Below are positions 1 through 64,000 of a DNA stretch of 64,000 bases, piece after piece. The notes below the pieces were generated by a model that worked only from the letters and a program-made list of their open reading frames with translations, had not been told where the DNA came from and did not search any database. The DNA comes from Candidatus Poribacteria bacterium (GTDB lineage: Bacteria > Poribacteria > WGA-4E > PCPOR2b): contig OZ244042.1 in the NCBI GenBank assembly GCA_965215015.1, positions 1,632,001 to 1,696,000 on the forward strand, in the 5' to 3' direction. Each line of letters opens with the position of its first letter. Within the stretch, counting starts at the first letter, position 1. The position numbers were made by a program, and so were the translations under genes.

Positions 1-108
1 CGTGAGAGGCTACTGAATATTGCTCGTTCCCTCGAAAGCAAGCCATCAGTAATCGGTGCCAGTGCACATATTAGGGCGATTGCTCGTAAAACGAAACATA
101 CTCCCTAA
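1..108 (+). CDS. 3' end of a CDS, probably a class I SAM-dependent methyltransferase (partial)
   Basis: Frame 1 is open from the window edge: RERLLNIARSLESKPSVIGASAHIRAIARK..., TAA at 106-108; resembles the 'E.EPS.LG.S.H...ARK' tail of a methyltransferase family. Confidence 0.5.
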   Translation, partial: RERLLNIARSLESKPSVIGASAHIRAIARKTKHTP

Positions 109-171
109 GAGCAATAGACAACCCAACAATGGGAGAATAAAGATCAAGCACAGGACCAAAGGATAAACTGA

Positions 172-1227
172 ATGAAAACTTTAAGAACCTATAATATCGC
201 CAAGCAATTACCGAATATGGAGACAGATCGCCTTTATTTCAAGATCATTGAAATGGGTGATGTAGATTTTATTCATCAACTGTATTCCGACTGGCAGGTT
301 TCACAACATCTGGGGAAAGTGCCATTTCCTTTCGGATATGAGGACGCGATACAGGCGACTTCCCATTGTGTCTCGGAGGAGAATTCAGAAAATGTTATGA
401 CTTTACTAATTCAGAAAAAGGACGATCATCGAACTATCGGGATTATCACCTTTAGAAAAGACGGAGAACTGGGAATACTGGGCTATTCGATTCTCCCTAA
501 ATTCTGGAACAGGGGATTTGCAACCGAAGCCTGCAAGAGAATTGTTACTTTTGGATTTGAATATTTGGAATTGTCAACAATTCGGGCAAGTACCACGGAA
601 AATAATATAGCTTCGATCAAGGTCTTAGAGAAGCTAGGATTTTCCCTTAAAGAGAGGGGAATTAAAGAAAACTCCATCCATAGTGGAGAGCGGCTTGTCA
701 GAAGGTATCAAATTCAACGCCAGAGTAATAGACAAGGGATCCGGCTTGTAGCCCGGGCGGCGATTGTCCGAGATAGCGCAATTCTGCTTGTTGCGTTTGA
801 CGGCGAGAACGGTTTCCACTATAATCTACCCGGCGGCGGCGTTGAGCTGGGCGAAACACTGTACGACGCAGCACGACGTGAAGTCCGCGAGGAGACCGCT
901 GCTGAAGTTGAAGTGAAGGAACTGTTGTTTGTCTACGAATGTTTCCCGCCCGACTACGGCTTCGGGCTATATGAAAAACCACATTGTGTTGATTTCCTCT
1001 TCCGCTGTGCACTCTGCAAGGGAAATGAGCCACGCTTGCCTGATAATCCGGACGAAAACGAAGTCGCCGTTCACTGGATTCCACTATATGAACTTCCTAA
1101 CGTTCCTCTTGTACCACGAATTCAGCATCGGGTTATTGCTGCCCTACAAAGAGACAGCGACGATCCATTTTGTCTAAGCCCCGATATGACGGATGAAATC
1201 AAGAGTTTGAGGCGAAGCGTCCAATAA
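172..1227 (+). CDS. RimJ/RimL-type GNAT N-acetyltransferase fused to a NUDIX hydrolase
   Basis: ETDRL, LGYSILPKFWNRGFATEA and NIASIKVLEKLGF (GNAT); Nudix box GGGVELGETLYDAARREVREET. Confidence 0.9.
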   Translation: MKTLRTYNIAKQLPNMETDRLYFKIIEMGDVDFIHQLYSDWQVSQHLGKVPFPFGYEDAIQATSHCVSEENSENVMTLLIQKKDDHRTIGIITFRKDGELGILGYSILPKFWNRGFATEACKRIVTFGFEYLELSTIRASTTENNIASIKVLEKLGFSLKERGIKENSIHSGERLVRRYQIQRQSNRQGIRLVARAAIVRDSAILLVAFDGENGFHYNLPGGGVELGETLYDAARREVREETAAEVEVKELLFVYECFPPDYGFGLYEKPHCVDFLFRCALCKGNEPRLPDNPDENEVAVHWIPLYELPNVPLVPRIQHRVIAALQRDSDDPFCLSPDMTDEIKSLRRSVQ

Positions 1228-1328
1228 GGGAACGGGGCACAACAGTCTTAGAAGGCAAATTCCACAGCCATCGCGGCGACGATTCAAGATTTGAGGCGAG
1301 AGGAGCGCGGTGTAGAAAAGGAGTAGGC

Positions 1329-1787
1329 ATGACAGAGGAATCGTTACGAAAACCCTTCAAGTCAATGAGGGCGCGGGTGAAATTCTGATCCGCTGAACCG
1401 AACCGTCGGAGGATACCCCCCGCGGATTCCTTTACAATTGACATCAAACAGGATAAGCGTGGTGAATACTTTGAAATCCTTCAGGGCAAACCCACTCTGG
1501 AACTAGAGTCGCAGGTTAAGCCGAGGGAACGTCATCTCTTGCTTTATTCGAGGGATGGTCAATGCTTTCTCTGCGGTTACGACGAACGCTACTGGTTCAT
1601 GGCGGGGGCCGCTGTTCCGGTGAGTACCGTTCGTGCCGCGACAGCATCGTTGATACCGGCGGACATTCGAGGGCGGGTGGAGGGCCTTTCATCGAAAGAT
1701 GTTAATAAACGACGAAACGCTGCTTTCAAACGACAAGGTGAATGGTTTTCCCGGTTAAGGGCTTCGATTCGATCAATGTCACACTAG
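1329..1787 (+). pseudogene. N-terminal part of a conserved hypothetical gene (FLCGxDERxWF...RQGEWF family), disrupted
   Basis: AGGAG RBS and ATG 1329; in-frame TGA 1386-1388; frame continues into ORF 1539-1787; apparent frameshift after QGEWF. Confidence 0.7.
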
Positions 1788-1918
1788 CTTCGCATAACAC
1801 ACAGTTGCCGGTTCACACCCGGGGCATGTGAATCGCAGCTTTCCCCCAAAATCGGGGGCACTACAGGCTGCTGTACCCATAAAGCCAGCGTCTTGCTGAC
1901 ACTCAAGGAGACCCCACT

Positions 1919-2704
1919 GTGCATACTTTCATCCAACGGGGAACTCGAATACAGACAGAAGTCGGAACAGATGAACGCCCAGAAGTCGTTCGTTGGACAA
2001 CCTGGGACGGAGGACCACTCAAACAGTCCTATGCACTCATCTCTACCGAAGGTGCCGTCCTAGTTGATCCTGTCCGTCCCATTAGACCGGATAAAACTTC
2101 AGCATTGCCGCCTTCAATATTCAAACAGTATACGGGGGGCAAACATCTAGCTGTCATCTGTACAACTGCTCTCCATGAACGGAACATATACTGGTTCCGA
2201 GAAAACTATGGCATCCCAATCTACGTGCCCAAAAAAGTGGCATCTGCTTTTGAGGGTAAGCCAGATCAGCTATATGAAGATAGCGATGTTCTGCCTGCCG
2301 GTGTGCAGGCGTTGTGGATAGGAGCGCATCAAAAAGGAGAGATGGTGCTACACTGGCGCGCCCCAGGCGGTGCCCAAATATTGATCTGTGGTGATGCCAT
2401 ATATGGGCAATCTAGCCTCGGGGCCTTCGATGGTGCCCCTGAACCCTTCTGGCATCAGATAGGGGGTATCAGATTGTTTAGCGAAGGTCGTGTTGGAGAA
2501 TTGGAGATGCGAAGCCGATATGAATGTCTGCTGAATCTGGAGTTTGAGCGTATCTTAAACGGCCATAATCCGAAGTCCATTGATCAGCACCCTAAAGACG
2601 CCCTACAGAAGGTTTTGCGGGAAGGTGCCTACCAGCTACATCCAAGTGGTTTTTGTACTTACCTATGGCTTGATCTGTTTAAGGAGCGAGAAGGATTATC
2701 TTAA
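1919..2704 (+). CDS. Metallo-beta-lactamase-fold protein
   Basis: AVLVDP, TALHER, LICGDA and LNGH motifs; AAGGAG RBS before GTG. Confidence 0.65.
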   Translation: MHTFIQRGTRIQTEVGTDERPEVVRWTTWDGGPLKQSYALISTEGAVLVDPVRPIRPDKTSALPPSIFKQYTGGKHLAVICTTALHERNIYWFRENYGIPIYVPKKVASAFEGKPDQLYEDSDVLPAGVQALWIGAHQKGEMVLHWRAPGGAQILICGDAIYGQSSLGAFDGAPEPFWHQIGGIRLFSEGRVGELEMRSRYECLLNLEFERILNGHNPKSIDQHPKDALQKVLREGAYQLHPSGFCTYLWLDLFKEREGLS

Positions 2705-2927
2705 GGGGAAACGGTGTAATATCGAGTCACAGCTTGCAAACTTGGCAACTTAGACCTAAAAAAACAGTAGGTGAAAGGCGGCGAATGAGTCTACAATGAG
2801 AAATCCAGAGGTCTATACCCGCGGCTACGTCAGACACGATGACCACGCAACAGGCAAACTTGACAGCTGGCATCGCGTCTTTATCAATGCGGAATCTATA
2901 ACATCGGCGGTTTCGTTTTTCGACTAA
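2705..2927 (+). pseudogene. C-terminal remnant of the same hypothetical gene as 1329-1787
   Basis: GETV directly after the upstream stop, then 2796-2927 reads MRNPEVYTRGYVRHDDHATGKLDSWHRVFINAES...FFD*, matching the C-terminus I recall for this family. Confidence 0.65.
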
Positions 2928-2955
2928 AAAAGAAGGAAATCATACGGAGGCTTAA

Positions 2956-4287
2956 ATGTCCATAAAATCAATTCTTTCACAAATGCCTTTTGACTTGGGC
3001 GATAATCTAATCTTGCGGTTTGCACGATCCGACGACATTGATGCGCTCGCCGAATTTAACGCCCGCATCTTCGAGGATGAGGGCGTTGGCCACGGCATAC
3101 GGGGTTTGATGTCAGGTCGTCACCCAACGGTGAAAGCGAGTGATTTTACGGTGGTGGAAGATACTTGCAGGAACAAAATCGCCTCGTCTATGACCTTGAT
3201 TTCTCAGACGTGGGCATACCGCGGGATTCCGTTCAAGCTTGGGCGTCCCGAAGTGGTTGCCACGGAACCGGAATATCGCCGACGCGGATTGGTGCGAAAA
3301 CAGTTTGAGGTGATACACGCTCTGAGTGCTACAAGAGGTGAGCTGATGCAAGGCATCACCGGCATCCCGTGGTATTATCGCCAATTCGGGTATGAGATGG
3401 CAATGGATGTGGACGGTGCGAGAGGTGTGGATGGCATTCATCTGCCTAAGTTGAAAGATGGGGCCTCCGAAACGTATCGTTTGCGGCCGGCAGTGAATAA
3501 CGATCACGCTTTCATTCGGGAGGTGTATGACCACGCCAGTTGTCGTCAGCCCTTCGCGGCTCTCCGGTCGGAGGCGGAATGGAATTATGAGTTCAACGGA
3601 CGCTCGGAAAAGGATTTTGCCCACCGGAAATGGCTAATCATTGAAACTGTGATAGGTGAACGGTTAGGCTATGTACAATACTATCCATGGATAGAGGACA
3701 ACGCGCTATTCATCATTCAGATGGAGATCATGCCGGGCGTGGGTTATCTTAACCTGATGCCGAGTGTGTTGCGCGGACTATGGAAGATTGCACAAACAAC
3801 GCCTTTATCGGAAAATCGTCAAAACCAAGAATTAAAAACTCTCATGCTTGAGCTTGGACGCGCACATCCAGCCTACCACGCCTTGTTAGGCAAGAAAATC
3901 CACCTACATGAGCCGTATGGATTGTATATCCGTGTGCCGAATCTGGTCGCCTTTTTGCGGCATATTCAGCCTGCTTTAGAAAAAAATCTCGTCGGGACCG
4001 TCGCAGAAGGTTATAACGGCGAGTTGAAAGTGAACCGCTACCGAAGCGGCGTACAACTGAAATTTAACGGCGGAAAGATAACAGACATCTCCAACTGTTC
4101 GCCAGATTCGGTTGAGTTTGGCGACGCACAGTTTCCAGATTTGACCTTTTTACAACTTCTCTGTGGGCGCCGCCGGTTCAGCGAATTGAAAGCTAATTTT
4201 GTTGACTGTGGCGGACGAGACGAAGCGGGTGTCCTGCTCAATTGTCTCTTTCCGCCATTCACCGGAAATGTTTGGTATTTGTCATGA
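2956..4287 (+). CDS. GNAT family N-acetyltransferase (Eis-like length)
   Basis: VVATEPEYRRRGLVR acetyl-CoA motif, YYRQFGYE; GGAGG RBS. Confidence 0.85.
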   Translation: MSIKSILSQMPFDLGDNLILRFARSDDIDALAEFNARIFEDEGVGHGIRGLMSGRHPTVKASDFTVVEDTCRNKIASSMTLISQTWAYRGIPFKLGRPEVVATEPEYRRRGLVRKQFEVIHALSATRGELMQGITGIPWYYRQFGYEMAMDVDGARGVDGIHLPKLKDGASETYRLRPAVNNDHAFIREVYDHASCRQPFAALRSEAEWNYEFNGRSEKDFAHRKWLIIETVIGERLGYVQYYPWIEDNALFIIQMEIMPGVGYLNLMPSVLRGLWKIAQTTPLSENRQNQELKTLMLELGRAHPAYHALLGKKIHLHEPYGLYIRVPNLVAFLRHIQPALEKNLVGTVAEGYNGELKVNRYRSGVQLKFNGGKITDISNCSPDSVEFGDAQFPDLTFLQLLCGRRRFSELKANFVDCGGRDEAGVLLNCLFPPFTGNVWYLS

Positions 4288-5060
4288 GGGGGTACCTTAG
4301 GTTGGGAAAAAAGAGAAAAAATCGGAAGCAAAAAGATTTCTATCAGCGGCGATTTGAAGATAAAGACTTCGCTTGGTTGGCGGAACAGTTTGATAAACAG
4401 GTTGTACAAAACCCGAATCTGACGCTGGAGGAATTTGCGGTTCGCCACGGCGTTGAGCCCAAATGGATTCGCAGTTTTCTCAATAAATCTAAGAAACCTA
4501 TCACTGTCTGGCACGGCACAACGGTCGATCGGGCAAAAATGATTATGGAGGAAGGATTCAAGGCAGGAAAGGCGAAAAAAATCTGGTTTACTCGCAAATT
4601 GAACGAAGCCCGTGGGATTGCAAGCCGCCGATCGCAAAGCCGCGGCGATGCGCCGGCAATTTTCCATTGCCAGATTAATATCGGCAAATATACCGAATTT
4701 GACAAGCCGTGCCCTCATCATTACGCCTTCAGACATTCCTATATTGACAAGGCGGTTATCTCCAGTGTATCCGGTTTGGAGGTGGGTAGGAAAGGCAAAA
4801 AATTTCCACGCGAGAAGGAAGACAAAGCGGAATTAGTTGATATCATCATTACTAAAACCTCCGGCAAATATGGCGTGCTGTTGTGGATAAACACCTACCT
4901 AGAGCAAGCAGGTCAAACGCCCGTGAATGAGGAGCACCCGGCAATTGAGGAGATTCATCGGTGGGTGGAGGCGCAATACGCTGCAGGCCGGGAAGAAGCA
5001 ATCTCTGAAGATGAGATGTTGGTGCAAGTGAGGACACACTTTAATAACCAATGGTGCTAG
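4284..5060 (+). CDS. Hypothetical protein with HTH-like segment and Tpt1/KptA-like ADP-ribosyltransferase-fold domain
   Basis: ATGA overlap with upstream stop (alternative TTG at 4302); VWHGTT...IMEEGFKA...IWFT pattern. Confidence 0.6.
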   Translation: MRGYLRLGKKRKNRKQKDFYQRRFEDKDFAWLAEQFDKQVVQNPNLTLEEFAVRHGVEPKWIRSFLNKSKKPITVWHGTTVDRAKMIMEEGFKAGKAKKIWFTRKLNEARGIASRRSQSRGDAPAIFHCQINIGKYTEFDKPCPHHYAFRHSYIDKAVISSVSGLEVGRKGKKFPREKEDKAELVDIIITKTSGKYGVLLWINTYLEQAGQTPVNEEHPAIEEIHRWVEAQYAAGREEAISEDEMLVQVRTHFNNQWC

Positions 5061-5420
5061 TTTGCAACTGTTAATAGACTCTCTGATCAAAGACCGAGCA
5101 TGAAACGTGAAAACAATTGGTTCATGAATTAGGAGTTACGTACTTGAGTTTTTGGGATGAACTGTCGCGGTCCGATTCATCAGCGAGGATACCAGGGCTA
5201 TAGCACAAGAGTCACGGTTCAATCGTCCATGAACATTGCCCGCCCTTTTCTGGTGTTGGCTTCGAGGGGGCAATTGCGTAAGTACTAAATGTACGGATGA
5301 ACTCTTCTTTAATAAACCCATGAGCTGTTAAACGATGTGGAAATGACAACCTCACCAACTCGCACCAAAGGTTAATAGAAATTATAAATTTGGGCACAAA
5401 TGAGGTAGGAAACGAAGACT

Positions 5421-7487
5421 GTGGAAAAAACTAAATGGCTGCGGTGGTCGCGCATAATAATTTGGGTGTTGATAATGCTGCTGACTATACCACTTTTCGC
5501 AGAAACGCAAAATTCGACGCGCACCATCAATGCCACATGGGTGGATACGCCCCCGGTCATTGATGGGAAACTTACCGACAGTGTCTGGCAACACGCCCAA
5601 GTTGCGACCAATTTCTTCCGGGCAAAGGAGGGAGACATTCAGCTTGCACAACTAAACACTGAAGCAAAGGTTTTGTACGATGAGAATACCCTCTATATCG
5701 GCGTGCATTGCGAGGAACCGGACATGAAAAGTCTACGCGAAACGAAAACGCGCCGGGACTCCCCTGTCTGGCAGAATGACTGTATCGAAGTGATGCTTGA
5801 TACCCATCTAGACCGTCGAAACTGCTATATTTTTGCTGTCAATACACTCGGCACACAGACAGATGAGCGGGTCAGCAACGAGAGCGTTTTCGACATGAGT
5901 TGGGATGCAAAATGGGAAGTAAAAATAAACAAACACCAGAATGGCTGGACCGCAGAATTTGCGATTCCGTTTCGTGTGCTCCGTTTTAATCGGCGGGCCA
6001 CCACGTGGGGGATCAACTTTTGGCGAGTGCGTCCGATAAACGGTCAATCCTATTCTTGGGCACACACCGCTTTTTTCTCACGCGTGTCGGAGTTTGGCGA
6101 TTTGACCGGCTTGAATTTGGGAAGGATTAAAACGGAGCAGAAACTCGGTATTCTCCCCTACGGTAGCTATCGTGCAATAGAAAATCGCCCCAATGACTTT
6201 GATGGTGGATTAGACCTCATCCTCCCAATTTCGACGAACCTCACCTCGAATGTAACTTTTAATCCTGATTTTTCACAATTGGAAAGTGATCCGACGCAAA
6301 TTAACATCTCAAGTGATCGGGAGTTGTCGCTTCCTGAACGCCGTCCATTCTTCCGGGAGGGTGCCGAATTGTTTGAACTGCCGCTCAATCTATTCTATAC
6401 CCGTCGCGTTCAAGAAATTGATTTTGGTGCAAAAACGACGGGCACCATCGGCGGCACTAATTTCTCGGTTATCAATACGTATGGCAAAATGATCGATCGG
6501 TATGATGCCGGTCAGAAAAAGCAAGCGAATCTTTTAGCAGGGCGGGTGAACTACAATATCGGTGAGCGGACTGTCATTGGTGCAATGGGCACGCACAAAC
6601 ACCAAGTTGACCGCAATATAGGGCTCCTATCGCTCAATGGTCGATTTGGAATTCATCGAAATTGGACCGCAACATCGCAGTATGCTGTTGACTTCATTGA
6701 TGGCGAAACGCATTGGGCGTATCATACGGCGATGGAATGGCTTCATAAAGGGTGGCTCGCCAACATGCGGCTTGAAGAGATACAGGACGGCTTTCGGCCA
6801 AATGAGATGGGGCTTGAAGAGGAGGCGTTCCGTCGGGGACGTGCCCGGATAAGGTACAACTATGAGTTTCCGGAGGAGAATTTGGTACAGTTATTTCAGA
6901 TTGATACGCACCATTTCTATCAAACCAATGCACAAAGATTGCTACGGGAACGGCGAAGTGAGTTCCGCTTCAACATTGACATTGGTCAGTTTGACCTCTT
7001 CACCTTTGGTGGATTTGGCGTGCTCCGCGAAGGCGGTCAACTTTTTGATACTAAATTTATCGGCTCAGAGATTGATTATGAAGCACCGTGGTGGCACTTG
7101 GCTGTTGGAAATCGTTTTGGTACCCGTCGAGATGAGTTCAACCGATTTACTAACTTCTCTGCGGGTGTCAACCTCTTCGGCAAACTGACCGCTGACCTAG
7201 ACCTTGATAATTTCTTTTGGCGCAGGTATCGAAATACACTGATTTTCCGGCTCCGCAGTAACTATCAATTGACCCCAAAGATTGGTTGGCTCATTTTTGT
7301 TGAACGCGTTGATGAACGGCTACAAAATGAGATTAGCTACAATTTCAACGTAATCTTCGATTACGAGTTCACCCCAGAGAGCCACTTCTTCTTTGCGTTT
7401 GTTGATAGCTTTCCGGGGAAGCGGGCCGTGTTTATGAAACTCGCGTATCTTTTTGAATCCGGTTTCCCAGGTTTCCGTCAATTTTGA
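5421..7487 (+). CDS. Secreted CBM9-like domain plus DUF5916 (beta-barrel-like) protein
   Basis: Signal peptide; PPVIDGKLTDSVW, WTAEFAIPF, NPDFSQLESD, ERRPFFREG. Confidence 0.85.
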   Translation: MEKTKWLRWSRIIIWVLIMLLTIPLFAETQNSTRTINATWVDTPPVIDGKLTDSVWQHAQVATNFFRAKEGDIQLAQLNTEAKVLYDENTLYIGVHCEEPDMKSLRETKTRRDSPVWQNDCIEVMLDTHLDRRNCYIFAVNTLGTQTDERVSNESVFDMSWDAKWEVKINKHQNGWTAEFAIPFRVLRFNRRATTWGINFWRVRPINGQSYSWAHTAFFSRVSEFGDLTGLNLGRIKTEQKLGILPYGSYRAIENRPNDFDGGLDLILPISTNLTSNVTFNPDFSQLESDPTQINISSDRELSLPERRPFFREGAELFELPLNLFYTRRVQEIDFGAKTTGTIGGTNFSVINTYGKMIDRYDAGQKKQANLLAGRVNYNIGERTVIGAMGTHKHQVDRNIGLLSLNGRFGIHRNWTATSQYAVDFIDGETHWAYHTAMEWLHKGWLANMRLEEIQDGFRPNEMGLEEEAFRRGRARIRYNYEFPEENLVQLFQIDTHHFYQTNAQRLLRERRSEFRFNIDIGQFDLFTFGGFGVLREGGQLFDTKFIGSEIDYEAPWWHLAVGNRFGTRRDEFNRFTNFSAGVNLFGKLTADLDLDNFFWRRYRNTLIFRLRSNYQLTPKIGWLIFVERVDERLQNEISYNFNVIFDYEFTPESHFFFAFVDSFPGKRAVFMKLAYLFESGFPGFRQF

Positions 7488-7646
7488 TGAGGGGGTGTTC
7501 ATAAATCAAAGGCACCTCATTTTTGATTTGACGGGCTTATCAACTCAATTTCTGAAGAGGAGATGTTGGCACCAGTGAGGATGCACCTTAAATGACTATC
7601 ATCTACAAATTGAACCGTGATGATTTTCAAGAGAATGGGAAGGCAG

Positions 7647-8450
7647 ATGGAAAGGATAGAACCGAATTTAACGAAAGCAGAACATCTTGAAATGTCCCGC
7701 AAGGCATGGGACGCGTACCACCCACATTATACATCCTTTAAGCTAAAGAAGCGTCCAGACTTCTATCAGTTTTTTGCGGATGGAGGTGTTGAATTGAATG
7801 ATGTGGAGATTGAACTGGCTGGTGATGTCAACGGGAAAAAACTGTTGGACATCTGTTGTGCCGGGGACGCCACACAAGCCTTTTCGTGGGAAAATCTAGG
7901 TGCCGAGGTTGTTGCTTGCGATTTTAGTCCTGTAGCGATTGAACTGGCAAAACGCAACGCCGAGAAAATTGGCTCCCGTATCGAATTCAAGGTCGCCGAC
8001 GCCCAAATCTTGACACCGATAGCGGACAATCAGTTTGACATCGTTTATGCGACCTATACCTGCTGGCTGGAGGACCTTGATCAGGCAGCACGGGCATGGC
8101 ATCGTGTCTTGAAACCCAGCGGACGTTTGCTGCTGTTCACCAATTACCCGGTAGTAGAATGCTTAAAAGAAACTGACTCCGCGCTTACAGTCATACGCGA
8201 CTATTTTGACGACTCGCCAGCATACTATAATTTTACAGGGACGCCAATCGTCGATGAATATGGCGGTTGGGATGGGAATCTGCCAATCGTCGAATTTGTC
8301 CACCCGCTTGCTGACGTGGTCAACGCTGTTGCAGGGGCGGGTTTGTGGATTAAAAGGGTGCTGGAGACGCGAATGCCGAATGAGCAATCTCCATTGCTAT
8401 CTCAACTGCCCAAATATATGGCTTGGGTGGCAGAAAAGCAAGATTCTTGA
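7647..8450 (+). CDS. Class I SAM-dependent methyltransferase
   Basis: LLDICCAGD motif I variant, FDIVYA, RVLKPSGRL. Confidence 0.85.
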   Translation: MERIEPNLTKAEHLEMSRKAWDAYHPHYTSFKLKKRPDFYQFFADGGVELNDVEIELAGDVNGKKLLDICCAGDATQAFSWENLGAEVVACDFSPVAIELAKRNAEKIGSRIEFKVADAQILTPIADNQFDIVYATYTCWLEDLDQAARAWHRVLKPSGRLLLFTNYPVVECLKETDSALTVIRDYFDDSPAYYNFTGTPIVDEYGGWDGNLPIVEFVHPLADVVNAVAGAGLWIKRVLETRMPNEQSPLLSQLPKYMAWVAEKQDS

Positions 8451-8849
8451 TTCTTGAAAACGGTTCAGAACCTTTTCAAGGTTTGAAAAATAGGAACCTC
8501 CGAATCAAATCCGACCCCACGTTGATGGAGAAAATTATGACAACCGTTCGTACTTTCGGGCGATACCCCACTTTGGGAGAAATAAGGAACTATTACAATC
8601 GAGAGGATGTACTTTTGGCTATCTCATCAGCCGGGGGCTTTTTGCCATGTTCTTGGAAGAGGGACAGGCTTCTCTTCCAAAATACGAAGAATTCCTGCGT
8701 CTCACAGGGCGTGATACCTGCGAAAACGTCGCCCGTCGCAGCATTGGTCGTGACCTCAAACTCCTGATTTCTGGGTTGAAGCTATTAGAAGCGTGGAAGA
8801 ACCGTTGAACCGTCTGGAAGCGTTATTGCCCAAGGTGCTGCCAAAAAGA

Positions 8850-8906
8850 ATAATGCGTGACGAGTAATGCGTAAGCGAATCGTTAATATTACGCATCACG
8901 CATTAT
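8850..8906. repeat. Intergenic inverted repeat built from TAATGCG-like heptamers
   Basis: ATAATGCGTGA (8850-8860) / TCACGCATTAT (8896-8906); inner ATGCGTAA / TTACGCAT. Confidence 0.7.
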
Positions 8907-8939
8907 GTCTCCAGCATAACTACAATCTAGAGTGCCTAA

Positions 8940-10127
8940 ATGCGAATGTCTGAATTAAGCGAAAAAGATCATTCCGAAACGATAGCAATTGCAGAGAATG
9001 TACTCTGTAAAGCATTCAAGAGTGATGTGCAGCTTAAAATGGAAACAGAATTTGATACAGATCGAGCAACAGTCCTTCGCTGCTATGTCGTCAAAGGGCC
9101 AACCGGCGTTCCGCAGAGCGTTGTCGTCAAAAAGGTGCTGACCGCTGATGGAACGGAATTTCATCCGAATTCACCGGACGAAATGGTTCCCAGATTCTTC
9201 AACGACTGGGCGGGGCTTGAATTTTTGAGCGAAATTTCAAATGAAGATTCGCCGGCGGCACAATTTTATGGCGGCGATCGGGTAACGGGGCTTATGGTCA
9301 TTGAGGATTTAGGAGACGGGCGGAATTTTTACGGGAGCCTGCGTGGGGAATCTGCTACGGCTGCAAGGATGGAATTAATCAAACTAGCGAGAGCATTAGG
9401 AAAAATGCACGCCCTGACGATTCGCAAAAAGGCGGTGTACGATAGCATCCGTGACCGACTCGGCCCCAGAGAGGAGCCCCCTTCCATGACCGGCGAATGG
9501 CGGCGACTTGTGGGGAAATTTGATGAAGTCTGTAGGAGGGTTGGGGTGAAGCCCCCTCGTGGGATAAAAACAGAGATGAAAAGGGTCGCTGCGTTCATTG
9601 CTACCCCAGGACCATTCCAAGCTTATACACACGGTGATCCGATTCCGATGAATGCGCTTCCCGTCGGGACCGAAAGGAAACTCTTCGACTTCGAGTTTGG
9701 CGATTTTCGACATGCGCTCAGGGATGGGATTTATGGCCGTGTCTGCTTCCCGACGTGGTACCATATTAACCGTGTACCAGAGAAGGTGGTTCAAGAAATG
9801 GAAATCGCGTATCGTGCCGAACTTGCGAAGGGGTGCCCCGAAGCAACGGACGATACGCTTTTTTTTCGATCCGTTGTCGAAGCATGTGCCTACTGGGCAA
9901 TTCACTCCAGACTCAATTTTATAGAAAAGGTATGGAAAGAAGATCATAAATGGGGAATCTCGACGCAGCGTCAGATTCTCCTGCTATGTTTTGACATATT
10001 TGGGCAAGTGTCGGAGGAGTTCGGACATCTGGAAACCCTCGGCGCAACCATCCGCGATATGGCTACCAAATTGCGTGAACGCTGGGTGGATTTGGAGGAG
10101 ATGCCGTACTATCCGGCTTTCCGCTAA
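8940..10127 (+). CDS. APH/choline-kinase-like phosphotransferase
   Basis: VVVKK, MVIEDLG, THGDPIPMN (Brenner motif), LFDFEFG. Confidence 0.8.
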   Translation: MRMSELSEKDHSETIAIAENVLCKAFKSDVQLKMETEFDTDRATVLRCYVVKGPTGVPQSVVVKKVLTADGTEFHPNSPDEMVPRFFNDWAGLEFLSEISNEDSPAAQFYGGDRVTGLMVIEDLGDGRNFYGSLRGESATAARMELIKLARALGKMHALTIRKKAVYDSIRDRLGPREEPPSMTGEWRRLVGKFDEVCRRVGVKPPRGIKTEMKRVAAFIATPGPFQAYTHGDPIPMNALPVGTERKLFDFEFGDFRHALRDGIYGRVCFPTWYHINRVPEKVVQEMEIAYRAELAKGCPEATDDTLFFRSVVEACAYWAIHSRLNFIEKVWKEDHKWGISTQRQILLLCFDIFGQVSEEFGHLETLGATIRDMATKLRERWVDLEEMPYYPAFR

Positions 10128-10210
10128 CACAACGAACATAAAGAGCAGCGAGTTTTACCGCATAATGTTTTACGCACTACGCATTATCAAATTAAAAGGA
10201 GGATTCAAAA

Positions 10211-10756
10211 ATGAAATGTACTGATGTCCGCGAGGAAATTGTCGCCTATATCGACGGTGAGCTTTCTTCGATGGGGGTGCGTGCAATCGAAGCGCATCTG
10301 GCGGGTTGTAAAGAATGCACCGCCGAACGCGACAAACTGAAAGCAACAATCAAATCAACGCATAAGGTGGAGACCCTCCAGCCTGCACAGAATTGGTGGG
10401 AAGCATTACAAAAACGTCTGTATGCACCTGATTCTGATCTCGTATCCGAGATCCATGCGTTACGGGAATCAATTGCGCGCCTAGAAAGCCGTGTGGATGG
10501 GAGGCCGGTTCGATTGGCACCGGTGAAAGAAATTATGACACTGGAAGAGGTCGCCGCTTACCTGCAAATCGAGCCAGACGTGATATGGAAACTGCTCAAC
10601 GAAATTCCCCACTTTGAGGTGGGTGCTGAACTACGGTTCAAAAAAAACAGTGTTGACGAGTGGATTCGTATAAAAGAAAGTGGGAATCGCAGAGATCTAT
10701 TCGATTGGGAATTTTCAACGGGTTGGCTGGATCGAGTCGATCGGTTAGAACATTAA
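10211..10756 (+). CDS. zf-HC2 (anti-sigma zinc finger) plus excisionase-like HTH_17 domain protein
   Basis: C..VREEIVAYIDGEL...HLAGCKEC; C-terminal EIMTLEEVAAYLQI...LRFKKNSVDEWI; AAAGGAGG RBS. Confidence 0.8.
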   Translation: MKCTDVREEIVAYIDGELSSMGVRAIEAHLAGCKECTAERDKLKATIKSTHKVETLQPAQNWWEALQKRLYAPDSDLVSEIHALRESIARLESRVDGRPVRLAPVKEIMTLEEVAAYLQIEPDVIWKLLNEIPHFEVGAELRFKKNSVDEWIRIKESGNRRDLFDWEFSTGWLDRVDRLEH

Positions 10757-10777
10757 AACAAACGTCGACCGAGAAAA

Positions 10778-11518
10778 ATGGGAACTGTAACCGTCGATAA
10801 CAATCGCATTTGCCGCTTAAAAGGCACACCGAGAAAAATTGGTTTTAATCATAGCCGTGCGTTGAAAGATGTTTTTGAAGAATACATCCACCGCTATGTC
10901 GAGGAGGGGATTACAAGCACTTAACCTCATTGATGTGGAAAAGTTACGGTGTCGCGCGCTGCCGTGGCTTCGTAAACTACCGTTACGATTTCAGGAGGAA
11001 ATAGAGGGAATGTCGGACGGATCTGGAATATCCCTAGAAAGGCTTGCACAATGATGGTTTTCGGAAAGTTGTTTTTTGAAAAATTGCAGCGCATTTGTAT
11101 GTGAAATTGATGGAAAGGCATGGGGCGGTCGGAACAACGATGCTTGGCTCCCAAATCTGTGAGGATATACCATCATTCGGGAGGTTGAAGGACGCCTTCC
11201 CACGATGACTTTTGGTCTGCTCACAGTTGTTCGACAAATGAACGTATCAAATTCAAAGTACCCTTGACATCGGAACACCGCTTTAACAGAGTAGAGGTGC
11301 TTCTTGAACGAGAACCTCCCTCACGCTTGCCTGATGATTTGATTCGGATTCTTGCTGACAAAGATGTTGAGCAACGGAGAGAAGCGGAGAATTTTTGGAC
11401 AGTTTGCGCCAATATCGCGTGCCCATGTTTAGGATTAACTTGGTTTGCCTACGGGGGGCCGCCCGCTGCGAGTCAAGGAACTTGGCATAAAATTGATTGG
11501 CTGTGGTATCAAAACTGA
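10778..11518 (+). pseudogene. C45 family (acyl-CoA:6-APA acyltransferase-like) peptidase pseudogene
   Basis: LKGTPRKIG, EEIEGMSDG and CSAF...GRNND motifs spread over frameshifts, two in-frame TGAs and an internal deletion. Confidence 0.75.
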
Positions 11519-11691
11519 AACTTGGCAGTTCGGGCTTGTGTACTACCACACAATCTAAAGAACCCCTACAACAACTGCCTCCGTACCTGAAACATAAAGC
11601 GTAAAGCGTGTTTTAGACGTTGAAGATTGGGTTGTAAATGGCTGCCAGAAAACGGAGTAGTTGATCGCGCTCATTAGAGAGGAAAAGTGAA

Positions 11692-12405
11692 GTGAAAGAG
11701 AGATTTTATCCTTACCCTGGTGCAACGAATTCCACAGCTTACGAACATCTCAACAACTGTACAGATCCGGATCAGTGGTTAGAAGCGTTCATGTGGGAAA
11801 AAGCCCCAATTGAAGGGAAGTGGGTGTTAGACGTCGGGGCCGGTTCCGGTTTTCACGCTGTACGTTACGCTCAGCAAGCAGGGCATGTTTTTGCTGTCGA
11901 ACCGGATGCCAGGATGCTCCAACAGATTTACGCGCGTTTGTGTGACAATCCTCCGAAAAATATCAGCGTCCTTGCAGCTTCAGCTGAATCAATACCACTA
12001 TTAGACTACAGCATAGATGTTGCGTACGCTCGATTTGCGTATTTCTTCGGTACTAAAGACTGCCTGCGCGGGCTGCGAGAAATCAAACGTATCTTGAGGC
12101 CGAACGGTCATTTCTTCATCATTGATACTAATCCTGATCAGGGGCAATTTGGTATGATTGCACGGCAGGTTTACCCCCACATTTTTCATGATAGATATCG
12201 AACAGAACACACGGCGTTCTATCAGCAACACGGATTTGTGCATTTCGATATTCAGACGGTTTTTCGAGCACCGAACCGCCAAGTCCTTGAAATATACCTG
12301 CGGATGGATTACCCACACAAATATGCTGAGCTCTTAGACCAAATTGGAGGCACAGAATTATCCTACAATATATCCGCATATCACTTTCAAAAGAGAGACG
12401 GATGA
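11692..12405 (+). CDS. Class I SAM-dependent methyltransferase
   Basis: VLDVGAGSG, AESIPL..SID, RILRPNG. Confidence 0.9.
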   Translation: MKERFYPYPGATNSTAYEHLNNCTDPDQWLEAFMWEKAPIEGKWVLDVGAGSGFHAVRYAQQAGHVFAVEPDARMLQQIYARLCDNPPKNISVLAASAESIPLLDYSIDVAYARFAYFFGTKDCLRGLREIKRILRPNGHFFIIDTNPDQGQFGMIARQVYPHIFHDRYRTEHTAFYQQHGFVHFDIQTVFRAPNRQVLEIYLRMDYPHKYAELLDQIGGTELSYNISAYHFQKRDG

Positions 12406-12605
12406 ATACGTCCATGCCAGAGCAACCCGAAAACTGAATGCGACAATCGAGATGTACTCAAAACTAAGAGACACATGTTAAGAAATCGTGCAACTGAAAC
12501 CGCAGGAAACACCAATCGTTATTCCCTACTGCCAAAAACTCGGTTTCTTTTAGCGTTTTGCACTTTCTTTTTATATAAACCAACTAAGAAAGGAGGACAC
12601 AGCAC

Positions 12606-14282
12606 ATGACCAGAATATATGAAACTGATAAACTCAATGCAGGGGAGCCCCAACTTATTCTTGAAAATGACCACATCTCAGTGCTATTACAGCCGGAAAT
12701 TGGAGGCAGAATCCTTGATGTTGAAACGAGGGACTTTCCTTTTCTACATAGAACCTATCCAAAACCGGTACAATTCGGCCGCTACACAGAGTATGGTGGG
12801 ATCGAGGAGTGCATCGGTAGTCCGCTGACAAACCGACTTTGGAAAACACCATGGAGAATAGAGAAAGGGACGGAGGATGTCACACTATCTGTCATTTCAC
12901 CGACACGATTCGGCAGAGTGTTGCTTTCCAAAACCCTGTCTCTTGAATCTAATACGCCAATCTTGAGGGTTGAGTACAGTTTTACCAATTTCGATCAGCA
13001 ATTCAACAAGTTTACGTTTGGTATTCATCCCGAACTTTGTCTGGGCAATGCCTTGAAACACAATACCTATTACCTACCCCTTGACAACCAAATCCTGTCA
13101 AGTGGGTTTACCGAACTCGGATTCAAGAAGTTTATCACCCCCAGTGCCGGTTGGGGAGCAGCCACCTACGATGGCATGGCATTCGGGATGCTTTTCCCTC
13201 CCGGTGTGATAGACAGTATTGAAATCTACTACCCGCGTATCGGTACACACTTTGTCATTCAACCGCTGATTTACGGTGTGGGGCTGTCGCCAAATCGACG
13301 GGCAAGTTTTGTAAGTATGTTTTACTTTGGTGAGGGCGATGTGGACACGATTCGGGAGCTGTACGCATCGAAGCTTGATGCCCTGATGATGAGTTACGGA
13401 CCCATTGATGCATTTCCAGAACGCATGATAAAAGACACGCAATGGGGGCCACAGGTAACGCTTCCGTTTGATAAATTTAGGGGGACTTCATCTCAGCCCG
13501 GAGCAATGTACCCCGAAGCTACCAATCCAAATGTTCAAGGCCCGTCGGTTGTAACCGAAGATTTTCAACCCGATAGCCAGACGGAGGGACCCGACACCCC
13601 GCAGATACTGCATGAACAGCGACGTTTTGATCGGCCACAGATTACTGACATCCGACTCTCTAATGTGAATGGGACAATTTTGGTAGAGGGGGGGGAGGCA
13701 GATGGCATTGCATTGGAGACTACCCTGCAAGCCCAAACGGGAACAGCGGAGGAGGCAAAACGACAGATTGAAGCTGCGCGCCCAGAAGTGATTCATCGCG
13801 GGGAACGCCTAATAATTCGCGCCAGAGGCGAAGCCCAACAAAAAACTATAGTTAACCAGTACCTACGTGTTCCGCAGCACCAGTTGCGTACGCTTGAACT
13901 GAACTTCGTGAACGGCGCGGCAACTGTAATTGATGCGAAACCGGCTCGACTCAAAATCAGCAGCATGGCGGGCGTCGTTACAGTCAAAGGAGAAATTGCC
14001 GAAAGCGCGGAGTACGATATCAACACCGTCAGCGGGGACATTCAGATGGAATTAGCCGACTCGGTCGCTTGCACAATTGATGCAAATAGCGTCACCGGGA
14101 CACTGATGTGTGATTCAGATTTAATTGACGCGGAGATTCGGACAAATTGGATGAGTGGGATACTTAATGCACCCAAGGCGGAGCTGCGGCTTAACAGCAT
14201 CAGCGGGAACATTATTCTTGACAATTCTACTCATGGGGCAGGCACGCCACAAGCGGGGGAAAATGCCGCAACGACACGGTAA
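12606..14282 (+). CDS. Galactose-mutarotase/DUF5107-like N-terminal domain plus DUF4097 beta-strand repeat domain
   Basis: LILENDHISVLLQPEIGGRI N-terminus; C-terminal NVNG/TVSGDI/SVTG/SISGNI repeats; AAAGGAGG RBS. Confidence 0.6.
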   Translation: MTRIYETDKLNAGEPQLILENDHISVLLQPEIGGRILDVETRDFPFLHRTYPKPVQFGRYTEYGGIEECIGSPLTNRLWKTPWRIEKGTEDVTLSVISPTRFGRVLLSKTLSLESNTPILRVEYSFTNFDQQFNKFTFGIHPELCLGNALKHNTYYLPLDNQILSSGFTELGFKKFITPSAGWGAATYDGMAFGMLFPPGVIDSIEIYYPRIGTHFVIQPLIYGVGLSPNRRASFVSMFYFGEGDVDTIRELYASKLDALMMSYGPIDAFPERMIKDTQWGPQVTLPFDKFRGTSSQPGAMYPEATNPNVQGPSVVTEDFQPDSQTEGPDTPQILHEQRRFDRPQITDIRLSNVNGTILVEGGEADGIALETTLQAQTGTAEEAKRQIEAARPEVIHRGERLIIRARGEAQQKTIVNQYLRVPQHQLRTLELNFVNGAATVIDAKPARLKISSMAGVVTVKGEIAESAEYDINTVSGDIQMELADSVACTIDANSVTGTLMCDSDLIDAEIRTNWMSGILNAPKAELRLNSISGNIILDNSTHGAGTPQAGENAATTR

Positions 14283-14481
14283 AACAAAGGTAGGGCTCGA
14301 CTGTTTCTATGTTTTTTACTTGACATTACCCGCTTATCGAACGCATTTTATGCCGAGTTTCATAGCTGTGATGCAGAGTTGATGTGGGTAAAAGTTTTGG
14401 ATAATTCAAAAGGCTAGTGATTAGGTCTGATAAGGGCACTTACTATACATTGTCCTAATGTCAGAAATAGGAGGCGTAAAA

Positions 14482-14643
14482 ATGGCAGATATAATCATTG
14501 AAGGCGGGTGTTTTTGTGGTCATGTGCGGTATCGGGCGTGGTTATGCTACCTGTCGCGGAAATGCCCGCACTCTCACGTTTCATGTGTTCCTTATCGCTC
14601 AATAATAGGTAAAACCACATGCGACGGGTATTCAGACTCATGA
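14482..14643 (+). pseudogene. Truncated GFA (glutathione-dependent formaldehyde-activating) family gene
   Basis: AGGAGG RBS, MADIIIEGGCFCGHVRY, then similarity is lost and the frame runs into the convergent CocE gene. Confidence 0.65.
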
Positions 14644-16412
14644 TAAATCGTCTGCTCTGCAATCTCAAACCGCCGCTCGACCCCCAAATCACCACCCGTG
14701 TTCGGGTTCACATCGAAGCGGGGCCAATTGCTGCTGGAAATGTCTAAGCGAATCCGGTGCCCCTTCTTGAAGATGTTGGAAGTCGGATAAAGTTCAAAGA
14801 CGAATTCGTAGACCTCCCCCGGCTCCAGTAACTCTGGAGCCTCCCAACCGTTGCGATAACGCGCGCGGATGATGGAATCTGTCAGGTTGATGGCAAGTCC
14901 ATCGGGATAGTCATCGCTCAATGGACAGACGTCGATTAGTTTAGCTGTGAAGTCGGTATCGCGGGCAGATGATGAGGCGTGGAGTTTGACTGTAATTGGT
15001 CCTGTGACTTCCACATCATTCTCTAACGGAGGGGTCTGGAAGGTCAGCACATCGCTGCGAGCATTGAGGGGAAGGGTGTCTGCACAGCCAAAGAATCTGG
15101 AGCTCCCACGCTGATCAAACGCGCCAGCACCCATGATTGGGTCAGCAGCGGAAATCCCACCGCCGATGGTTGGGACGGGATCACGTGGATCAAAGCTAAA
15201 GCGACTTGTTGAGTCATCAACCGTTGGTAGAGTAATAGACAGCTCGCCCTCAGCGTGAAGATAGTAAGGCGTGAACTGGGTATCGGGCAGGGGAAAGTCC
15301 TGCTCGTCGCGCCAATAGCCGCTGTGATGGAGACGTCCCTGATAGTTAGGCGTCCCCTCGCCGCTGCCCATCACGAAAATCTTGACCGGCGACCAATCGG
15401 AAACCTCTGTGTGCATCCCTTTGAGGAAGTGGTCGAACCACGCCAACCGAAAATCGTTGTAGTTAATAAAGGAGTGATTCCCGAAATCAACGTCACCTGC
15501 ATTCGATACACCCCAGCCACCGTGCGTCCACGGTCCCATCAACAGCACCTGCCGCGACTTTTTCATTTTGCTGAGTGCGATATAATTCTCGCAGGTTGCC
15601 CGTGCATACGAGTCATACCACCCACCAAGGTAGAGTGTCGGTACATCCGCGTGCTCTTCGTAATACTGCGAAATAGCATACCCGCGTTGCTGCCAGTAAT
15701 CATCATATTCTCCGTGCGTGAATAGATCGAGCACCCACTGTTCGTAATTCGGCAACATCCGCAACGGCGATGTGCCTTTCTTGAGCGGTGCACGAGACAC
15801 CCACTCGCCCACATTTGCAAACGCCCTGTCAACCGCGGCCTTGATGTTAGCATCGGCGAACGCTTCCTGGCTGGTGGTCGCCATTCGGAAGGCATAAATC
15901 ATGAACCGTTGTTCGAGCGCACCGTTTTGGCGCATTGAGCAATGATAGTAATTCGACGCGCCAACGGCGACAATCATCGTCGAAAGGTGCGGCGGGTTGA
16001 GCGTTGCTAGCGCGGACTGGTCGCTGCCACAATACGACGCGCCCATTGTGCCGACCTGTCCATCACTCCACTCTTGAGAGGCGAGCCATTCCACCGTATC
16101 ATAGCCATCGGGAGCTTCTTTAGCGAAGGGATACCACTCGCCACCGCTGGCGAATCTGCCTCGCACATCCTGAATCGCACAGACGTAGCCTCGCCGGGCA
16201 TAGTAGGTTCCGTTCGTCACATTCCCCGCCCCTGCTTTGTCATAGGGGGTACGTTCCAAGATGACCGGAAATTTTCCTGACGCTAACTGAGCACCCAGCG
16301 CAGGAAAGTAGATGTCGGTTGCTAGACACACGCCATCACGCATCGGAACCATCACGTTGAATTGGCAAATCGCATCGTACTGCTGATGTGAACCTTGATA
16401 TGATTCTGGCAT
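14592..16412 (-). CDS. CocE/NonD family hydrolase
   Basis: VPMRDGVCLATDIY, ERTPY, QDVRGRFASGG, GASYCG nucleophile elbow, GWYD, GPWTH, SSSNWPRFDVN. Confidence 0.95.
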   Translation of the reverse strand: MPESYQGSHQQYDAICQFNVMVPMRDGVCLATDIYFPALGAQLASGKFPVILERTPYDKAGAGNVTNGTYYARRGYVCAIQDVRGRFASGGEWYPFAKEAPDGYDTVEWLASQEWSDGQVGTMGASYCGSDQSALATLNPPHLSTMIVAVGASNYYHCSMRQNGALEQRFMIYAFRMATTSQEAFADANIKAAVDRAFANVGEWVSRAPLKKGTSPLRMLPNYEQWVLDLFTHGEYDDYWQQRGYAISQYYEEHADVPTLYLGGWYDSYARATCENYIALSKMKKSRQVLLMGPWTHGGWGVSNAGDVDFGNHSFINYNDFRLAWFDHFLKGMHTEVSDWSPVKIFVMGSGEGTPNYQGRLHHSGYWRDEQDFPLPDTQFTPYYLHAEGELSITLPTVDDSTSRFSFDPRDPVPTIGGGISAADPIMGAGAFDQRGSSRFFGCADTLPLNARSDVLTFQTPPLENDVEVTGPITVKLHASSSARDTDFTAKLIDVCPLSDDYPDGLAINLTDSIIRARYRNGWEAPELLEPGEVYEFVFELYPTSNIFKKGHRIRLDISSSNWPRFDVNPNTGGDLGVERRFEIAEQTIYHESEYPSHVVLPIIER

Positions 16413-16670
16413 AAGTTTTCTCCTCAGAAAAAGCATGTTGAGAGGTCTTGTTAAACTCTGATTCTAAGGGAAGCGTTTAATCTATCATATTAACAGACAA
16501 AGGGGGGGGCTGCAACAAAAATTCGATATTTCTTTGTTGACATCAGTCTACAAGTAGGATAACCTAAATGTTGTGCCCCCAATTTTTTCACATGAAAGTT
16601 CTTAATCGGAATAAAAAAGTTGGCTCACCATTTTTTATTTTAGAGCTCGACGACATTTGGAGGAATCACG

Positions 16671-17510
16671 ATGGACACACCACGTATTGATGACCGTGAC
16701 TGGTCAGCCTTGACGCTTGGCGAGCGAATTCGCCAGATCGAAGTTGAAGGCTATCTCTTACTACCAGACCTACTGTCTTCTGACCACGTCGCTCGACTCA
16801 AGTCGGAGACCGCAAAGTTGGAAACCACACCGGTGGATTACAGCGTACATCAACGGGGATGTCCGAACCTCCAATTCAGAGGGGGGGCTATCACGGAACT
16901 GCTTGCCCATCCTCCGACGCTTTCCTTTTTGCGAGAACTTTTTGGCGACGAAATTATCATGATGAGCTACGGCTACGCCCGTTCTGAACCGGGGCATCCG
17001 GGGATTAGCCTACACACGGACGGACAACCCTACGGTTCTCAAATTTTCGGTTACGATGGCAGCGTTCCCTTTATGGTCCGGGTGCTGTATTACCTTGACG
17101 ACCTCACTCCGGAGGTTTCGCCGTTCCGCGTCATCCCCCGATCTCACCTCTCGATGCACGCCGATGCGAATCCCTACAAACGTTTCGAGTCGCACCCCGA
17201 AGAGGTGATGGTCCCTGCGAAAGCGGGCTCAGCGGTACTGATTAACCACAAAGTTTTTCATGGGAACTATCCTAATGTTGGCGCCTATCCGCGTGAAATG
17301 CTTGCCATCGCTTATCGGCCGGGCTGGGCGGGCCCCCAGAACAAAGTATCAACTTGGGAGGAGGCGGATTTAGCGAAGCTGCCAGATTCCGTCAGGCCAT
17401 TACTCGGCGATCGCAACACCCGCTACTGGGATTATCACGGCGGCAACAAACCGCTAAACATGAAAAAAGAAGCACCGGGAATGAACCCAAGTCGGTGGGA
17501 GCGGGTGTAA
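16671..17510 (+). CDS. Phytanoyl-CoA dioxygenase (PhyH) family protein
   Basis: LHTDG (HxD), IPRSH, VFHG. Confidence 0.85.
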   Translation: MDTPRIDDRDWSALTLGERIRQIEVEGYLLLPDLLSSDHVARLKSETAKLETTPVDYSVHQRGCPNLQFRGGAITELLAHPPTLSFLRELFGDEIIMMSYGYARSEPGHPGISLHTDGQPYGSQIFGYDGSVPFMVRVLYYLDDLTPEVSPFRVIPRSHLSMHADANPYKRFESHPEEVMVPAKAGSAVLINHKVFHGNYPNVGAYPREMLAIAYRPGWAGPQNKVSTWEEADLAKLPDSVRPLLGDRNTRYWDYHGGNKPLNMKKEAPGMNPSRWERV

Positions 17511-17552
17511 GGAAGTGTAGGACAGATTAAAACAGAAAGAGGGTATAAATTC

Positions 17553-18539
17553 ATGGCAAACATCCACATTCCAAAAACTTGGAAGATCCCAGAGAGGGAG
17601 GTTACGTCGGAAGCAGCTTTTATGAATCGGAGGCGGTTCTTGACGACACTGGCCGGTGCAGGTTTGAGCATCGCCGGCGGATCCATTCTCGGTTGCGCGA
17701 GTGAATCAGAGTCAAAGACGCCTCCCCAAATAGACCCGAACCTGATGAAATTTGAATCGGTCAAACGGAATCCAGCCTTTGCGAAGGTTGACCGCCCCAT
17801 CACCGACGAAGCTCTTGCCGCCAAGTACAACAATTTCTATGAATTCGGCGGTTCAAAATCAATCTGGGAAGCGGCGCAGGCGTTGCCGACCGAAAACTGG
17901 AAAGTCGAGGTTACCGGCTTAGTCAGGAATCCCCGCACCTATGACTTGGACGACTTCAAGAAGAAATTCCCCCTTGAAGAGCGAGTTTATCGCTTCCGTT
18001 GTGTTGAGGCGTGGGCGATGGTTGTGCCCTGGCTCGGCTTCCCGATGAAGCGGATTATCGATGATGTTGAGCCGACATCGGAAGGGAGATTTGTTCGCTT
18101 CATCTCGTATTACAATCAGAAGATCACCAAAGGACCAGGGCTTAATTTGTCTCGACATCCTTGGCCCTATACGGAAGGGCTCCGCACCGACGAAATGGCA
18201 AATGATCTAGCGTTTTTTGCCATTGGTATCTATGGGCACGAACTCCCAAAACAACACGGTGCTCCCATCCGCGAAGTGGTACCGTGGAAATACGGCTTCA
18301 AGGGTGCCAAATCCATCGTAAAAATTGAGTTTCTTAACTATCAACCGAAGACGTTCTGGAATACCCTTCAACCGCACGAATACGGTTTTGAGGCAAATGT
18401 GGAACCCGATGTGCCGCACCCACGGTGGTCGCAAGCCTCCGAACGGATGATTGGTTCCGGGCCAACCTTCATGTGGAAAAGACGTCCGACGCTGCTCTAC
18501 AACGGTTATGCCGAATATGTTGCACACCTTTACGGTTGA
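17553..18539 (+). CDS. msrP: Protein-methionine-sulfoxide reductase catalytic subunit MsrP
   Basis: Tat motif NRRRFL, YNNFYEFG, YRFRCVEAW, PWKYGFKGAKSIVKI, HPRWSQASER. Confidence 0.95.
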   Translation: MANIHIPKTWKIPEREVTSEAAFMNRRRFLTTLAGAGLSIAGGSILGCASESESKTPPQIDPNLMKFESVKRNPAFAKVDRPITDEALAAKYNNFYEFGGSKSIWEAAQALPTENWKVEVTGLVRNPRTYDLDDFKKKFPLEERVYRFRCVEAWAMVVPWLGFPMKRIIDDVEPTSEGRFVRFISYYNQKITKGPGLNLSRHPWPYTEGLRTDEMANDLAFFAIGIYGHELPKQHGAPIREVVPWKYGFKGAKSIVKIEFLNYQPKTFWNTLQPHEYGFEANVEPDVPHPRWSQASERMIGSGPTFMWKRRPTLLYNGYAEYVAHLYG

Positions 18540-18593
18540 TGCACTGCTAATTGCAGGCAATCAATAGATTAGATTTTAGTGCTCTGCTCATTT

Positions 18594-19838
18594 TCAGACT
18601 AATTCTGCAACATGGGTCGCAACTTTTCGGAAGGCTTCAATGTACTGGTCTAACAGTGCCTTGTTCGGTCTGGAGAAAACCGGAATGGTGAATAGGTCTT
18701 CGCGTGGGTTCTCGGAGATGGGTAGGTCTCCTTTCTGATATGTTACTTCTCGTTTATTTTCAGGGCGAGTGAAAGCCGGGTGGTTGCGCTCTTGGAATAC
18801 TGCTGACAGGTGGTCCCTGCCGCCCGGTGCACCACTACTTACGTTTGCGCCTTCTGCCCGTAGGGCTTCAATGAATTTCTCTTTCGACAATCCGCTGAGT
18901 TCTTCAGGGGCATAGCGGACATAGGGGCGACTGTAATACCCACGGAAATTATCAGTCGAAGGCTTGATTGGATAAATTCCCGGACACTCTGCAATACCGT
19001 CCATCAGATACATCACGTTGTGGTCACGGCATTTGTTACGCGCATCAAGATGTCGGAGTTGAACGCGAGCAATAGCGGCGGAGATTGGGGCGATGCGGTA
19101 TTTGTATCCAAAGCAGGTGCTGGCATACTTACGATATCTCTCTTCGGGAAGATCGCGAATCCGTTCATAGTGGCCGAGGCAGATTGCCCGCTCGTAATAC
19201 GCCAGATTGTCCGTAATCATCACGCCCCCTTCGCCGCTTGGTAAGAGCTTGCCCCCCTGCATACTGAAACACCCCACATCGCCGATTGTCCCGACCTTTT
19301 TACTTTTGTAAGTTGCACCGTGAGCGTGCGAGCAGTCTTCAATCACAAAGATATTATGATTCTTGGCTATTTCCATAATGGCGTCCATCTCCGCTGGCAT
19401 CCCACCGAGATGGACGACAATAATCGCTTTTGTGCAGGGGGAGATCTGCCGCTCGATAGCTTCTGGATCAGCACAGCCGGTGAACGGATCAATATCGCAG
19501 AAGACCGGAATCGCTTGGCAGGAGAGGATGGGCATATACGTGCCCCAAAACGTTGCGGCAGGGGTGATGACTTCATCACCGGGCCCAACCCCAATTCCGA
19601 ACAACGCCCCATGAATCGAAGCGGTCCCGTTGTTATGCGCCAAGGCATACTTGACACCGTGATAAGCGGCAAATTCCTCCTCAAATTTGTAGATAGTATC
19701 TGAAACCGAAATCTCCCCGCTTTGCAATTGGCTGACAACCGCTTCGGTGACCTCGTCATCAATAATAGGCCACTGCGACGCTTCACTTTGGTCCAAGGTA
19801 ATGGCCTTGTCGCCGCCTTGAATCGCTAATTTGTTCAT
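18594..19838 (-). CDS. DegT/DnrJ/EryC1/StrS PLP-dependent aminotransferase
   Basis: NNGTASI, IEDCSHAHGA, FSMQGGKLLPSGEGG; GAGGAGGAG RBS before ATG 19838. Confidence 0.93.
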   Translation of the reverse strand: MNKLAIQGGDKAITLDQSEASQWPIIDDEVTEAVVSQLQSGEISVSDTIYKFEEEFAAYHGVKYALAHNNGTASIHGALFGIGVGPGDEVITPAATFWGTYMPILSCQAIPVFCDIDPFTGCADPEAIERQISPCTKAIIVVHLGGMPAEMDAIMEIAKNHNIFVIEDCSHAHGATYKSKKVGTIGDVGCFSMQGGKLLPSGEGGVMITDNLAYYERAICLGHYERIRDLPEERYRKYASTCFGYKYRIAPISAAIARVQLRHLDARNKCRDHNVMYLMDGIAECPGIYPIKPSTDNFRGYYSRPYVRYAPEELSGLSKEKFIEALRAEGANVSSGAPGGRDHLSAVFQERNHPAFTRPENKREVTYQKGDLPISENPREDLFTIPVFSRPNKALLDQYIEAFRKVATHVAELV

Positions 19839-19899
19839 GGACTCCTCCTCGCTGGGGCCTTTCGTCATGAGAGCCAGAAATTTACGCCGATGGAGATAT

Positions 19900-20373
19900 T
19901 TGTGTGAAATGTTTGGGGTTCAGTTTAGTACTAAATCTCTCGGTCCAGGGGATGGCAAACTGTTCCGTTCCGTTGATGAAGGCGATACATGGACAGATAT
20001 AAGCCGACGCCTGCCAAATTGGGAGTTGCAAGTGACGCGGAATTGCCAAGAAGAGGGCTACGATTTGGTCTTCAACGGCGGGACGATTTATGCCGGAACG
20101 CGAGATGATGTTTTTCACTCGACAGATGGCGGTGAGATATGGACGTCAATTGTTGCCGGATTACCTGACGGCTACATTGAGGTGCAGCTTGTCGCTGGTG
20201 CAACGCTCTATGGGACAAACTCTCATGGAATCTTCCGCTTGACGCACGGATCAGATTCATGGGAGAAAATCGCTTCAATGCAACTGAGGTATTCCGACTT
20301 TCGCTGGATGAGTAAACCGTGTGCTACATCTTTACCCATTCCCAATCGACAATCTCTATCGTTACAGCGTTGA
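19900..20373 (+). pseudogene. Fragment of a BNR/Asp-box (YCF48-like) beta-propeller protein
   Basis: LFRSVDEGDTW and FHSTDGGEIW Asp-boxes; no plausible start or RBS, only about two blades present. Confidence 0.6.
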
Positions 20374-20418
20374 TGATAAACCGTTGGCGTAAGACCAGTT
20401 CCCATCTGATAGTGCACA

Positions 20419-21027
20419 CTAATCCGATAGCTTCGCTTTGGGTTGAGAGGGTTCCGTGATCAATTTCTCAATCACCGTTTTCAATTCTTGATAAGCCCGT
20501 TGGGCTTCTGTTCGTGTTTCGTTTTCCCCTTTGTAATACTCACCGCCCGGATGGATATAGCGAATCTTTCCCCGCTTATCTATGAGAAAGCTGACCGAAG
20601 TCCATCGGTGTCTGCCCTTAGCCAGCCAATAACGTCTCAAGGTTCTCCAATCCATATCCAACGCAATCGGAAATTCAAAGCCGAGCCGCTTCACTGTCTT
20701 CTCAAGTGCCTTTTGACGACGCGGTCCGGGCGGCTTCGGATGATACATCCCAATCACAATCAAACCCTTATCCTTGAAGATGTCGTGAAATTCGTTCAGC
20801 GCGGGCGCACTACGGGCACAAAATGGGCATGTCTCCGTCCACCAACGAATGAGAACCACCTTGTCCTCCAACTCGTTCAGCTGGAGCGGCTGCGAATTCA
20901 ACCACTTCAGTGTGCCCCATTCTGGAGCCGGTTTCCCGACTAATTCGTCGCCTTCCTTCGCGATAAGTCCTTGATTGATAATCAGCAGCATCAACAGGAA
21001 GATGCTGCCTATCCGTAGATTGTGCAT
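20419..21027 (-). CDS. Secreted TlpA/redoxin-type thioredoxin-fold protein
   Basis: Signal peptide, GKPAPE, WWTETCPFC, FLIDKRGKIRY. Confidence 0.9.
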   Translation of the reverse strand: MHNLRIGSIFLLMLLIINQGLIAKEGDELVGKPAPEWGTLKWLNSQPLQLNELEDKVVLIRWWTETCPFCARSAPALNEFHDIFKDKGLIVIGMYHPKPPGPRRQKALEKTVKRLGFEFPIALDMDWRTLRRYWLAKGRHRWTSVSFLIDKRGKIRYIHPGGEYYKGENETRTEAQRAYQELKTVIEKLITEPSQPKAKLSD

Positions 21028-21870
21028 TTAGCCCCTCTGAAAAAGCTGCCAACTTCGCCCCGGTAAATCTGTGCGGAAATACTCGACATTGCCTCGGTCG
21101 GCGAGTGTAACATAACAGGTACGTCCATCGGGACCGCCGAAGGCGAGGTTGGTGCACTGCTTGCCAGCAAGTTCAACCTCTATCAGTACCTCACCTTGCG
21201 GAGAGATTTTAGCAATCGTGCCTTTGCCGTGGCGCGTCACATAGAGATTGCCTTCAATATCGCAGCGCATACCATCAAACCCAAAATCGGGAAACTGGAT
21301 CAGTAATCGTTTGTCCCTAACCTCTCCAGTAGCGGATAGATCGTACGCCCAGATGTTGCGTTGTACGCTTTCATTGACGTAAAGGGTGCGCTCATCGGGG
21401 CTGACTTCAATACCATTGGTCGTCCCCATATCCGCCTCAAGCAGCGTCACTATGCCATCTGTGTCAATACGCCAAATTTGCCCCGTTGATTCCGCCCAAT
21501 TCGGATCGCTGGCGTAGACCATATCGTTGGAGCCGATGGCGATATCGTTTGGTTGATTCATGGTTGGCTCATGGGCGTAAATGCTGATCTCCCGTGTCCC
21601 CATATTAACCTTGAGGATGTTGTGGTTGGTATGGTCGGCGATAAGCATGGAACCTGCGCTGTCGAAACGGATGCCATTTCCGATGCTGCCGTTGGGCAGT
21701 TCGACAAATACGCTACATTTTCCCACCGGGGTAACCTTCCCGATCGTATGCTGCCGTACATAGTTGACAGCGTAGAGATTGCCATCGGCGTCGCAAGCGG
21801 GCCCCTCGATGCCAGAGGTAAAACCATCCTGTTCTGTGAAAACATGACTCATAAAAAGTTCTTCGATCAT
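21028..21870 (-). CDS. SMP-30/gluconolactonase/LRE family protein
   Basis: IEGPA, PNDI, NGIEVSPD, DGMRCDIEGNLYV, TNLAFGGPD. Confidence 0.92.
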   Translation of the reverse strand: MIEELFMSHVFTEQDGFTSGIEGPACDADGNLYAVNYVRQHTIGKVTPVGKCSVFVELPNGSIGNGIRFDSAGSMLIADHTNHNILKVNMGTREISIYAHEPTMNQPNDIAIGSNDMVYASDPNWAESTGQIWRIDTDGIVTLLEADMGTTNGIEVSPDERTLYVNESVQRNIWAYDLSATGEVRDKRLLIQFPDFGFDGMRCDIEGNLYVTRHGKGTIAKISPQGEVLIEVELAGKQCTNLAFGGPDGRTCYVTLADRGNVEYFRTDLPGRSWQLFQRG

Positions 21871-21969
21871 TAGGACAAGCTCCCTTTCCTATGGAATAAT
21901 ATCGCTCTATTTTGGTTGAACCCTCCCGTTGAGTGAATGCAAAAATAGAGTTGCAAGACTCCCCGGCTT

Positions 21970-23271
21970 TTACCCACCAAGCGGCGGCATAAATTCAGCC
22001 TGTGCATCCAACAACCGATCAATCGTTGTGCGAATCTCTGACAAGGTTAATTGTGCGGCAGTATTTGGATCAACCAATCCCGCGTGATAGGCATATTCTC
22101 GGTTCTCCTCCAGGATAGCGCGCACCGTCAACCCTTGCATGTTGATATTAGTCTGGCAGAGTGCCGCGCATTGGGGTGGTAGCGCACCGACATAGCACGG
22201 CTGCAACCCAGCGCGAGTAACGAGTGTTGGCACTTCAACGCAACAGCCAACGGGGAGATTGGTGACGAGATCGGTGTTGAGCACGTTTCCGTAAATGCAG
22301 GCGGGGGTATCGGTTTCCATCGCGTGAATAATGATCGCTGCATATTCGTGGGAGCGACGCAGCTCAATCGGTGCCGATTCCGCTTCGCGCTTTGCCTGTG
22401 CTATTCGTTCCTCCCGGTCTGTATGTTGATTAACAAAGCTTTCGGCGGTACGATTTTCAAGATTTAATCGCGTCATTTCGTCGACGTGTTGCATGAAGTA
22501 AGGCACGTACTCTGCCATGTGGCGCGAAGACTCGGTCACAAATCGACCGAAATGCTTCAGGATTTCAAAGCGCACCGGATCGCGGGCGACGATTTCAGGG
22601 TCTTCAAGGCAAGTGTTCAGGCGCGGGTAGAGTGTTTCGCCATCTTGCGAAAGCTCCAAAAACCACGCCATGTGATTAATCCCCGCAACTCTATAGCGAA
22701 GATTCTCATAGTCCACGCCCATGTAGTCCGCCAGTTGCTTACTGGTACCCTGCACACTGTGGCATAGCCCCACGCCAGAGATACTCGTCGCCTCCAACAC
22801 AGCCCACATAATCATCGCCATCGGATTGGTGTAGTTGAGCATTGGGGCGTCCGGACAGAGCCGCTCCATATCACGAGCGATGTCAAGCATGGCAGGGATG
22901 GTGCGTAATCCTTTCATCAGTCCGCCGATGCCGACAGTGTCAGAGACAGTTTGCTGAAGTCCGCCGACATCAAGTGGAATTTGCACGTCCAACGCTTCTA
23001 GCCCCATCTTGGTGCCCACCCGAATAGAGGCGATGACATAATTGGCACCGTCCAACGCGGGCTTGCGGTCTGTTGACGCAGCAATCTGTGTGGGTAGATT
23101 CAGCTCACGAACGATACGTTGGGCATAGGTGTGGGTCAACGCCAACCGTTCACTATCGGGGTCTACAAGGTGGATGGTTGAATCTACCAGTTCTGGAAAT
23201 GAAAGGAGATCTCCAATCAGGCGTCTACCGAAGCCGAAACTCCCTGCACCGAGGAAAGCGATTTTAGCCAT
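21970..23271 (-). CDS. Glycoside hydrolase family 4 (alpha-galactosidase MelA-like)
   Basis: KIAFLGAGS, NYTNPM, GLCHSVQG, AGINHMAW, TESSRH. Confidence 0.92.
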   Translation of the reverse strand: MAKIAFLGAGSFGFGRRLIGDLLSFPELVDSTIHLVDPDSERLALTHTYAQRIVRELNLPTQIAASTDRKPALDGANYVIASIRVGTKMGLEALDVQIPLDVGGLQQTVSDTVGIGGLMKGLRTIPAMLDIARDMERLCPDAPMLNYTNPMAMIMWAVLEATSISGVGLCHSVQGTSKQLADYMGVDYENLRYRVAGINHMAWFLELSQDGETLYPRLNTCLEDPEIVARDPVRFEILKHFGRFVTESSRHMAEYVPYFMQHVDEMTRLNLENRTAESFVNQHTDREERIAQAKREAESAPIELRRSHEYAAIIIHAMETDTPACIYGNVLNTDLVTNLPVGCCVEVPTLVTRAGLQPCYVGALPPQCAALCQTNINMQGLTVRAILEENREYAYHAGLVDPNTAAQLTLSEIRTTIDRLLDAQAEFMPPLGG

Positions 23272-23424
23272 AACAAGCCCTACCTCCAATCGGATTTCAC
23301 TAAATGAATAGTATTGGCTTTATTCTATCACGATTTAGGGGTTAGATCAACAGGGAGATCTAATAATTTCAAGGCAATCGCATGTACATATGGTGTAGGA
23401 CTTTGGCATGGGACAATGGAAATC

Positions 23425-23458
23425 CACAGGTTTCCTAACCTGTGACCGCCCGCGGGTT
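23425..23458. repeat. REP-like palindromic repeat (related copy at 47501-47534)
   Basis: CACAGGTTTCCTAACCTGTGACCGCCCGCGGGTT versus CACAGGCTCCCTAACCTGTAATCGCCCGTAGGTT. Confidence 0.65.
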
Positions 23459-23708
23459 AAGGAAACCCCGCTATCATTATAGTCAGTCTCTGCGCCATGA
23501 CAGCGGTTACTCCCAGGTGCTGATTTCTCAACTACCTAATTTCTATAACAAATGTAATTCTCCTGCTAACAATTTTGGGTTGACTAGAAGGAAGCATTCT
23601 GGTAGAGTTTGTGAAGGAAGGTTGCATTATAACCGAAATGAAGGACTGCTATCCGCTAACTAATAAACCATTCCTATAATAATATCTTCGCGAAAGAGGG
23701 GGATTGAC

Positions 23709-24875
23709 ATGCCAAGAAACTGCTTTGGAGAAGAGGAACTGACCTATCTGCGAGAGGTCATCGCAAGTCAAGACGCATGGCGGTGGGGACGAAGCAATTT
23801 CGTTCCGAGATTTGAGGAGGCATTCGGGGCGCATCTCGGTCGGAAATATGTTCACGCCATAAACTCTGGAACCAGTGCCAATACAACGGCTTACGCTAGT
23901 TTGGGGTTGGACGCGGGTGATGAGATTATCTGCCCGGCTGTTGCACCAATTTTCGTGTCCTTCCCAGTCGTTGCGATTGGCTGCGTGCCTGTATTTGCTG
24001 ATGTAGATCCTAGGACACAGATTATTTCGGCTGAGGGGGTTGAAGCGCGTATCACGCCCCGGACACGCGCGGTGGTGGTCGTCCATCTGAACGGTCAACC
24101 GGCTATGATGAGCGAGATTGTGGATGTCGCAAGGAAGCATAACCTGAAAGTTGTGGAGGACTGCTCACAGTCCTACGATGCTTACTACAAGGGGCGAAAG
24201 GTCGGCACCATTGGTGATGTCGCTTGCTTCTCCATGCAGCAATCGAAGCATATCACCTCGGGCGAAGGGGGAATGATTGCCACGGACAATCCAGAACTCT
24301 ATAAACGTGCAACGGAGTTCTCAAACTCCGGGATGCCGTGGTATCTGTACGGCTTGGAGAGACCGGAGGCAAAACCTGTCAACGGTTTGCCAACGCGGGG
24401 GCATTTCTCGTTTGGCCACGATTTCCGCTTCAGCGAACTTCAGGGCGCGGTAGCATTCGCGCAGTTGGAAAAAATTGACCGGTTCAACGCCCGGCGGCGA
24501 GAGCTTGTCGAAAAGATCAGGACCAAACTGTGTAATGTTCCGGGGGTGAGGCTGGCGTACGTGTATCCAGAAACCCAGCCCAATTACTGGGTGTATCCGG
24601 TATGGGGACCCGAATCATTGGGGTGTAGGGGTGAAATTAACTACATCGAAGTGGAGTATCAGCGTATGCAAGCGATGCGGCAGACTTCTGTTGGCGTGCC
24701 GCTGCCTGACTACGTACAATATGTTCCCGGTTCATGTCCAAATGCGGAGAAATCAACCCGAGGCGCGTGGAGCTTTTTTGTCCACCATAGCGTCGAAGAC
24801 GACGAACTGGAAAAGTCAATCCGTGAATTCAAGGAAAAAGTCAAGAAGACATCGCCGGGCGGTGTATTGGACTGA
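23709..24875 (+). CDS. DegT/DnrJ/EryC1/StrS PLP-dependent aminotransferase
   Basis: NSGTSA, VEDCSQS, FSMQQSKHITSGEGG. Confidence 0.92.
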   Translation: MPRNCFGEEELTYLREVIASQDAWRWGRSNFVPRFEEAFGAHLGRKYVHAINSGTSANTTAYASLGLDAGDEIICPAVAPIFVSFPVVAIGCVPVFADVDPRTQIISAEGVEARITPRTRAVVVVHLNGQPAMMSEIVDVARKHNLKVVEDCSQSYDAYYKGRKVGTIGDVACFSMQQSKHITSGEGGMIATDNPELYKRATEFSNSGMPWYLYGLERPEAKPVNGLPTRGHFSFGHDFRFSELQGAVAFAQLEKIDRFNARRRELVEKIRTKLCNVPGVRLAYVYPETQPNYWVYPVWGPESLGCRGEINYIEVEYQRMQAMRQTSVGVPLPDYVQYVPGSCPNAEKSTRGAWSFFVHHSVEDDELEKSIREFKEKVKKTSPGGVLD

Positions 24876-25013
24876 AGAATTTATAAAGCGCGAAGGTAAG
24901 CGTCAAAAATTATGTTGGGATTTTTTTCCAATCCACCGATCGAATAAAGTGTGGCGACTCGGTTAGAATAGTGATTCAGAACTTCCCTCAAGGCACATTA
25001 AGAGGATATCAAA

Positions 25014-26036
25014 ATGTCAACGCTCGGATTGGGTATCATCGGGTTAGGAGTCGGCAAGGGTGCCCTACTTTTGAATCAGAAATCTGATAGCCCAATAAAG
25101 GTGTGCGCGCTAGCGGACAAAAATCCAGCACTTCTAAAACTTGCACATGAGGATTATGGGATCGGATTTGTCACCGAGGACTATCACGAGCTGCTGTCGC
25201 GGTCTGAGGTCGATGTTGTCGGCGTTTTCACCCCCGACCACTTGCACGCCGAACACGCGGCAGCGGCACTGAAGGCCGGGAAACATGTCATATGCACCAA
25301 ACCGATGGTGACTACCATGGCGGATTGTGAGCGATTGGTCCATCTGGTGGATCGAACAGGGCTTAAATTCGTTGCGGCGATGACTTGGCGCCACCTCCCG
25401 AAGATTGTGGCGGCACGTCGCGCCTTTGATGAAGGCAATCTAGGCAAGGTAACGCTAATCGATACCGGTTATGTCCATGATATCCGCAGAGTCTGTCGAA
25501 TCACGCCGTGGCGGGTGACGGCACCGCAGGATTTTCTCTTTGGCGGAGGTGCTCACGCCATAGACTGCGTGCGGTGGTTTGCTGGAGATATTGACACTGT
25601 CCATGCGTTCGCCTTGAACAGTGGTGTTATCCCAGGCTATCCTATAGAAGATACGTGGATTCTCAATCTTAAGTTCGCCAGGGGTGCGCTTGGACGCGTC
25701 TGTGTGATATGCAGCGCGGTCAACTCACCGCCGGAGGCACATCAACGACTGGTGATCTACGGCACAAAAGGTACCTTAACCGGTTTAGATCTCGGTATAG
25801 ACGGAGTGTTTGAGCGTGAGACCTTGAATGCCGACCCACCAGCTAACAAGGAACGTCTCATCGAAGGGCATGCAAATGAACTGCTGCTGTACTTCCATAA
25901 GATGGCACACTGGATTGTAGAAGACAAAGAACCCACGCCTTCTGTCCGAGACGGGGCGCGGGTTGTCGCGGTTGCCTTGGCAGCCCAAGAATCCCTTTCG
26001 ACTGGGCAAACTGTGAAAGTACGCAACGATTTCTGA
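25014..26036 (+). CDS. Gfo/Idh/MocA family oxidoreductase
   Basis: GIIGLGVG, TPDHLH, GKHVICTKPM, HAID. Confidence 0.92.
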   Translation: MSTLGLGIIGLGVGKGALLLNQKSDSPIKVCALADKNPALLKLAHEDYGIGFVTEDYHELLSRSEVDVVGVFTPDHLHAEHAAAALKAGKHVICTKPMVTTMADCERLVHLVDRTGLKFVAAMTWRHLPKIVAARRAFDEGNLGKVTLIDTGYVHDIRRVCRITPWRVTAPQDFLFGGGAHAIDCVRWFAGDIDTVHAFALNSGVIPGYPIEDTWILNLKFARGALGRVCVICSAVNSPPEAHQRLVIYGTKGTLTGLDLGIDGVFERETLNADPPANKERLIEGHANELLLYFHKMAHWIVEDKEPTPSVRDGARVVAVALAAQESLSTGQTVKVRNDF

Positions 26037-26109
26037 CAGCGGTCTACAACTATATCAGTGAGCCCCAATTGCCCCCTATTCACTCGTCATACATCACGTT
26101 TTAGGGTTC

Positions 26110-26631
26110 CTACCCATCATGCGAATTTTCACTAGCGGGGTCCGATCCAATCTGGCTCGGTGAAGCGGGCTCTGATTCCTGTTTGACGAGTGTCGCCCGA
26201 CCCGCAAGCACTAGCGCGCACCAGCCAACCAGTCCAACAGCGGCACCGGCAGCGATTGCAAGCCCCGCCGCTTTGCCTGTCTCAATTTTCTTGAAGGTTT
26301 CCTCATCAAACTCACAGGAGATGCTTCTCGGATTTCGCAATGCAAAACCGCGGTTGTCCCCCTTATGCCAGTATTCGACTGTTGGTGCGGTATCGCCTTC
26401 CGTTTTGATGTTACCTTTCAAGGATGGCGCGTTTACTTTTAAGGTGCTTTCGCCACGTTCACCCTCCCACACGGCTTTGACGCCTACCGTCCTTTCGTCG
26501 TCTTCAAGCGGTTCGAGGTTCACCCGTGTCACTAGATGGTCGGCGATTGCGAGAAAAGCTCTTTTGAATTTTGATGCTGATACCACCCAATTTTCTAAAA
26601 TCATGATATACCCTCCGATAGTGTTACTCAT
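26110..26631 (-). CDS. Hypothetical protein with C-terminal transmembrane helix
   Basis: 173-aa ORF (alternative ATG 26604 with GGAGG RBS); hydrophobic AAGLAIAAGAAVGLVGWCALVLA. Confidence 0.6.
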   Translation of the reverse strand: MSNTIGGYIMILENWVVSASKFKRAFLAIADHLVTRVNLEPLEDDERTVGVKAVWEGERGESTLKVNAPSLKGNIKTEGDTAPTVEYWHKGDNRGFALRNPRSISCEFDEETFKKIETGKAAGLAIAAGAAVGLVGWCALVLAGRATLVKQESEPASPSQIGSDPASENSHDG

Positions 26632-26684
26632 TGCCTTTCATTTGTTTTCCCAGCCATTGTGTAAGTCTTTAGCCTGTAGCAATC

Positions 26685-27092
26685 TTAACCGGCGATCAGT
26701 TCCTGCTTGTAGGCGTCCACGATGGCATCGAAAATTCGGTCGGGGATAAACTCTAGCTGCGAATCCAACTCCGATTCGACATTGACCATCATACTGTGAT
26801 CGAATGTTTCTCGCTCCGCACAGGGGTCAAAGGACTCGCCATGTGTCTCAAGCATTTCGGAAAGCCTCGCTGGTGTCAAGCCTTCGGAAAGCCCGTGAAG
26901 GCCGTAAGCCGTCCCCCAGTAGCCTTTGTCATAGTCTGTGCTGAGATGCTTTCGCAAGATCTCCTCGCGTGCTACCCCCTGTGCCCCACTGTTTTCGATC
27001 TCTCTCATCGCCTCAATGGCGCGCGGATCGAGCTCAATCTGGAACGCCGTTGAGGCATCATCAGCAGCAGCGGGGTAGATTTTGTATGGCAT
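26685..27092 (-). CDS. Hypothetical acidic protein
   Basis: 135-aa ORF, purine-rich RBS, protein-like composition; no family recognised. Confidence 0.6.
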   Translation of the reverse strand: MPYKIYPAAADDASTAFQIELDPRAIEAMREIENSGAQGVAREEILRKHLSTDYDKGYWGTAYGLHGLSEGLTPARLSEMLETHGESFDPCAERETFDHSMMVNVESELDSQLEFIPDRIFDAIVDAYKQELIAG

Positions 27093-27790
27093 TTGCTCTT
27101 CCCTTTCGTAATAGTTCTCAGTAGTCTTCGGTATAGCTTTTGCCTAGAATTTCAGTCTCTGACCGTGGCCATCAGCTCTAGCTGTTTCTTTCAGCGAGAA
27201 ATAAACCTGTCCCTGCCCTGGGACGCTAGATTACGAGATTGAAATACGATTGGTTGGGTTGATACGCCTTCACATCAAAAGAAAGAGGTGTCATCATCGT
27301 CGGCCTCTGCTTATCGAAAAAACGCATTCGGGCGCGTTGCTAAACAATCTTGTGGCTTTTGAACCCCCGTCAATCCTCCAAGGTGATGGGATTTTTTTTG
27401 TTCTTATCCTTATTTTATTTCATGTGTGCTGTGTTTTCAAGTCTTTTTTCACTGAAAAAAGACTTAACGCCGTTTCCAAAATGTGGGAGAATAATAGCTC
27501 TTTGGCAAATCGCCAAATGTAATAGCTGACAATAACCAATCCATCTACCTGAATCCAATACCGATCCGGATCTCGAACTGCTAACGGCTGATTAGGCGGA
27601 GTCCCAAGCCGGTATGACACTGAATTTAGAGGACCCCTCCTACGGTTGAGGACGAGGCCTCGGCACAACGGTTATCAGCCGCATGGAGAAAGGATGTACC
27701 CACCGAGAAGTTTATTGTGAAAGTCAGAATCTATGATTCCGGTGCTTATGGCAGCCTAACGGCCAATTAGTTAAGGGATGCTTGTAAAGG

Positions 27791-27840
27791 AGTAGGCATG
27801 ATCCGTCGTGCCGTAAACCCCACAACCGTTATGGCATATG
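27791..27840. repeat. GTAG-type REP-like element (inverted copy at 38395-38444)
   Basis: 43/50 identity between 27791-27840 and the reverse complement of 38395-38444. Confidence 0.8.
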
Positions 27841-27847
27841 CAGGGAT

Positions 27848-28075
27848 TTGGAGCGTTCTATAGAAGAGCGTCCGGATCGGACGGAGAGTTATCTAAAGTT
27901 GGCGCGGGGTTACGAAGAGTCCGGCAAAGCTGAAAAAGCCGCTGAAGTTTATCGTTGGGCGAGGGAACGTTTCCTTGACGATGAAGATGTTCGGCAGGAA
28001 TCGGAGTCGTATCGGGAACGGCACGAGCGTTCGACAGAACGTGATGAATATGAAGCCGGAAAAGGAGATCGCTAA
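27848..28075 (+). pseudogene. TPR-like C-terminal gene fragment
   Basis: ESYLKLARGYEESGKAEKAAEVY TPR-like helix pair; starts right after a REP element with no clear start. Confidence 0.5.
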
Positions 28076-28276
28076 AACGTACACAAAATATCAGAAATGC
28101 CCGATTCGCACCGATTATTGTCTATCACCCCGCCGCGTCCGTGCTCTCAGGGTTTGAGGCAATCTCACAATCTTTGGAGGGCCCTTTTCTTCGTAGAGAA
28201 TGGAGATCCCCATTCTCTACTCAAGGTCTTCTGCCTCAAGAGGGCCAATGTGAAGTGCCCCCATTTGTATAATAAC

Positions 28277-28471
28277 TCACTCCAAACGTTCAAATCTCCG
28301 AGCCTTTGCCCTTTTCCTTTTTGCTTCTTTTTGTTTTCGATTCCTTTTTTCGGAAGGTTTTTCATAAAAACGTCTGTTCCTGATTTCTCTGATAAAACCG
28401 TCCCTCTGGAGTTTTCGTTTCAGGTCCCTAAGTGCTTTTTCGACGTTATTATTGTAAACTTTTATCTCCAC
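28277..28471 (-). CDS. rpsU: 30S ribosomal protein S21
   Basis: GTG start with GAGGAGG RBS; [11 protein letters not shown]...[11 protein letters not shown]. Confidence 0.95.
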
Positions 28472-28559
28472 ATTTCCCTCCTCTTCTCGACTCTCAAAAT
28501 TGGTATGCAGTTCTTGACGAGATTGACAAAGATTGAAACCTAGTATCACGTCTTACACT

Positions 28560-29546
28560 TCACGATAACCGTTGACGCGCTAAAACGGATGCTCCAATAA
28601 CACCCGCGTTATCGCCAAGGGTTGCCTCCACAATCTGAACACCATTCATGGTTGTGGGCAGAGCATATTTCGCTGCCGCTTGACGAATCGGATGTAACAA
28701 GCTCTCTCCCATCGCTTCGATAACGCCTCCGCCGAGCACAATCATTTCAGGATTTAAAAAATGGACAATCGAAGCGACACTAATTCCTAGATATTTCCCA
28801 GCGCGTTGCATCACCTTAATCGTCGGTTTGTCACCGCGCTTGACAGCTTTAGCGATGGTTTGACTCCGAATCAGATCGAGCCTGCCCCCATTTAGCTTGG
28901 TGAGCTTGCTTTTTTGACCTTTTTTTAGGATGGCTTTCTGAAGTTCTCTAGTAATTGCGGTACGGCTAGCAACAGCTTCTAGGCATCCGAAGTTGCCACA
29001 ACTACACCGGGGGCCGTTCGCTTTCACAATCATGTGACCGACTTCCCCAGCGGTTTTGTTGACACCATGATAGAGCTTCCCATCTAAGATAATGCCACCA
29101 CCGATTCCCGTGCCAACGAAAATCCCGACGAGGTTTTTTACCCCTTGTCCGGCACCGAAGGCATATTCACCGAGTGTTCCTACATTGACATCGTTATCAA
29201 CGAAAGTAGGGATGCTAAGGTTTACTTCTAGTTTCGCCTTGAGCGGCACGTTTGACCAACCGAGGTTAGGAGCAAAGATAATAACGCCAGTCTCCGGATC
29301 GAGTGGACCCGGCGACCCGATACCGATTGCGCGGATCTGAGAAGGTTGAAGTCCTGCATGGTCAATTGCTTCTCGGATACATTGCGTAATCCGTTTAATC
29401 ACTGCATCAGGCCCTTTCTTTGGCTTTGTCGCTGTTTTGGCTTGCTGAACAATTTCCCCTTCGGCATTAATAACAGCAGCCAAAATCTTCGTACCTCCCA
29501 TATCTACCCCAACGACATGATCGTCATTCACCGCCATTGTCTGCAT
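28560..29546 (-). CDS. ROK family sugar kinase (glucokinase-like)
   Basis: GVDMGGTK, DNDVN, GTGIGGG, GEVGHM, CSCGNFGCLE. Confidence 0.93.
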   Translation of the reverse strand: MQTMAVNDDHVVGVDMGGTKILAAVINAEGEIVQQAKTATKPKKGPDAVIKRITQCIREAIDHAGLQPSQIRAIGIGSPGPLDPETGVIIFAPNLGWSNVPLKAKLEVNLSIPTFVDNDVNVGTLGEYAFGAGQGVKNLVGIFVGTGIGGGIILDGKLYHGVNKTAGEVGHMIVKANGPRCSCGNFGCLEAVASRTAITRELQKAILKKGQKSKLTKLNGGRLDLIRSQTIAKAVKRGDKPTIKVMQRAGKYLGISVASIVHFLNPEMIVLGGGVIEAMGESLLHPIRQAAAKYALPTTMNGVQIVEATLGDNAGVIGASVLARQRLS

Positions 29547-29622
29547 CTCCTTTATACACTGAACTGAGGGGTTGGCTTCTTAAATTCAACTACGGACCGA
29601 CGTAGGTGGCCACCTAGACTTC

Positions 29623-30123
29623 CTAGGAGGAGGCTGCCCCTGATTCATCTGTAACGATTCTAAGGAGTTCGTCCTTGAAATCTGCCTCCTCAAGCGCATC
29701 CCACCGCTCCAAAAACGCCTGATACTTTGCTGCCCGCATTTCACGGTAGCGGAGCAGGAGAGCATTAATGCCAATCGCATCGATCTCTGTATCCCCTTGG
29801 TCGGGAAGGGCTTGCAGATAATCCGTCAGAATCATCTTAACGACATCGCAATCGTGAATATCCCCCAGCTGTTCCTGCAAGTCTGTTAATATCTTCAGGA
29901 AATTCTTGAATTCCTCACCATAGTTGATGGTGAAGTCTTCCATTGAATAGCGCAGCCGCTTAACTGATATTCTCAGGTTATGGAGTTCTTTGATATTATC
30001 TGGGTTGTGAATGAATTCCGCCCACGAGCATACTTCCTCAACCTTTACGGCAAGAATAACCTGTGCATTCCAGCGATAGCTCGACTGTGGTTGAATCCCC
30101 TTCACTTTCCACGCTTTTGCCAT
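29623..30123 (-). CDS. Half-length CHAD domain protein (C-terminal-half type)
   Basis: LHNLRISVKRLRY and LQEQLGDIHDCDV. Confidence 0.88.
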   Translation of the reverse strand: MAKAWKVKGIQPQSSYRWNAQVILAVKVEEVCSWAEFIHNPDNIKELHNLRISVKRLRYSMEDFTINYGEEFKNFLKILTDLQEQLGDIHDCDVVKMILTDYLQALPDQGDTEIDAIGINALLLRYREMRAAKYQAFLERWDALEEADFKDELLRIVTDESGAASS

Positions 30124-30125
30124 AT

Positions 30126-30596
30126 CTATACCTTAAAGAATTTCAAGAACTTCTGCTCGAAATTACTCCTGTCCAGTTCTTCAAACATCCTAAACATCGG
30201 CCCCCGCCGTGCTTTCCGTTCTCGTTGGAGATGTCTTATCAAGTTTTGAATACCAGTCTGTGTGTCTTCTGGCACCGTTTGCGCGTCTTTTTGAAAGCAA
30301 TCAATTAACACATCTAAATCGCGCACGTCTCCCAGCGTACGTGTAATCCGCTCGACCCGTTTGAGGTGCCTGCGGAACTTCTTTTTTGGGGTAAAGCAAT
30401 CGGCAAAATTTCGCATCGCAGCGCGTAGCCGTCGGGAGGCGACCCGCATGTCATGAACGTACTCGATATCCCTCCCATCAATCGCTCCCGCTTTGAAAGA
30501 CATCATCTCATGGAGCCGGGTCGTGATAATCCTTCGAGCGCACTCCTCAAGGCTTTTCTCCGGCGTGATACCTTTGACGTTCCGTGCTTTTGCCAT
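30126..30596 (-). CDS. Half-length CHAD domain protein (N-terminal-half type)
   Basis: VHDMRVASRRLRA and LGDVRDLDV. Confidence 0.88.
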   Translation of the reverse strand: MAKARNVKGITPEKSLEECARRIITTRLHEMMSFKAGAIDGRDIEYVHDMRVASRRLRAAMRNFADCFTPKKKFRRHLKRVERITRTLGDVRDLDVLIDCFQKDAQTVPEDTQTGIQNLIRHLQRERKARRGPMFRMFEELDRSNFEQKFLKFFKV

Positions 30597-30617
30597 ATCG
30601 GCGATAATCTCCCTTTT

Positions 30618-31286
30618 CTAATTCTTCGCCTTGACACCGAACACATTCAGGAGTGTTACGCCTCTCTCATATTTCGATTGGAAGGTCGGGATCAGATCGT
30701 ATTGTTGAGATAACGTGTCAGCAATCTGTTGAAGGAACTCAGGTTCACCAGTTTTAAGTTCTAACTCGACACCATACTCCTGAACGGATTGTGTTCTATT
30801 CCTAGCCGCATACCGTACCTCATCAAGACAAACTTCAACATAGCCCGCATCAGAATTTAAGTGCCACGTTTCACGAAGGTTTTCAACGTACAGGACAGGA
30901 AATACCTTCTCTCCCTTTAGATAATTCACAGCCGCTTCGATAGCCTTAACCTGAACCTTCTCAAGATTTCCGCTTAAGAGTGCTTGCACCTGTTGGTCAG
31001 TAATCGGCATTTCGATCTCTGTATACGTATAAAGCTCTTCGGTTTGGGCTTTGAATGTAACAAATTGTGTTCCTTCCCCGATAACTCCGGAGGCGAAAAG
31101 CTTCTTCCTGATTCGCAAAGCAGCACCATTTTGTGTAAGCAGACCGGTCGCTGTATCAAGATAGGTATCTTGTTGTGGGGTGTTCCTCCGATCCGAAAGT
31201 GTATACCCCGCCACCTGTTTCCGTAATCGAACCTGATCGAGTACCTGTAGCGATGTTGCCTGAAATTTCGCTTCAACTTCAACCAT
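30618..31286 (-). CDS. CYTH (triphosphate tunnel metalloenzyme) domain protein
   Basis: EVEAKF, DTYLDT, ALRIR, VELELK, SKYERG. Confidence 0.9.
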   Translation of the reverse strand: MVEVEAKFQATSLQVLDQVRLRKQVAGYTLSDRRNTPQQDTYLDTATGLLTQNGAALRIRKKLFASGVIGEGTQFVTFKAQTEELYTYTEIEMPITDQQVQALLSGNLEKVQVKAIEAAVNYLKGEKVFPVLYVENLRETWHLNSDAGYVEVCLDEVRYAARNRTQSVQEYGVELELKTGEPEFLQQIADTLSQQYDLIPTFQSKYERGVTLLNVFGVKAKN

Positions 31287-31353
31287 TATCTAGTTACACC
31301 AAAAATTATTGCGGATACTCTTCCAACGGCTAAATTTGAGACATATTAATGAA

Positions 31354-32409
31354 TCAACCGATCAATCTGTCTGTTGTGAAAAACGTCCGCTGCGGATAGA
31401 TATCTTGAAGAATCGAGATCGCTGAATCGGTATAGAGGGCATCGACACAACTGCCACGAATCCGAATCATGCCTTCGATGTTCCCGCGCATATACGGATC
31501 GGTACTCACCGCTTTGTTCCAAACACTTCCAAGTATCCCGCGTGGTTCGATTGCCTTCGGATCATGCCCGAAAGCACACCGCTCAATCTCAAACTGGTTG
31601 AATAGTAGTTCCACCTGTGATGCCTCCGCCCACCAGCGGCGTGAGCCAACGGGACTAGTCAGCGAGTGATTGGCTGCTAACAACGGATGATCAAATTTAC
31701 CTCCCTGCTGGAGGACCTCAAACTGATTATTCAGGTGGTCGACGCCACCATCAAACCCAATTGGCGGTCCGGCGTGGAAAAACCCCCATTCCTCTGCCCG
31801 ATAAGCAACCGGCAGCCGTTCAATCCATTCTAACGTTCCATCCGCCTCAATGATGCGGAGAAATAGAGACCACACCTCCCAAAGATCTGAGGTGAAGGTT
31901 AAAGACTCTCGACTTGTCGGAGCGGGGTGGTTAAGCTGCCACCGTTGTGTTGCTCGCTGAATCAGTAAATCTGAATCGAGATCGGATTTTGCGATTGCCT
32001 GATAAATATATACAATCGTCTGCATCGAGAGTGAGTCAATTTGCAGACGCTGCAACAGATTGTCCAATTCTTCGTTTGCCCCTGCCCATGAAGCAATCGT
32101 CTGCCAGTATTCAGGATTTGCCAACCATTTTTGGCGATGATACGGATCGTGAACAGCGCGCAGCAGGAGGAGTTCGTGGTTTCCGAGAAGCGCAACAACC
32201 TGATCAGGCACCTGACATTCCAGTGTGCGAATCAAATTGATGACCTGCTTGGAATCGGGACCGCTTGTAACATAATCTCCAAGGAGAAACAGACATGCCT
32301 CTCCACCGAGCCATTGATCGCTTTCATCAATTAACTGGGCATGCAGAAGCAGGTTACGAAAAGCTCGGTAGTTACCATGGATATCTGAAATAATATACCA
32401 TAAACGCAT
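31354..32409 (-). CDS. Calcineurin-like metallophosphoesterase (Shewanella-like PPP phosphatase type)
   Basis: SDIHG, LGDYV, LLGNHE, FHAG, FGHD. Confidence 0.85.
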   Translation of the reverse strand: MRLWYIISDIHGNYRAFRNLLLHAQLIDESDQWLGGEACLFLLGDYVTSGPDSKQVINLIRTLECQVPDQVVALLGNHELLLLRAVHDPYHRQKWLANPEYWQTIASWAGANEELDNLLQRLQIDSLSMQTIVYIYQAIAKSDLDSDLLIQRATQRWQLNHPAPTSRESLTFTSDLWEVWSLFLRIIEADGTLEWIERLPVAYRAEEWGFFHAGPPIGFDGGVDHLNNQFEVLQQGGKFDHPLLAANHSLTSPVGSRRWWAEASQVELLFNQFEIERCAFGHDPKAIEPRGILGSVWNKAVSTDPYMRGNIEGMIRIRGSCVDALYTDSAISILQDIYPQRTFFTTDRLIG

Positions 32410-32473
32410 AAGTAATTACACGAGGGGTGCTCCTAATAGGTTTTGATGCGTATACTTCTCAATACCTTCCATG

Positions 32474-32527
32474 CGTAGGGGGTGGGTCTGCCAACAACCC
32501 ATCTGGCTTGGGAACCAAGCCGCTACG
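32474..32527. repeat. Inverted REP doublet
   Basis: CGTAG...GGTGGG/CCCATC and GGCTTGG/CCAAGCC...CTACG. Confidence 0.6.
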
Positions 32528-32656
32528 ATTGACCTAGGTGCCCTCGCTTGAATTCAGCTATAATGTGTCTCGAATTATGCACACCCCTTCATTACACAAA
32601 GTAGTCTACTCTCAAGAAATTTCTAAAGCAAATCAAGAATCGGTAGATGTGTCATT

Positions 32657-34030
32657 TTATTTAATATTGTGCATGTAGATATCACCGATATCGCTGCGGG
32701 CATCGCTCCACACAACGCTCAATTTCCCCAGCTCAGATTCCACAACATAGGGCGGCTGCTGCACACCGTCTGCCGTGCATAGCGGAATTCCATTTTCAGT
32801 CCAAAGGGTCTTTCCTTCTAAATTGATTTTCTGTCCGTAGATAGCGTCATTGCTATCATCACCGTAATCTTCCCGAAAATCTAGCCACGCAACAAAAAAA
32901 TTGTTTTCGTCATACCGGGTTAGAAATGGTTTGTCCTGATACCCTCCAGCTGCACACAGGGGGATTCCGTTGAGTGTCCACCGAGGGGTGCCATCAGCAC
33001 CGATTCGTTGAGCATAAAGATCTGAAAAAATGTCCCGCTCATCTCGCCAGACAGCTACCACTCCCCCGCGCCCATCGCTCGTAATTGCAGCATTTTTTTG
33101 AATACCCTCTGCATCGCAGATCGGCACACCACTTAGCTCCCAAACCTTGCTTCCCGATGCGTCTATCCGCTGGGCGTGGAAATCATCGTTGATAAAATTC
33201 TCGTAAATCTGCCAGACGATGATAAGTCCACCTTGCCCATCGGTCACCGTACGCGGCTCGCCCTGCAATCCTTCCATCGGTGAAACAACTATTGGTGCCT
33301 GCCAGCGGTGCTTGCCGTCCATGCCTATTCGGTGCGCCATGATATCCCACTGTTCGTAACCGATGACCTCCCACCAGACGACGTAGAAGCTATCTGCATC
33401 GCCGGGTACCAGCCGGGGAGTGCTCTGAAGTGCTTCGGATGGAAATACCGGTACACCATCAAGTTCCCACATCGGTTGACCGTTCATGTTAATTCGTTGG
33501 ACATAAAGGTCGTGAAGGTCGGGGTCTCGACGCCGGTCTTTCCAAACGATAATCGCTCCGCCTGATCCATCGCTCAGAATTTCTATATCAGATTGGTCTG
33601 CCGGGTGTGTACATACGGGAACACCCCCGTTGGGTATCAGCTTATTTCCTGATAGATCAATCACTTGAGCGTAGACATCCCAATTCTCCGGGGCGCGTTG
33701 ATCTGTCCAAGCGATAATTATGAAATCCTCGTTACGCACCAGCCGTAACCATCGCTGATCCCGTTTTTTTTCGCAAATTGCTATGCCTCCTTCCGTCCAT
33801 AAAGAGATGCCATCAACGTTGAACCGTTGGGCGTAAACGTCCCAATCCTTCTCAGTGCGGAAGTCCTCCCATATGACAACTGTGCCGCCAACGCCATCGC
33901 TGACCCCCCGCGGCGCAAATTGGCCTTGAGGGGCAATCGCAATGGGGATGTTCTCTGAAGCATCGGCTAGCATAGAGCCGAACAGAAGGAGCGTGCCGAA
34001 TAACATCAACCACGAACGTATCTGTTTCAT
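32657..34030 (-). CDS. Secreted repeat (beta-propeller-like) protein
   Basis: Signal peptide; about 7 repeats of DGxGGxIxVWxDxR...DxYAQRI...W..xGxPxC. Confidence 0.85.
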   Translation of the reverse strand: MKQIRSWLMLFGTLLLFGSMLADASENIPIAIAPQGQFAPRGVSDGVGGTVVIWEDFRTEKDWDVYAQRFNVDGISLWTEGGIAICEKKRDQRWLRLVRNEDFIIIAWTDQRAPENWDVYAQVIDLSGNKLIPNGGVPVCTHPADQSDIEILSDGSGGAIIVWKDRRRDPDLHDLYVQRINMNGQPMWELDGVPVFPSEALQSTPRLVPGDADSFYVVWWEVIGYEQWDIMAHRIGMDGKHRWQAPIVVSPMEGLQGEPRTVTDGQGGLIIVWQIYENFINDDFHAQRIDASGSKVWELSGVPICDAEGIQKNAAITSDGRGGVVAVWRDERDIFSDLYAQRIGADGTPRWTLNGIPLCAAGGYQDKPFLTRYDENNFFVAWLDFREDYGDDSNDAIYGQKINLEGKTLWTENGIPLCTADGVQQPPYVVESELGKLSVVWSDARSDIGDIYMHNIK

Positions 34031-34122
34031 GTTTTACTCACATCCGTATCGTGTTAAGCGCAGGCGGCGTGTGTAGCCAGGATAAACTTGAGGATTTGGA
34101 GGACCATTTCAGCAGGCACGAA

Positions 34123-34923
34123 CTATTGAGGCGAATTTGCGGTCAGGTCGTCACTTGTTATCGTCGGGCACCAGAACTTCTCAATATATGCGATAATCAA
34201 TTGCGTTCCCTCCTCGTGGCTGACATAAGGGGGCTTAAACGGATTGTACATTGCATCCGTGAGATCCCGAACCAACGCAACGTTGAACTGCCCGGATCGA
34301 ACCATCGCTTTAATCGCGAAAGATCTACCTAGCACACACATATTGGTGTGGACACCCATATAGAGCAGATTCTTGATCCCCTTTTGCATAAGGAGGTTAT
34401 AGACCTCTTGGCCATTGTCGCTGATGGCATCCCCAGCCTTAATCTCAATCGCCGAGTGTTGACGGTGCCATGCTTTGAAACTGTTTTCCTCGCCGGTATC
34501 TGAACCGCCATCCGATGAATCAACTGGCTGGGGCGGGTCTGGATGCTCGATCGGGTTGGGCATTTCTACATGTGGAACATCAAGTACCCAAGCCCGCGCG
34601 GGGTGTCCGTCGTAGAAATCCATTGTATCTGAGGGCGCGTGAATAATCTGTATCCCTCGATCTCTGGCGGTATCAATGACGACGTTCATTCGTGGTGCCA
34701 TGATATTTACTCGCTCTGTTGCACCCCATGACCAGTGTTTGTTCCACATATCCACGATAATAATCGCTGTTTCGGACAGCTGCCAGAGGGCCTCCTCTTC
34801 GACAACTCGCCAACCGTTGCGTCCGGTCGTTTTAGGTGCCTGCCGCAGGGTTGTTAATTGTAGTGCGTTATTATGGGTGAGCCCGCTTGCCCCAGATGCG
34901 ATGAGTGGAATATTGGCTATCAT
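34123..34923 (-). CDS. Isochorismatase/nicotinamidase family protein
   Basis: AIIIVDMW, IIHAPS, GVHTNMCV, RDLTD. Confidence 0.85.
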   Translation of the reverse strand: MIANIPLIASGASGLTHNNALQLTTLRQAPKTTGRNGWRVVEEEALWQLSETAIIIVDMWNKHWSWGATERVNIMAPRMNVVIDTARDRGIQIIHAPSDTMDFYDGHPARAWVLDVPHVEMPNPIEHPDPPQPVDSSDGGSDTGEENSFKAWHRQHSAIEIKAGDAISDNGQEVYNLLMQKGIKNLLYMGVHTNMCVLGRSFAIKAMVRSGQFNVALVRDLTDAMYNPFKPPYVSHEEGTQLIIAYIEKFWCPTITSDDLTANSPQ

Positions 34924-34960
34924 TGTGCAGCCTCCTTACTTCCTCGATTGCTTGTGTTTT

Positions 34961-36202
34961 TTATGAAATTTCCCTCACCATGAACGTTGCATACACCTTT
35001 GTAGTCTTAACCAGATCCGATACACTGACCCGCTCGTTCATACCGTGGGCCCCCTGTCCATTGGGCCCATAACCAACGCCGGGCAGTCCACCCTCTTCGA
35101 CGAAGAAATGCAAATCGGTAAAGCCGCTTGTCGTGCTGAACTTAGTTGGTTGATGACGTATGCTACGCACTGCTCGTGCAAATGCTTGGGGAAAGTGATG
35201 TTCTGGCTCCACAACACACGGTTCAATCTTTAATATCGAAGCCACGTCTACCTTCAATTCCGGGTCAGATTGACAGGCCTCCTGAATCGCCCCACGCAGT
35301 TCCGCTTCCGCTGCTGCCAAACGCTCGTTGGGGAGGATTCTCCGATCTATGGAGAAGGTTGTCTGGGCAGGAACGGTATTGACCTTATCCCCTTCCGTGC
35401 CGTGAAAGATACCACCGATGTTAACTGTGGGGTATCGGTCATCACCCGAAAAGGTTTTGAAAACACGGTCCGACTCTTTCAAACCCTGCTTCAAGGGTTG
35501 GATCCCCGTGACGAGAGCGGCTGACTTTTCAAAAGCGTTTAACCCCTTGTCTGGATTGGCGGCATGTGCTGCTTTGCCGTAGACTTTCACTTCTAGCCAC
35601 AATACACCGTTGTGTCCCAAACCGATGTTGAGAACGGATCCGCCTTCGCAATTGACGACGTAATCCGCTTGGACCAACCCGTTGCGTACGACGTAGCCTG
35701 CCCCTAACTCGCCACCAATCTCTTCGTCGCAGGTGAGTGAACATTCGATATTGAAAGCAGGCTGGACACCGCTTTCCTGTAGTGCTGCAACCGCAAACAG
35801 CAGCGCGGCGATGGAATCCTTCATGTCGTCTGCTCCCCTGCCGTAGAGCCAATCCCCGACAATCTCTGGCTTAAATGGATTGATGCGCCAATCGCCGGAG
35901 ACAGGCACAACATCGTAGTGGGCATTGAAATGGACGGTTTTTTCTGCCCCAACGTCCCACCTCGCGAGTAGGTTCAGGCGCGGATAATTGTCGGCGTGTG
36001 GTACAATCGCTTGCGCTTCCGCCTGAGGGACTGGCACAATCTGTGTACTCATGCCGAGCACTTCGCACCGTTCCTGAAGCAGCTGGACGATTTCTGTGTA
36101 GTTTGTACCGGGCGGATTCACAGTGGGAATCCTGACCAATTCTTTCAACGAATCACAAAGCCTTGCCTTGCCCTGTTCGATGTAGTTGTATATCTTTTGC
36201 AT
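34961..36202 (-). CDS. M20 family metallopeptidase (ArgE/DapE-like)
   Basis: NAHYDVVP, GRGADDMK, DEEIGG, AHGMNE. Confidence 0.92.
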   Translation of the reverse strand: MQKIYNYIEQGKARLCDSLKELVRIPTVNPPGTNYTEIVQLLQERCEVLGMSTQIVPVPQAEAQAIVPHADNYPRLNLLARWDVGAEKTVHFNAHYDVVPVSGDWRINPFKPEIVGDWLYGRGADDMKDSIAALLFAVAALQESGVQPAFNIECSLTCDEEIGGELGAGYVVRNGLVQADYVVNCEGGSVLNIGLGHNGVLWLEVKVYGKAAHAANPDKGLNAFEKSAALVTGIQPLKQGLKESDRVFKTFSGDDRYPTVNIGGIFHGTEGDKVNTVPAQTTFSIDRRILPNERLAAAEAELRGAIQEACQSDPELKVDVASILKIEPCVVEPEHHFPQAFARAVRSIRHQPTKFSTTSGFTDLHFFVEEGGLPGVGYGPNGQGAHGMNERVSVSDLVKTTKVYATFMVREIS

Positions 36203-36467
36203 AATCACTTCCTTTATGGTGTTGCGGCTGGCAGACCGGAGGCTTTACTAACGCAAGTTGCTAGTTGAAAAACAGGGTTAAAAATTCTCGGAATTTTCAT
36301 GGTTTTCATAGTTTTGTGAAGAATTGGATAAAGCTAAAAAAGTGGGAAACCCATGCTATGACTCGTTTCTGTGCAATTTACGCGGGAACGCTGCTTGGAC
36401 ATACTATGAAATCCAGGGCGTTCCTATCTCTGACGCCTGGCTGATTAAAGTGGCAACTTGCGTCTTA

Positions 36468-37685
36468 CTATTCTGTAATTTCCGTTACAACTCCCATCCC
36501 AATCTTCGCTCCCATCTTCTTAATCTCGAACCGCGTGCCGATTTCTAGTGCCATCGGTACATCAAGCGAAATTCGTACGGTTGCGTGTTCGCCCGGATTG
36601 ATAATGGCAACCTCCAACGAAAGGTGAAGATGCCCTGTGACATCGATTGTCCAGAGATGAATCTCCGGTTTATCGTTCCCAACGAGGGGGATATGTGTTC
36701 CGCACTCCTCTTGGGTCATCACGTAAACCACCGCCTCAAATTCGGTGTGTGACTTGATGCTCTTCGGTTGTGAAACAACCTGCCCCGGCGTAATCCACCC
36801 CATCTCTGCATCGACTTGGACTTCATCTCCTGCACTCTTACCCGCTTCGTTGTACTTTTCCCCTGCCGAGGAGGCAGCATCGCTATGCCGCAGACCGACG
36901 CAGCGGGTTTTGATACGATCCCCTTTGCCGACGACATCAACCGGGAGCCCGACAGCAAGACCGCCTTGTACCACCTGACCGTATAATGTTGAGGTGCCTT
37001 TGGGATTGTCAATGACCTTCTCAATTGGCATCAATAATGGCAATTCGAGTGGATTCAGCGGCTGCGGCATGCAACGATTCATTGCGAAGATAAAATCGAC
37101 AATCGGTTTCCAGTGATTTGAATTAAGATTTTGTCCCTTATAGTTAAATGCCTTTTCCCCATCGCCAATGATAATGGGCGACTCCTCAGCCACATAGCTA
37201 CAATCCGTGAGTATTTCACGAATCTCCATCTCGCAAATCTCGATTAATTCCGGATCTTTAACCTTCTCTGCCTTATTCAGAAAGGTGACAACCGTAGGGA
37301 TGCGAACTTGGCTCGCAAGCCGAATCTCGGCTTCGGCTTCTGCTGTCACACCATCAACTGCACTCACTACCAAAATTGCACCGCGAATGCCCGGCGAACC
37401 ACCAATCAGCATCTTGATGTTATCCCCGTGACTTAGTCCATCAATATGTGTGTAATGTCTACCGCTTGTTTCATAATCGACCACTTTATAACTGACGTAA
37501 GTTTGCTGTCCTATTGAATGATGCGTCGGTTGCTGTGCTTCAAAGTCACCCGCATCCATCTGCGTGGAGCCAATCCGTGAAACTACCTTGATTATCCCAG
37601 CAGTCAGCGTCGTTTTACCGTGTTCCACCCCGCCGAGTGTGCAGATTGTCAACCCGTGATGCCGATATTGCCTTTTTTCATCCAT
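36468..37685 (-). CDS. Divergent EF-Tu-like translational GTPase paralog
   Basis: GGVEHGKTTLT, DYETSGRHYTHID, AILVVSAVDG, FLNKAE, LLMPIEKV, HTEFEAVVYVM, GMGVVTEI; collinear with all three EF-Tu domains. Confidence 0.9.
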   Translation of the reverse strand: MDEKRQYRHHGLTICTLGGVEHGKTTLTAGIIKVVSRIGSTQMDAGDFEAQQPTHHSIGQQTYVSYKVVDYETSGRHYTHIDGLSHGDNIKMLIGGSPGIRGAILVVSAVDGVTAEAEAEIRLASQVRIPTVVTFLNKAEKVKDPELIEICEMEIREILTDCSYVAEESPIIIGDGEKAFNYKGQNLNSNHWKPIVDFIFAMNRCMPQPLNPLELPLLMPIEKVIDNPKGTSTLYGQVVQGGLAVGLPVDVVGKGDRIKTRCVGLRHSDAASSAGEKYNEAGKSAGDEVQVDAEMGWITPGQVVSQPKSIKSHTEFEAVVYVMTQEECGTHIPLVGNDKPEIHLWTIDVTGHLHLSLEVAIINPGEHATVRISLDVPMALEIGTRFEIKKMGAKIGMGVVTEITE

Positions 37686-38198
37686 CGCTTTCCTCTCTGA
37701 CGGAAATGTGGTAAGTCATGCGTCAAACGTAAAAAATACCCACACTGTGTCATATCATTCTTGGCTCATTGAGCCTAAACCAGTATGATACTATGCAAGT
37801 ATTCTTCAGTCCCATAGATCTGTGAACCCATTGTCTACCTACTCACTGCTCCAGCATGAAGATTGGATCGAAAGATAGCATTTCATATTTTACCATAGAG
37901 GAGAGGGTAGAGTCCATTAAAAGAAAATGGAAAGCGGCAAATCTTTAGGGATTTATCCAGATTTGTAGGGGCCAGCATGATAGTAGAGATATAGGGAGCC
38001 AGTTTTGTTCGACAACGGCCAAAGCCTCGGCACCCGGTGAGATTTTACCGGCGGCGAACCTAATAGTGTCTACCGTCCCCCCGGTTATTACAGGATTAAT
38101 CCAAATTCGACGAAAAAAATTTGAAAACTCCTAGTAGGAATTTGTGTCTATGATTATAGTATGGCTGCATTAGGAGAATTGCATCCGTTTTTTAGTTT

Positions 38199-38220
38199 GT
38201 AGTAGCGCAATTCATTGCGC
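38199..38220. repeat. GTAG-type REP (related copies at 53999-54020 and 54059-54080 on the minus strand)
   Basis: GTAGTAGCGCAATTCATTGCGC; compare GTAGTTGCCCGATTCATCGGGC and GTAGTAGCGCAATTCAACCCGC. Confidence 0.75.
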
Positions 38221-38433
38221 GTCACAAATCACCCTACTACATACCTGAGGGTTGCTTATAATAATTGTCTGAATCGCAGATTAAACAGATGATGCAGACT
38301 GCACGCGTACAGATAGGGGCCTCAGGCGGTAGACGGAACAAGATGCCCCACCGACGGGGTTGGGAGTTTAATGGCAGTTGGGCGTTATCCAAGCCATATG
38401 CGGTAACGGTTCTGGGGTTTACGGCACGGCGGA

Positions 38434-38730
38434 GTGTGCCTACTACTGCCACGGAAATACAATCTCGCACATTTCATTTTAGGGGGCGTTGTCGTTTTGG
38501 GCCTAATGCTGCTGATGATAGACTTTGAAGCACAAGCACAGATTGCCTTCGTGTCTGATAGGGATGGGAACAAGGAAATCTACGTGATGAACGCCGATGG
38601 CGCACGACAGGTACGAAGACGCACTAAAAATGGCCGTGAGAACATTAATCCTGCACGGTTTGCCCTTGCTTTTGCAGTTGAAGTTGCTCCCGCAGGTAAG
38701 ACGCTTACGATGTGGGGCTGGCTCAAATAG
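38434..38730 (+). pseudogene. Collapsed TolB/PD40-repeat secreted protein gene (internal deletion)
   Basis: Signal peptide, one [21 protein letters not shown] repeat, then directly the C-terminal [14 protein letters not shown] tail. Confidence 0.7.
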
Positions 38731-38806
38731 GTCAGATGATAACTACCATTATCACTGAAACTGCCCGGTGTTAAGAAAAACTTGACCGGTACGCCTCTAT
38801 TACCTA

Positions 38807-39466
38807 TCACATCCCAAGCTTCACCGAAGCGCGTTGATTCACAATCCGATCTCGTAACCCCGCAACGAGGGTCTGCAAAGCCACAGGATTCTCATCGAGA
38901 AAAGGCACAACGAGATCGGCATACTCCTTACACGGCTCGGTGTAGACCGAGAAATTGGGGATAACATCCCGACGATACCAAGCAACCGCCCCCTCAAGAT
39001 CGCCGCCGCGCTGTGCAACATCCCGTAACAGACGGCGCAGTACCCGCTCATGCGGTTCGACGTCAATGAAGAGTTTGACATCCATCAAATCTCTAAGCAC
39101 TCCATCCCACAAGATGAGATGTCCTTCAACGATGATCAGATCACTCGGTTGAATCGTGGCGGGGGCATCACCGCGTGCGAACGCCCGCGTCCCTTCGGGT
39201 GGTGTTTCAATCGGTTGACGCGCAATCAGTTGGTGGATATGTCCAAGCAGCATCTCCCACCGAACCGCATCCGGATGATTCGCAGTGATGATTTTCTCCC
39301 GTTCTTCCTGCGGGTATTCTGACCAATCTTTGAAGTAGCAATCTTGGTGAAGAATCACCGGCGAAAATTCTTTAAGCCCTTCCGCCAATACTTGCGCTAA
39401 TGTTGTTTTCCCTGATGCTGAACCGCCCGATATCCCAACCGTCACCGGTTTGAAGTTTTGGGGCAT
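38807..39466 (-). CDS. udk: Uridine kinase
   Basis: GISGGSASGKTT, HQDCYF, NHPDA, IIVEG, RRLLRDVAQRG, EPCKEYAD. Confidence 0.85.
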   Translation of the reverse strand: MPQNFKPVTVGISGGSASGKTTLAQVLAEGLKEFSPVILHQDCYFKDWSEYPQEEREKIITANHPDAVRWEMLLGHIHQLIARQPIETPPEGTRAFARGDAPATIQPSDLIIVEGHLILWDGVLRDLMDVKLFIDVEPHERVLRRLLRDVAQRGGDLEGAVAWYRRDVIPNFSVYTEPCKEYADLVVPFLDENPVALQTLVAGLRDRIVNQRASVKLGM

Positions 39467-39511
39467 GTACAACTCCTTCTCGCTAATCCAGTACGGTTGT
39501 TTCACAACTTA

Positions 39512-40426
39512 TCACGGATTATACTCCCAATTCGCTTTTCGGGTTCCGTATTTTGTTCCATTGATGACAGTCTGATGGCAGTTGAGGCAAGCGTTATAGG
39601 ATTTGACCCCATGACTCTCGTGGGCAAACTCAATCTCAGGGGTGTTGTGAACATGACAGGTGAGACAGGTATAAGCCTCGTACACAGCATCTGCATGGAC
39701 ATCTAACCGATCTCCCGCTTCCTCAACCATATATTCACCCTTGTTTTTTTTATCAGTTACCAGCCAGTGCTCCCCCTTCTCTCTCGTTGAAATCGTTGTT
39801 TGTCTAGAAAGGGAAGTCCCATGCAAATCAAATTCCCACTGCAAGTCCTCTGAAACAACCCCCCCGCTATCTAAATCGCTCTGAAAGCGCGGATCGATAC
39901 TAAACAGCAGTGCCTCCGACGTATGGCATTTCACACATGGGACATCGTGAACTTCTGTCAAAGGGAAAAATTCATCGTGATCTAATTTTTCTCTGCCGTG
40001 CAAGACAACGGTAAGCAGCAAGATTGGTGCGAGGGCAAGGTGGCAGCGGAGAAGAATGCGTCGGGCGTGGTGTGCAGTAAAACTGAGGGCAATGCCGGTC
40101 CCAAGGTTGAGTAGGGTTAGCGTAAACGCCAACCACGAGTGCCACGCAAGCGGTTGAGCCGCTGAGTGGATAAGAACAAGAGACAATCCTAACGATGCGA
40201 GCCTTTGATGGTATTTGAGCCAGACCTGTCGGCTTCCCCATCGGATTAACCGTGTCCGCAGAATATAGCCACTCGCAATGAAAATGATGAGGACACCGAT
40301 GATACTGAGCGTATGTCGCGCTTCGCCGAAGCTCGATCTGAGGATAAAGAAAAGGGATATAAGAATTGCCCCAACAACCCCTTGAGCAATTTGAACGAAT
40401 GGATTCATAAGCGGAAAAATTAACAA
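39512..40426 (-). CDS. Membrane protein with His-paired TM helices and three CxxCH heme c motifs
   Basis: About 5 TM helices with H-x13-H pairs; CVKCH, CLTCH, CLNCH; start codon uncertain (40426 or 40408). Confidence 0.75.
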   Translation of the reverse strand: MLIFPLMNPFVQIAQGVVGAILISLFFILRSSFGEARHTLSIIGVLIIFIASGYILRTRLIRWGSRQVWLKYHQRLASLGLSLVLIHSAAQPLAWHSWLAFTLTLLNLGTGIALSFTAHHARRILLRCHLALAPILLLTVVLHGREKLDHDEFFPLTEVHDVPCVKCHTSEALLFSIDPRFQSDLDSGGVVSEDLQWEFDLHGTSLSRQTTISTREKGEHWLVTDKKNKGEYMVEEAGDRLDVHADAVYEAYTCLTCHVHNTPEIEFAHESHGVKSYNACLNCHQTVINGTKYGTRKANWEYNP

Positions 40427-40698
40427 AAAAGCTGAGTCATGTGATAGGAGTGTAGTTTTAAGAGAAGCATTCCAGGCGATAGGTGAGGCGAGTACCGATC
40501 GAACCTCGAAGCGAATGAAAAATACTCAGGGAAACCACAATTTCCAAAATTGACCCAGCTTTCGATTTTTGGAGGCAAATGTAATTATATAATATGGACG
40601 CGCAATCTTTGTGCCAAAGTTGACATCCCGCTGAAGCCTTAAATAATTAGAACACAACTTTGTTAAGATGTCAAGTGTTGTGCAAATATTTAACGGTG

Positions 40699-40718
40699 GT
40701 GTTCAGATTTTGAACAGC
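40699..40718. repeat. 20-bp palindromic motif duplicated at 54167-54186
   Basis: GTGTTCAGATTTTGAACAGC is identical at both sites; TGTTCA-N5-TGAACA dyad. Confidence 0.75.
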
Positions 40719-40730
40719 CTGAACCCGCTT

Positions 40731-42239
40731 TTATTTGACGGGGACATACTGGGCGCGACCCTCATATTTTACGAGTAGCAAGATTTTGGCTTCATCTGCT
40801 ACCTTCTCCACCGCCGATTTGAACTCCGCTACACTGCGAATAGTTTGGTTCTCGACCTCAAGGATCAGCTCTCCTTTACGGAGCCCCGCTTTGGCAGCTG
40901 CACTGCCCGGCGCAACACTAGCAATTAACACCCCTTCATCGGCAGTGTACCCCAGCTTTTCAGCCAGATCGGCTGTCAGGTGCTGAACCGAGAGCCCTTT
41001 CCAAAGATCCACATATCCTTCAGAATCTTTGCCATGTTGAACAACCTGGGCGGAACGTTTACCAAGTGTCACGGTGATATCTTGCATCTGACCCTTCCGC
41101 AGAATCGAAATTGAGACGGTGGCCGCCGGTTTATACATGGCAATTGCAGCGCGTAGATGATTGACATTCCGGATTGTTTCGTTGTTAATGGCAGCGATTA
41201 TATCACCTTTTTGTAAACCAAACTCTGCAGCGGGTGTGTCATTGAAGACGCGGGCGATCAGGGCACCCATCGGTTTGTCCAAACCCAGTTTTTCAGCCAA
41301 ACTTGAGTCAACCTCTTGAATTGAAACGCCAAGCCAACCGCGCGTGACTTGTCCGTGTTCGATTAGTTCTGTCGCAACCTGTTTGACCGTGTTGATTGGA
41401 ATAGCAAAGGCGTTGTTCGATGAGCTGCCAGCAGTCATACCGATGATTTCACCTTTTGCGCTGACAATTGCACTGCCTCCTGAACCAGGACGCAGATTCG
41501 CGTCAATCGCGATCCAGTTTTCATAATTGACGATACGCGGATTGCGTCCAACGCCGCTAATCATTCCCAAGGAAATCGCAGGTTCCTGATTTTCGGTATG
41601 TCCGAGGACAATCATCAATTCACCGAGGACAACGTCATCCGAATCACCGAATTTCGTCGTCGGAAGCCAGTCAGCATCAACTTTGAGTACAGTAATCCCT
41701 GTGCCTTTGTCAGATGCAACCACTTCAGCCTCACGGCGTTCCCCGTCCTGAAACGTGATAGTAATCTCCTCACTATCATTAACCAATTCGATAACGGTGG
41801 CGATGTGCCCTTGTTCGTCAAGCAGGATACCAGATCCGAAATTGATCTTATATTGGATCTCAGACTGGAGTATATCTTCAGGCATCACATTATGCCGCTC
41901 CCGATACGGGTCAGCAGGGTCAAGAAAATAATTTTCGGACTTTTCATCACGGTCTGAGTTTCGGCGAAACCAACGACGCAATTCTGGACCGAACCATTCC
42001 CCTTCTTCAGATTTTCCCCGGCGTTCAAAGCGGGGTGCCTGATATTTGTCTTCGTCTGATCGCTCGGCTTCGATGCCAACAACGACTTCTCCAACTTCCT
42101 GTGCGAGCACGGCAAAACTTTTGCTGAGTGCTTGCAATGTTTGTTGTTCATCTGCCGCCGATACAGCATGTTGGAGTATGCCAAAGGCGAGTACGCAAAT
42201 AAGAACGACGCTGAGTGTTTGGGGTACATTCACTTTCAT
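40731..42239 (-). CDS. HtrA/DegQ-like protein with two PDZ domains and a degenerate catalytic triad
   Basis: Signal peptide, GSGILL, GMISGVGR, FAIP, VTRGWLGVSIQ, two PDZ domains; triad motifs altered. Confidence 0.9.
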   Translation of the reverse strand: MKVNVPQTLSVVLICVLAFGILQHAVSAADEQQTLQALSKSFAVLAQEVGEVVVGIEAERSDEDKYQAPRFERRGKSEEGEWFGPELRRWFRRNSDRDEKSENYFLDPADPYRERHNVMPEDILQSEIQYKINFGSGILLDEQGHIATVIELVNDSEEITITFQDGERREAEVVASDKGTGITVLKVDADWLPTTKFGDSDDVVLGELMIVLGHTENQEPAISLGMISGVGRNPRIVNYENWIAIDANLRPGSGGSAIVSAKGEIIGMTAGSSSNNAFAIPINTVKQVATELIEHGQVTRGWLGVSIQEVDSSLAEKLGLDKPMGALIARVFNDTPAAEFGLQKGDIIAAINNETIRNVNHLRAAIAMYKPAATVSISILRKGQMQDITVTLGKRSAQVVQHGKDSEGYVDLWKGLSVQHLTADLAEKLGYTADEGVLIASVAPGSAAAKAGLRKGELILEVENQTIRSVAEFKSAVEKVADEAKILLLVKYEGRAQYVPVK

Positions 42240-42442
42240 TTTTTTTTTACCTCTCTTACGGTTTGAAGGGTAACACACTGTCCAAATCGGTAAGTTTCAT
42301 CAAAAACGGCTATATCATTCAGATCATATTGAAAATTGAGGAGATGATAGGGTATACTCTTACACAAGATCTATGAACAGATTTCTGAAGCATCTGCATG
42401 ATGCTTGCCTGTTTGGTGGTAAAATTGAAAGGAGGGTTTACC

Positions 42443-43249
42443 ATGTGTTGGGAAAAAAATTCTCAAAGGCGATGGAGCCTCGCCGTGATAACTATTGTAG
42501 CGAGTGTCCTTATCCTACCAAGTTTGACTCAAGCACAGAAAATCTTGTTTGAAGATAATTTTGATAAGTCGAAAGACAAGTTGAACGGCACGGGAAAATG
42601 GCACGCGGTCTCTGGGGCGTGGATAATTAAAAATGGCAAATTGGTACAGAACCAACGAAACGGTAAAAATCTTATCTTAGTATCTGATAGTCATTGGGAT
42701 GAAGAGTGGAAGGACTATTGGTTCTATTCAACGATTCATCTTGCAGCCGGTGAAAGCCCACTCCTCGTTTGGCGATTCCACAGTGATGAAGGTGCGGGTT
42801 TTGCTGGTAAGGAGGCTTTGCCACCCCGGATGCAACAGAGCTTGCGCCGCCATGTCATTTATTGGGCACTGAACAGGGAGGGGAAAAGGTCTGTCGTGCA
42901 TCGGCATATACGACATATCACGAAAGAGTTTGAAAAAACCGAGACAAAAACAAAACTTGATAGAGGCGTAGACTACTGGATCAAAATCGAGAATCACCCG
43001 AAAGGCTACCGTTTTTTCCTCACTGATAACGGCGCAGCAGCAGCCTTGGGTAATTACGGTCCAGCCCTTGTTGATGTTAAAGATGTCAACATGCAGGGGG
43101 AGGGGCGAATCGGTTTTGGGACTCAAGAGGCCATAATTGAGGTAGATAACGTGTTTGTCACTGAACCTGAAAAGAATCCTTTTGCCGTAGAAGCGCAGGG
43201 TAAGTTGGCAACCACGTGGGGGAGGCTGAAATCAAAGGTGGTCCAATAG
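42443..43249 (+). CDS. Secreted lectin-like (DUF1080/LamG-like) protein with C-terminal GKLATTWG tail
   Basis: Signal peptide, LFEDNF, GRIGF...VDNVFV, AVEAQGKLATTWGRLK; AAAGGAGG RBS. Confidence 0.7.
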   Translation: MCWEKNSQRRWSLAVITIVASVLILPSLTQAQKILFEDNFDKSKDKLNGTGKWHAVSGAWIIKNGKLVQNQRNGKNLILVSDSHWDEEWKDYWFYSTIHLAAGESPLLVWRFHSDEGAGFAGKEALPPRMQQSLRRHVIYWALNREGKRSVVHRHIRHITKEFEKTETKTKLDRGVDYWIKIENHPKGYRFFLTDNGAAAALGNYGPALVDVKDVNMQGEGRIGFGTQEAIIEVDNVFVTEPEKNPFAVEAQGKLATTWGRLKSKVVQ

Positions 43250-43271
43250 GATTGCAAAGGGGATAGAACGA

Positions 43272-44030
43272 ATGAAGGTTGTGGTATTCGGCGCAGCCGG
43301 GTGGGCAGGCAGAGCTGTACTTGCCAATTTGACGGGCAAACATCAGGTCCGCGCCTTTGATCGGGGACCGGAAGCATGGGAGGAGTGGAGGGATATTGAT
43401 GGCGAATGGCAGGGCGGAGAGATTATCCACGGGGATATTGTGGACTTCTCCGCTGTGCACAACGCCACCCAAGGGATGGATGCTGTTATTCATCTCGCAG
43501 TCTATTTCGGGGGATACGGCGTAGATGATGCGCAGCCGTTCTTAATCAATTTGAAGGGTTTGTGGAATCTCCTAGAATCCACACAGCAACGTGGTATTGA
43601 GCGGGTGGTGCACATCGGGTCATGCCAGACGGAGCACCCCAAAGGGATATTTTTTAACGCGGATGTCAGGAGACCCGATGGAAGCCAGTACGCCGTTTGC
43701 AAGCGTTTGCAGGAAGAGATGTGCCGGCAGTTTTATGATGCCTACGGGTCACGCATTATTGTCCTGCGTCCGGATTATATTGTAGATAGTCGATTGGGAA
43801 TCAACAGGCGTCGAGAGAAACTAGGCTCCAAGGAGGCACCGGTGCGGAATGGGTGCGTGTGTCGGCATGATCTGGCGGAGGCATGTCGTCTGGGGATAGA
43901 GTCCGCAGCAATTGACTTCGATATCTTTCATATTGTGGGCACCCCCGAAGCGGATAACACCTGCAATGTGGAGCGGTCACGTCGCGTGCTAGGGTTGGAG
44001 TACCGGGGGAACCTGGAGCAGTATCGGTGA
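43272..44030 (+). CDS. NAD-dependent epimerase/dehydratase family protein
   Basis: VVFGAAGWAG, DAVIHLA, YAVCK (YxxxK). Confidence 0.9.
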   Translation: MKVVVFGAAGWAGRAVLANLTGKHQVRAFDRGPEAWEEWRDIDGEWQGGEIIHGDIVDFSAVHNATQGMDAVIHLAVYFGGYGVDDAQPFLINLKGLWNLLESTQQRGIERVVHIGSCQTEHPKGIFFNADVRRPDGSQYAVCKRLQEEMCRQFYDAYGSRIIVLRPDYIVDSRLGINRRREKLGSKEAPVRNGCVCRHDLAEACRLGIESAAIDFDIFHIVGTPEADNTCNVERSRRVLGLEYRGNLEQYR

Positions 44031-44134
44031 TGATGGCATTGTTTTTTTATTGAGATAGACTGAACATTGGTTATTTTTTATACTTAGTTAGCCGTCTGAC
44101 AAATATCGGCATTTCATAAAAGGATATTCACACG

Positions 44135-45328
44135 ATGACCAAACGCCCCAAAATTGCGGCCATCGTCACAGAGTACCGCAAGTACTCCCATGGCCAGCAC
44201 ATCGTTGACCGTTTCTTGGAGGGATACGGTTGGAACAGTTGGCACCACCATCCACCGATGGATCTGGTCTCACTCTACGTTGACCAGCGACCTGAAGGCG
44301 ACCTGAGTCGTGACCGAGCGGAACGTTTCCCCCAGATGAAAATCTATCCGACCATCGCCGACGCCTTGACCTTGGGAGGGGGTGACCTTGCCGTTGATGG
44401 GGTCCTACTAATTGGTGAGCACGGTAGCTATCCCACCAACGAGAAGGGGCAGCATCTCTATCCACGCTACGAGTTTTTCAAGCAGATTGTCTCGGTTTAC
44501 AAAACTACCGATAAAACTGCGTCTATTTTCAACGATAAGCATCTTTCGTGGAACTGGGACTGGGCGCGAGAGATGTACGACCTCTCTCAAGAAATGGACT
44601 TTGCGTTCATGTCTGGGTCGTCCCTACCGGTGACTTGGCGCACCCCGTCCATCGATATGCCATTGGGTGCCCGCGTCCGTGAGGCATTATGTATCGCGAT
44701 TGGAGGCGTTGACAGCTATGACTTCCACGCCTTGGAGACTATCCAGTGCATGGTGGAACGGCGTGAAGGCGGCGAAAAAGGTGTCAAGTGGCTGCAAGCC
44801 TACCGCGGGAACAAGTTCTGGGAAGCACACCACCAGGAACTGTGGTCGCGTGAACTGTTTGAAGCTGCCCTCTGCCGTAGTCACACCCTCACCCCCTCAC
44901 GGCAGGGGTTCAACAATATTTTCCCAACCCTGGACGAAATGAAACAGTTGGTTGAAGATCCAATCGCCTATCAGTATCAGTATGTAGACGGTCTCAAGGC
45001 GACCATGATTCTTATGAATGGACTGGTACAGGATTTCAACTTTGCCGCTCACCTCGAAGGTCAGGACGCCCCACTATCTACACAGATGTACCTGCCGATG
45101 CCCCCAGCGCGCACGACCCTTGCCAACTTTTTCTCACCGCTAGTCAACAACGTTGAAAAGATGTTCTTGAACAGAACAGCGACCTATCCGGTCGAGCGCA
45201 CACTGCTCACTACCGGGTTAGTTGCTGCCGGGGTTGAGAGCCTCTTTCAGGATCAGACGCGGCAGGGGACACCCCACCTGAATATTTCTTATCAACCGGC
45301 GAGAGAATCAACTTTCTGGAGAACCTGA
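44135..45328 (+). CDS. Uncharacterised oxidoreductase-like conserved protein (paralog 1)
   Basis: SLYVDQ, VDGVLLIGEHG.YP.NEKGQ.LYPRYEFF, NDKHLS, GSSLPVTWR, YPVERTLL. Confidence 0.8.
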   Translation: MTKRPKIAAIVTEYRKYSHGQHIVDRFLEGYGWNSWHHHPPMDLVSLYVDQRPEGDLSRDRAERFPQMKIYPTIADALTLGGGDLAVDGVLLIGEHGSYPTNEKGQHLYPRYEFFKQIVSVYKTTDKTASIFNDKHLSWNWDWAREMYDLSQEMDFAFMSGSSLPVTWRTPSIDMPLGARVREALCIAIGGVDSYDFHALETIQCMVERREGGEKGVKWLQAYRGNKFWEAHHQELWSRELFEAALCRSHTLTPSRQGFNNIFPTLDEMKQLVEDPIAYQYQYVDGLKATMILMNGLVQDFNFAAHLEGQDAPLSTQMYLPMPPARTTLANFFSPLVNNVEKMFLNRTATYPVERTLLTTGLVAAGVESLFQDQTRQGTPHLNISYQPARESTFWRT

Positions 45329-45349
45329 TTCCAAAGGAGAAAAACGTAA

Positions 45350-46531
45350 ATGGCACCCAAACGCATCGCCGTGATTGCTACCATCTACCGCTACCTGTCA
45401 CATGCCCAACATTTTGCCGACCGCTTCATGGTTGGTTACCCCTACGAGGGCCGCTGGCATCGTCCCGATACGCAGGTCGTTTCCCTCTATGTTGATCAGA
45501 AACCCGAAGGAGACCAATCTATTGACCGCGCTCGCGAATTCGGTTTCTCCGTGTATCCGACTATTTCTGAAGCGTTGCGCTGCGGGGGAGACAGACTCGC
45601 TGTTGATGCTGTGTTGCTAATTGGTGAGCATGGGGACTACCCAAGAAATGAGAAAGGTCAGGTTCTTTACCCGCGCTACGAATTTTTCAAGGAGTGTGTC
45701 AAAGTCTTTGAGGAGGCCGGACGGGCAGTTCCGATTTACAATGACAAACATCTTTCCTACAATTTCGAGAAGGCCCAGGAGATGGTGGACGACGGACATC
45801 GCTTGGGATTCCCAATCCTCGCAGGCTCGTCTCTGCCCGTAACCTGGCGCCTGCCAGATGTCGAATTGCCGCTTGATTGTGAGATTGAGAGTGCCTTGAT
45901 GGTAGGTGTCGGCGGCTCCGACCCGATGGATTATCACGCCCTCGAAGCCATGCAGTGTATGGTTGAGCGCCGCAAAGGGGGTGAGACCGGGGTCAAGGCG
46001 GTTCAATTAATTGAAGGGGAGGCGGTGTGGAAGACAGGCGAGTTAGGACGTTGGTCAAAGGAACTTTTGGAATCGGCCCTTTCTCGGTGCGACAGTCCGT
46101 GCGGACTGACCGAGGCCGATGGGCGGACTCAAGATCTGCTCGGCAGCGGCGAACTTCAGAAACTGGTCGAAAATCCAGCAGCCTATCTTATCGATCGCAA
46201 CGATGGACTCCAAACCACGCTACTTATGCTCAACGGTGCGATCAGAGACTACTGCTTCGCCGCGCGGCTCAAAGGGGTGGCGGATCCGGTGTCTACGCAG
46301 TTTTTTCTGCCGCCGACACCCAACGTGACCTACTCTGCCTGCCTAGTTGCCAAGATTGTAGAAATGATCATGACCGGGGTAGCCCCCTACCCGGCGGAGC
46401 GCACCCTGATTGTCAGCGGGATGCTGGAGAGTTGCCTGACTTCGCGGATACAAGACCATCAGCATCTAGAAACCCCGCATCTGCGAGTGGAGTATCAGGC
46501 ACCGACTGAGTCCCATCATGGACGAGCTTGA
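45350..46531 (+). CDS. Uncharacterised oxidoreductase-like conserved protein (paralog 2)
   Basis: Same motifs as the upstream gene, collinear throughout; AAGGAG RBS. Confidence 0.8.
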   Translation: MAPKRIAVIATIYRYLSHAQHFADRFMVGYPYEGRWHRPDTQVVSLYVDQKPEGDQSIDRAREFGFSVYPTISEALRCGGDRLAVDAVLLIGEHGDYPRNEKGQVLYPRYEFFKECVKVFEEAGRAVPIYNDKHLSYNFEKAQEMVDDGHRLGFPILAGSSLPVTWRLPDVELPLDCEIESALMVGVGGSDPMDYHALEAMQCMVERRKGGETGVKAVQLIEGEAVWKTGELGRWSKELLESALSRCDSPCGLTEADGRTQDLLGSGELQKLVENPAAYLIDRNDGLQTTLLMLNGAIRDYCFAARLKGVADPVSTQFFLPPTPNVTYSACLVAKIVEMIMTGVAPYPAERTLIVSGMLESCLTSRIQDHQHLETPHLRVEYQAPTESHHGRA

Positions 46532-46610
46532 ATCTTATGTTTTGTGCTCGATATAGCAATTAAAGGATATTTCTATTGATTAAAGGAAGAATAATGTGAA
46601 GGAGAACGGT

Positions 46611-47396
46611 ATGACACCAGAGATAGCACTGCAGAAGCGCGAACAAATGATACGCGATGGCTACTGTGTGGTAGACGATATCTTGACCGAAGACTTCCTC
46701 GAGGAACTCCGAGAAGAATCAGAACGCTTGATCGCTGGACATGAGCCACCCCCTGACGTCAGGTATCAAGGGCAACATGTGGGCGTGCGGGGTGTGGACA
46801 ACCCAATCATTCAGAAACTGTTGGATTGGCAACCATCGCGTCAGGCACTTGAGCAGATGGGCTTTGGAGATTTCGAGAGTACTGGAGGGATTATCATCCT
46901 TACTAAAGATCCTCAAGAACCCGCGCTCTATTGGCACCAAGATTGGATGCTATGGAACGATCCGATGAGTTGCTCGCCATGGCCCCAGACCATGTTTCTG
47001 TCCTACTATTTGACCGATACAACGGTTGAAAATGGCTGTCTCAAAGTCATCCCCGGCACCCATCTCAAGCGGGTTCCGCTGCACGATCAACTAGTTCCAG
47101 CCCACGAACAAGGGGCTCGGTTTATTGAAGAGGATCACCCGATCATGTTCAGTGATCATCCGGATCAGATAAATGTCTTCGTCTCGGCGGGGGCACTCGT
47201 CTTGGCAGATGCCCGCGTCTTGCATTCAGCACACCGAAACTTGACAGACGAGCGACGCACCCTAATCTTAGCATGGCATAAGCGTCCCATGACAATTCCC
47301 GACATTTGGGAGGACGATATTCCTGATCTTATTACCAACCGCGATCCGAATCAGGAGTATCCCGGCTCTCGCATCCCTAGGGAACTTCTCAAATAG
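46611..47396 (+). CDS. Phytanoyl-CoA dioxygenase (PhyH) family protein
   Basis: WHQDW, ENGCLKVIPGTH, LHSA. Confidence 0.9.
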   Translation: MTPEIALQKREQMIRDGYCVVDDILTEDFLEELREESERLIAGHEPPPDVRYQGQHVGVRGVDNPIIQKLLDWQPSRQALEQMGFGDFESTGGIIILTKDPQEPALYWHQDWMLWNDPMSCSPWPQTMFLSYYLTDTTVENGCLKVIPGTHLKRVPLHDQLVPAHEQGARFIEEDHPIMFSDHPDQINVFVSAGALVLADARVLHSAHRNLTDERRTLILAWHKRPMTIPDIWEDDIPDLITNRDPNQEYPGSRIPRELLK

Positions 47397-47649
47397 GTCA
47401 GGGCAATTGCATGGAAATATTGTATAAGACTTACACAATTCGATTGCGAAAATCCTGTCCTATTTCTTACCGTACATGACTATGGCAATCTAATCGTGGA
47501 CACAGGCTCCCTAACCTGTAATCGCCCGTAGGTTGCGCGGACGATAAAGGCCCTGCCCCGCCTCATTGGGGTACTTCGCGCCTCCTGACGAACCGGCTCC
47601 GCAGCACGAGAGTCCAAGGCCCTTGCCCAATCTTACCCATTCCACCTTC

Positions 47650-48531
47650 TCAATTCTCCTTTTTGAACCAGATCTTCAGCGCGGTGCCCCCCATGATTTT
47701 GTCTTTTTCGTCCTTACTGATAGAGGGCAGGTGAAGATCCATTAAATCCACCAGTTTCTGATAGCCCGGCTCTTCGAGAATCCACGGAGAATCTGTGCAC
47801 CACATCATACGTTCAGGTCCATAGGCTTGGTAGATCTGCTCGACCATCGGTTTCATGTCTTCGTAGGGCCAGGGCTGCTTGGAGAAGGCATACTCTCCCG
47901 ACACCTTAATATACACATTTGGGAATCGTGCCATGTCGATAACCCTCCGATAAGTTGCCGGTGGCAATGGCTCATCGTCGAAACGAGGTCGTCCCCAACG
48001 GTCCACCACGCTGGGGGTGTTTGGCATCACACCGAGGTGATCTAGAGAGATGTTGAGGTTAGGGAAGGCAGCCGCTAGCATTTCTACACAGGCAATGCTG
48101 GCACTACCTGTGTAGATATTGATGTTGATACCCAACTCATCCGCACACTGAAACAGGGGATAAGCCTTCAAGTCTTCGGCTCGTGCGGCATTTGGATTGC
48201 CCAAATCCCCGGTCCGGATACCCTCGATGCCGGTAGCATCAACCAATTCTTTAAGGCAGGAGGGCGGATCTGGATCGTCTCCATTCACCAGTCCAGTGGC
48301 GGTGAAGCGATCGGGCCACTTCTGAACACAGTGGGTTACATACCTATGCTCTTCGATCCGAGTGCCCCCCATATCAATCAACACTGTCTTGTCTATACCT
48401 GCTGCGTCCATTTTTCGCAGGAGTTGCTCGGCGGGGGCTTCTTTATCCGCCGGTGCCAGACCACTGATGCCACGCGGGTATTCATCGCTCAACTTGGCAA
48501 ATACGTGCACATGTACATCTACCTTATCCAT
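47650..48531 (-). CDS. Amidohydrolase_2 family protein
   Basis: DVHVH, LDHLG, NVYIKVSG, RMMWCTDSP. Confidence 0.9.
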   Translation of the reverse strand: MDKVDVHVHVFAKLSDEYPRGISGLAPADKEAPAEQLLRKMDAAGIDKTVLIDMGGTRIEEHRYVTHCVQKWPDRFTATGLVNGDDPDPPSCLKELVDATGIEGIRTGDLGNPNAARAEDLKAYPLFQCADELGININIYTGSASIACVEMLAAAFPNLNISLDHLGVMPNTPSVVDRWGRPRFDDEPLPPATYRRVIDMARFPNVYIKVSGEYAFSKQPWPYEDMKPMVEQIYQAYGPERMMWCTDSPWILEEPGYQKLVDLMDLHLPSISKDEKDKIMGGTALKIWFKKEN

Positions 48532-48566
48532 ATTTATTATTTCTCCTGTTTGTGTATCTTTCTCAT

Positions 48567-49259
48567 TTACGATAAAACCAGATACTGTTTTGCGAGATAA
48601 TTAAGTGCCTCTTTATAGACTTCAAACATAATCGATAGACGGAAAAAGACCTCACCGAGTTCATATTCCCGCGCCATTGTATGTGCTGATGCACGTTCAT
48701 AGTATTCACGCCCAAAATCGATGTAAAATTGTGTACCCACCGGACGGTTTTTATAACGGCGACGATATTCGATCCACTGTGGAAAGATTCCTGTGAGATA
48801 AAGTGAGTAATTGCCGATATGAGAGTAAATGAGGAACTGCCGACGGGGATCTGCGTTTGCTGCTTCTTGAATCATATCCGTCAGATAGTGATGGGTCTGC
48901 TTATCGTTCCGATGAATGCGATACAATCGATCTGTCTTAACGAAAAGGCTTAGGAGATTGGCGATATAGTTGATGACCTTTTTATCCCCTAAAATCCGCT
49001 GGTCCATCAAACTACGTCTCAGGAGTACACTAAAAAATAGAAACGGTGAAATTTCTAATATCAACAGACTGCGATCACGAATCTTGTCGAACAAGGATTC
49101 GCTGTTTAGCATAGATTCAAGCGTTGTTGGTAGATGATGAATCAACTGAGCAATTTCCTCATAACTCCGTCCCGGCTTCGGGAAATTCTCGATCAGGAAT
49201 TGCAAATCCTTATCTGCCAACTGACTGAGATCTGTCCGGGCAAAATCGGGTTTTTGCAT
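48567..49259 (-). CDS. Conserved hypothetical helical protein
   Basis: 230-aa ORF with AAAGGAGG RBS; YIANLL...HIGNYSLYLTGIFP...FGREYY pattern of an uncharacterised family. Confidence 0.75.
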   Translation of the reverse strand: MQKPDFARTDLSQLADKDLQFLIENFPKPGRSYEEIAQLIHHLPTTLESMLNSESLFDKIRDRSLLILEISPFLFFSVLLRRSLMDQRILGDKKVINYIANLLSLFVKTDRLYRIHRNDKQTHHYLTDMIQEAANADPRRQFLIYSHIGNYSLYLTGIFPQWIEYRRRYKNRPVGTQFYIDFGREYYERASAHTMAREYELGEVFFRLSIMFEVYKEALNYLAKQYLVLS

Positions 49260-49322
49260 CGCGCTATCCTCCTTTAATCAGCCAATCGTTATGAATTTGT
49301 TGGGCAGATTGTCATAAAACCC

Positions 49323-49349
49323 AAAAAGCGCCGCTGTTTAGCGACGCTT
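49323..49349 (-). terminator. Probable intrinsic terminator downstream of the TolB-like gene
   Basis: Minus strand AGCGTCGCT-AAAC-AGCGGCGCT followed by a T-run. Confidence 0.6.
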
Positions 49350-49394
49350 AGGTTTGAAATCTAATGCTATTTTTTTTAGATAGGGTATAGTGCA

Positions 49395-51065
49395 TTACTC
49401 GCGCCATGCTTGCTGGCTGAGGATATCATCCTGACTCAGCTCATCGAAGATAAGAGCTGTATTGCTACCGTCCGCATCCATAAGCCAGATACCCAAACTA
49501 CCGTTGCGGTTACTACTGAAGATAATCTTCGTTCCATCAGGCGACCAACACGGATAGCCATTGTAACCGTCCTCGGTAGTCAATCGGGTTTGGCGCAGCG
49601 AAAACAGATCCAGGATATACACAGCAGCACTAAGCGGATCACTTTCCCGGGTAAAGGCCAATTTCGAGCCATCCGGACTCCAATCCGGGTGGATATCGTA
49701 GTTTTCACCAGTTGTCAAACGTTGAATACCCTCTGCTGTTGCTGGCGGCTCAGCACTCGGTGCCTGAGGCGGATCGCCCTCCCCATCCTTTTTCTGGTCC
49801 TCGTCATCTGGTGTTTGATGCGGGTCAGGTTCTGGTTCGGGTTCAGGCTCAGGCTCTGGTTCAGGCTCGGGCTCTGGTTCGGGCTCTGGTTCAGGTTCAG
49901 GCTCTGGCTCCAGCTCTGCTTTCGTTGGAGGTGCCTCCTTGGCCGCGAGAAATGTCTCAATGTCCACCACAAAAAGGTTCCGAATCCCTTGCTGCAGGGC
50001 ATGGTTATAGGCAATCTGAGTGCTGTCAGGCGACCATGTAGGTCTAGAGTCTGCGTGACAGTCGGAAAGTCGAACTCGATCTTCACCATTCACATTCATG
50101 GTGTAAATTGCTGGTTGCCCCAAGGCTCGCGCGTGAACAAAAGCGATGCGACGGCCATTAGGAGACCAAGCCGGATGCCGATCGTTAAAGTGGTCCCCGC
50201 TGATAAGCCTTGCGTTGCCGCCGCGGCTATCCATAATATAGATTTGTGATAGACCCCTATTTTCTGACCGGCTGAAGATAATTTCCTGACCGTTGGGGGA
50301 CCAGGCGGGGTGTACATCGAAGAGGTGTGTCAATGGTTGCTCGCCTGTGCGATCTGCGTTAATAACTGAAATCCCAAAAAAGTCCCTGCTGGCAACATCT
50401 CCACGCATGAAAACAATCTGCCCCGTTACTTTGCGTTCGATAGAGATTCTTCGCGAGACATCGCTATTACCAATAATGATACCCGGAATGCGTGTCGTGT
50501 GATAGCCCGGCTTTTCCGCAGTCAGATTGTATTGCCCCTTGGAGACCGGGGAGATTTCGTACTGTCCCCCTCTACCCGTCACTGCCGCACGTTCACCTAA
50601 AGAGATAAGGACATCTTTCACAGGATTCTCATCGTCAGAAACCACCGAACCTGTAAACCTGACGCCGGGTTCAAGGCGAAAATTAACGGTTGCAGCCTCT
50701 TTGCGAGTGACTTTTACCACCGCTTGTTGGTTTATGTAACCAGGGGCATTGATCTTCAGGGTATAGTCCCCGTTTTTGAGCTCTTCAAATGTGAAGATTC
50801 CACTAGGATTGGTAGTTGTTGAAGCGATCTCTTCCTGTTCGATATCGCCGCCTGGGAGTTTCTTATCCAGGACCAATGTGACTTGGACACCTGTGAGCCC
50901 CTGCTGTGTGACCAAATCTGTAATGACTCCTTTGACGATTCCCTCCGGTAGGACCACAACCTCGGGACCGGTATCAACAACTTCGTCATCACCACAACCG
51001 ATAAAAAATGCGAACAGAGTTAAAGCAAAAAGACCGAGATAGAAGTAACGGATTAAGTTCGCCAT
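49395..51065 (-). CDS. Lipoprotein with carboxypeptidase-regulatory-like domains and TolB/PD40 beta-propeller
   Basis: Lipobox FIGC; YTLKINAPGY and YNLTAEKPGY domains; several PAWSPNG/WSPDG repeats. Confidence 0.9.
   Translation of the reverse strand: MANLIRYFYLGLFALTLFAFFIGCGDDEVVDTGPEVVVLPEGIVKGVITDLVTQQGLTGVQVTLVLDKKLPGGDIEQEEIASTTTNPSGIFTFEELKNGDYTLKINAPGYINQQAVVKVTRKEAATVNFRLEPGVRFTGSVVSDDENPVKDVLISLGERAAVTGRGGQYEISPVSKGQYNLTAEKPGYHTTRIPGIIIGNSDVSRRISIERKVTGQIVFMRGDVASRDFFGISVINADRTGEQPLTHLFDVHPAWSPNGQEIIFSRSENRGLSQIYIMDSRGGNARLISGDHFNDRHPAWSPNGRRIAFVHARALGQPAIYTMNVNGEDRVRLSDCHADSRPTWSPDSTQIAYNHALQQGIRNLFVVDIETFLAAKEAPPTKAELEPEPEPEPEPEPEPEPEPEPEPEPEPEPDPHQTPDDEDQKKDGEGDPPQAPSAEPPATAEGIQRLTTGENYDIHPDWSPDGSKLAFTRESDPLSAAVYILDLFSLRQTRLTTEDGYNGYPCWSPDGTKIIFSSNRNGSLGIWLMDADGSNTALIFDELSQDDILSQQAWRE
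49827..49910 (-). repeat. (Glu-Pro)14 coding repeat
   Basis: 84 nt of GAR-CCN with mixed synonymous codons. Confidence 0.95.
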
Positions 51066-51261
51066 AAGAATTCATGGGTATGTTTATCCGGCAGTGCTAG
51101 ATAAACATACCGCTTCCTCCCTTCAAAATTCGCCTGTTGGCAAAATGTGAGGCGTTAAACCTTCATAAGATAGTAGCGGAAGATAGTTCCAGAAGTCAAA
51201 AAATCAATCATGTGATTCCTTCAACCTTCCCCCTACTGTTGGCGGATGTTTGACCAGAAAT

Positions 51262-52869
51262 TTACAATTTCTGTGTGACAATTGGTGCTTTCTTCCGATA
51301 ACTATCGTCACCAGAGTTTTTAACTGTTTCCGGAACGTAGTTGCTATAATCCGAAATATTCCCATGTGTGATGGCATAAATGACAATATTAATCAGGTGA
51401 CGCGCCGCGTGTGGCGCAAACTCCTCTAAAATCTGATTCTGATTTTGAAACTTGCCGTAGAACGGTTTCTGGACTTTGCCATCAATTACATGCATCATCT
51501 GTTCGGTATCAACTAAGACGGCAAGCCGTCCATCAATCGTGATACCTTGTAGCTCGGAATAGGGACCAAAGTGAAGAGGGATGGTATGGCCGAAAGCCCC
51601 TACCTTGCGCAACGGAAAACGCAAAGGACCATTTAGTGAGTAATAGGTGTTGTAAATCGGGTGATCATTGGGAATAAATCCAAGTTGATACTCCGGCAGC
51701 AGTTCCCGCAACACCTTTCTTGTGCCTTTCATTGCGTTATCCGTATTCCCATGCGTTAAGATGTAGACAAACCCTCCACGATTAATCACATACTCCCGTA
51801 GTCTTTGGACTTCAGCATCGGTGTACTTACTTAATCCACCCGGACGCGCAATATTCCAGATTGGATTGCTGTGAGAATTGAAGACTCGCTGCCTATGTTC
51901 TGGACTTATCTTTGAGCCACCCGGTATAGGTTCCATAAAAAGAATCGGGGTCTGAAAGAAGGCGGCATCCTTCAGTTGGACTGATTCTACAAGTTGGGTT
52001 TTGATTTTCGTTTTTTGATTCAGTGATTGCACTAAATAGGACAGACCTGCCCCAAATCGGAAATTACCCACACCGCTGCCTCATATATCTGCGCTTGGAT
52101 GAAGCGGATCTTCAAAACGCGCGAGGTTTAATCGCCCCATCATATCGCGTCCCCGGCCCACAACTATAGCACCCGGACTGCCTGAGGGGAGGGCAGGCAC
52201 ACCACCCCCTAGCGTCACCTGTTCGCTGACGTTGGAAAGGGTGTCCTCAATGTTCGTTGCCCCTTCGGCACCGACCAGTGAACCTATTCCAACGCCACCT
52301 CTTGTCCGGACCCGATTCACACCACTGCCTGTACCGAAATCGCCCCGCCCTACCCCCCTACCACTCCCTCCACCTATACTGCCAGATCCTGAGAGTGAAC
52401 TAGTGCCGCGCATTCCCGCAGCGAGTGGAGCATCTGATTGAATGGGGAGATCGACAGCAGTGGCAAGTAATTGGGCGGGACGGTCATTGACGCGAGAAGC
52501 CCCTTGAACAGCAATTTCTGCACGCGCAGATTGTGTTGAAGGGCGGGAAACCGGGGCGGCCACTGCTGCGGTCTTCGGCGCAGATACGGAGGTAGATCTC
52601 ACCTGGGCCGTCAGGGATCGGGTCTGCACCAACATTGACTGAGGTTCGGTTTGAAACTTAGGCGTAGGTGCTGGCACGACGATAGGGGCCTTGACACGGG
52701 GTGTTTTCTTCACGAGCGGCAGCGGTTCAACTTTGAGAATGCTCACGTCTATGGCATCAACATTGCTCGGAGTGATTTGGTTGATAATGATGAAGCTGAA
52801 GACAATTGCAAGGCATAGATGTACCACTAGAGAGATGAGCCAGAAGCGGTACTTGTGATGAGATTTCAT
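51262..52869 (-). CDS. Membrane-anchored DUF4159-like protein with in-frame TGA (putative selenoprotein, Sec263, 535 aa)
   Basis: AAGGAGG RBS, ATG 52869; TGA 52081-52083 is in frame with 51262-52080; EVQRLREYVINRGGF, IPNDHPIY, LQGITIDGRLAV and INIVIYAITH are DUF4159-like; SECIS-like hairpin downstream of the TGA. Confidence 0.75.
52037..52054 (-). promoter_or_regulatory. Putative bacterial SECIS hairpin
   Basis: UGGGGCA-GGUC-UGUCCUA, loop starting 33 nt after the UGA; apex resembles E. coli fdhF GCAGGUCUG; conserved at 53425-53442. Confidence 0.65.
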
Positions 52870-53349
52870 GGCAGTAACCTCCTTAAGCAAATAATTGGCG
52901 TTTAACATACTTCCACACGCTAAAGTCCGATTCAGTGTATCTAGGGGACATTACCGAACGATGAATCTACACTATATCGGGATTCGTAAAGTCCCAAGTG
53001 CATGTGAAATTCCGCTATCAACAACTCTTACTACCCGAAGGGGATTCGGTGAATCGTAGATTTACCTCCGCTCGACCCAAGGTAGGCTTACGATGTCTCG
53101 TCCGATGGACGATATGCTGTCCATTTTCGATATTCACTACTGCTTTAGGCGATTCAGAATGAAAGGTTTTTGCAACAGTTCATTTTGCGCTGACACTAAT
53201 GACCCGGCAGGATGGCAACCCATTGATTAACTCAGCAGATTACAACAGGGAACACCACCCATTGCTTGGTCAGCCGTCAATCATACCCTGTTACTTAAAA
53301 AAGTATAGCACATCTTTGTTAGAAATACAATCTTTTAATAGGAGATAAG

Positions 53350-53760
53350 GATACAGCCTTCATTTCGACAGCTTCGACAAGTTGTGTTTTAATCTTGGTG
53401 TTTTGATTCAGTAATTGTACTAGATAGGGCAGACCTGCCCCAAATCGGATATTCCCGATACCACCGCCTCATATATCCGCGCTTGGGTGAAGCGGATCTT
53501 CAAAGCAGGCCAGGTTTAATCGCCCCATGATATCTTGTCCACGACCCACAACAATAACACCGGGTGTTCTCAGCGGGAAGTTCAGGCACGCCACCCCCAG
53601 GATTACCTTTTCGGGGACATTGGAGAGCGTGTCTCCAATGTTCGCCGTTCCTCCAGCGGAAACTAGTGAAGTCAGTCCAACGTTTCCTCGTCCCCATATC
53701 TGATCCATGCCATCTCCTAAACTGAAGGCATCACGTCCAACACCGTTACCCCCTTGATTG
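53350..53760 (-). pseudogene. Truncated, frameshifted paralog of the 51262-52869 gene spanning the TGA/SECIS region
   Basis: ...GRLNLACFEDPLHPSADI-TGA-GGGIGNIRFGAGLPYLVQLLNQK then frameshift to TKIKTQLVEAV; TGA at 53469-53471. Confidence 0.85.
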
Positions 53761-54305
53761 TGGGCTTTTGAGGCAAATGTTACTGCGTACCGAGCAATCT
53801 TTGTGCCAATATAAAAATATCGCTGAAACTTCAAAAATAGTTGGGAGGCACATTTTACTGATTAGGACTTACGTCGTTGAACGTTCAAAGGAAACACCAA
53901 CCCCTGCTGCGCGACTGTCCGAGTGGGTTAGCCAGGATTATGGCGCGAGAGTCATGGTATCTTTCAGGGACTCATCACCGGATAATACCACTCACGCCGC
54001 CCGATGAATCGGGCAACTACAGTTCATCCGACAGTTGTAGGCCTACTCCCTTAAAGACGCGGGTTGAATTGCGCTACTACAAACTCAAGGGCGTAACTTC
54101 TACATGGTAACAATAACGGTTGGATTTGGTCCGAAATATTGAATGGTGCGCGAATGTTTGACAGTAGTGTTCAGATTTTGAACAGCTGCCAATAAAACTG
54201 TAAGAGCGGGCTCCCGATCTCGACACTCGCTAGCCTCTGACGAGGAGAGTCGTATGACTTATTCTCTTGCAAGTGGAAAGGAAAGCAGGCTGGCCTGAAC
54301 TGACG

Positions 54306-54337
54306 AGGCGGTGGACCTCGGTCTACCGCCTTTTTTT
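54306..54337 (+). terminator. Strong intrinsic terminator with no upstream CDS
   Basis: AGGCGGTGGAC-CTCG-GTCTACCGCCT followed by a T-run. Confidence 0.8.
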
Positions 54338-55045
54338 ATTGATGAAGAAGGAAGGTCCCCCTTTTGCCGCCTTCCCTTAGACAAACTTAATCAATCGCGA
54401 TTCAGACAATTCTCCACGGGGGCATAGACACAAGTTGGAAAGAAACTCATCAACTGTGGCAACCCTGCATCGGCAAAAACAACCATCTCACTGACCCCTT
54501 CAATTAAATGATTGTCAGTTTGAATGAAATCAGCCTGCAAATCCTTCCATCCTAAAAATCCTAATTCAGATGGCCTTGAATCCCGAAGATACCAACACCA
54601 TTGCGCTACGGTTCTAGGCTTAATGAGCCCGGCGGGTCGCGCAACATATCGGGTATTTTCAGGGCAAGAATCTGTGTCATCCGCTTCAGCCGTTTAAGCC
54701 GCGTCAATCCGCGATCGGGATTCAGACAACTATTATGAGCACCCCTCATTTAGTTTTCGACATTTTATTTCTATATGTCAACGTTTTTTTCTCTGTTTTC
54801 TGATCAATTCTTGCTATAATTTACTTGGTTCATGTTAAGAAATTGTGAAATAGAACCCGGTTTTTTTCGCTCCCCCCTCAGTCCCCCGCAAGCAGGGGGA
54901 AGGGGACGGTTTCTCTTCGTGTTTTGCACTCTCTTTTTAGATGAGCCATTTACTTTACGTGGGTGGAGGGCAAAATGGAATAGAATCTAAAAGAATACAG
55001 CATTATTGTGAGGTTGTCCAACTTATGGGCGAAAGGAGCACTATC

Positions 55046-56461
55046 ATGGTCGATCAGCAGTACCTTCTCAATAACGAACAGATACAGCATTTCATCAAAA
55101 ATGGGTATATCACAATCCACCCCAATTTACCCGATGTCCACGAAGAAATCTATCGGGAGACTGCAACAATATTTGAGAAAGAGGGAGACCCACGAAACCA
55201 TATCCTCCAAAAAGTTCCTGGACTGTATCAGGTTTTTGCCCATCCGACAGTCCGCGGTGTGCTGACCAGCCTCCTTGGACCGAATTACATGATGCACCCA
55301 CACCGCCATGCACACATGAAGCAGCCGGGACAAAAAGGGGGAGCCTGGCATCAGGATGGCAGATCGAAACATTTCACAACGAAAGATCACGGATGGCTTT
55401 TTGAATGGAGACGACACCATTGTTTTCGCTCTGTTTGGGCGTGGTATTATCCGCAGGAAGTCACCGAGGATATGGGGCCGACAGCAGTTATACCGGGGGT
55501 GCAGTACTACGATTTGGAAAGTATGCGGCACTACAACAATGCTTATAGCGATCCGGAGATTGGTACACTGCTTTGTGGAAAGGCAGGCACGGTCACGATT
55601 GGGCATTACCATCAGTGGCATAGTAGTTGGGGGACAAATCATAGCAACAAGAATCGTTACATGATCAAGTTTCTCTTTACCCGCACGGAAGAGCCGCTAC
55701 ACCCCTCTTGGAACACCAACGGCATTGCTTCTACGGATATGGAACTGCTTACCGACGACGCACCGACCCCCGGTCAAGAAACGGTCTGGAAGCATGTATG
55801 GGGTTGGTTAAACGGAGACAGTGAGGCAAGGGCAAAAAATGGGGAAAATGGAAACCACGTCTCTCAATTGATTGGCATATTGCGCGAGGCCTCCGCCTCC
55901 GCTCGCCTGAATGCCGTTTATACCCTCGGAGCGATTGGTCTGCCTGCGGTAGATCCGTTGATAGGAATACTACAGCAGACCGCTGAACCCGTTGAGATTA
56001 CGGATGAGCCTATCTTAACCCATGCAGCGTATGCCTTGAGCGCAGTCGGATCCCCAGCTGTCCCCGCGCTAATGTCTATACTCAACGACGATGCGGCCTG
56101 GTGGGTGCGTGCGACCGCTGCGGATATCTTGGGCGATATTGGTAGACCTGCCACAGAAGCTAGCCCCGCCTTGATTCTGGCTCTAGATGATCCATCCGAG
56201 TGGGTCCGTCGCAATTCCGTGAATGCGTTAGGGACAATTGGGGCAGGGAGGGACGCATTGGTAGCAACTTTGAAGGATTCCCATCCGTTGGTTCGCAGCA
56301 GTGCGGTGAATGCACTGACTAGGACGTGCAAAGGAGCTGATGAAGGCATTGACGCTGTCAGTCGTGCGCTGTCAGAGCTAATCTATAACGACGAGTACGC
56401 TATCATCCGCGAGTATGCAATCGGTGCGTTGGAAGAGATAGGCTTGCACGCCAGCAACTAA
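55046..56461 (+). CDS. PhyH dioxygenase fused to HEAT/PBS-lyase repeats
   Basis: WHQDG, MGPTAVIPG, QWHS; C-terminal VRATAADILGDIG and VRRNSVNALGTIG repeats; AAAGGAG RBS. Confidence 0.88.
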   Translation: MVDQQYLLNNEQIQHFIKNGYITIHPNLPDVHEEIYRETATIFEKEGDPRNHILQKVPGLYQVFAHPTVRGVLTSLLGPNYMMHPHRHAHMKQPGQKGGAWHQDGRSKHFTTKDHGWLFEWRRHHCFRSVWAWYYPQEVTEDMGPTAVIPGVQYYDLESMRHYNNAYSDPEIGTLLCGKAGTVTIGHYHQWHSSWGTNHSNKNRYMIKFLFTRTEEPLHPSWNTNGIASTDMELLTDDAPTPGQETVWKHVWGWLNGDSEARAKNGENGNHVSQLIGILREASASARLNAVYTLGAIGLPAVDPLIGILQQTAEPVEITDEPILTHAAYALSAVGSPAVPALMSILNDDAAWWVRATAADILGDIGRPATEASPALILALDDPSEWVRRNSVNALGTIGAGRDALVATLKDSHPLVRSSAVNALTRTCKGADEGIDAVSRALSELIYNDEYAIIREYAIGALEEIGLHASN

Positions 56462-56642
56462 CATGAGTTGCTAGGACGTATTGATATTGGACAGATTGAA
56501 TCCATTTCCATTCCGCAAGGCTTCAATCTGATGCACCGTGAGGATCTTTCAGATAACCGCCCCGTTTGTTTTTAGTAGATCGTCCGTTGACTCCAACCTT
56601 TGCTGAATTGGGGACAGTCAAATGTCAACATGCCTTAGCCAC

Positions 56643-57236
56643 TTACATTAATGAAGCGTGTTCTAAGAGACCACCCGCGTCCAGCACCCGCCAGAAGGTA
56701 TAATCCGCGTGGTGGACGATCGTGTTCTCCAAGCTGCGGACAACTAACTCACCCTCACCCGAATGTGCACCCGCTGTGTGTGCGACGGCCTCCGGAAGCC
56801 CGACCGTCAGGCAGACGTGGACGCCGTAGCCCGGATGCCGAATTGATGGAAACCCAGCAGCACTCGGTGATTCTCGCCAGCGGGCCTGGTTTGCCGGATC
56901 AAATTCCCACGGCTTGCCCACATCATGGCACAACGCGCAGGCGATGAGAAGATCGCGATCCACTCCAAGCTCAGGAAACATCGCCATCAGTTCGTCTCCG
57001 ATCCGTATCGCAAGTAAAGTGACTCCACGGATATGGTGGGTCTGTGTCCCCCGCTTGAGCGGCGGCGTATCTGGATTGCCCGACGCACGAATTTCGTCAA
57101 TAGATTTGAATGAACTTTTCCCAAGCGAGTAAGCCCACGCATCGATAACCTGAGCACGCAAGGTTTCGTCGCCGATCTCGTTCACTTCGGGCAATGAGCG
57201 AATGACTGATTGTCGTAACTCTTCAGAAATTTGCAT
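56643..57236 (-). CDS. HD domain protein
   Basis: HIRGV, LCHDVGK, RHPGYG, AHSGEG, HHAD. Confidence 0.88.
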   Translation of the reverse strand: MQISEELRQSVIRSLPEVNEIGDETLRAQVIDAWAYSLGKSSFKSIDEIRASGNPDTPPLKRGTQTHHIRGVTLLAIRIGDELMAMFPELGVDRDLLIACALCHDVGKPWEFDPANQARWRESPSAAGFPSIRHPGYGVHVCLTVGLPEAVAHTAGAHSGEGELVVRSLENTIVHHADYTFWRVLDAGGLLEHASLM

Positions 57237-57344
57237 AATCCCCTCCTAATACAAATCTTTGATAGTACAAGCCGTGTCCAGAGGACGCGTCGAAAGCAGT
57301 AAAATCCCCCTGTCTGCTCTTATCGAAGTTATTGTCCACACTCT

Positions 57345-57687
57345 CTAAAACATAGAAAAATCAATTTCCTTCGCTGTGATGAATTCCAGCAAAGTTGGAA
57401 CGCCTTCCCCTGTTTGCTGGATCCCACGTTTGATGGCAGGAATGATTTGGCTCGCTATAACCGTCGAATTTCTTTGCCATATCGGCGTGGTTTCCAGATA
57501 TGTCCGTGCTGCGATATTTCTCAGTAGATAGCTGCATGATTGGCAATTCAATCGCCATGGAGAAATTTTGGTAATTCACGGGTGCGAATTCCCACAGCGG
57601 CAGCGATAATTGCATTGACTAGATAGGCAAAGGGATATTCCACACCCTCTGCCTCCAAATTTGGGCGACAGCATCGGCAACTTTCAT
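57345..57687 (-). pseudogene. Thiamine-diphosphate enzyme (acetolactate-synthase-like) remnant with large internal deletion
   Basis: AAGGAG RBS, MKVADAVAQI/EAEGVEY.FAY N-terminus joined via frameshifts to NFSMAIE...DISGN.ADMA...IIPAIKRGI...LLEFIT C-terminus. Confidence 0.7.
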
Positions 57688-57735
57688 AAAGTCTCCTTAA
57701 TTTTATTTTGAAGTGAATTTATTTCGGAAAATCAT

Positions 57736-59010
57736 CTATTGAGATCCTCCGATTTTTCCACTCGCGTTGGGCAAAGGAGACTGCGGATGCATTGCTCGCG
57801 CCTTCGCCCGGAAGTCAAGTCCTTTTTGACCCAGTGCTTGCAATTCTTCTGGACTGCCATCAAACCATTCCTTCAGGCGTCGTCGGGCGATATGGACATG
57901 CAACACTTCGTCTGCCCAGTCGAAATCCTGAAGGGTTGTCATCAAGGGGTGGCGAGCGGCATCGCGGCAAAACTCAAATTCCTCACGCTTGCCAGGGGGA
58001 TATTTCATGAGACCAGCCTCAACGCCAAAGAGCATAGCATATAACTCCAAGGGGGGCATCTTAAAGAGATAGGCAGCTTCCCAATCGCGTATCGGCATCG
58101 CGGAACGCTCATCGAAAATATCCTCAGTAGCTGCTTCGCCAAAGACGGAATGGCGCATTTCGTCCCAAAGATGGCGGGAGATATCGGCATAGAACCCCCA
58201 CGGCTGGCCTTTCATTTCATACAACACAAAGCCCAACGCTTCCGCAATGGTAGTTTCTCCCAGACGGGTCGCAATCATCTGCATCAAGCGTTCTTCCACC
58301 CGTTCGTTGTCAACATGGATAATATCCCACACACGAGGGAAGGTATCATCGCGGGTGAGCTCCTTCGGAATCAGATAGGGGGTTGTCGCTCGAATGGGTT
58401 GGAGCGCATTGAGGTTCACTTCGCCTATACCATCAATGCCCCCGGCAGCTGCAAGTAAGTTGCGGAGTGTCCCGCTCCAAGTCTCTGCTGCTGCTTCTTT
58501 TTCTGGTGTGTCAACGACATCGTGGTAGGCAGCTTCTAGCAGCCGCAGCCCTTCTTCTACTTCAGCGATAACAGTTTTTAGGATACGCACAGTGGAGTAG
58601 TCCGCCAAACCATTGGTTTCATTGACATACCTGTGATATGCTTCCAAAAGTGCGGGTTTGAACACCTTTGCCAACCCTGCCAACAGTTCAACGGTATTCG
58701 CTGCGTACATTGCTTCATCGAAAACGACCTGCAAAGACCCATCGGGGGTTTGATACGCTTTTGTCTTAGAGACGCGTAGTTCAGGCAACCGGGCCTTGAA
58801 CTGAGACGCATGTTGTGAGGCTTCATATTGGAACCTTGCTAGCAGCACCTTGACATCCCGCTCTGGCGTACTAATAATGTGGGCAGCTTGCTGAAACATC
58901 AACTGTTCTGCCGCGTAAGCGAATTGATGGAGTCGGGCAGCGCATTGATCAACGCTGAATCCCTGCTGTTTTGTATTCTGCAAGCCTGCGTATTGATAGA
59001 GTCGTTTCAT
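57736..59010 (-). CDS. Ferritin-like (DUF455-type) diiron-fold protein with two helical bundles
   Basis: LGET, LWDEMRH, GVEA and WADEVLH di-metal motifs in the C-terminal half. Confidence 0.7.
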   Translation of the reverse strand: MKRLYQYAGLQNTKQQGFSVDQCAARLHQFAYAAEQLMFQQAAHIISTPERDVKVLLARFQYEASQHASQFKARLPELRVSKTKAYQTPDGSLQVVFDEAMYAANTVELLAGLAKVFKPALLEAYHRYVNETNGLADYSTVRILKTVIAEVEEGLRLLEAAYHDVVDTPEKEAAAETWSGTLRNLLAAAGGIDGIGEVNLNALQPIRATTPYLIPKELTRDDTFPRVWDIIHVDNERVEERLMQMIATRLGETTIAEALGFVLYEMKGQPWGFYADISRHLWDEMRHSVFGEAATEDIFDERSAMPIRDWEAAYLFKMPPLELYAMLFGVEAGLMKYPPGKREEFEFCRDAARHPLMTTLQDFDWADEVLHVHIARRRLKEWFDGSPEELQALGQKGLDFRAKARAMHPQSPLPNASGKIGGSQ

Positions 59011-59960
59011 CCTGCTTTCTCCTCACTTTGACATTCCAAAAACATCTCCACTTCCTGACGGGTGGGCATGACGGGCAGCGTTCCCAAACGGGTGACAGCC
59101 AAGGCACCGGCAGCGTTGGCACGACGAATAGCGTCCACAAGCGGCAGTCCCTCCGCCACGACGACAGATAGCGTGCCGGAGAAAGCATCTCCTGCTCCGG
59201 TGGTGTCGACCACATCCACTGAGAAACTTGGAACATGGGTTGTGGCGTCTGTCGTTACAAGCAGGGCACCATGTGCCCCCCGATGTAGTACTACGGCACT
59301 CGGCCCCATTCCGAGCAGCTCACGCGCAGCCCGTTCTGCTGTTGCGTCATCTAAGACAGGATAGCCCACCAAGGTCTCCGTCTCCTGTTCATTAGGTGTC
59401 AGAATCGTGCAGGCACGCCAAGTTTCAGCCGTGTAGGGACGAGCGGGCCCAGCATCCACAATCACCGGAACGTCGTAATCCACCCCAAATCGGACAGCAG
59501 CCGCCACGGCAGGTTCGGGAACTTCAAAATTGACCAAAATGACGTCTAGCGTCCCCTGATGCAACGCTAAGGCTCGTGTTACATCATCGGCACTCAGGTA
59601 ATCGTTGGCCCCCAAGACACCTAAGATGGTGTTTTCGCCATCAGCGTCAATCATTGCGATGCCCACGCCCGTCGAGGCTTCCGGGTGAATCGAGACGGCA
59701 TCCACATCAACTCCTTCTTCTTGCAGGGCAGCCATCTCCATACGTCCAAAAGCGTCGTCCCCTATGCAGCCGAGCAGCACCGCTGCCGCTCCTGCCCTCT
59801 GCACAGCGACGGCGGCGTTAGCTCCTTTACCTCCGGGACCAATCTTAAAATTATCCGCCAGCAGCGTTTCGCCCACAGCGGGCAAGCGGGGCGTTTGCAC
59901 CGCCAGATCTATGACAACGCTACCGATGACAGCAATCTGTTTCGTGCCCTTATCTTTCAT
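59007..59960 (-). CDS. rbsK: Ribokinase (PfkB family)
   Basis: GGKGANAAVA, TPNEQE, VDTTGAGDAF. Confidence 0.88.
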   Translation of the reverse strand: MKDKGTKQIAVIGSVVIDLAVQTPRLPAVGETLLADNFKIGPGGKGANAAVAVQRAGAAAVLLGCIGDDAFGRMEMAALQEEGVDVDAVSIHPEASTGVGIAMIDADGENTILGVLGANDYLSADDVTRALALHQGTLDVILVNFEVPEPAVAAAVRFGVDYDVPVIVDAGPARPYTAETWRACTILTPNEQETETLVGYPVLDDATAERAARELLGMGPSAVVLHRGAHGALLVTTDATTHVPSFSVDVVDTTGAGDAFSGTLSVVVAEGLPLVDAIRRANAAGALAVTRLGTLPVMPTRQEVEMFLECQSEEKAG

Positions 59961-59963
59961 ATG

Positions 59964-61001
59964 TCAGGTTACCTTTAGAATCTGTGCAACCACCTCATTG
60001 GGATCAATTTCTGTCATACACAGATGCGGCAAATCTTTCCGCATACACTTTCGCTTATAACAGGGGCGACATTCCACCGACTTCTCAATAACTTCGTGGT
60101 TTTCGCCATACGGACCGTGACGCGTCGGGCTTGTTGGTCCAAACAGGGCAATCGTTGGTGTCCCTACAGCCGCCGCGATGTGCATCGGACCACTGTCGCA
60201 GGTTAGGTAAAGGTCACAACTTTCAATCAGGGCACCGAGTTGCATCAGCGTTGTCTGCCCAATCAGGTTAATCGCTTCTACCTTTGCAACCTCCACCAAC
60301 GCTTCGCCAAGCGGAATTTCGGTGGGTGAGCCTGTCAACAGTATCCGCGCACCGAAACGCTTTTGGAGTTGTGTTATCACGTCCCCGAAATTCTCCAAAG
60401 CCCAACGCTTTGTACGCCATGTCGTTCCTATATTCACCCCGATCAGGTGCTCCGTGGGGAGGATGCCCTGAGTTGCAAGGGTCTGACGCACCGCATGACG
60501 GTCTGCATCCGTGTGCCAAAACTCCAACTCTGTGCTTGACTCGTGGATATCGATTAACTCTAGCACACGTAGGTAACGGTGGACTTCGTGGAGATCCCGC
60601 CGATCTGAGCAGACCTTTGTCAACAGGATGCCCCGCCCGCTTACATTCGAGCCAATCCGTTCAGGGATGCCTGCCAAAAATGGGATTAATGCGTTACGGA
60701 AGGAGGTTGGGTGAAGGACAATCGCAAGATCGAAACCTGACCGGCGAATCTCGCTCACCGACTTCCAGAAAGATGGCAAACTGCTGAGTGACCTGCCCTT
60801 GCTGTCAATGATGGCTTCATCGATATATGGGTGGGTTGTCATCAAGTCCGCGACGAGTGGACGAATTAGTAGCGACAAGTGGGATCGGGGATACGCGATT
60901 TTCAGCTCCCTTAACGCCGGCGTGAGCAGTACCATGTCCCCGACCCAGCCGCCGGTTTGGGTGACAAGAATTCGATTACTCAACGAATTGTCCTTTGCCA
61001 C
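59964..61001 (-). CDS. waaF: Lipopolysaccharide heptosyltransferase II (GT9)
   Basis: WVGDMVLLTP, KRW, INLIGQTTL, DSGPMHIAAAVGTPTIALFGPT, CRPCYKRKC. Confidence 0.85.
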   Translation of the reverse strand: MAKDNSLSNRILVTQTGGWVGDMVLLTPALRELKIAYPRSHLSLLIRPLVADLMTTHPYIDEAIIDSKGRSLSSLPSFWKSVSEIRRSGFDLAIVLHPTSFRNALIPFLAGIPERIGSNVSGRGILLTKVCSDRRDLHEVHRYLRVLELIDIHESSTELEFWHTDADRHAVRQTLATQGILPTEHLIGVNIGTTWRTKRWALENFGDVITQLQKRFGARILLTGSPTEIPLGEALVEVAKVEAINLIGQTTLMQLGALIESCDLYLTCDSGPMHIAAAVGTPTIALFGPTSPTRHGPYGENHEVIEKSVECRPCYKRKCMRKDLPHLCMTEIDPNEVVAQILKVT

Positions 61002-61105
61002 GTTGGTGGTTTGATTATGACCGCGTACTGGCTAAACGATACCCTTTTAGGCTTTACTCCTTCAATAAACATCGATAAAGAGAGTCGGGATGGGTTTCAG
61101 TGGAC

Positions 61106-62137
61106 TTATTGAATCGGTACGGACCGACCGATTCGGGCGGATTCGTAGAGGGCATCGAAGATTTTCGCAACAATTAGCACCTCTTCCGCGGGTACGGGTG
61201 AGGGTAATCCTTCACGAATTGCTTTGTGGAAGGATTCAAATTCCCCCAGCAAGCCGGTAAGGAGTTCCGGCTCATAGTCGATCATTTCACCTTCTTTATC
61301 CATATAGATGTGTGTCGGACTGTATGTTGCACCGGCACTGTCTCCCATGAAGAAGGTCTGTCCAGTGTTTTCAATATGAGATGCCCACGCGGTCTCCAGC
61401 GTCACGGTTAAACCACCTTCAAAGCGGATAACGCCCATCGCAAAATCTTCGACATCGAATTGGGCAGGGATCCATGTCCCCCACGGATTAATCACGGCGG
61501 CTTGATGTCCAAATTTCTGAGCGACCGATCCAAATGCTTCAATCGGTTTCGGGCAACCGATCATCCACAACAACACATCAAGGATATGCACCCCGATGTC
61601 GATCAGGGGACCCCCTCCCGCTATTGATTTCGTGATAAATGACGGTGAAGCAGGCACACCCCGTCGTCGCATTGCCATTGCGCGAGCGTAGTAAATATTG
61701 CCGAAGAATCCATCATCATATAGCTTGCGTAAAGTCCGCGCCTCTGCTCCAAATCGTGATTGCAACCCAATCTGAAGCACTTTTCCCGACGCTTTCTGGG
61801 CATCGACCATCGCCTGACCGTCGCTTGCATTTCCTGCGATTGGCTTCTCACAGATTACATGTTTTCCAGCTTCAAGTGCCGCTATCGTTGGTGCAGCGTG
61901 AAAGTTATTCGGCGTACAGACACTGACAGCGTCCAACTCAGACATTGCGACGAGGTCGTTGTAATCGGTAAACACATGTTTGATGTTGTGTTGTTTTGCC
62001 CAATCCTCCGCACGCTGCCGGTCAATATCGCAGACAGCGATTATTGAAACGCCTTCGACATTTTGGTGTCCCGGCAAATGTTTGCCACCGGCAATTCCAC
62101 CCGCGCCGATGATACCAACCTTAATTTCTTGCATCAT
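61106..62137 (-). CDS. Gfo/Idh/MocA family oxidoreductase
   Basis: GIIGAGGIA, TPNNFH, KHVICEKP, GGGPLIDIGVHILD. Confidence 0.95.
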   Translation of the reverse strand: MMQEIKVGIIGAGGIAGGKHLPGHQNVEGVSIIAVCDIDRQRAEDWAKQHNIKHVFTDYNDLVAMSELDAVSVCTPNNFHAAPTIAALEAGKHVICEKPIAGNASDGQAMVDAQKASGKVLQIGLQSRFGAEARTLRKLYDDGFFGNIYYARAMAMRRRGVPASPSFITKSIAGGGPLIDIGVHILDVLLWMIGCPKPIEAFGSVAQKFGHQAAVINPWGTWIPAQFDVEDFAMGVIRFEGGLTVTLETAWASHIENTGQTFFMGDSAGATYSPTHIYMDKEGEMIDYEPELLTGLLGEFESFHKAIREGLPSPVPAEEVLIVAKIFDALYESARIGRSVPIQ

Positions 62138-62207
62138 AATTTCCCTTTTGGTGGTTCAGACCTTTGAGTCTTTCATATATCTCTAGACGGTTGGAAGTTG
62201 TATACAA

Positions 62208-63092
62208 TCAATCCGCCCTGTGCATGACCACGCCCTTCGGATTCTCAAAGGCGTCAATCCAGAGACGGCACCACTCCGTATGATCGTCCATCACACTGTC
62301 CGGATCGCGCTGGCTGCGTACGACAAAGTCCGGATGGCCTGTTCTGCCCGTGTGCTGACCGATTGGGTGGTAGCGCAAATCCATTGACCAACGGCACTTA
62401 TCCGAGCGGTTCGGCATCCCACGATGTGGCGTGAAACGGCTCATCAGTACCAGATCGCCCCTGTAACATTCCATTGGCACCGGTTCAATCGCTGGCAGGT
62501 CTTCGGGAAAAATGCTCGTGCCGCCGTGGGGTCTATGCCGCAGATACCCGCCTTTGACCACGCCGGGCAAAACCTCCAGACACCCCATCTCGGCGGTCGC
62601 ATCACCCAATGGCAGCCAGCAGGTGATGATGTCCGAGCCTTCTGCCTCCGGCATGATAACCCCAGCATCTTGGTGCAAGGGACCGATGTGCGAAGTCGGG
62701 TTGCTGTCCTCATAGTACCGGATTGGAGGTGTAGGGCGTAGGTGTTGGATCGGATTGCAGATGATTTCGGGGCCAACGAGCGATTCGATGACATCGAGCA
62801 GATTCTTATTGTGCAGAAATTCAAAGACCGCCTGCCCGCGGTAGTCCATGATGTCAAGACCACTACCAATCTCTTTGGATTGTGCGAACAGGCGTCCGTA
62901 CCGGGTTTCAAACGGTTCATCTTCACACAGGTCTTCGATCTTTCCTTCTGCCTTCAGCTCGTGTGCCCGACAATCGATGAACTCGGCTATCTCATTGATT
63001 ACCGGCTGCAAATCCTCATTGTTGAGGGCATTTTTGACAATCAGGACACCACGGGTATGAAATTCTACAATCTGTTCAGTTGTCAACTTCAT
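62208..63092 (-). CDS. Phytanoyl-CoA dioxygenase (PhyH) family protein
   Basis: LHQDAG, EMGCLEVLPG, TPHRG, RWSMDLRY. Confidence 0.9.
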   Translation of the reverse strand: MKLTTEQIVEFHTRGVLIVKNALNNEDLQPVINEIAEFIDCRAHELKAEGKIEDLCEDEPFETRYGRLFAQSKEIGSGLDIMDYRGQAVFEFLHNKNLLDVIESLVGPEIICNPIQHLRPTPPIRYYEDSNPTSHIGPLHQDAGVIMPEAEGSDIITCWLPLGDATAEMGCLEVLPGVVKGGYLRHRPHGGTSIFPEDLPAIEPVPMECYRGDLVLMSRFTPHRGMPNRSDKCRWSMDLRYHPIGQHTGRTGHPDFVVRSQRDPDSVMDDHTEWCRLWIDAFENPKGVVMHRAD

Positions 63093-63146
63093 CGTGTTCC
63101 TCCGAATTTAGATGATAGTGATTCTAAATACAATCCGCATTCCTTT

Positions 63147-64000
63147 CTAATGAACCTTAACCAACTTGCGAAAGCTGCGGACTTCTCTGGGGGGAGAAAG
63201 ATTTCGACCATAGGCAGCCCAAGAAACCTCGCCCACGTATATATCTCCATGCGAATCAATTGCTATACCGTGGGGGGAGATAAATTGTCCGGGACCCTCG
63301 CCACGCCACACATCGCCCAATCGGGCGAGACGGTGACCATTCAGGGCGTGAATGGTAACACAGCCGCCAATGTTAGGATAGTCAGCGTTTACTTCAAGTT
63401 GGGTCGGAACTTGACCGATGTAGACCAGGTCGTCTTCAATGTGCAATCCACAAGGACGATGCAGATTGTTCCATTGGCCTAAATAGTGCCCCCCCTCATC
63501 GAATATCTGTACACGATGGCTTTCCCGGTCGGCAACGTATACCTTACCCTCGCTGTCGGTACAGACGCTGTGCACCAAGTTGAACTGCCCCGGATCCGTT
63601 CCATACTCTCCCCAAGAGAAAAGATGCGCCCCATCGGGGGAAAACTTGTGTACTCTGGCATTGCCGTATCCGTCCGATATATAGAGCTCATCGGTTTTGG
63701 GGTCAAAGGCTACCTTGGTTGGTCTGTTAAAGGGTTGTCCACTGTGAATTGGCGCAGGTTCGCCGGGTGTGCTGATAGTCATCAAAACTTCGCCATCGGG
63801 AGCACATTTCCGGATCGAGTGATCGCCGTCGTCCACGCAATAGAGCATTCCATCGGGACCTACAGTAACGCCGTGGGCGCGGGTAAACAAATCCTCTCCC
63901 CATGAGGCGACAAAGCTGCCGTCCTGCTCAAAGATTATCATGGGATGCTCACCCCGGTTGAATACATAGACGCGGTCTTGTGAATCCACTACTACATCGG
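63147..64000 (-). CDS. NHL-repeat protein (peptidyl-alpha-hydroxyglycine alpha-amidating lyase-like), 5' partial
   Basis: DSQDRVYVFNRG, FNRPT, DGYGNARVHKF, VADRESHRVQIF, PHGIAIDS; frame open to the window edge. Confidence 0.9.
   Translation of the reverse strand, partial: DVVVDSQDRVYVFNRGEHPMIIFEQDGSFVASWGEDLFTRAHGVTVGPDGMLYCVDDGDHSIRKCAPDGEVLMTISTPGEPAPIHSGQPFNRPTKVAFDPKTDELYISDGYGNARVHKFSPDGAHLFSWGEYGTDPGQFNLVHSVCTDSEGKVYVADRESHRVQIFDEGGHYLGQWNNLHRPCGLHIEDDLVYIGQVPTQLEVNADYPNIGGCVTIHALNGHRLARLGDVWRGEGPGQFISPHGIAIDSHGDIYVGEVSWAAYGRNLSPPREVRSFRKLVKVH

Follow-up and report, generated by a model that had tools for sequence, protein, structure and literature searches.

What would a bacterium do with a second, full-length elongation factor Tu (EF-Tu) whose GTPase and aminoacyl-tRNA-binding motifs have been remodelled? 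The question is raised by a gene of Candidatus Poribacteria at positions 36,468–37,685 of the window (the whole stretch of 64,000 nucleotides analysed here), which a preliminary description took for a neofunctionalized EF-Tu-like factor of altered nucleotide or tRNA specificity, or a pseudo-GTPase. The reading frame, on the minus strand like every feature given below, starts with ATG, encodes 405 amino acids plus a stop and is stop-free inside, so that the claim of an intact frame holds. By direct reading, a purine-rich, Shine-Dalgarno-like element (GAGAGGAAAG, 37,688–37,697) lies 3 nt 5' of the ATG, and the N-terminus MDEKRQYRH is common to 11 orthologs of the same genus. A search of sequencing runs listed no RNA data set that contains the gene. 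Domain 1 (aa 1–205, 37,071–37,685) has the G-domain fold according to Pfam (GTP_EFTU, 3.2e-23, aa 13–183) and AF2 secondary structure, and domain 3 (aa 311–405, 36,471–36,755) is matched by GTP_EFTU_D3 (2e-18, aa 309–403). Domain 2 (aa 213–310, 36,756–37,049) is a remodelled beta-barrel that Pfam GTP_EFTU_D2 (PF03144) matched neither in the paralog nor in any ortholog listed. The AF2 model likewise has three domains (pLDDT 91.1, pTM 0.87). With a G domain, a beta-barrel domain 2 and a GTP_EFTU_D3 domain, the protein belongs to EF1/EF-Tu at the level of the fold, and its best solved relative is EF-Tu itself (6gfu, E 5.8e-75, aa 11–405).

Compared with canonical bacterial EF-Tu (TIGR00485; PDB 6gfu, 1tui), the paralog has the same three-domain fold and the same length at 31–37% identity, and shares the P-loop, Asp80, Lys89, Asn135 and helix D. 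It reaches, however, only half the equivalog cut-off (about 260 bits against 522.4) and is without the NKxD Asp, the SAL motif and PMPQTREH. The selB model TIGR00475 gives 52 bits against a cut-off of 242.25, and the protein ends with domain 3, with no winged-helix (SECIS-binding) extension as in SelB; the reported absence of SelB domain IV is thus borne out. Among the described trGTPase subfamilies and curated models compared, none takes in the paralog. A canonical tuf is present elsewhere in the genome, scoring 729.2 bits on TIGR00485; it is 34% identical to the paralog and is preceded, 1.7 kb upstream and in the same orientation, by a trGTPase frame of 718 aa. The genome also has a separate 645-aa SelB-like frame, one EF-Ts gene and one bL12 gene, with no duplicated partner. 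The paralog lies outside the tuf/EF-G neighbourhood, flanked by genes for an M20 peptidase and for a member of the uridine kinase family. Across 17 loci nothing in its neighbourhood was conserved between families; the gene stands alone, as first described, and its surroundings offer no functional clue because the flanking genes vary.

In the order to which the window belongs, about 153 of 159 genomes carry an ortholog, and their best matches (E <= 2.3e-79) are stronger than the best canonical-tuf match (8.4e-74). In the rest of the phylum, two of 17 genomes (G047 and G048) gave a paralog-level match, to a less-derived form; such forms occur in two sister families. By family, the paralog is present in f1–f4, f6 and f7 and missing from f5 and f8–f11. 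In an exhaustive HMMER scan of 1.84 billion representatives, only the paralog's own cluster and P0121 preceded ordinary EF-Tu (36% identity), the named relatives of the family were all Candidatus Poribacteria, and the ESM Atlas returned EF-Tu clusters only. With SelB as outgroup the paralogs nest within bacterial EF-Tu, 20 of them forming one clade (SH-aLRT 99) on a long stem, and the internal order of the clade tracks genome families. Grouping the paralogs with the Poribacteria tufs in one clade was not rejected by an AU test (28 rows, LG+G4; p-AU 0.349), so that duplication within the phylum is allowed as a putative origin. The family is restricted to Poribacteria, vertically inherited and descended from EF-Tu, alongside a normal tuf. 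A literature search found no earlier description of it, with the proviso that the subfamily tables of PMC4342817 might list such sequences.

The number of degenerate canonical motifs could be taken as the mark of a tuf duplicate that is degenerating into a pseudogene. This reading, whose probability is close to nil, is refuted by intact orthologs across the order and by low dN/dS. None of the orthologs examined has a broken frame, and no match contains a stop; the gene is kept across four families and beyond; and the family carries new invariant motifs of its own. Among 66 same-genus pairs the median dN/dS (NG86) was 0.079 (range 0.058–0.113), and the regions gave 0.073 (domain 1), 0.050 (domain 2 core) and 0.083 (domain 3). 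A pair from a subclade without the P-loop gave 0.134; purifying selection persists there, and dN/dS across the three domains stays at 0.06–0.13. A canonical tuf elsewhere, order-wide orthologs and a dN/dS of about 0.08 all favour the neofunctionalized factor that had been proposed.

The motifs were compared in an alignment of the paralog, E. coli tufB and the tuf of the same genome, and were counted over 129 distinct core members, which are related sequences with one family dominant, so that the counts are not independent events. In an EF-Tu G-motif test of the window protein G1 alone is intact, GHVDHGKT having become GGVEHGKT (aa 18–25, 37,611–37,634) with the GxxxxGKT pattern retained; in the core, G18 and G23 are present in 129/129 and K24 and T25 in 128/129. 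The switch-I equivalent (aa 41–65, 37,491–37,565), in which RGITI is replaced by QQTYV and the Thr is gone, is the region of domain 1 least similar to canonical EF-Tu (0.11), and a Thr stands at the T61 column in one core member. In G3/switch II, DCPGH reads DGLSH (aa 82–86, 37,428–37,442), Asp and His being retained and Gly replaced by Ser; D80 is found in 128/129, H84 in 109/129 and G83 in 2/129 (S in 62, T in 57). Lys89 is invariant or nearly so. NKCD of G4 aligns with NKAE (aa 137–140, 37,266–37,277), with N135 in 129/129, K136 in 52/129 and D138 in 14/129 (E in 60, N in 28, G in 25). In G5, GSAL reads GDGE (aa 174–177, 37,155–37,166), Ser173 being absent from all 129 and replaced by Asp in 125. 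In the P-loop-less subclade (L032–L034) all five G motifs are lost in the alignment. Of the two options first proposed, the pseudo-GTPase fits best, given the family-wide loss of the switch-I Thr and switch-II Gly and of the P-loop in one subclade; with G2–G5 altered in a conserved protein under selection (dN/dS 0.08), the paralog would be classed as a pseudoGTPase by its sequence.

The same sites also bear on a second reading, an active NTPase of relaxed or changed base specificity (ATP, or ATP and GTP) working at the ribosomal factor-binding site, with catalysis by His84. An NTPase that is still active would be just as compatible with the invariant P-loop, Asp80 and Asn135 and with the retention of His84 in 109/129, and also with the nearly invariant Lys89 and the conserved helix D; the near-uniform Asp in place of Ser173 looks like a base pocket remodelled rather than abandoned. 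NKAE in the window protein is an NxxE-type G4 as in YchF/OLA1, and PMC3583859 attributes the ATP/GTP dual use of YchF to that motif; YchF/OLA1, however, is an Obg-like GTPase family, and position 138 is not fixed as Glu in Poribacteria. Moreover, both gamma-phosphate sensors (T61 and G83) are gone, His84 is replaced in 20/129, and the subclade without any of the five motifs is still under purifying selection, all of which makes an active enzyme unlikely. With G1, D80 and N135 invariant but D138 and G5 remodelled, an altered nucleotide specificity, one part of the original proposal, is possible.

The other part, an altered tRNA specificity, is not supported: both the tRNA 5'-phosphate site and the pocket for aminoacyl/A76 are destroyed rather than retuned. 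Roles of the corresponding residues in T. aquaticus EF-Tu (His67/Glu226/Asp227/Phe229/Thr239/Asn285, Glu271, Lys90/Arg300 and Gly84) are given in PMC4329189. Of the pocket residues, H66, D216, F218 and T228 occur in none of the 129 core members and E215 in one; in the window protein His66 is Val and Asp216 is Lys, as originally noted. At the 5'-phosphate site R288 is likewise absent from all 129, so that K89 alone is kept of the K89/R288 pair. The E259–N273 strand-pair segment is replaced, or deleted as in 386-aa forms and most members (14 of the 24 columns of EF-Tu 257–280 are deleted in the paralogs), and PMPQTREH is absent. In the window protein the place of E259–N273 is occupied by a low-complexity, genus-specific insert (aa 266–290, 36,816–36,890) that is missing from the 386-aa orthologs, has pLDDT <50 at aa 269–283 and evolves at a dN/dS of 0.23, against 0.05–0.08 in other regions. 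The one listed change that was not reproduced falls here: Glu had been given as the N273 equivalent, where our alignment gives Ala, and no residue equivalence can be claimed because the insert is unalignable, of low confidence and deleted in most orthologs. The domain 2 model has seven strands, against ten in the canonical model. In domain 3, KKMGAKIG (aa 389–396, 36,498–36,521) replaces REGGRTVG as described; R377 and E378 are each Lys in 129/129, a Lys-Lys pair invariant in the family.

These data also weigh on the idea of a specialized elongation factor for one unusual aminoacyl-tRNA, comparable to SelB, nematode mitochondrial EF-Tu2 or archaeal MM1309. The full length, the three domains, and the His319 and Lys377 positions of domain 3, kept or basic in the core, would suit such a factor. 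It is nonetheless very improbable: H66, E215, D216, F218, T228 and R288 each survive in at most one of 129 core members, the E259–N273 strand pair is deleted in most, and the P-loop-less subclade cannot form a GTP ternary complex. The 64-kb window holds no tRNA or tmRNA gene and no Rfam family at gathering score, and a SelB-like gene is already present in the genome. The loss of the pocket and of the switch motifs would also set the family apart from actEF-Tu, including Streptomyces EF-Tu3, which is, like the paralog, a lineage-restricted second EF-Tu that escaped gene conversion; in the 2015 trGTPase survey (PMC4342817), EF-Tu3 is described as a working, antibiotic-resistant, condition-specific elongation factor.

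We consider it most likely that the paralog does a new job, because this conserved, intact copy has lost its means of sensing GTP and of holding aminoacyl-tRNA. Our preferred reading, to which we give a probability of roughly 60%, is an EF-Tu-derived, non-switching pseudo-GTPase that is no longer an aminoacyl-tRNA carrier. The protein keeps the three-domain fold and no longer has either gamma-phosphate sensor (switch-I Thr or switch-II Gly), the Asp that specifies guanine or the SAL motif; the domain-2 aminoacyl/A76 pocket and the tRNA 5'-phosphate site are gone as well. A nucleotide is probably still held, whether with relaxed base specificity or as a fixed cofactor, and not as a switch, because strict selection acts on the phosphate/Mg site (P-loop, Asp80, Asn135) in most lineages, the window's included.

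Structure prediction is consistent with this reading. In Foldseek searches (probability 1.00) the paralog model matched GDP-bound, open EF-Tu structures at TM 0.85–0.88 and closed forms at about 0.5, while a control AF2 model of the genome's canonical EF-Tu matched closed forms at 0.86–0.89 and GDP forms at about 0.54, a comparison in which alignment depth differs (103 vs 17 rows) and AF2 conformations are not thermodynamics. The paralog is thus predicted in an open, EF-Tu·GDP-like arrangement and the genome's own EF-Tu in the closed GTP form. The open arrangement is the inactive state in EF-Tu, which would argue against an active NTPase, and we infer that the paralog may be permanently open. 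A conformation that stays constant across GTP, GDP and apo states is described in PMC4329189 for MM1309 ('aEF-X', an archaeal aSelBL); its switch regions are used for domain contacts and not for sensing the nucleotide, and it binds GTP and GDP and protects Cys-tRNA. MM1309 resembles the paralog in being EF-Tu/SelB-like with, as predicted for the latter, a non-changing conformation; it is, however, archaeal and of the SelB branch, whereas the Poribacteria family lies within bacterial EF-Tu and has no aminoacyl pocket.

A non-switching protein of this kind would act in binding or regulation, through kept or newly fixed surfaces and without tRNA delivery. Candidate surfaces are helix D (ELIEICEMEIREILT, aa 145–161, 37,203–37,253; an AF2 helix), a helix F specific to the family and, on domain 3, the basic Lys-Lys patch with His319. 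Helix D, the EF-Ts/bL12-binding helix of EF-Tu, is still EF-Tu-like (similarity 0.49, among the highest of all regions), and any interaction through it is putative. Complex prediction with the genome's EF-Ts gave a median ipSAE of 0.31 against a mark of 0.32 (controls 0.00), evidence neither way. Since the EF-Tu shape, helix D and the domain 3 core are kept while catalytic function is not, the paralog might instead be a decoy or sponge for EF-Tu-directed molecules (phage proteins, contact-dependent or other toxins, EF-Ts) that shields the real factor; sponge symbionts are known for their numerous defence genes. This seems improbable. None of 5027 PADLOC defence models matched the window protein, P0121 or the L033 form, and the neighbourhood is neither defence-like nor mobile, the flanks being ordinary metabolic genes. 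Vertical, order-wide, single-copy inheritance with low dN/dS is unlike that of arms-race genes, and the switch-I RGITI and Thr382 sites, the targets of Lit and Doc, are themselves changed.

A more specific and tentative proposal, which we hold to be doubtful as it stands, is that the pseudo-GTPase evolved as a bacterial parallel to Hbs1 and Ski7. These are eukaryotic EF1A-family paralogs in a non-tRNA job, with partly degenerate GTPase motifs, N-terminal extensions and protein tRNA mimics (Pelota) as ligands; both are among the EF1 subfamilies. A locked-open EF-Tu descendant would then sit on the ribosomal stalk or factor site, or on a structured RNA or protein, making contact through helix D and the newly basic domain-3 patch; it would neither carry tRNA nor switch with GTP, and might be, for example, a regulator of translation or a ribosome-parking factor found in Poribacteria alone. 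The listing of Hbs1 and Ski7 as EF1 subfamilies is that of PMC4342817. The idea that the paralog is an EF-Tu·GDP mimic dedicated to a factor of the Balon/aeRF1 type was rejected on a search with PF10116 (Host_attach) and PF03465 (eRF1_3). Neither matched the paralog's own genome at E <= 0.01, while PF10116 was positive in four controls (B. subtilis, Thermus, Deinococcus, Caulobacter) and PF03465 in five.

Few proteins are as conserved or as well studied as EF-Tu, and the family would be a second distinct EF-Tu-like bacterial subfamily beside actEF-Tu, the only clearly distinct one in the 2015 trGTPase survey (PMC4342817). Because its decay appears ordered, with the switch sensors and tRNA pocket lost before base recognition and the P-loop last, in one subclade, the family is a natural experiment in turning a molecular switch into a non-switching scaffold. 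If the proposed parallel to Hbs1 and Ski7 were true, the family would also provide a natural series, which begins with intact G1, G4 and G5 (families f6 and f7), passes through a non-switch that holds a nucleotide (the main order) and ends in a protein wholly without the P-loop (genera g11 and g12). Judging by the nearest cluster representatives, degenerate EF-Tu copies of a similar sort appear to have arisen independently in other bacteria, and the phenomenon may therefore exceed this family. Within it, the paralog points to an EF-Tu-related activity in an uncultivated phylum of sponge symbionts.

The EF-Tu paralog (36468-37685, minus strand) is an intact ORF of 405 amino acids with an ATG start, and a purine-rich GAGAGGAAAG could be read 3 nt 5' of the ATG. 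Pfam recognised GTP_EFTU (3.2e-23) and GTP_EFTU_D3 (2e-18) in the protein; GTP_EFTU_D2 was absent from its matches and from those of all orthologs listed. All four NCBIfam EF-Tu models aligned to the paralog over their full length (260-272 bits, cut-offs 449-522), and the selB model gave 52 bits (cut-off 242). Relatives in the PDB, among the best 60 of 71 distinct sequences, were all EF-Tu, with 6gfu at the top (E 5.8e-75). The window is part of a single 5.94-Mb contig (C1), on which a canonical tuf was indeed found elsewhere, at C1:5843579-5844775, lying shortly downstream of a same-strand trGTPase frame of 718 aa; it scored 729 bits on a model that gave the paralog 260. A SelB-like frame of 645 aa is also present in the genome, and EF-Ts and bL12 are encoded by one gene each. 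The paralog, 34% identical to the genome's tuf, is a second and distinct gene, and its relatives in Candidatus Poribacteria carry the source names 'GTP-binding protein', 'hypothetical protein' and 'elongation factor Tu'.

The paralog was aligned with E. coli tufB (annotated record) and its own tuf. The alignment recovered the changes listed in the preliminary description, namely GGVEHGKT, loss of RGITI, DGLSH, NKAE, GDGE, His66 to Val, Asp216 to Lys and KKMGAKIG. The single motif claim that did not hold was the equivalence of N273 to Glu, as aa 266-290 form an insert without reliable alignment. Sites were then counted in E. coli numbering across 129 distinct core members, from a starting set of 131 rows, with three basal and three P-loop-less sequences set apart and proteins shorter than 380 aa dropped. 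Gly18, Gly23, Lys89 and Asn135 were kept in all 129 members, Lys24, Thr25 and Asp80 in 128, His319 in 127 and His84 in 109. Lys136 was kept in 52 and Asp138 in 14 (Glu in 60, Asn in 28, Gly in 25), Gly83 in two (Ser in 62, Thr in 57), and Thr61 and Glu215 in one each. Ser173 (Asp in 125), His66, Asp216, Phe218, Thr228 and Arg288 were kept in none, and Arg377 and Glu378 were both replaced by Lys throughout. In T. aquaticus EF-Tu, His67, Glu226, Asp227, Phe229, Thr239 and Asn285 form the aminoacyl pocket, Glu271 and the residues around it hold A76, the 5' phosphate of the tRNA is bound by Lys90 and Arg300, and the Gly84 amide binds the gamma-phosphate (PMC4329189); by our alignment the E. coli equivalents are 66, 215, 216, 218, 228 and 273 for the pocket, and 259, 89, 288 and 83 for the others.

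The regions closest to canonical EF-Tu were strand beta-4 (0.73), helix D (0.49) and the P-loop with helix A (0.46), and the least similar were switch I (0.11) and the 257-280 segment (0.03), home of E259 and N273, where 14 of 24 columns are gapped in the family consensus. Helix F showed the highest conservation within the family (0.85), yet its similarity to EF-Tu was 0.22. Invariant motifs of the family's own are YETSG[RK]HY, HWKPIVDLIFAMNRC, VDIVGKGDRIKT, NDKPEIHLW and FEIKKMG. The E259-N273 site is also an indel hot spot, with a 25-aa disordered insert in the window's genus (36816-36890) that is absent from the 386-aa forms, and in some genomes of families f2 and f1 (G020, G074, G100, G125, G144, G159) the paralog match was split near residue 267. 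Paralogs have 3-9 cysteines (at least five in 17 of 20) versus 2-4 in canonical EF-Tus; Cys15, immediately before the P-loop, and Cys151, in helix D, each occur in at least 90% of paralogs.

In a scan of 41 close genomes, each of the other 19 genomes in the genus had a paralog match at 87-91% identity, and identity fell to 48-77% in other genera of the order. Across 176 genomes of the phylum, 153 of the 159 in the window's order (the main order) had a best match at E <= 2.3e-79, which beats every canonical-tuf match among the 41 close genomes (best 8.4e-74). Elsewhere in this order, G033 and G039 carried a far more diverged form (E between about 1e-47 and 1e-49), G068 gave two matches, and G021, G069 and G116 (94, 85 and 86% complete) gave a single match each, at canonical level only. 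Outside the order, 2 of 17 genomes had a paralog-level match (G047, 1e-90; G048, 5e-85), ten had canonical-level matches only and five had no match at E <= 1e-40. An exhaustive HMMER search over 1.84 billion cluster representatives returned the family's own cluster, P0012, and the basal form P0121 (41% identity, 4.6e-88), followed by ordinary EF-Tu at 36% identity or less; the paralogs of G047 and G048 are P0121-like (86% and 59% identity).

A 70-row tree (IQ-TREE 'quick', LG+C20+F+G4 PMSF) contained 20 paralogs, four Poribacteria tufs, E. coli tufB, 44 representatives taken from 148 (P0122-P0269) under a length filter of 388-412 aa, and the N-terminal 340 aa of the own-genome SelB as outgroup. 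All 20 paralogs formed one clade (SH-aLRT 99) within bacterial EF-Tu, with long stems (0.48, followed by 0.95 leading to the main order) and internal branching that tracks genome families. A clade uniting paralogs with Poribacteria tufs was not rejected in a 28-row LG+G4 set (p-AU 0.349), so the paralog's origin is compatible with duplication within the phylum. Nei-Gojobori dN/dS (own script) over 66 pairs of 12 same-genus sequences, leaving out L035 and L036 as duplicates of the genomes of L010 and L016, had a median of 0.079 (range 0.058-0.113; median dS 0.59). By region, values were 0.073 for domain 1, 0.050 for the domain-2 core, 0.083 for domain 3 and 0.232 for the aa 266-290 insert; more distant pairs, whose dS approached or exceeded 1, gave 0.08-0.13, and the P-loop-less pair L033/L034 gave 0.134. 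The decaying duplicate with dN/dS near 1, raised earlier as a way for the proposal to fail, is excluded.

Basal forms (P0121, G047, G048) retain GHxxHGKT, NKID and GSA, already have DCV[ND]H and have lost the switch-I Thr and His66. In L032-L034 (genomes G036, G033 and G039), a 3-residue deletion lies where GK[ST] stood, and all five G motifs are gone. From the motif states of basal, main-order and L032-L034 forms, loss therefore appears to have begun with the sensors and tRNA pocket, followed by base recognition and, in one subclade only, the P-loop. Many of the nearest 50%-identity cluster representatives (P0144-P0267) are degenerate EF-Tu-like proteins of other bacteria, such as P0153 from a Deltaproteobacteria MAG and P0181, a Rhizobium mongolense protein named 'GTP-binding protein' that reads GPDGAGKT and DFPEH. 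Most of these proteins still have NKxD and SAL but are missing the switch-I Thr, switch-II Gly and His66. Such copies seem to arise independently, given the roughly 52% identity between P0181 and Sinorhizobium tuf.

The AlphaFold2 model of the paralog (103-row alignment, 38 rows canonical-type) had a pLDDT of 91.1 and a pTM of 0.87, with values below 50 only at aa 1-4 and 269-283. Foldseek against the PDB ranked EF-Tu structures first: TM was 0.84-0.88 to GDP/open forms (among them 6mij, 1tui, 1efc and 8rdw) and to several reconstructed ancestral EF-Tu structures (6gfu, 5w75/5w76), versus 0.48-0.51 to closed 4lby and 1ha3. A control model of the own EF-Tu (17 rows, pLDDT 84.7, pTM 0.69) gave the reverse, with TM 0.86-0.89 to closed 1exm, 1eft, 1ttt and 1ob2 and about 0.54 to GDP forms. 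This predicted contrast, drawn from alignments of different depth (103 versus 17 rows) by a method that gives no equilibria, agrees with loss of the gamma-phosphate sensors.

The paralog's flanks are ordinary and family-dependent: M20 peptidase, isochorismatase-like and uridine-kinase-family genes in the window's genus, HisA/F-type and cytidylyltransferase genes in family f2, AccA and PhyH in family f3, and enolase-superfamily and HAD genes in genera g11 and g12. No tRNA genes or Rfam matches were found in the 64-kb window, and PADLOC gave no match. The 1.1 kb upstream of the paralog (37686-38806) lacks a long ORF; a 98-aa frame within it (38434-38730, plus strand), without a Pfam match, contains a 20-residue stretch that we take by eye to be TolB/PD40-repeat-like, and may be a gene remnant. 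Two other minus-strand products in the window also lack Pfam matches: a 457-aa protein (32657-34030) with a signal-peptide-like N-terminus and a repeat of ~50 aa ending 'D(V/L)YAQR', and a 304-aa protein (39512-40426) that is hydrophobic in several N-terminal stretches, contains three CxxCH motifs (CVKCH, CLTCH, CLNCH) and may be a membrane-anchored multihaem cytochrome.

Together, these results show that the paralog is an EF-Tu derivative that is inherited vertically, is under selection and is unable to work as EF-Tu. Helix D and the domain-3 patch of EF-Tu have binding roles. We infer that the paralog does not switch and stays in an open, GDP-like shape, that in most lineages it would still hold nucleotide at the invariant phosphate site, and that it would act by binding something through helix D, its own helix F and a basic patch on domain 3. 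The chief competing explanation is an NTPase that is still active and whose base specificity has relaxed: NKAE is of the NxxE type found in YchF, to which dual ATP/GTP use by YchF has been attributed (PMC3583859), but position 138 varies across the family and the P-loop-less subclade persists. Because Balon-bound ribosomes carry EF-Tu(GDP) in the open form (PMC10901736), as in 8rdw, a role as dedicated partner of a Balon/aeRF1-type factor was examined through Host_attach and eRF1_3, neither of which had a match in the genome.

In the text of a 2015 trGTPase survey, actEF-Tu is the one EF-Tu-like subfamily of bacteria described as clearly distinct and, supplementary tables aside, Poribacteria are not mentioned (PMC4342817). 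No description of the family was found in literature on EF-Tu paralogs, pseudoGTPases, trGTPases and Poribacteria EF-Tu. The closest conceptual analogue is archaeal MM1309/aSelBL, and MM1309 has the same conformation in all nucleotide states (PMC4329189). From comparison with the survey, the literature and MM1309/aSelBL, we therefore rate the family as an EF-Tu-family pseudo-GTPase, a previously undescribed variant.
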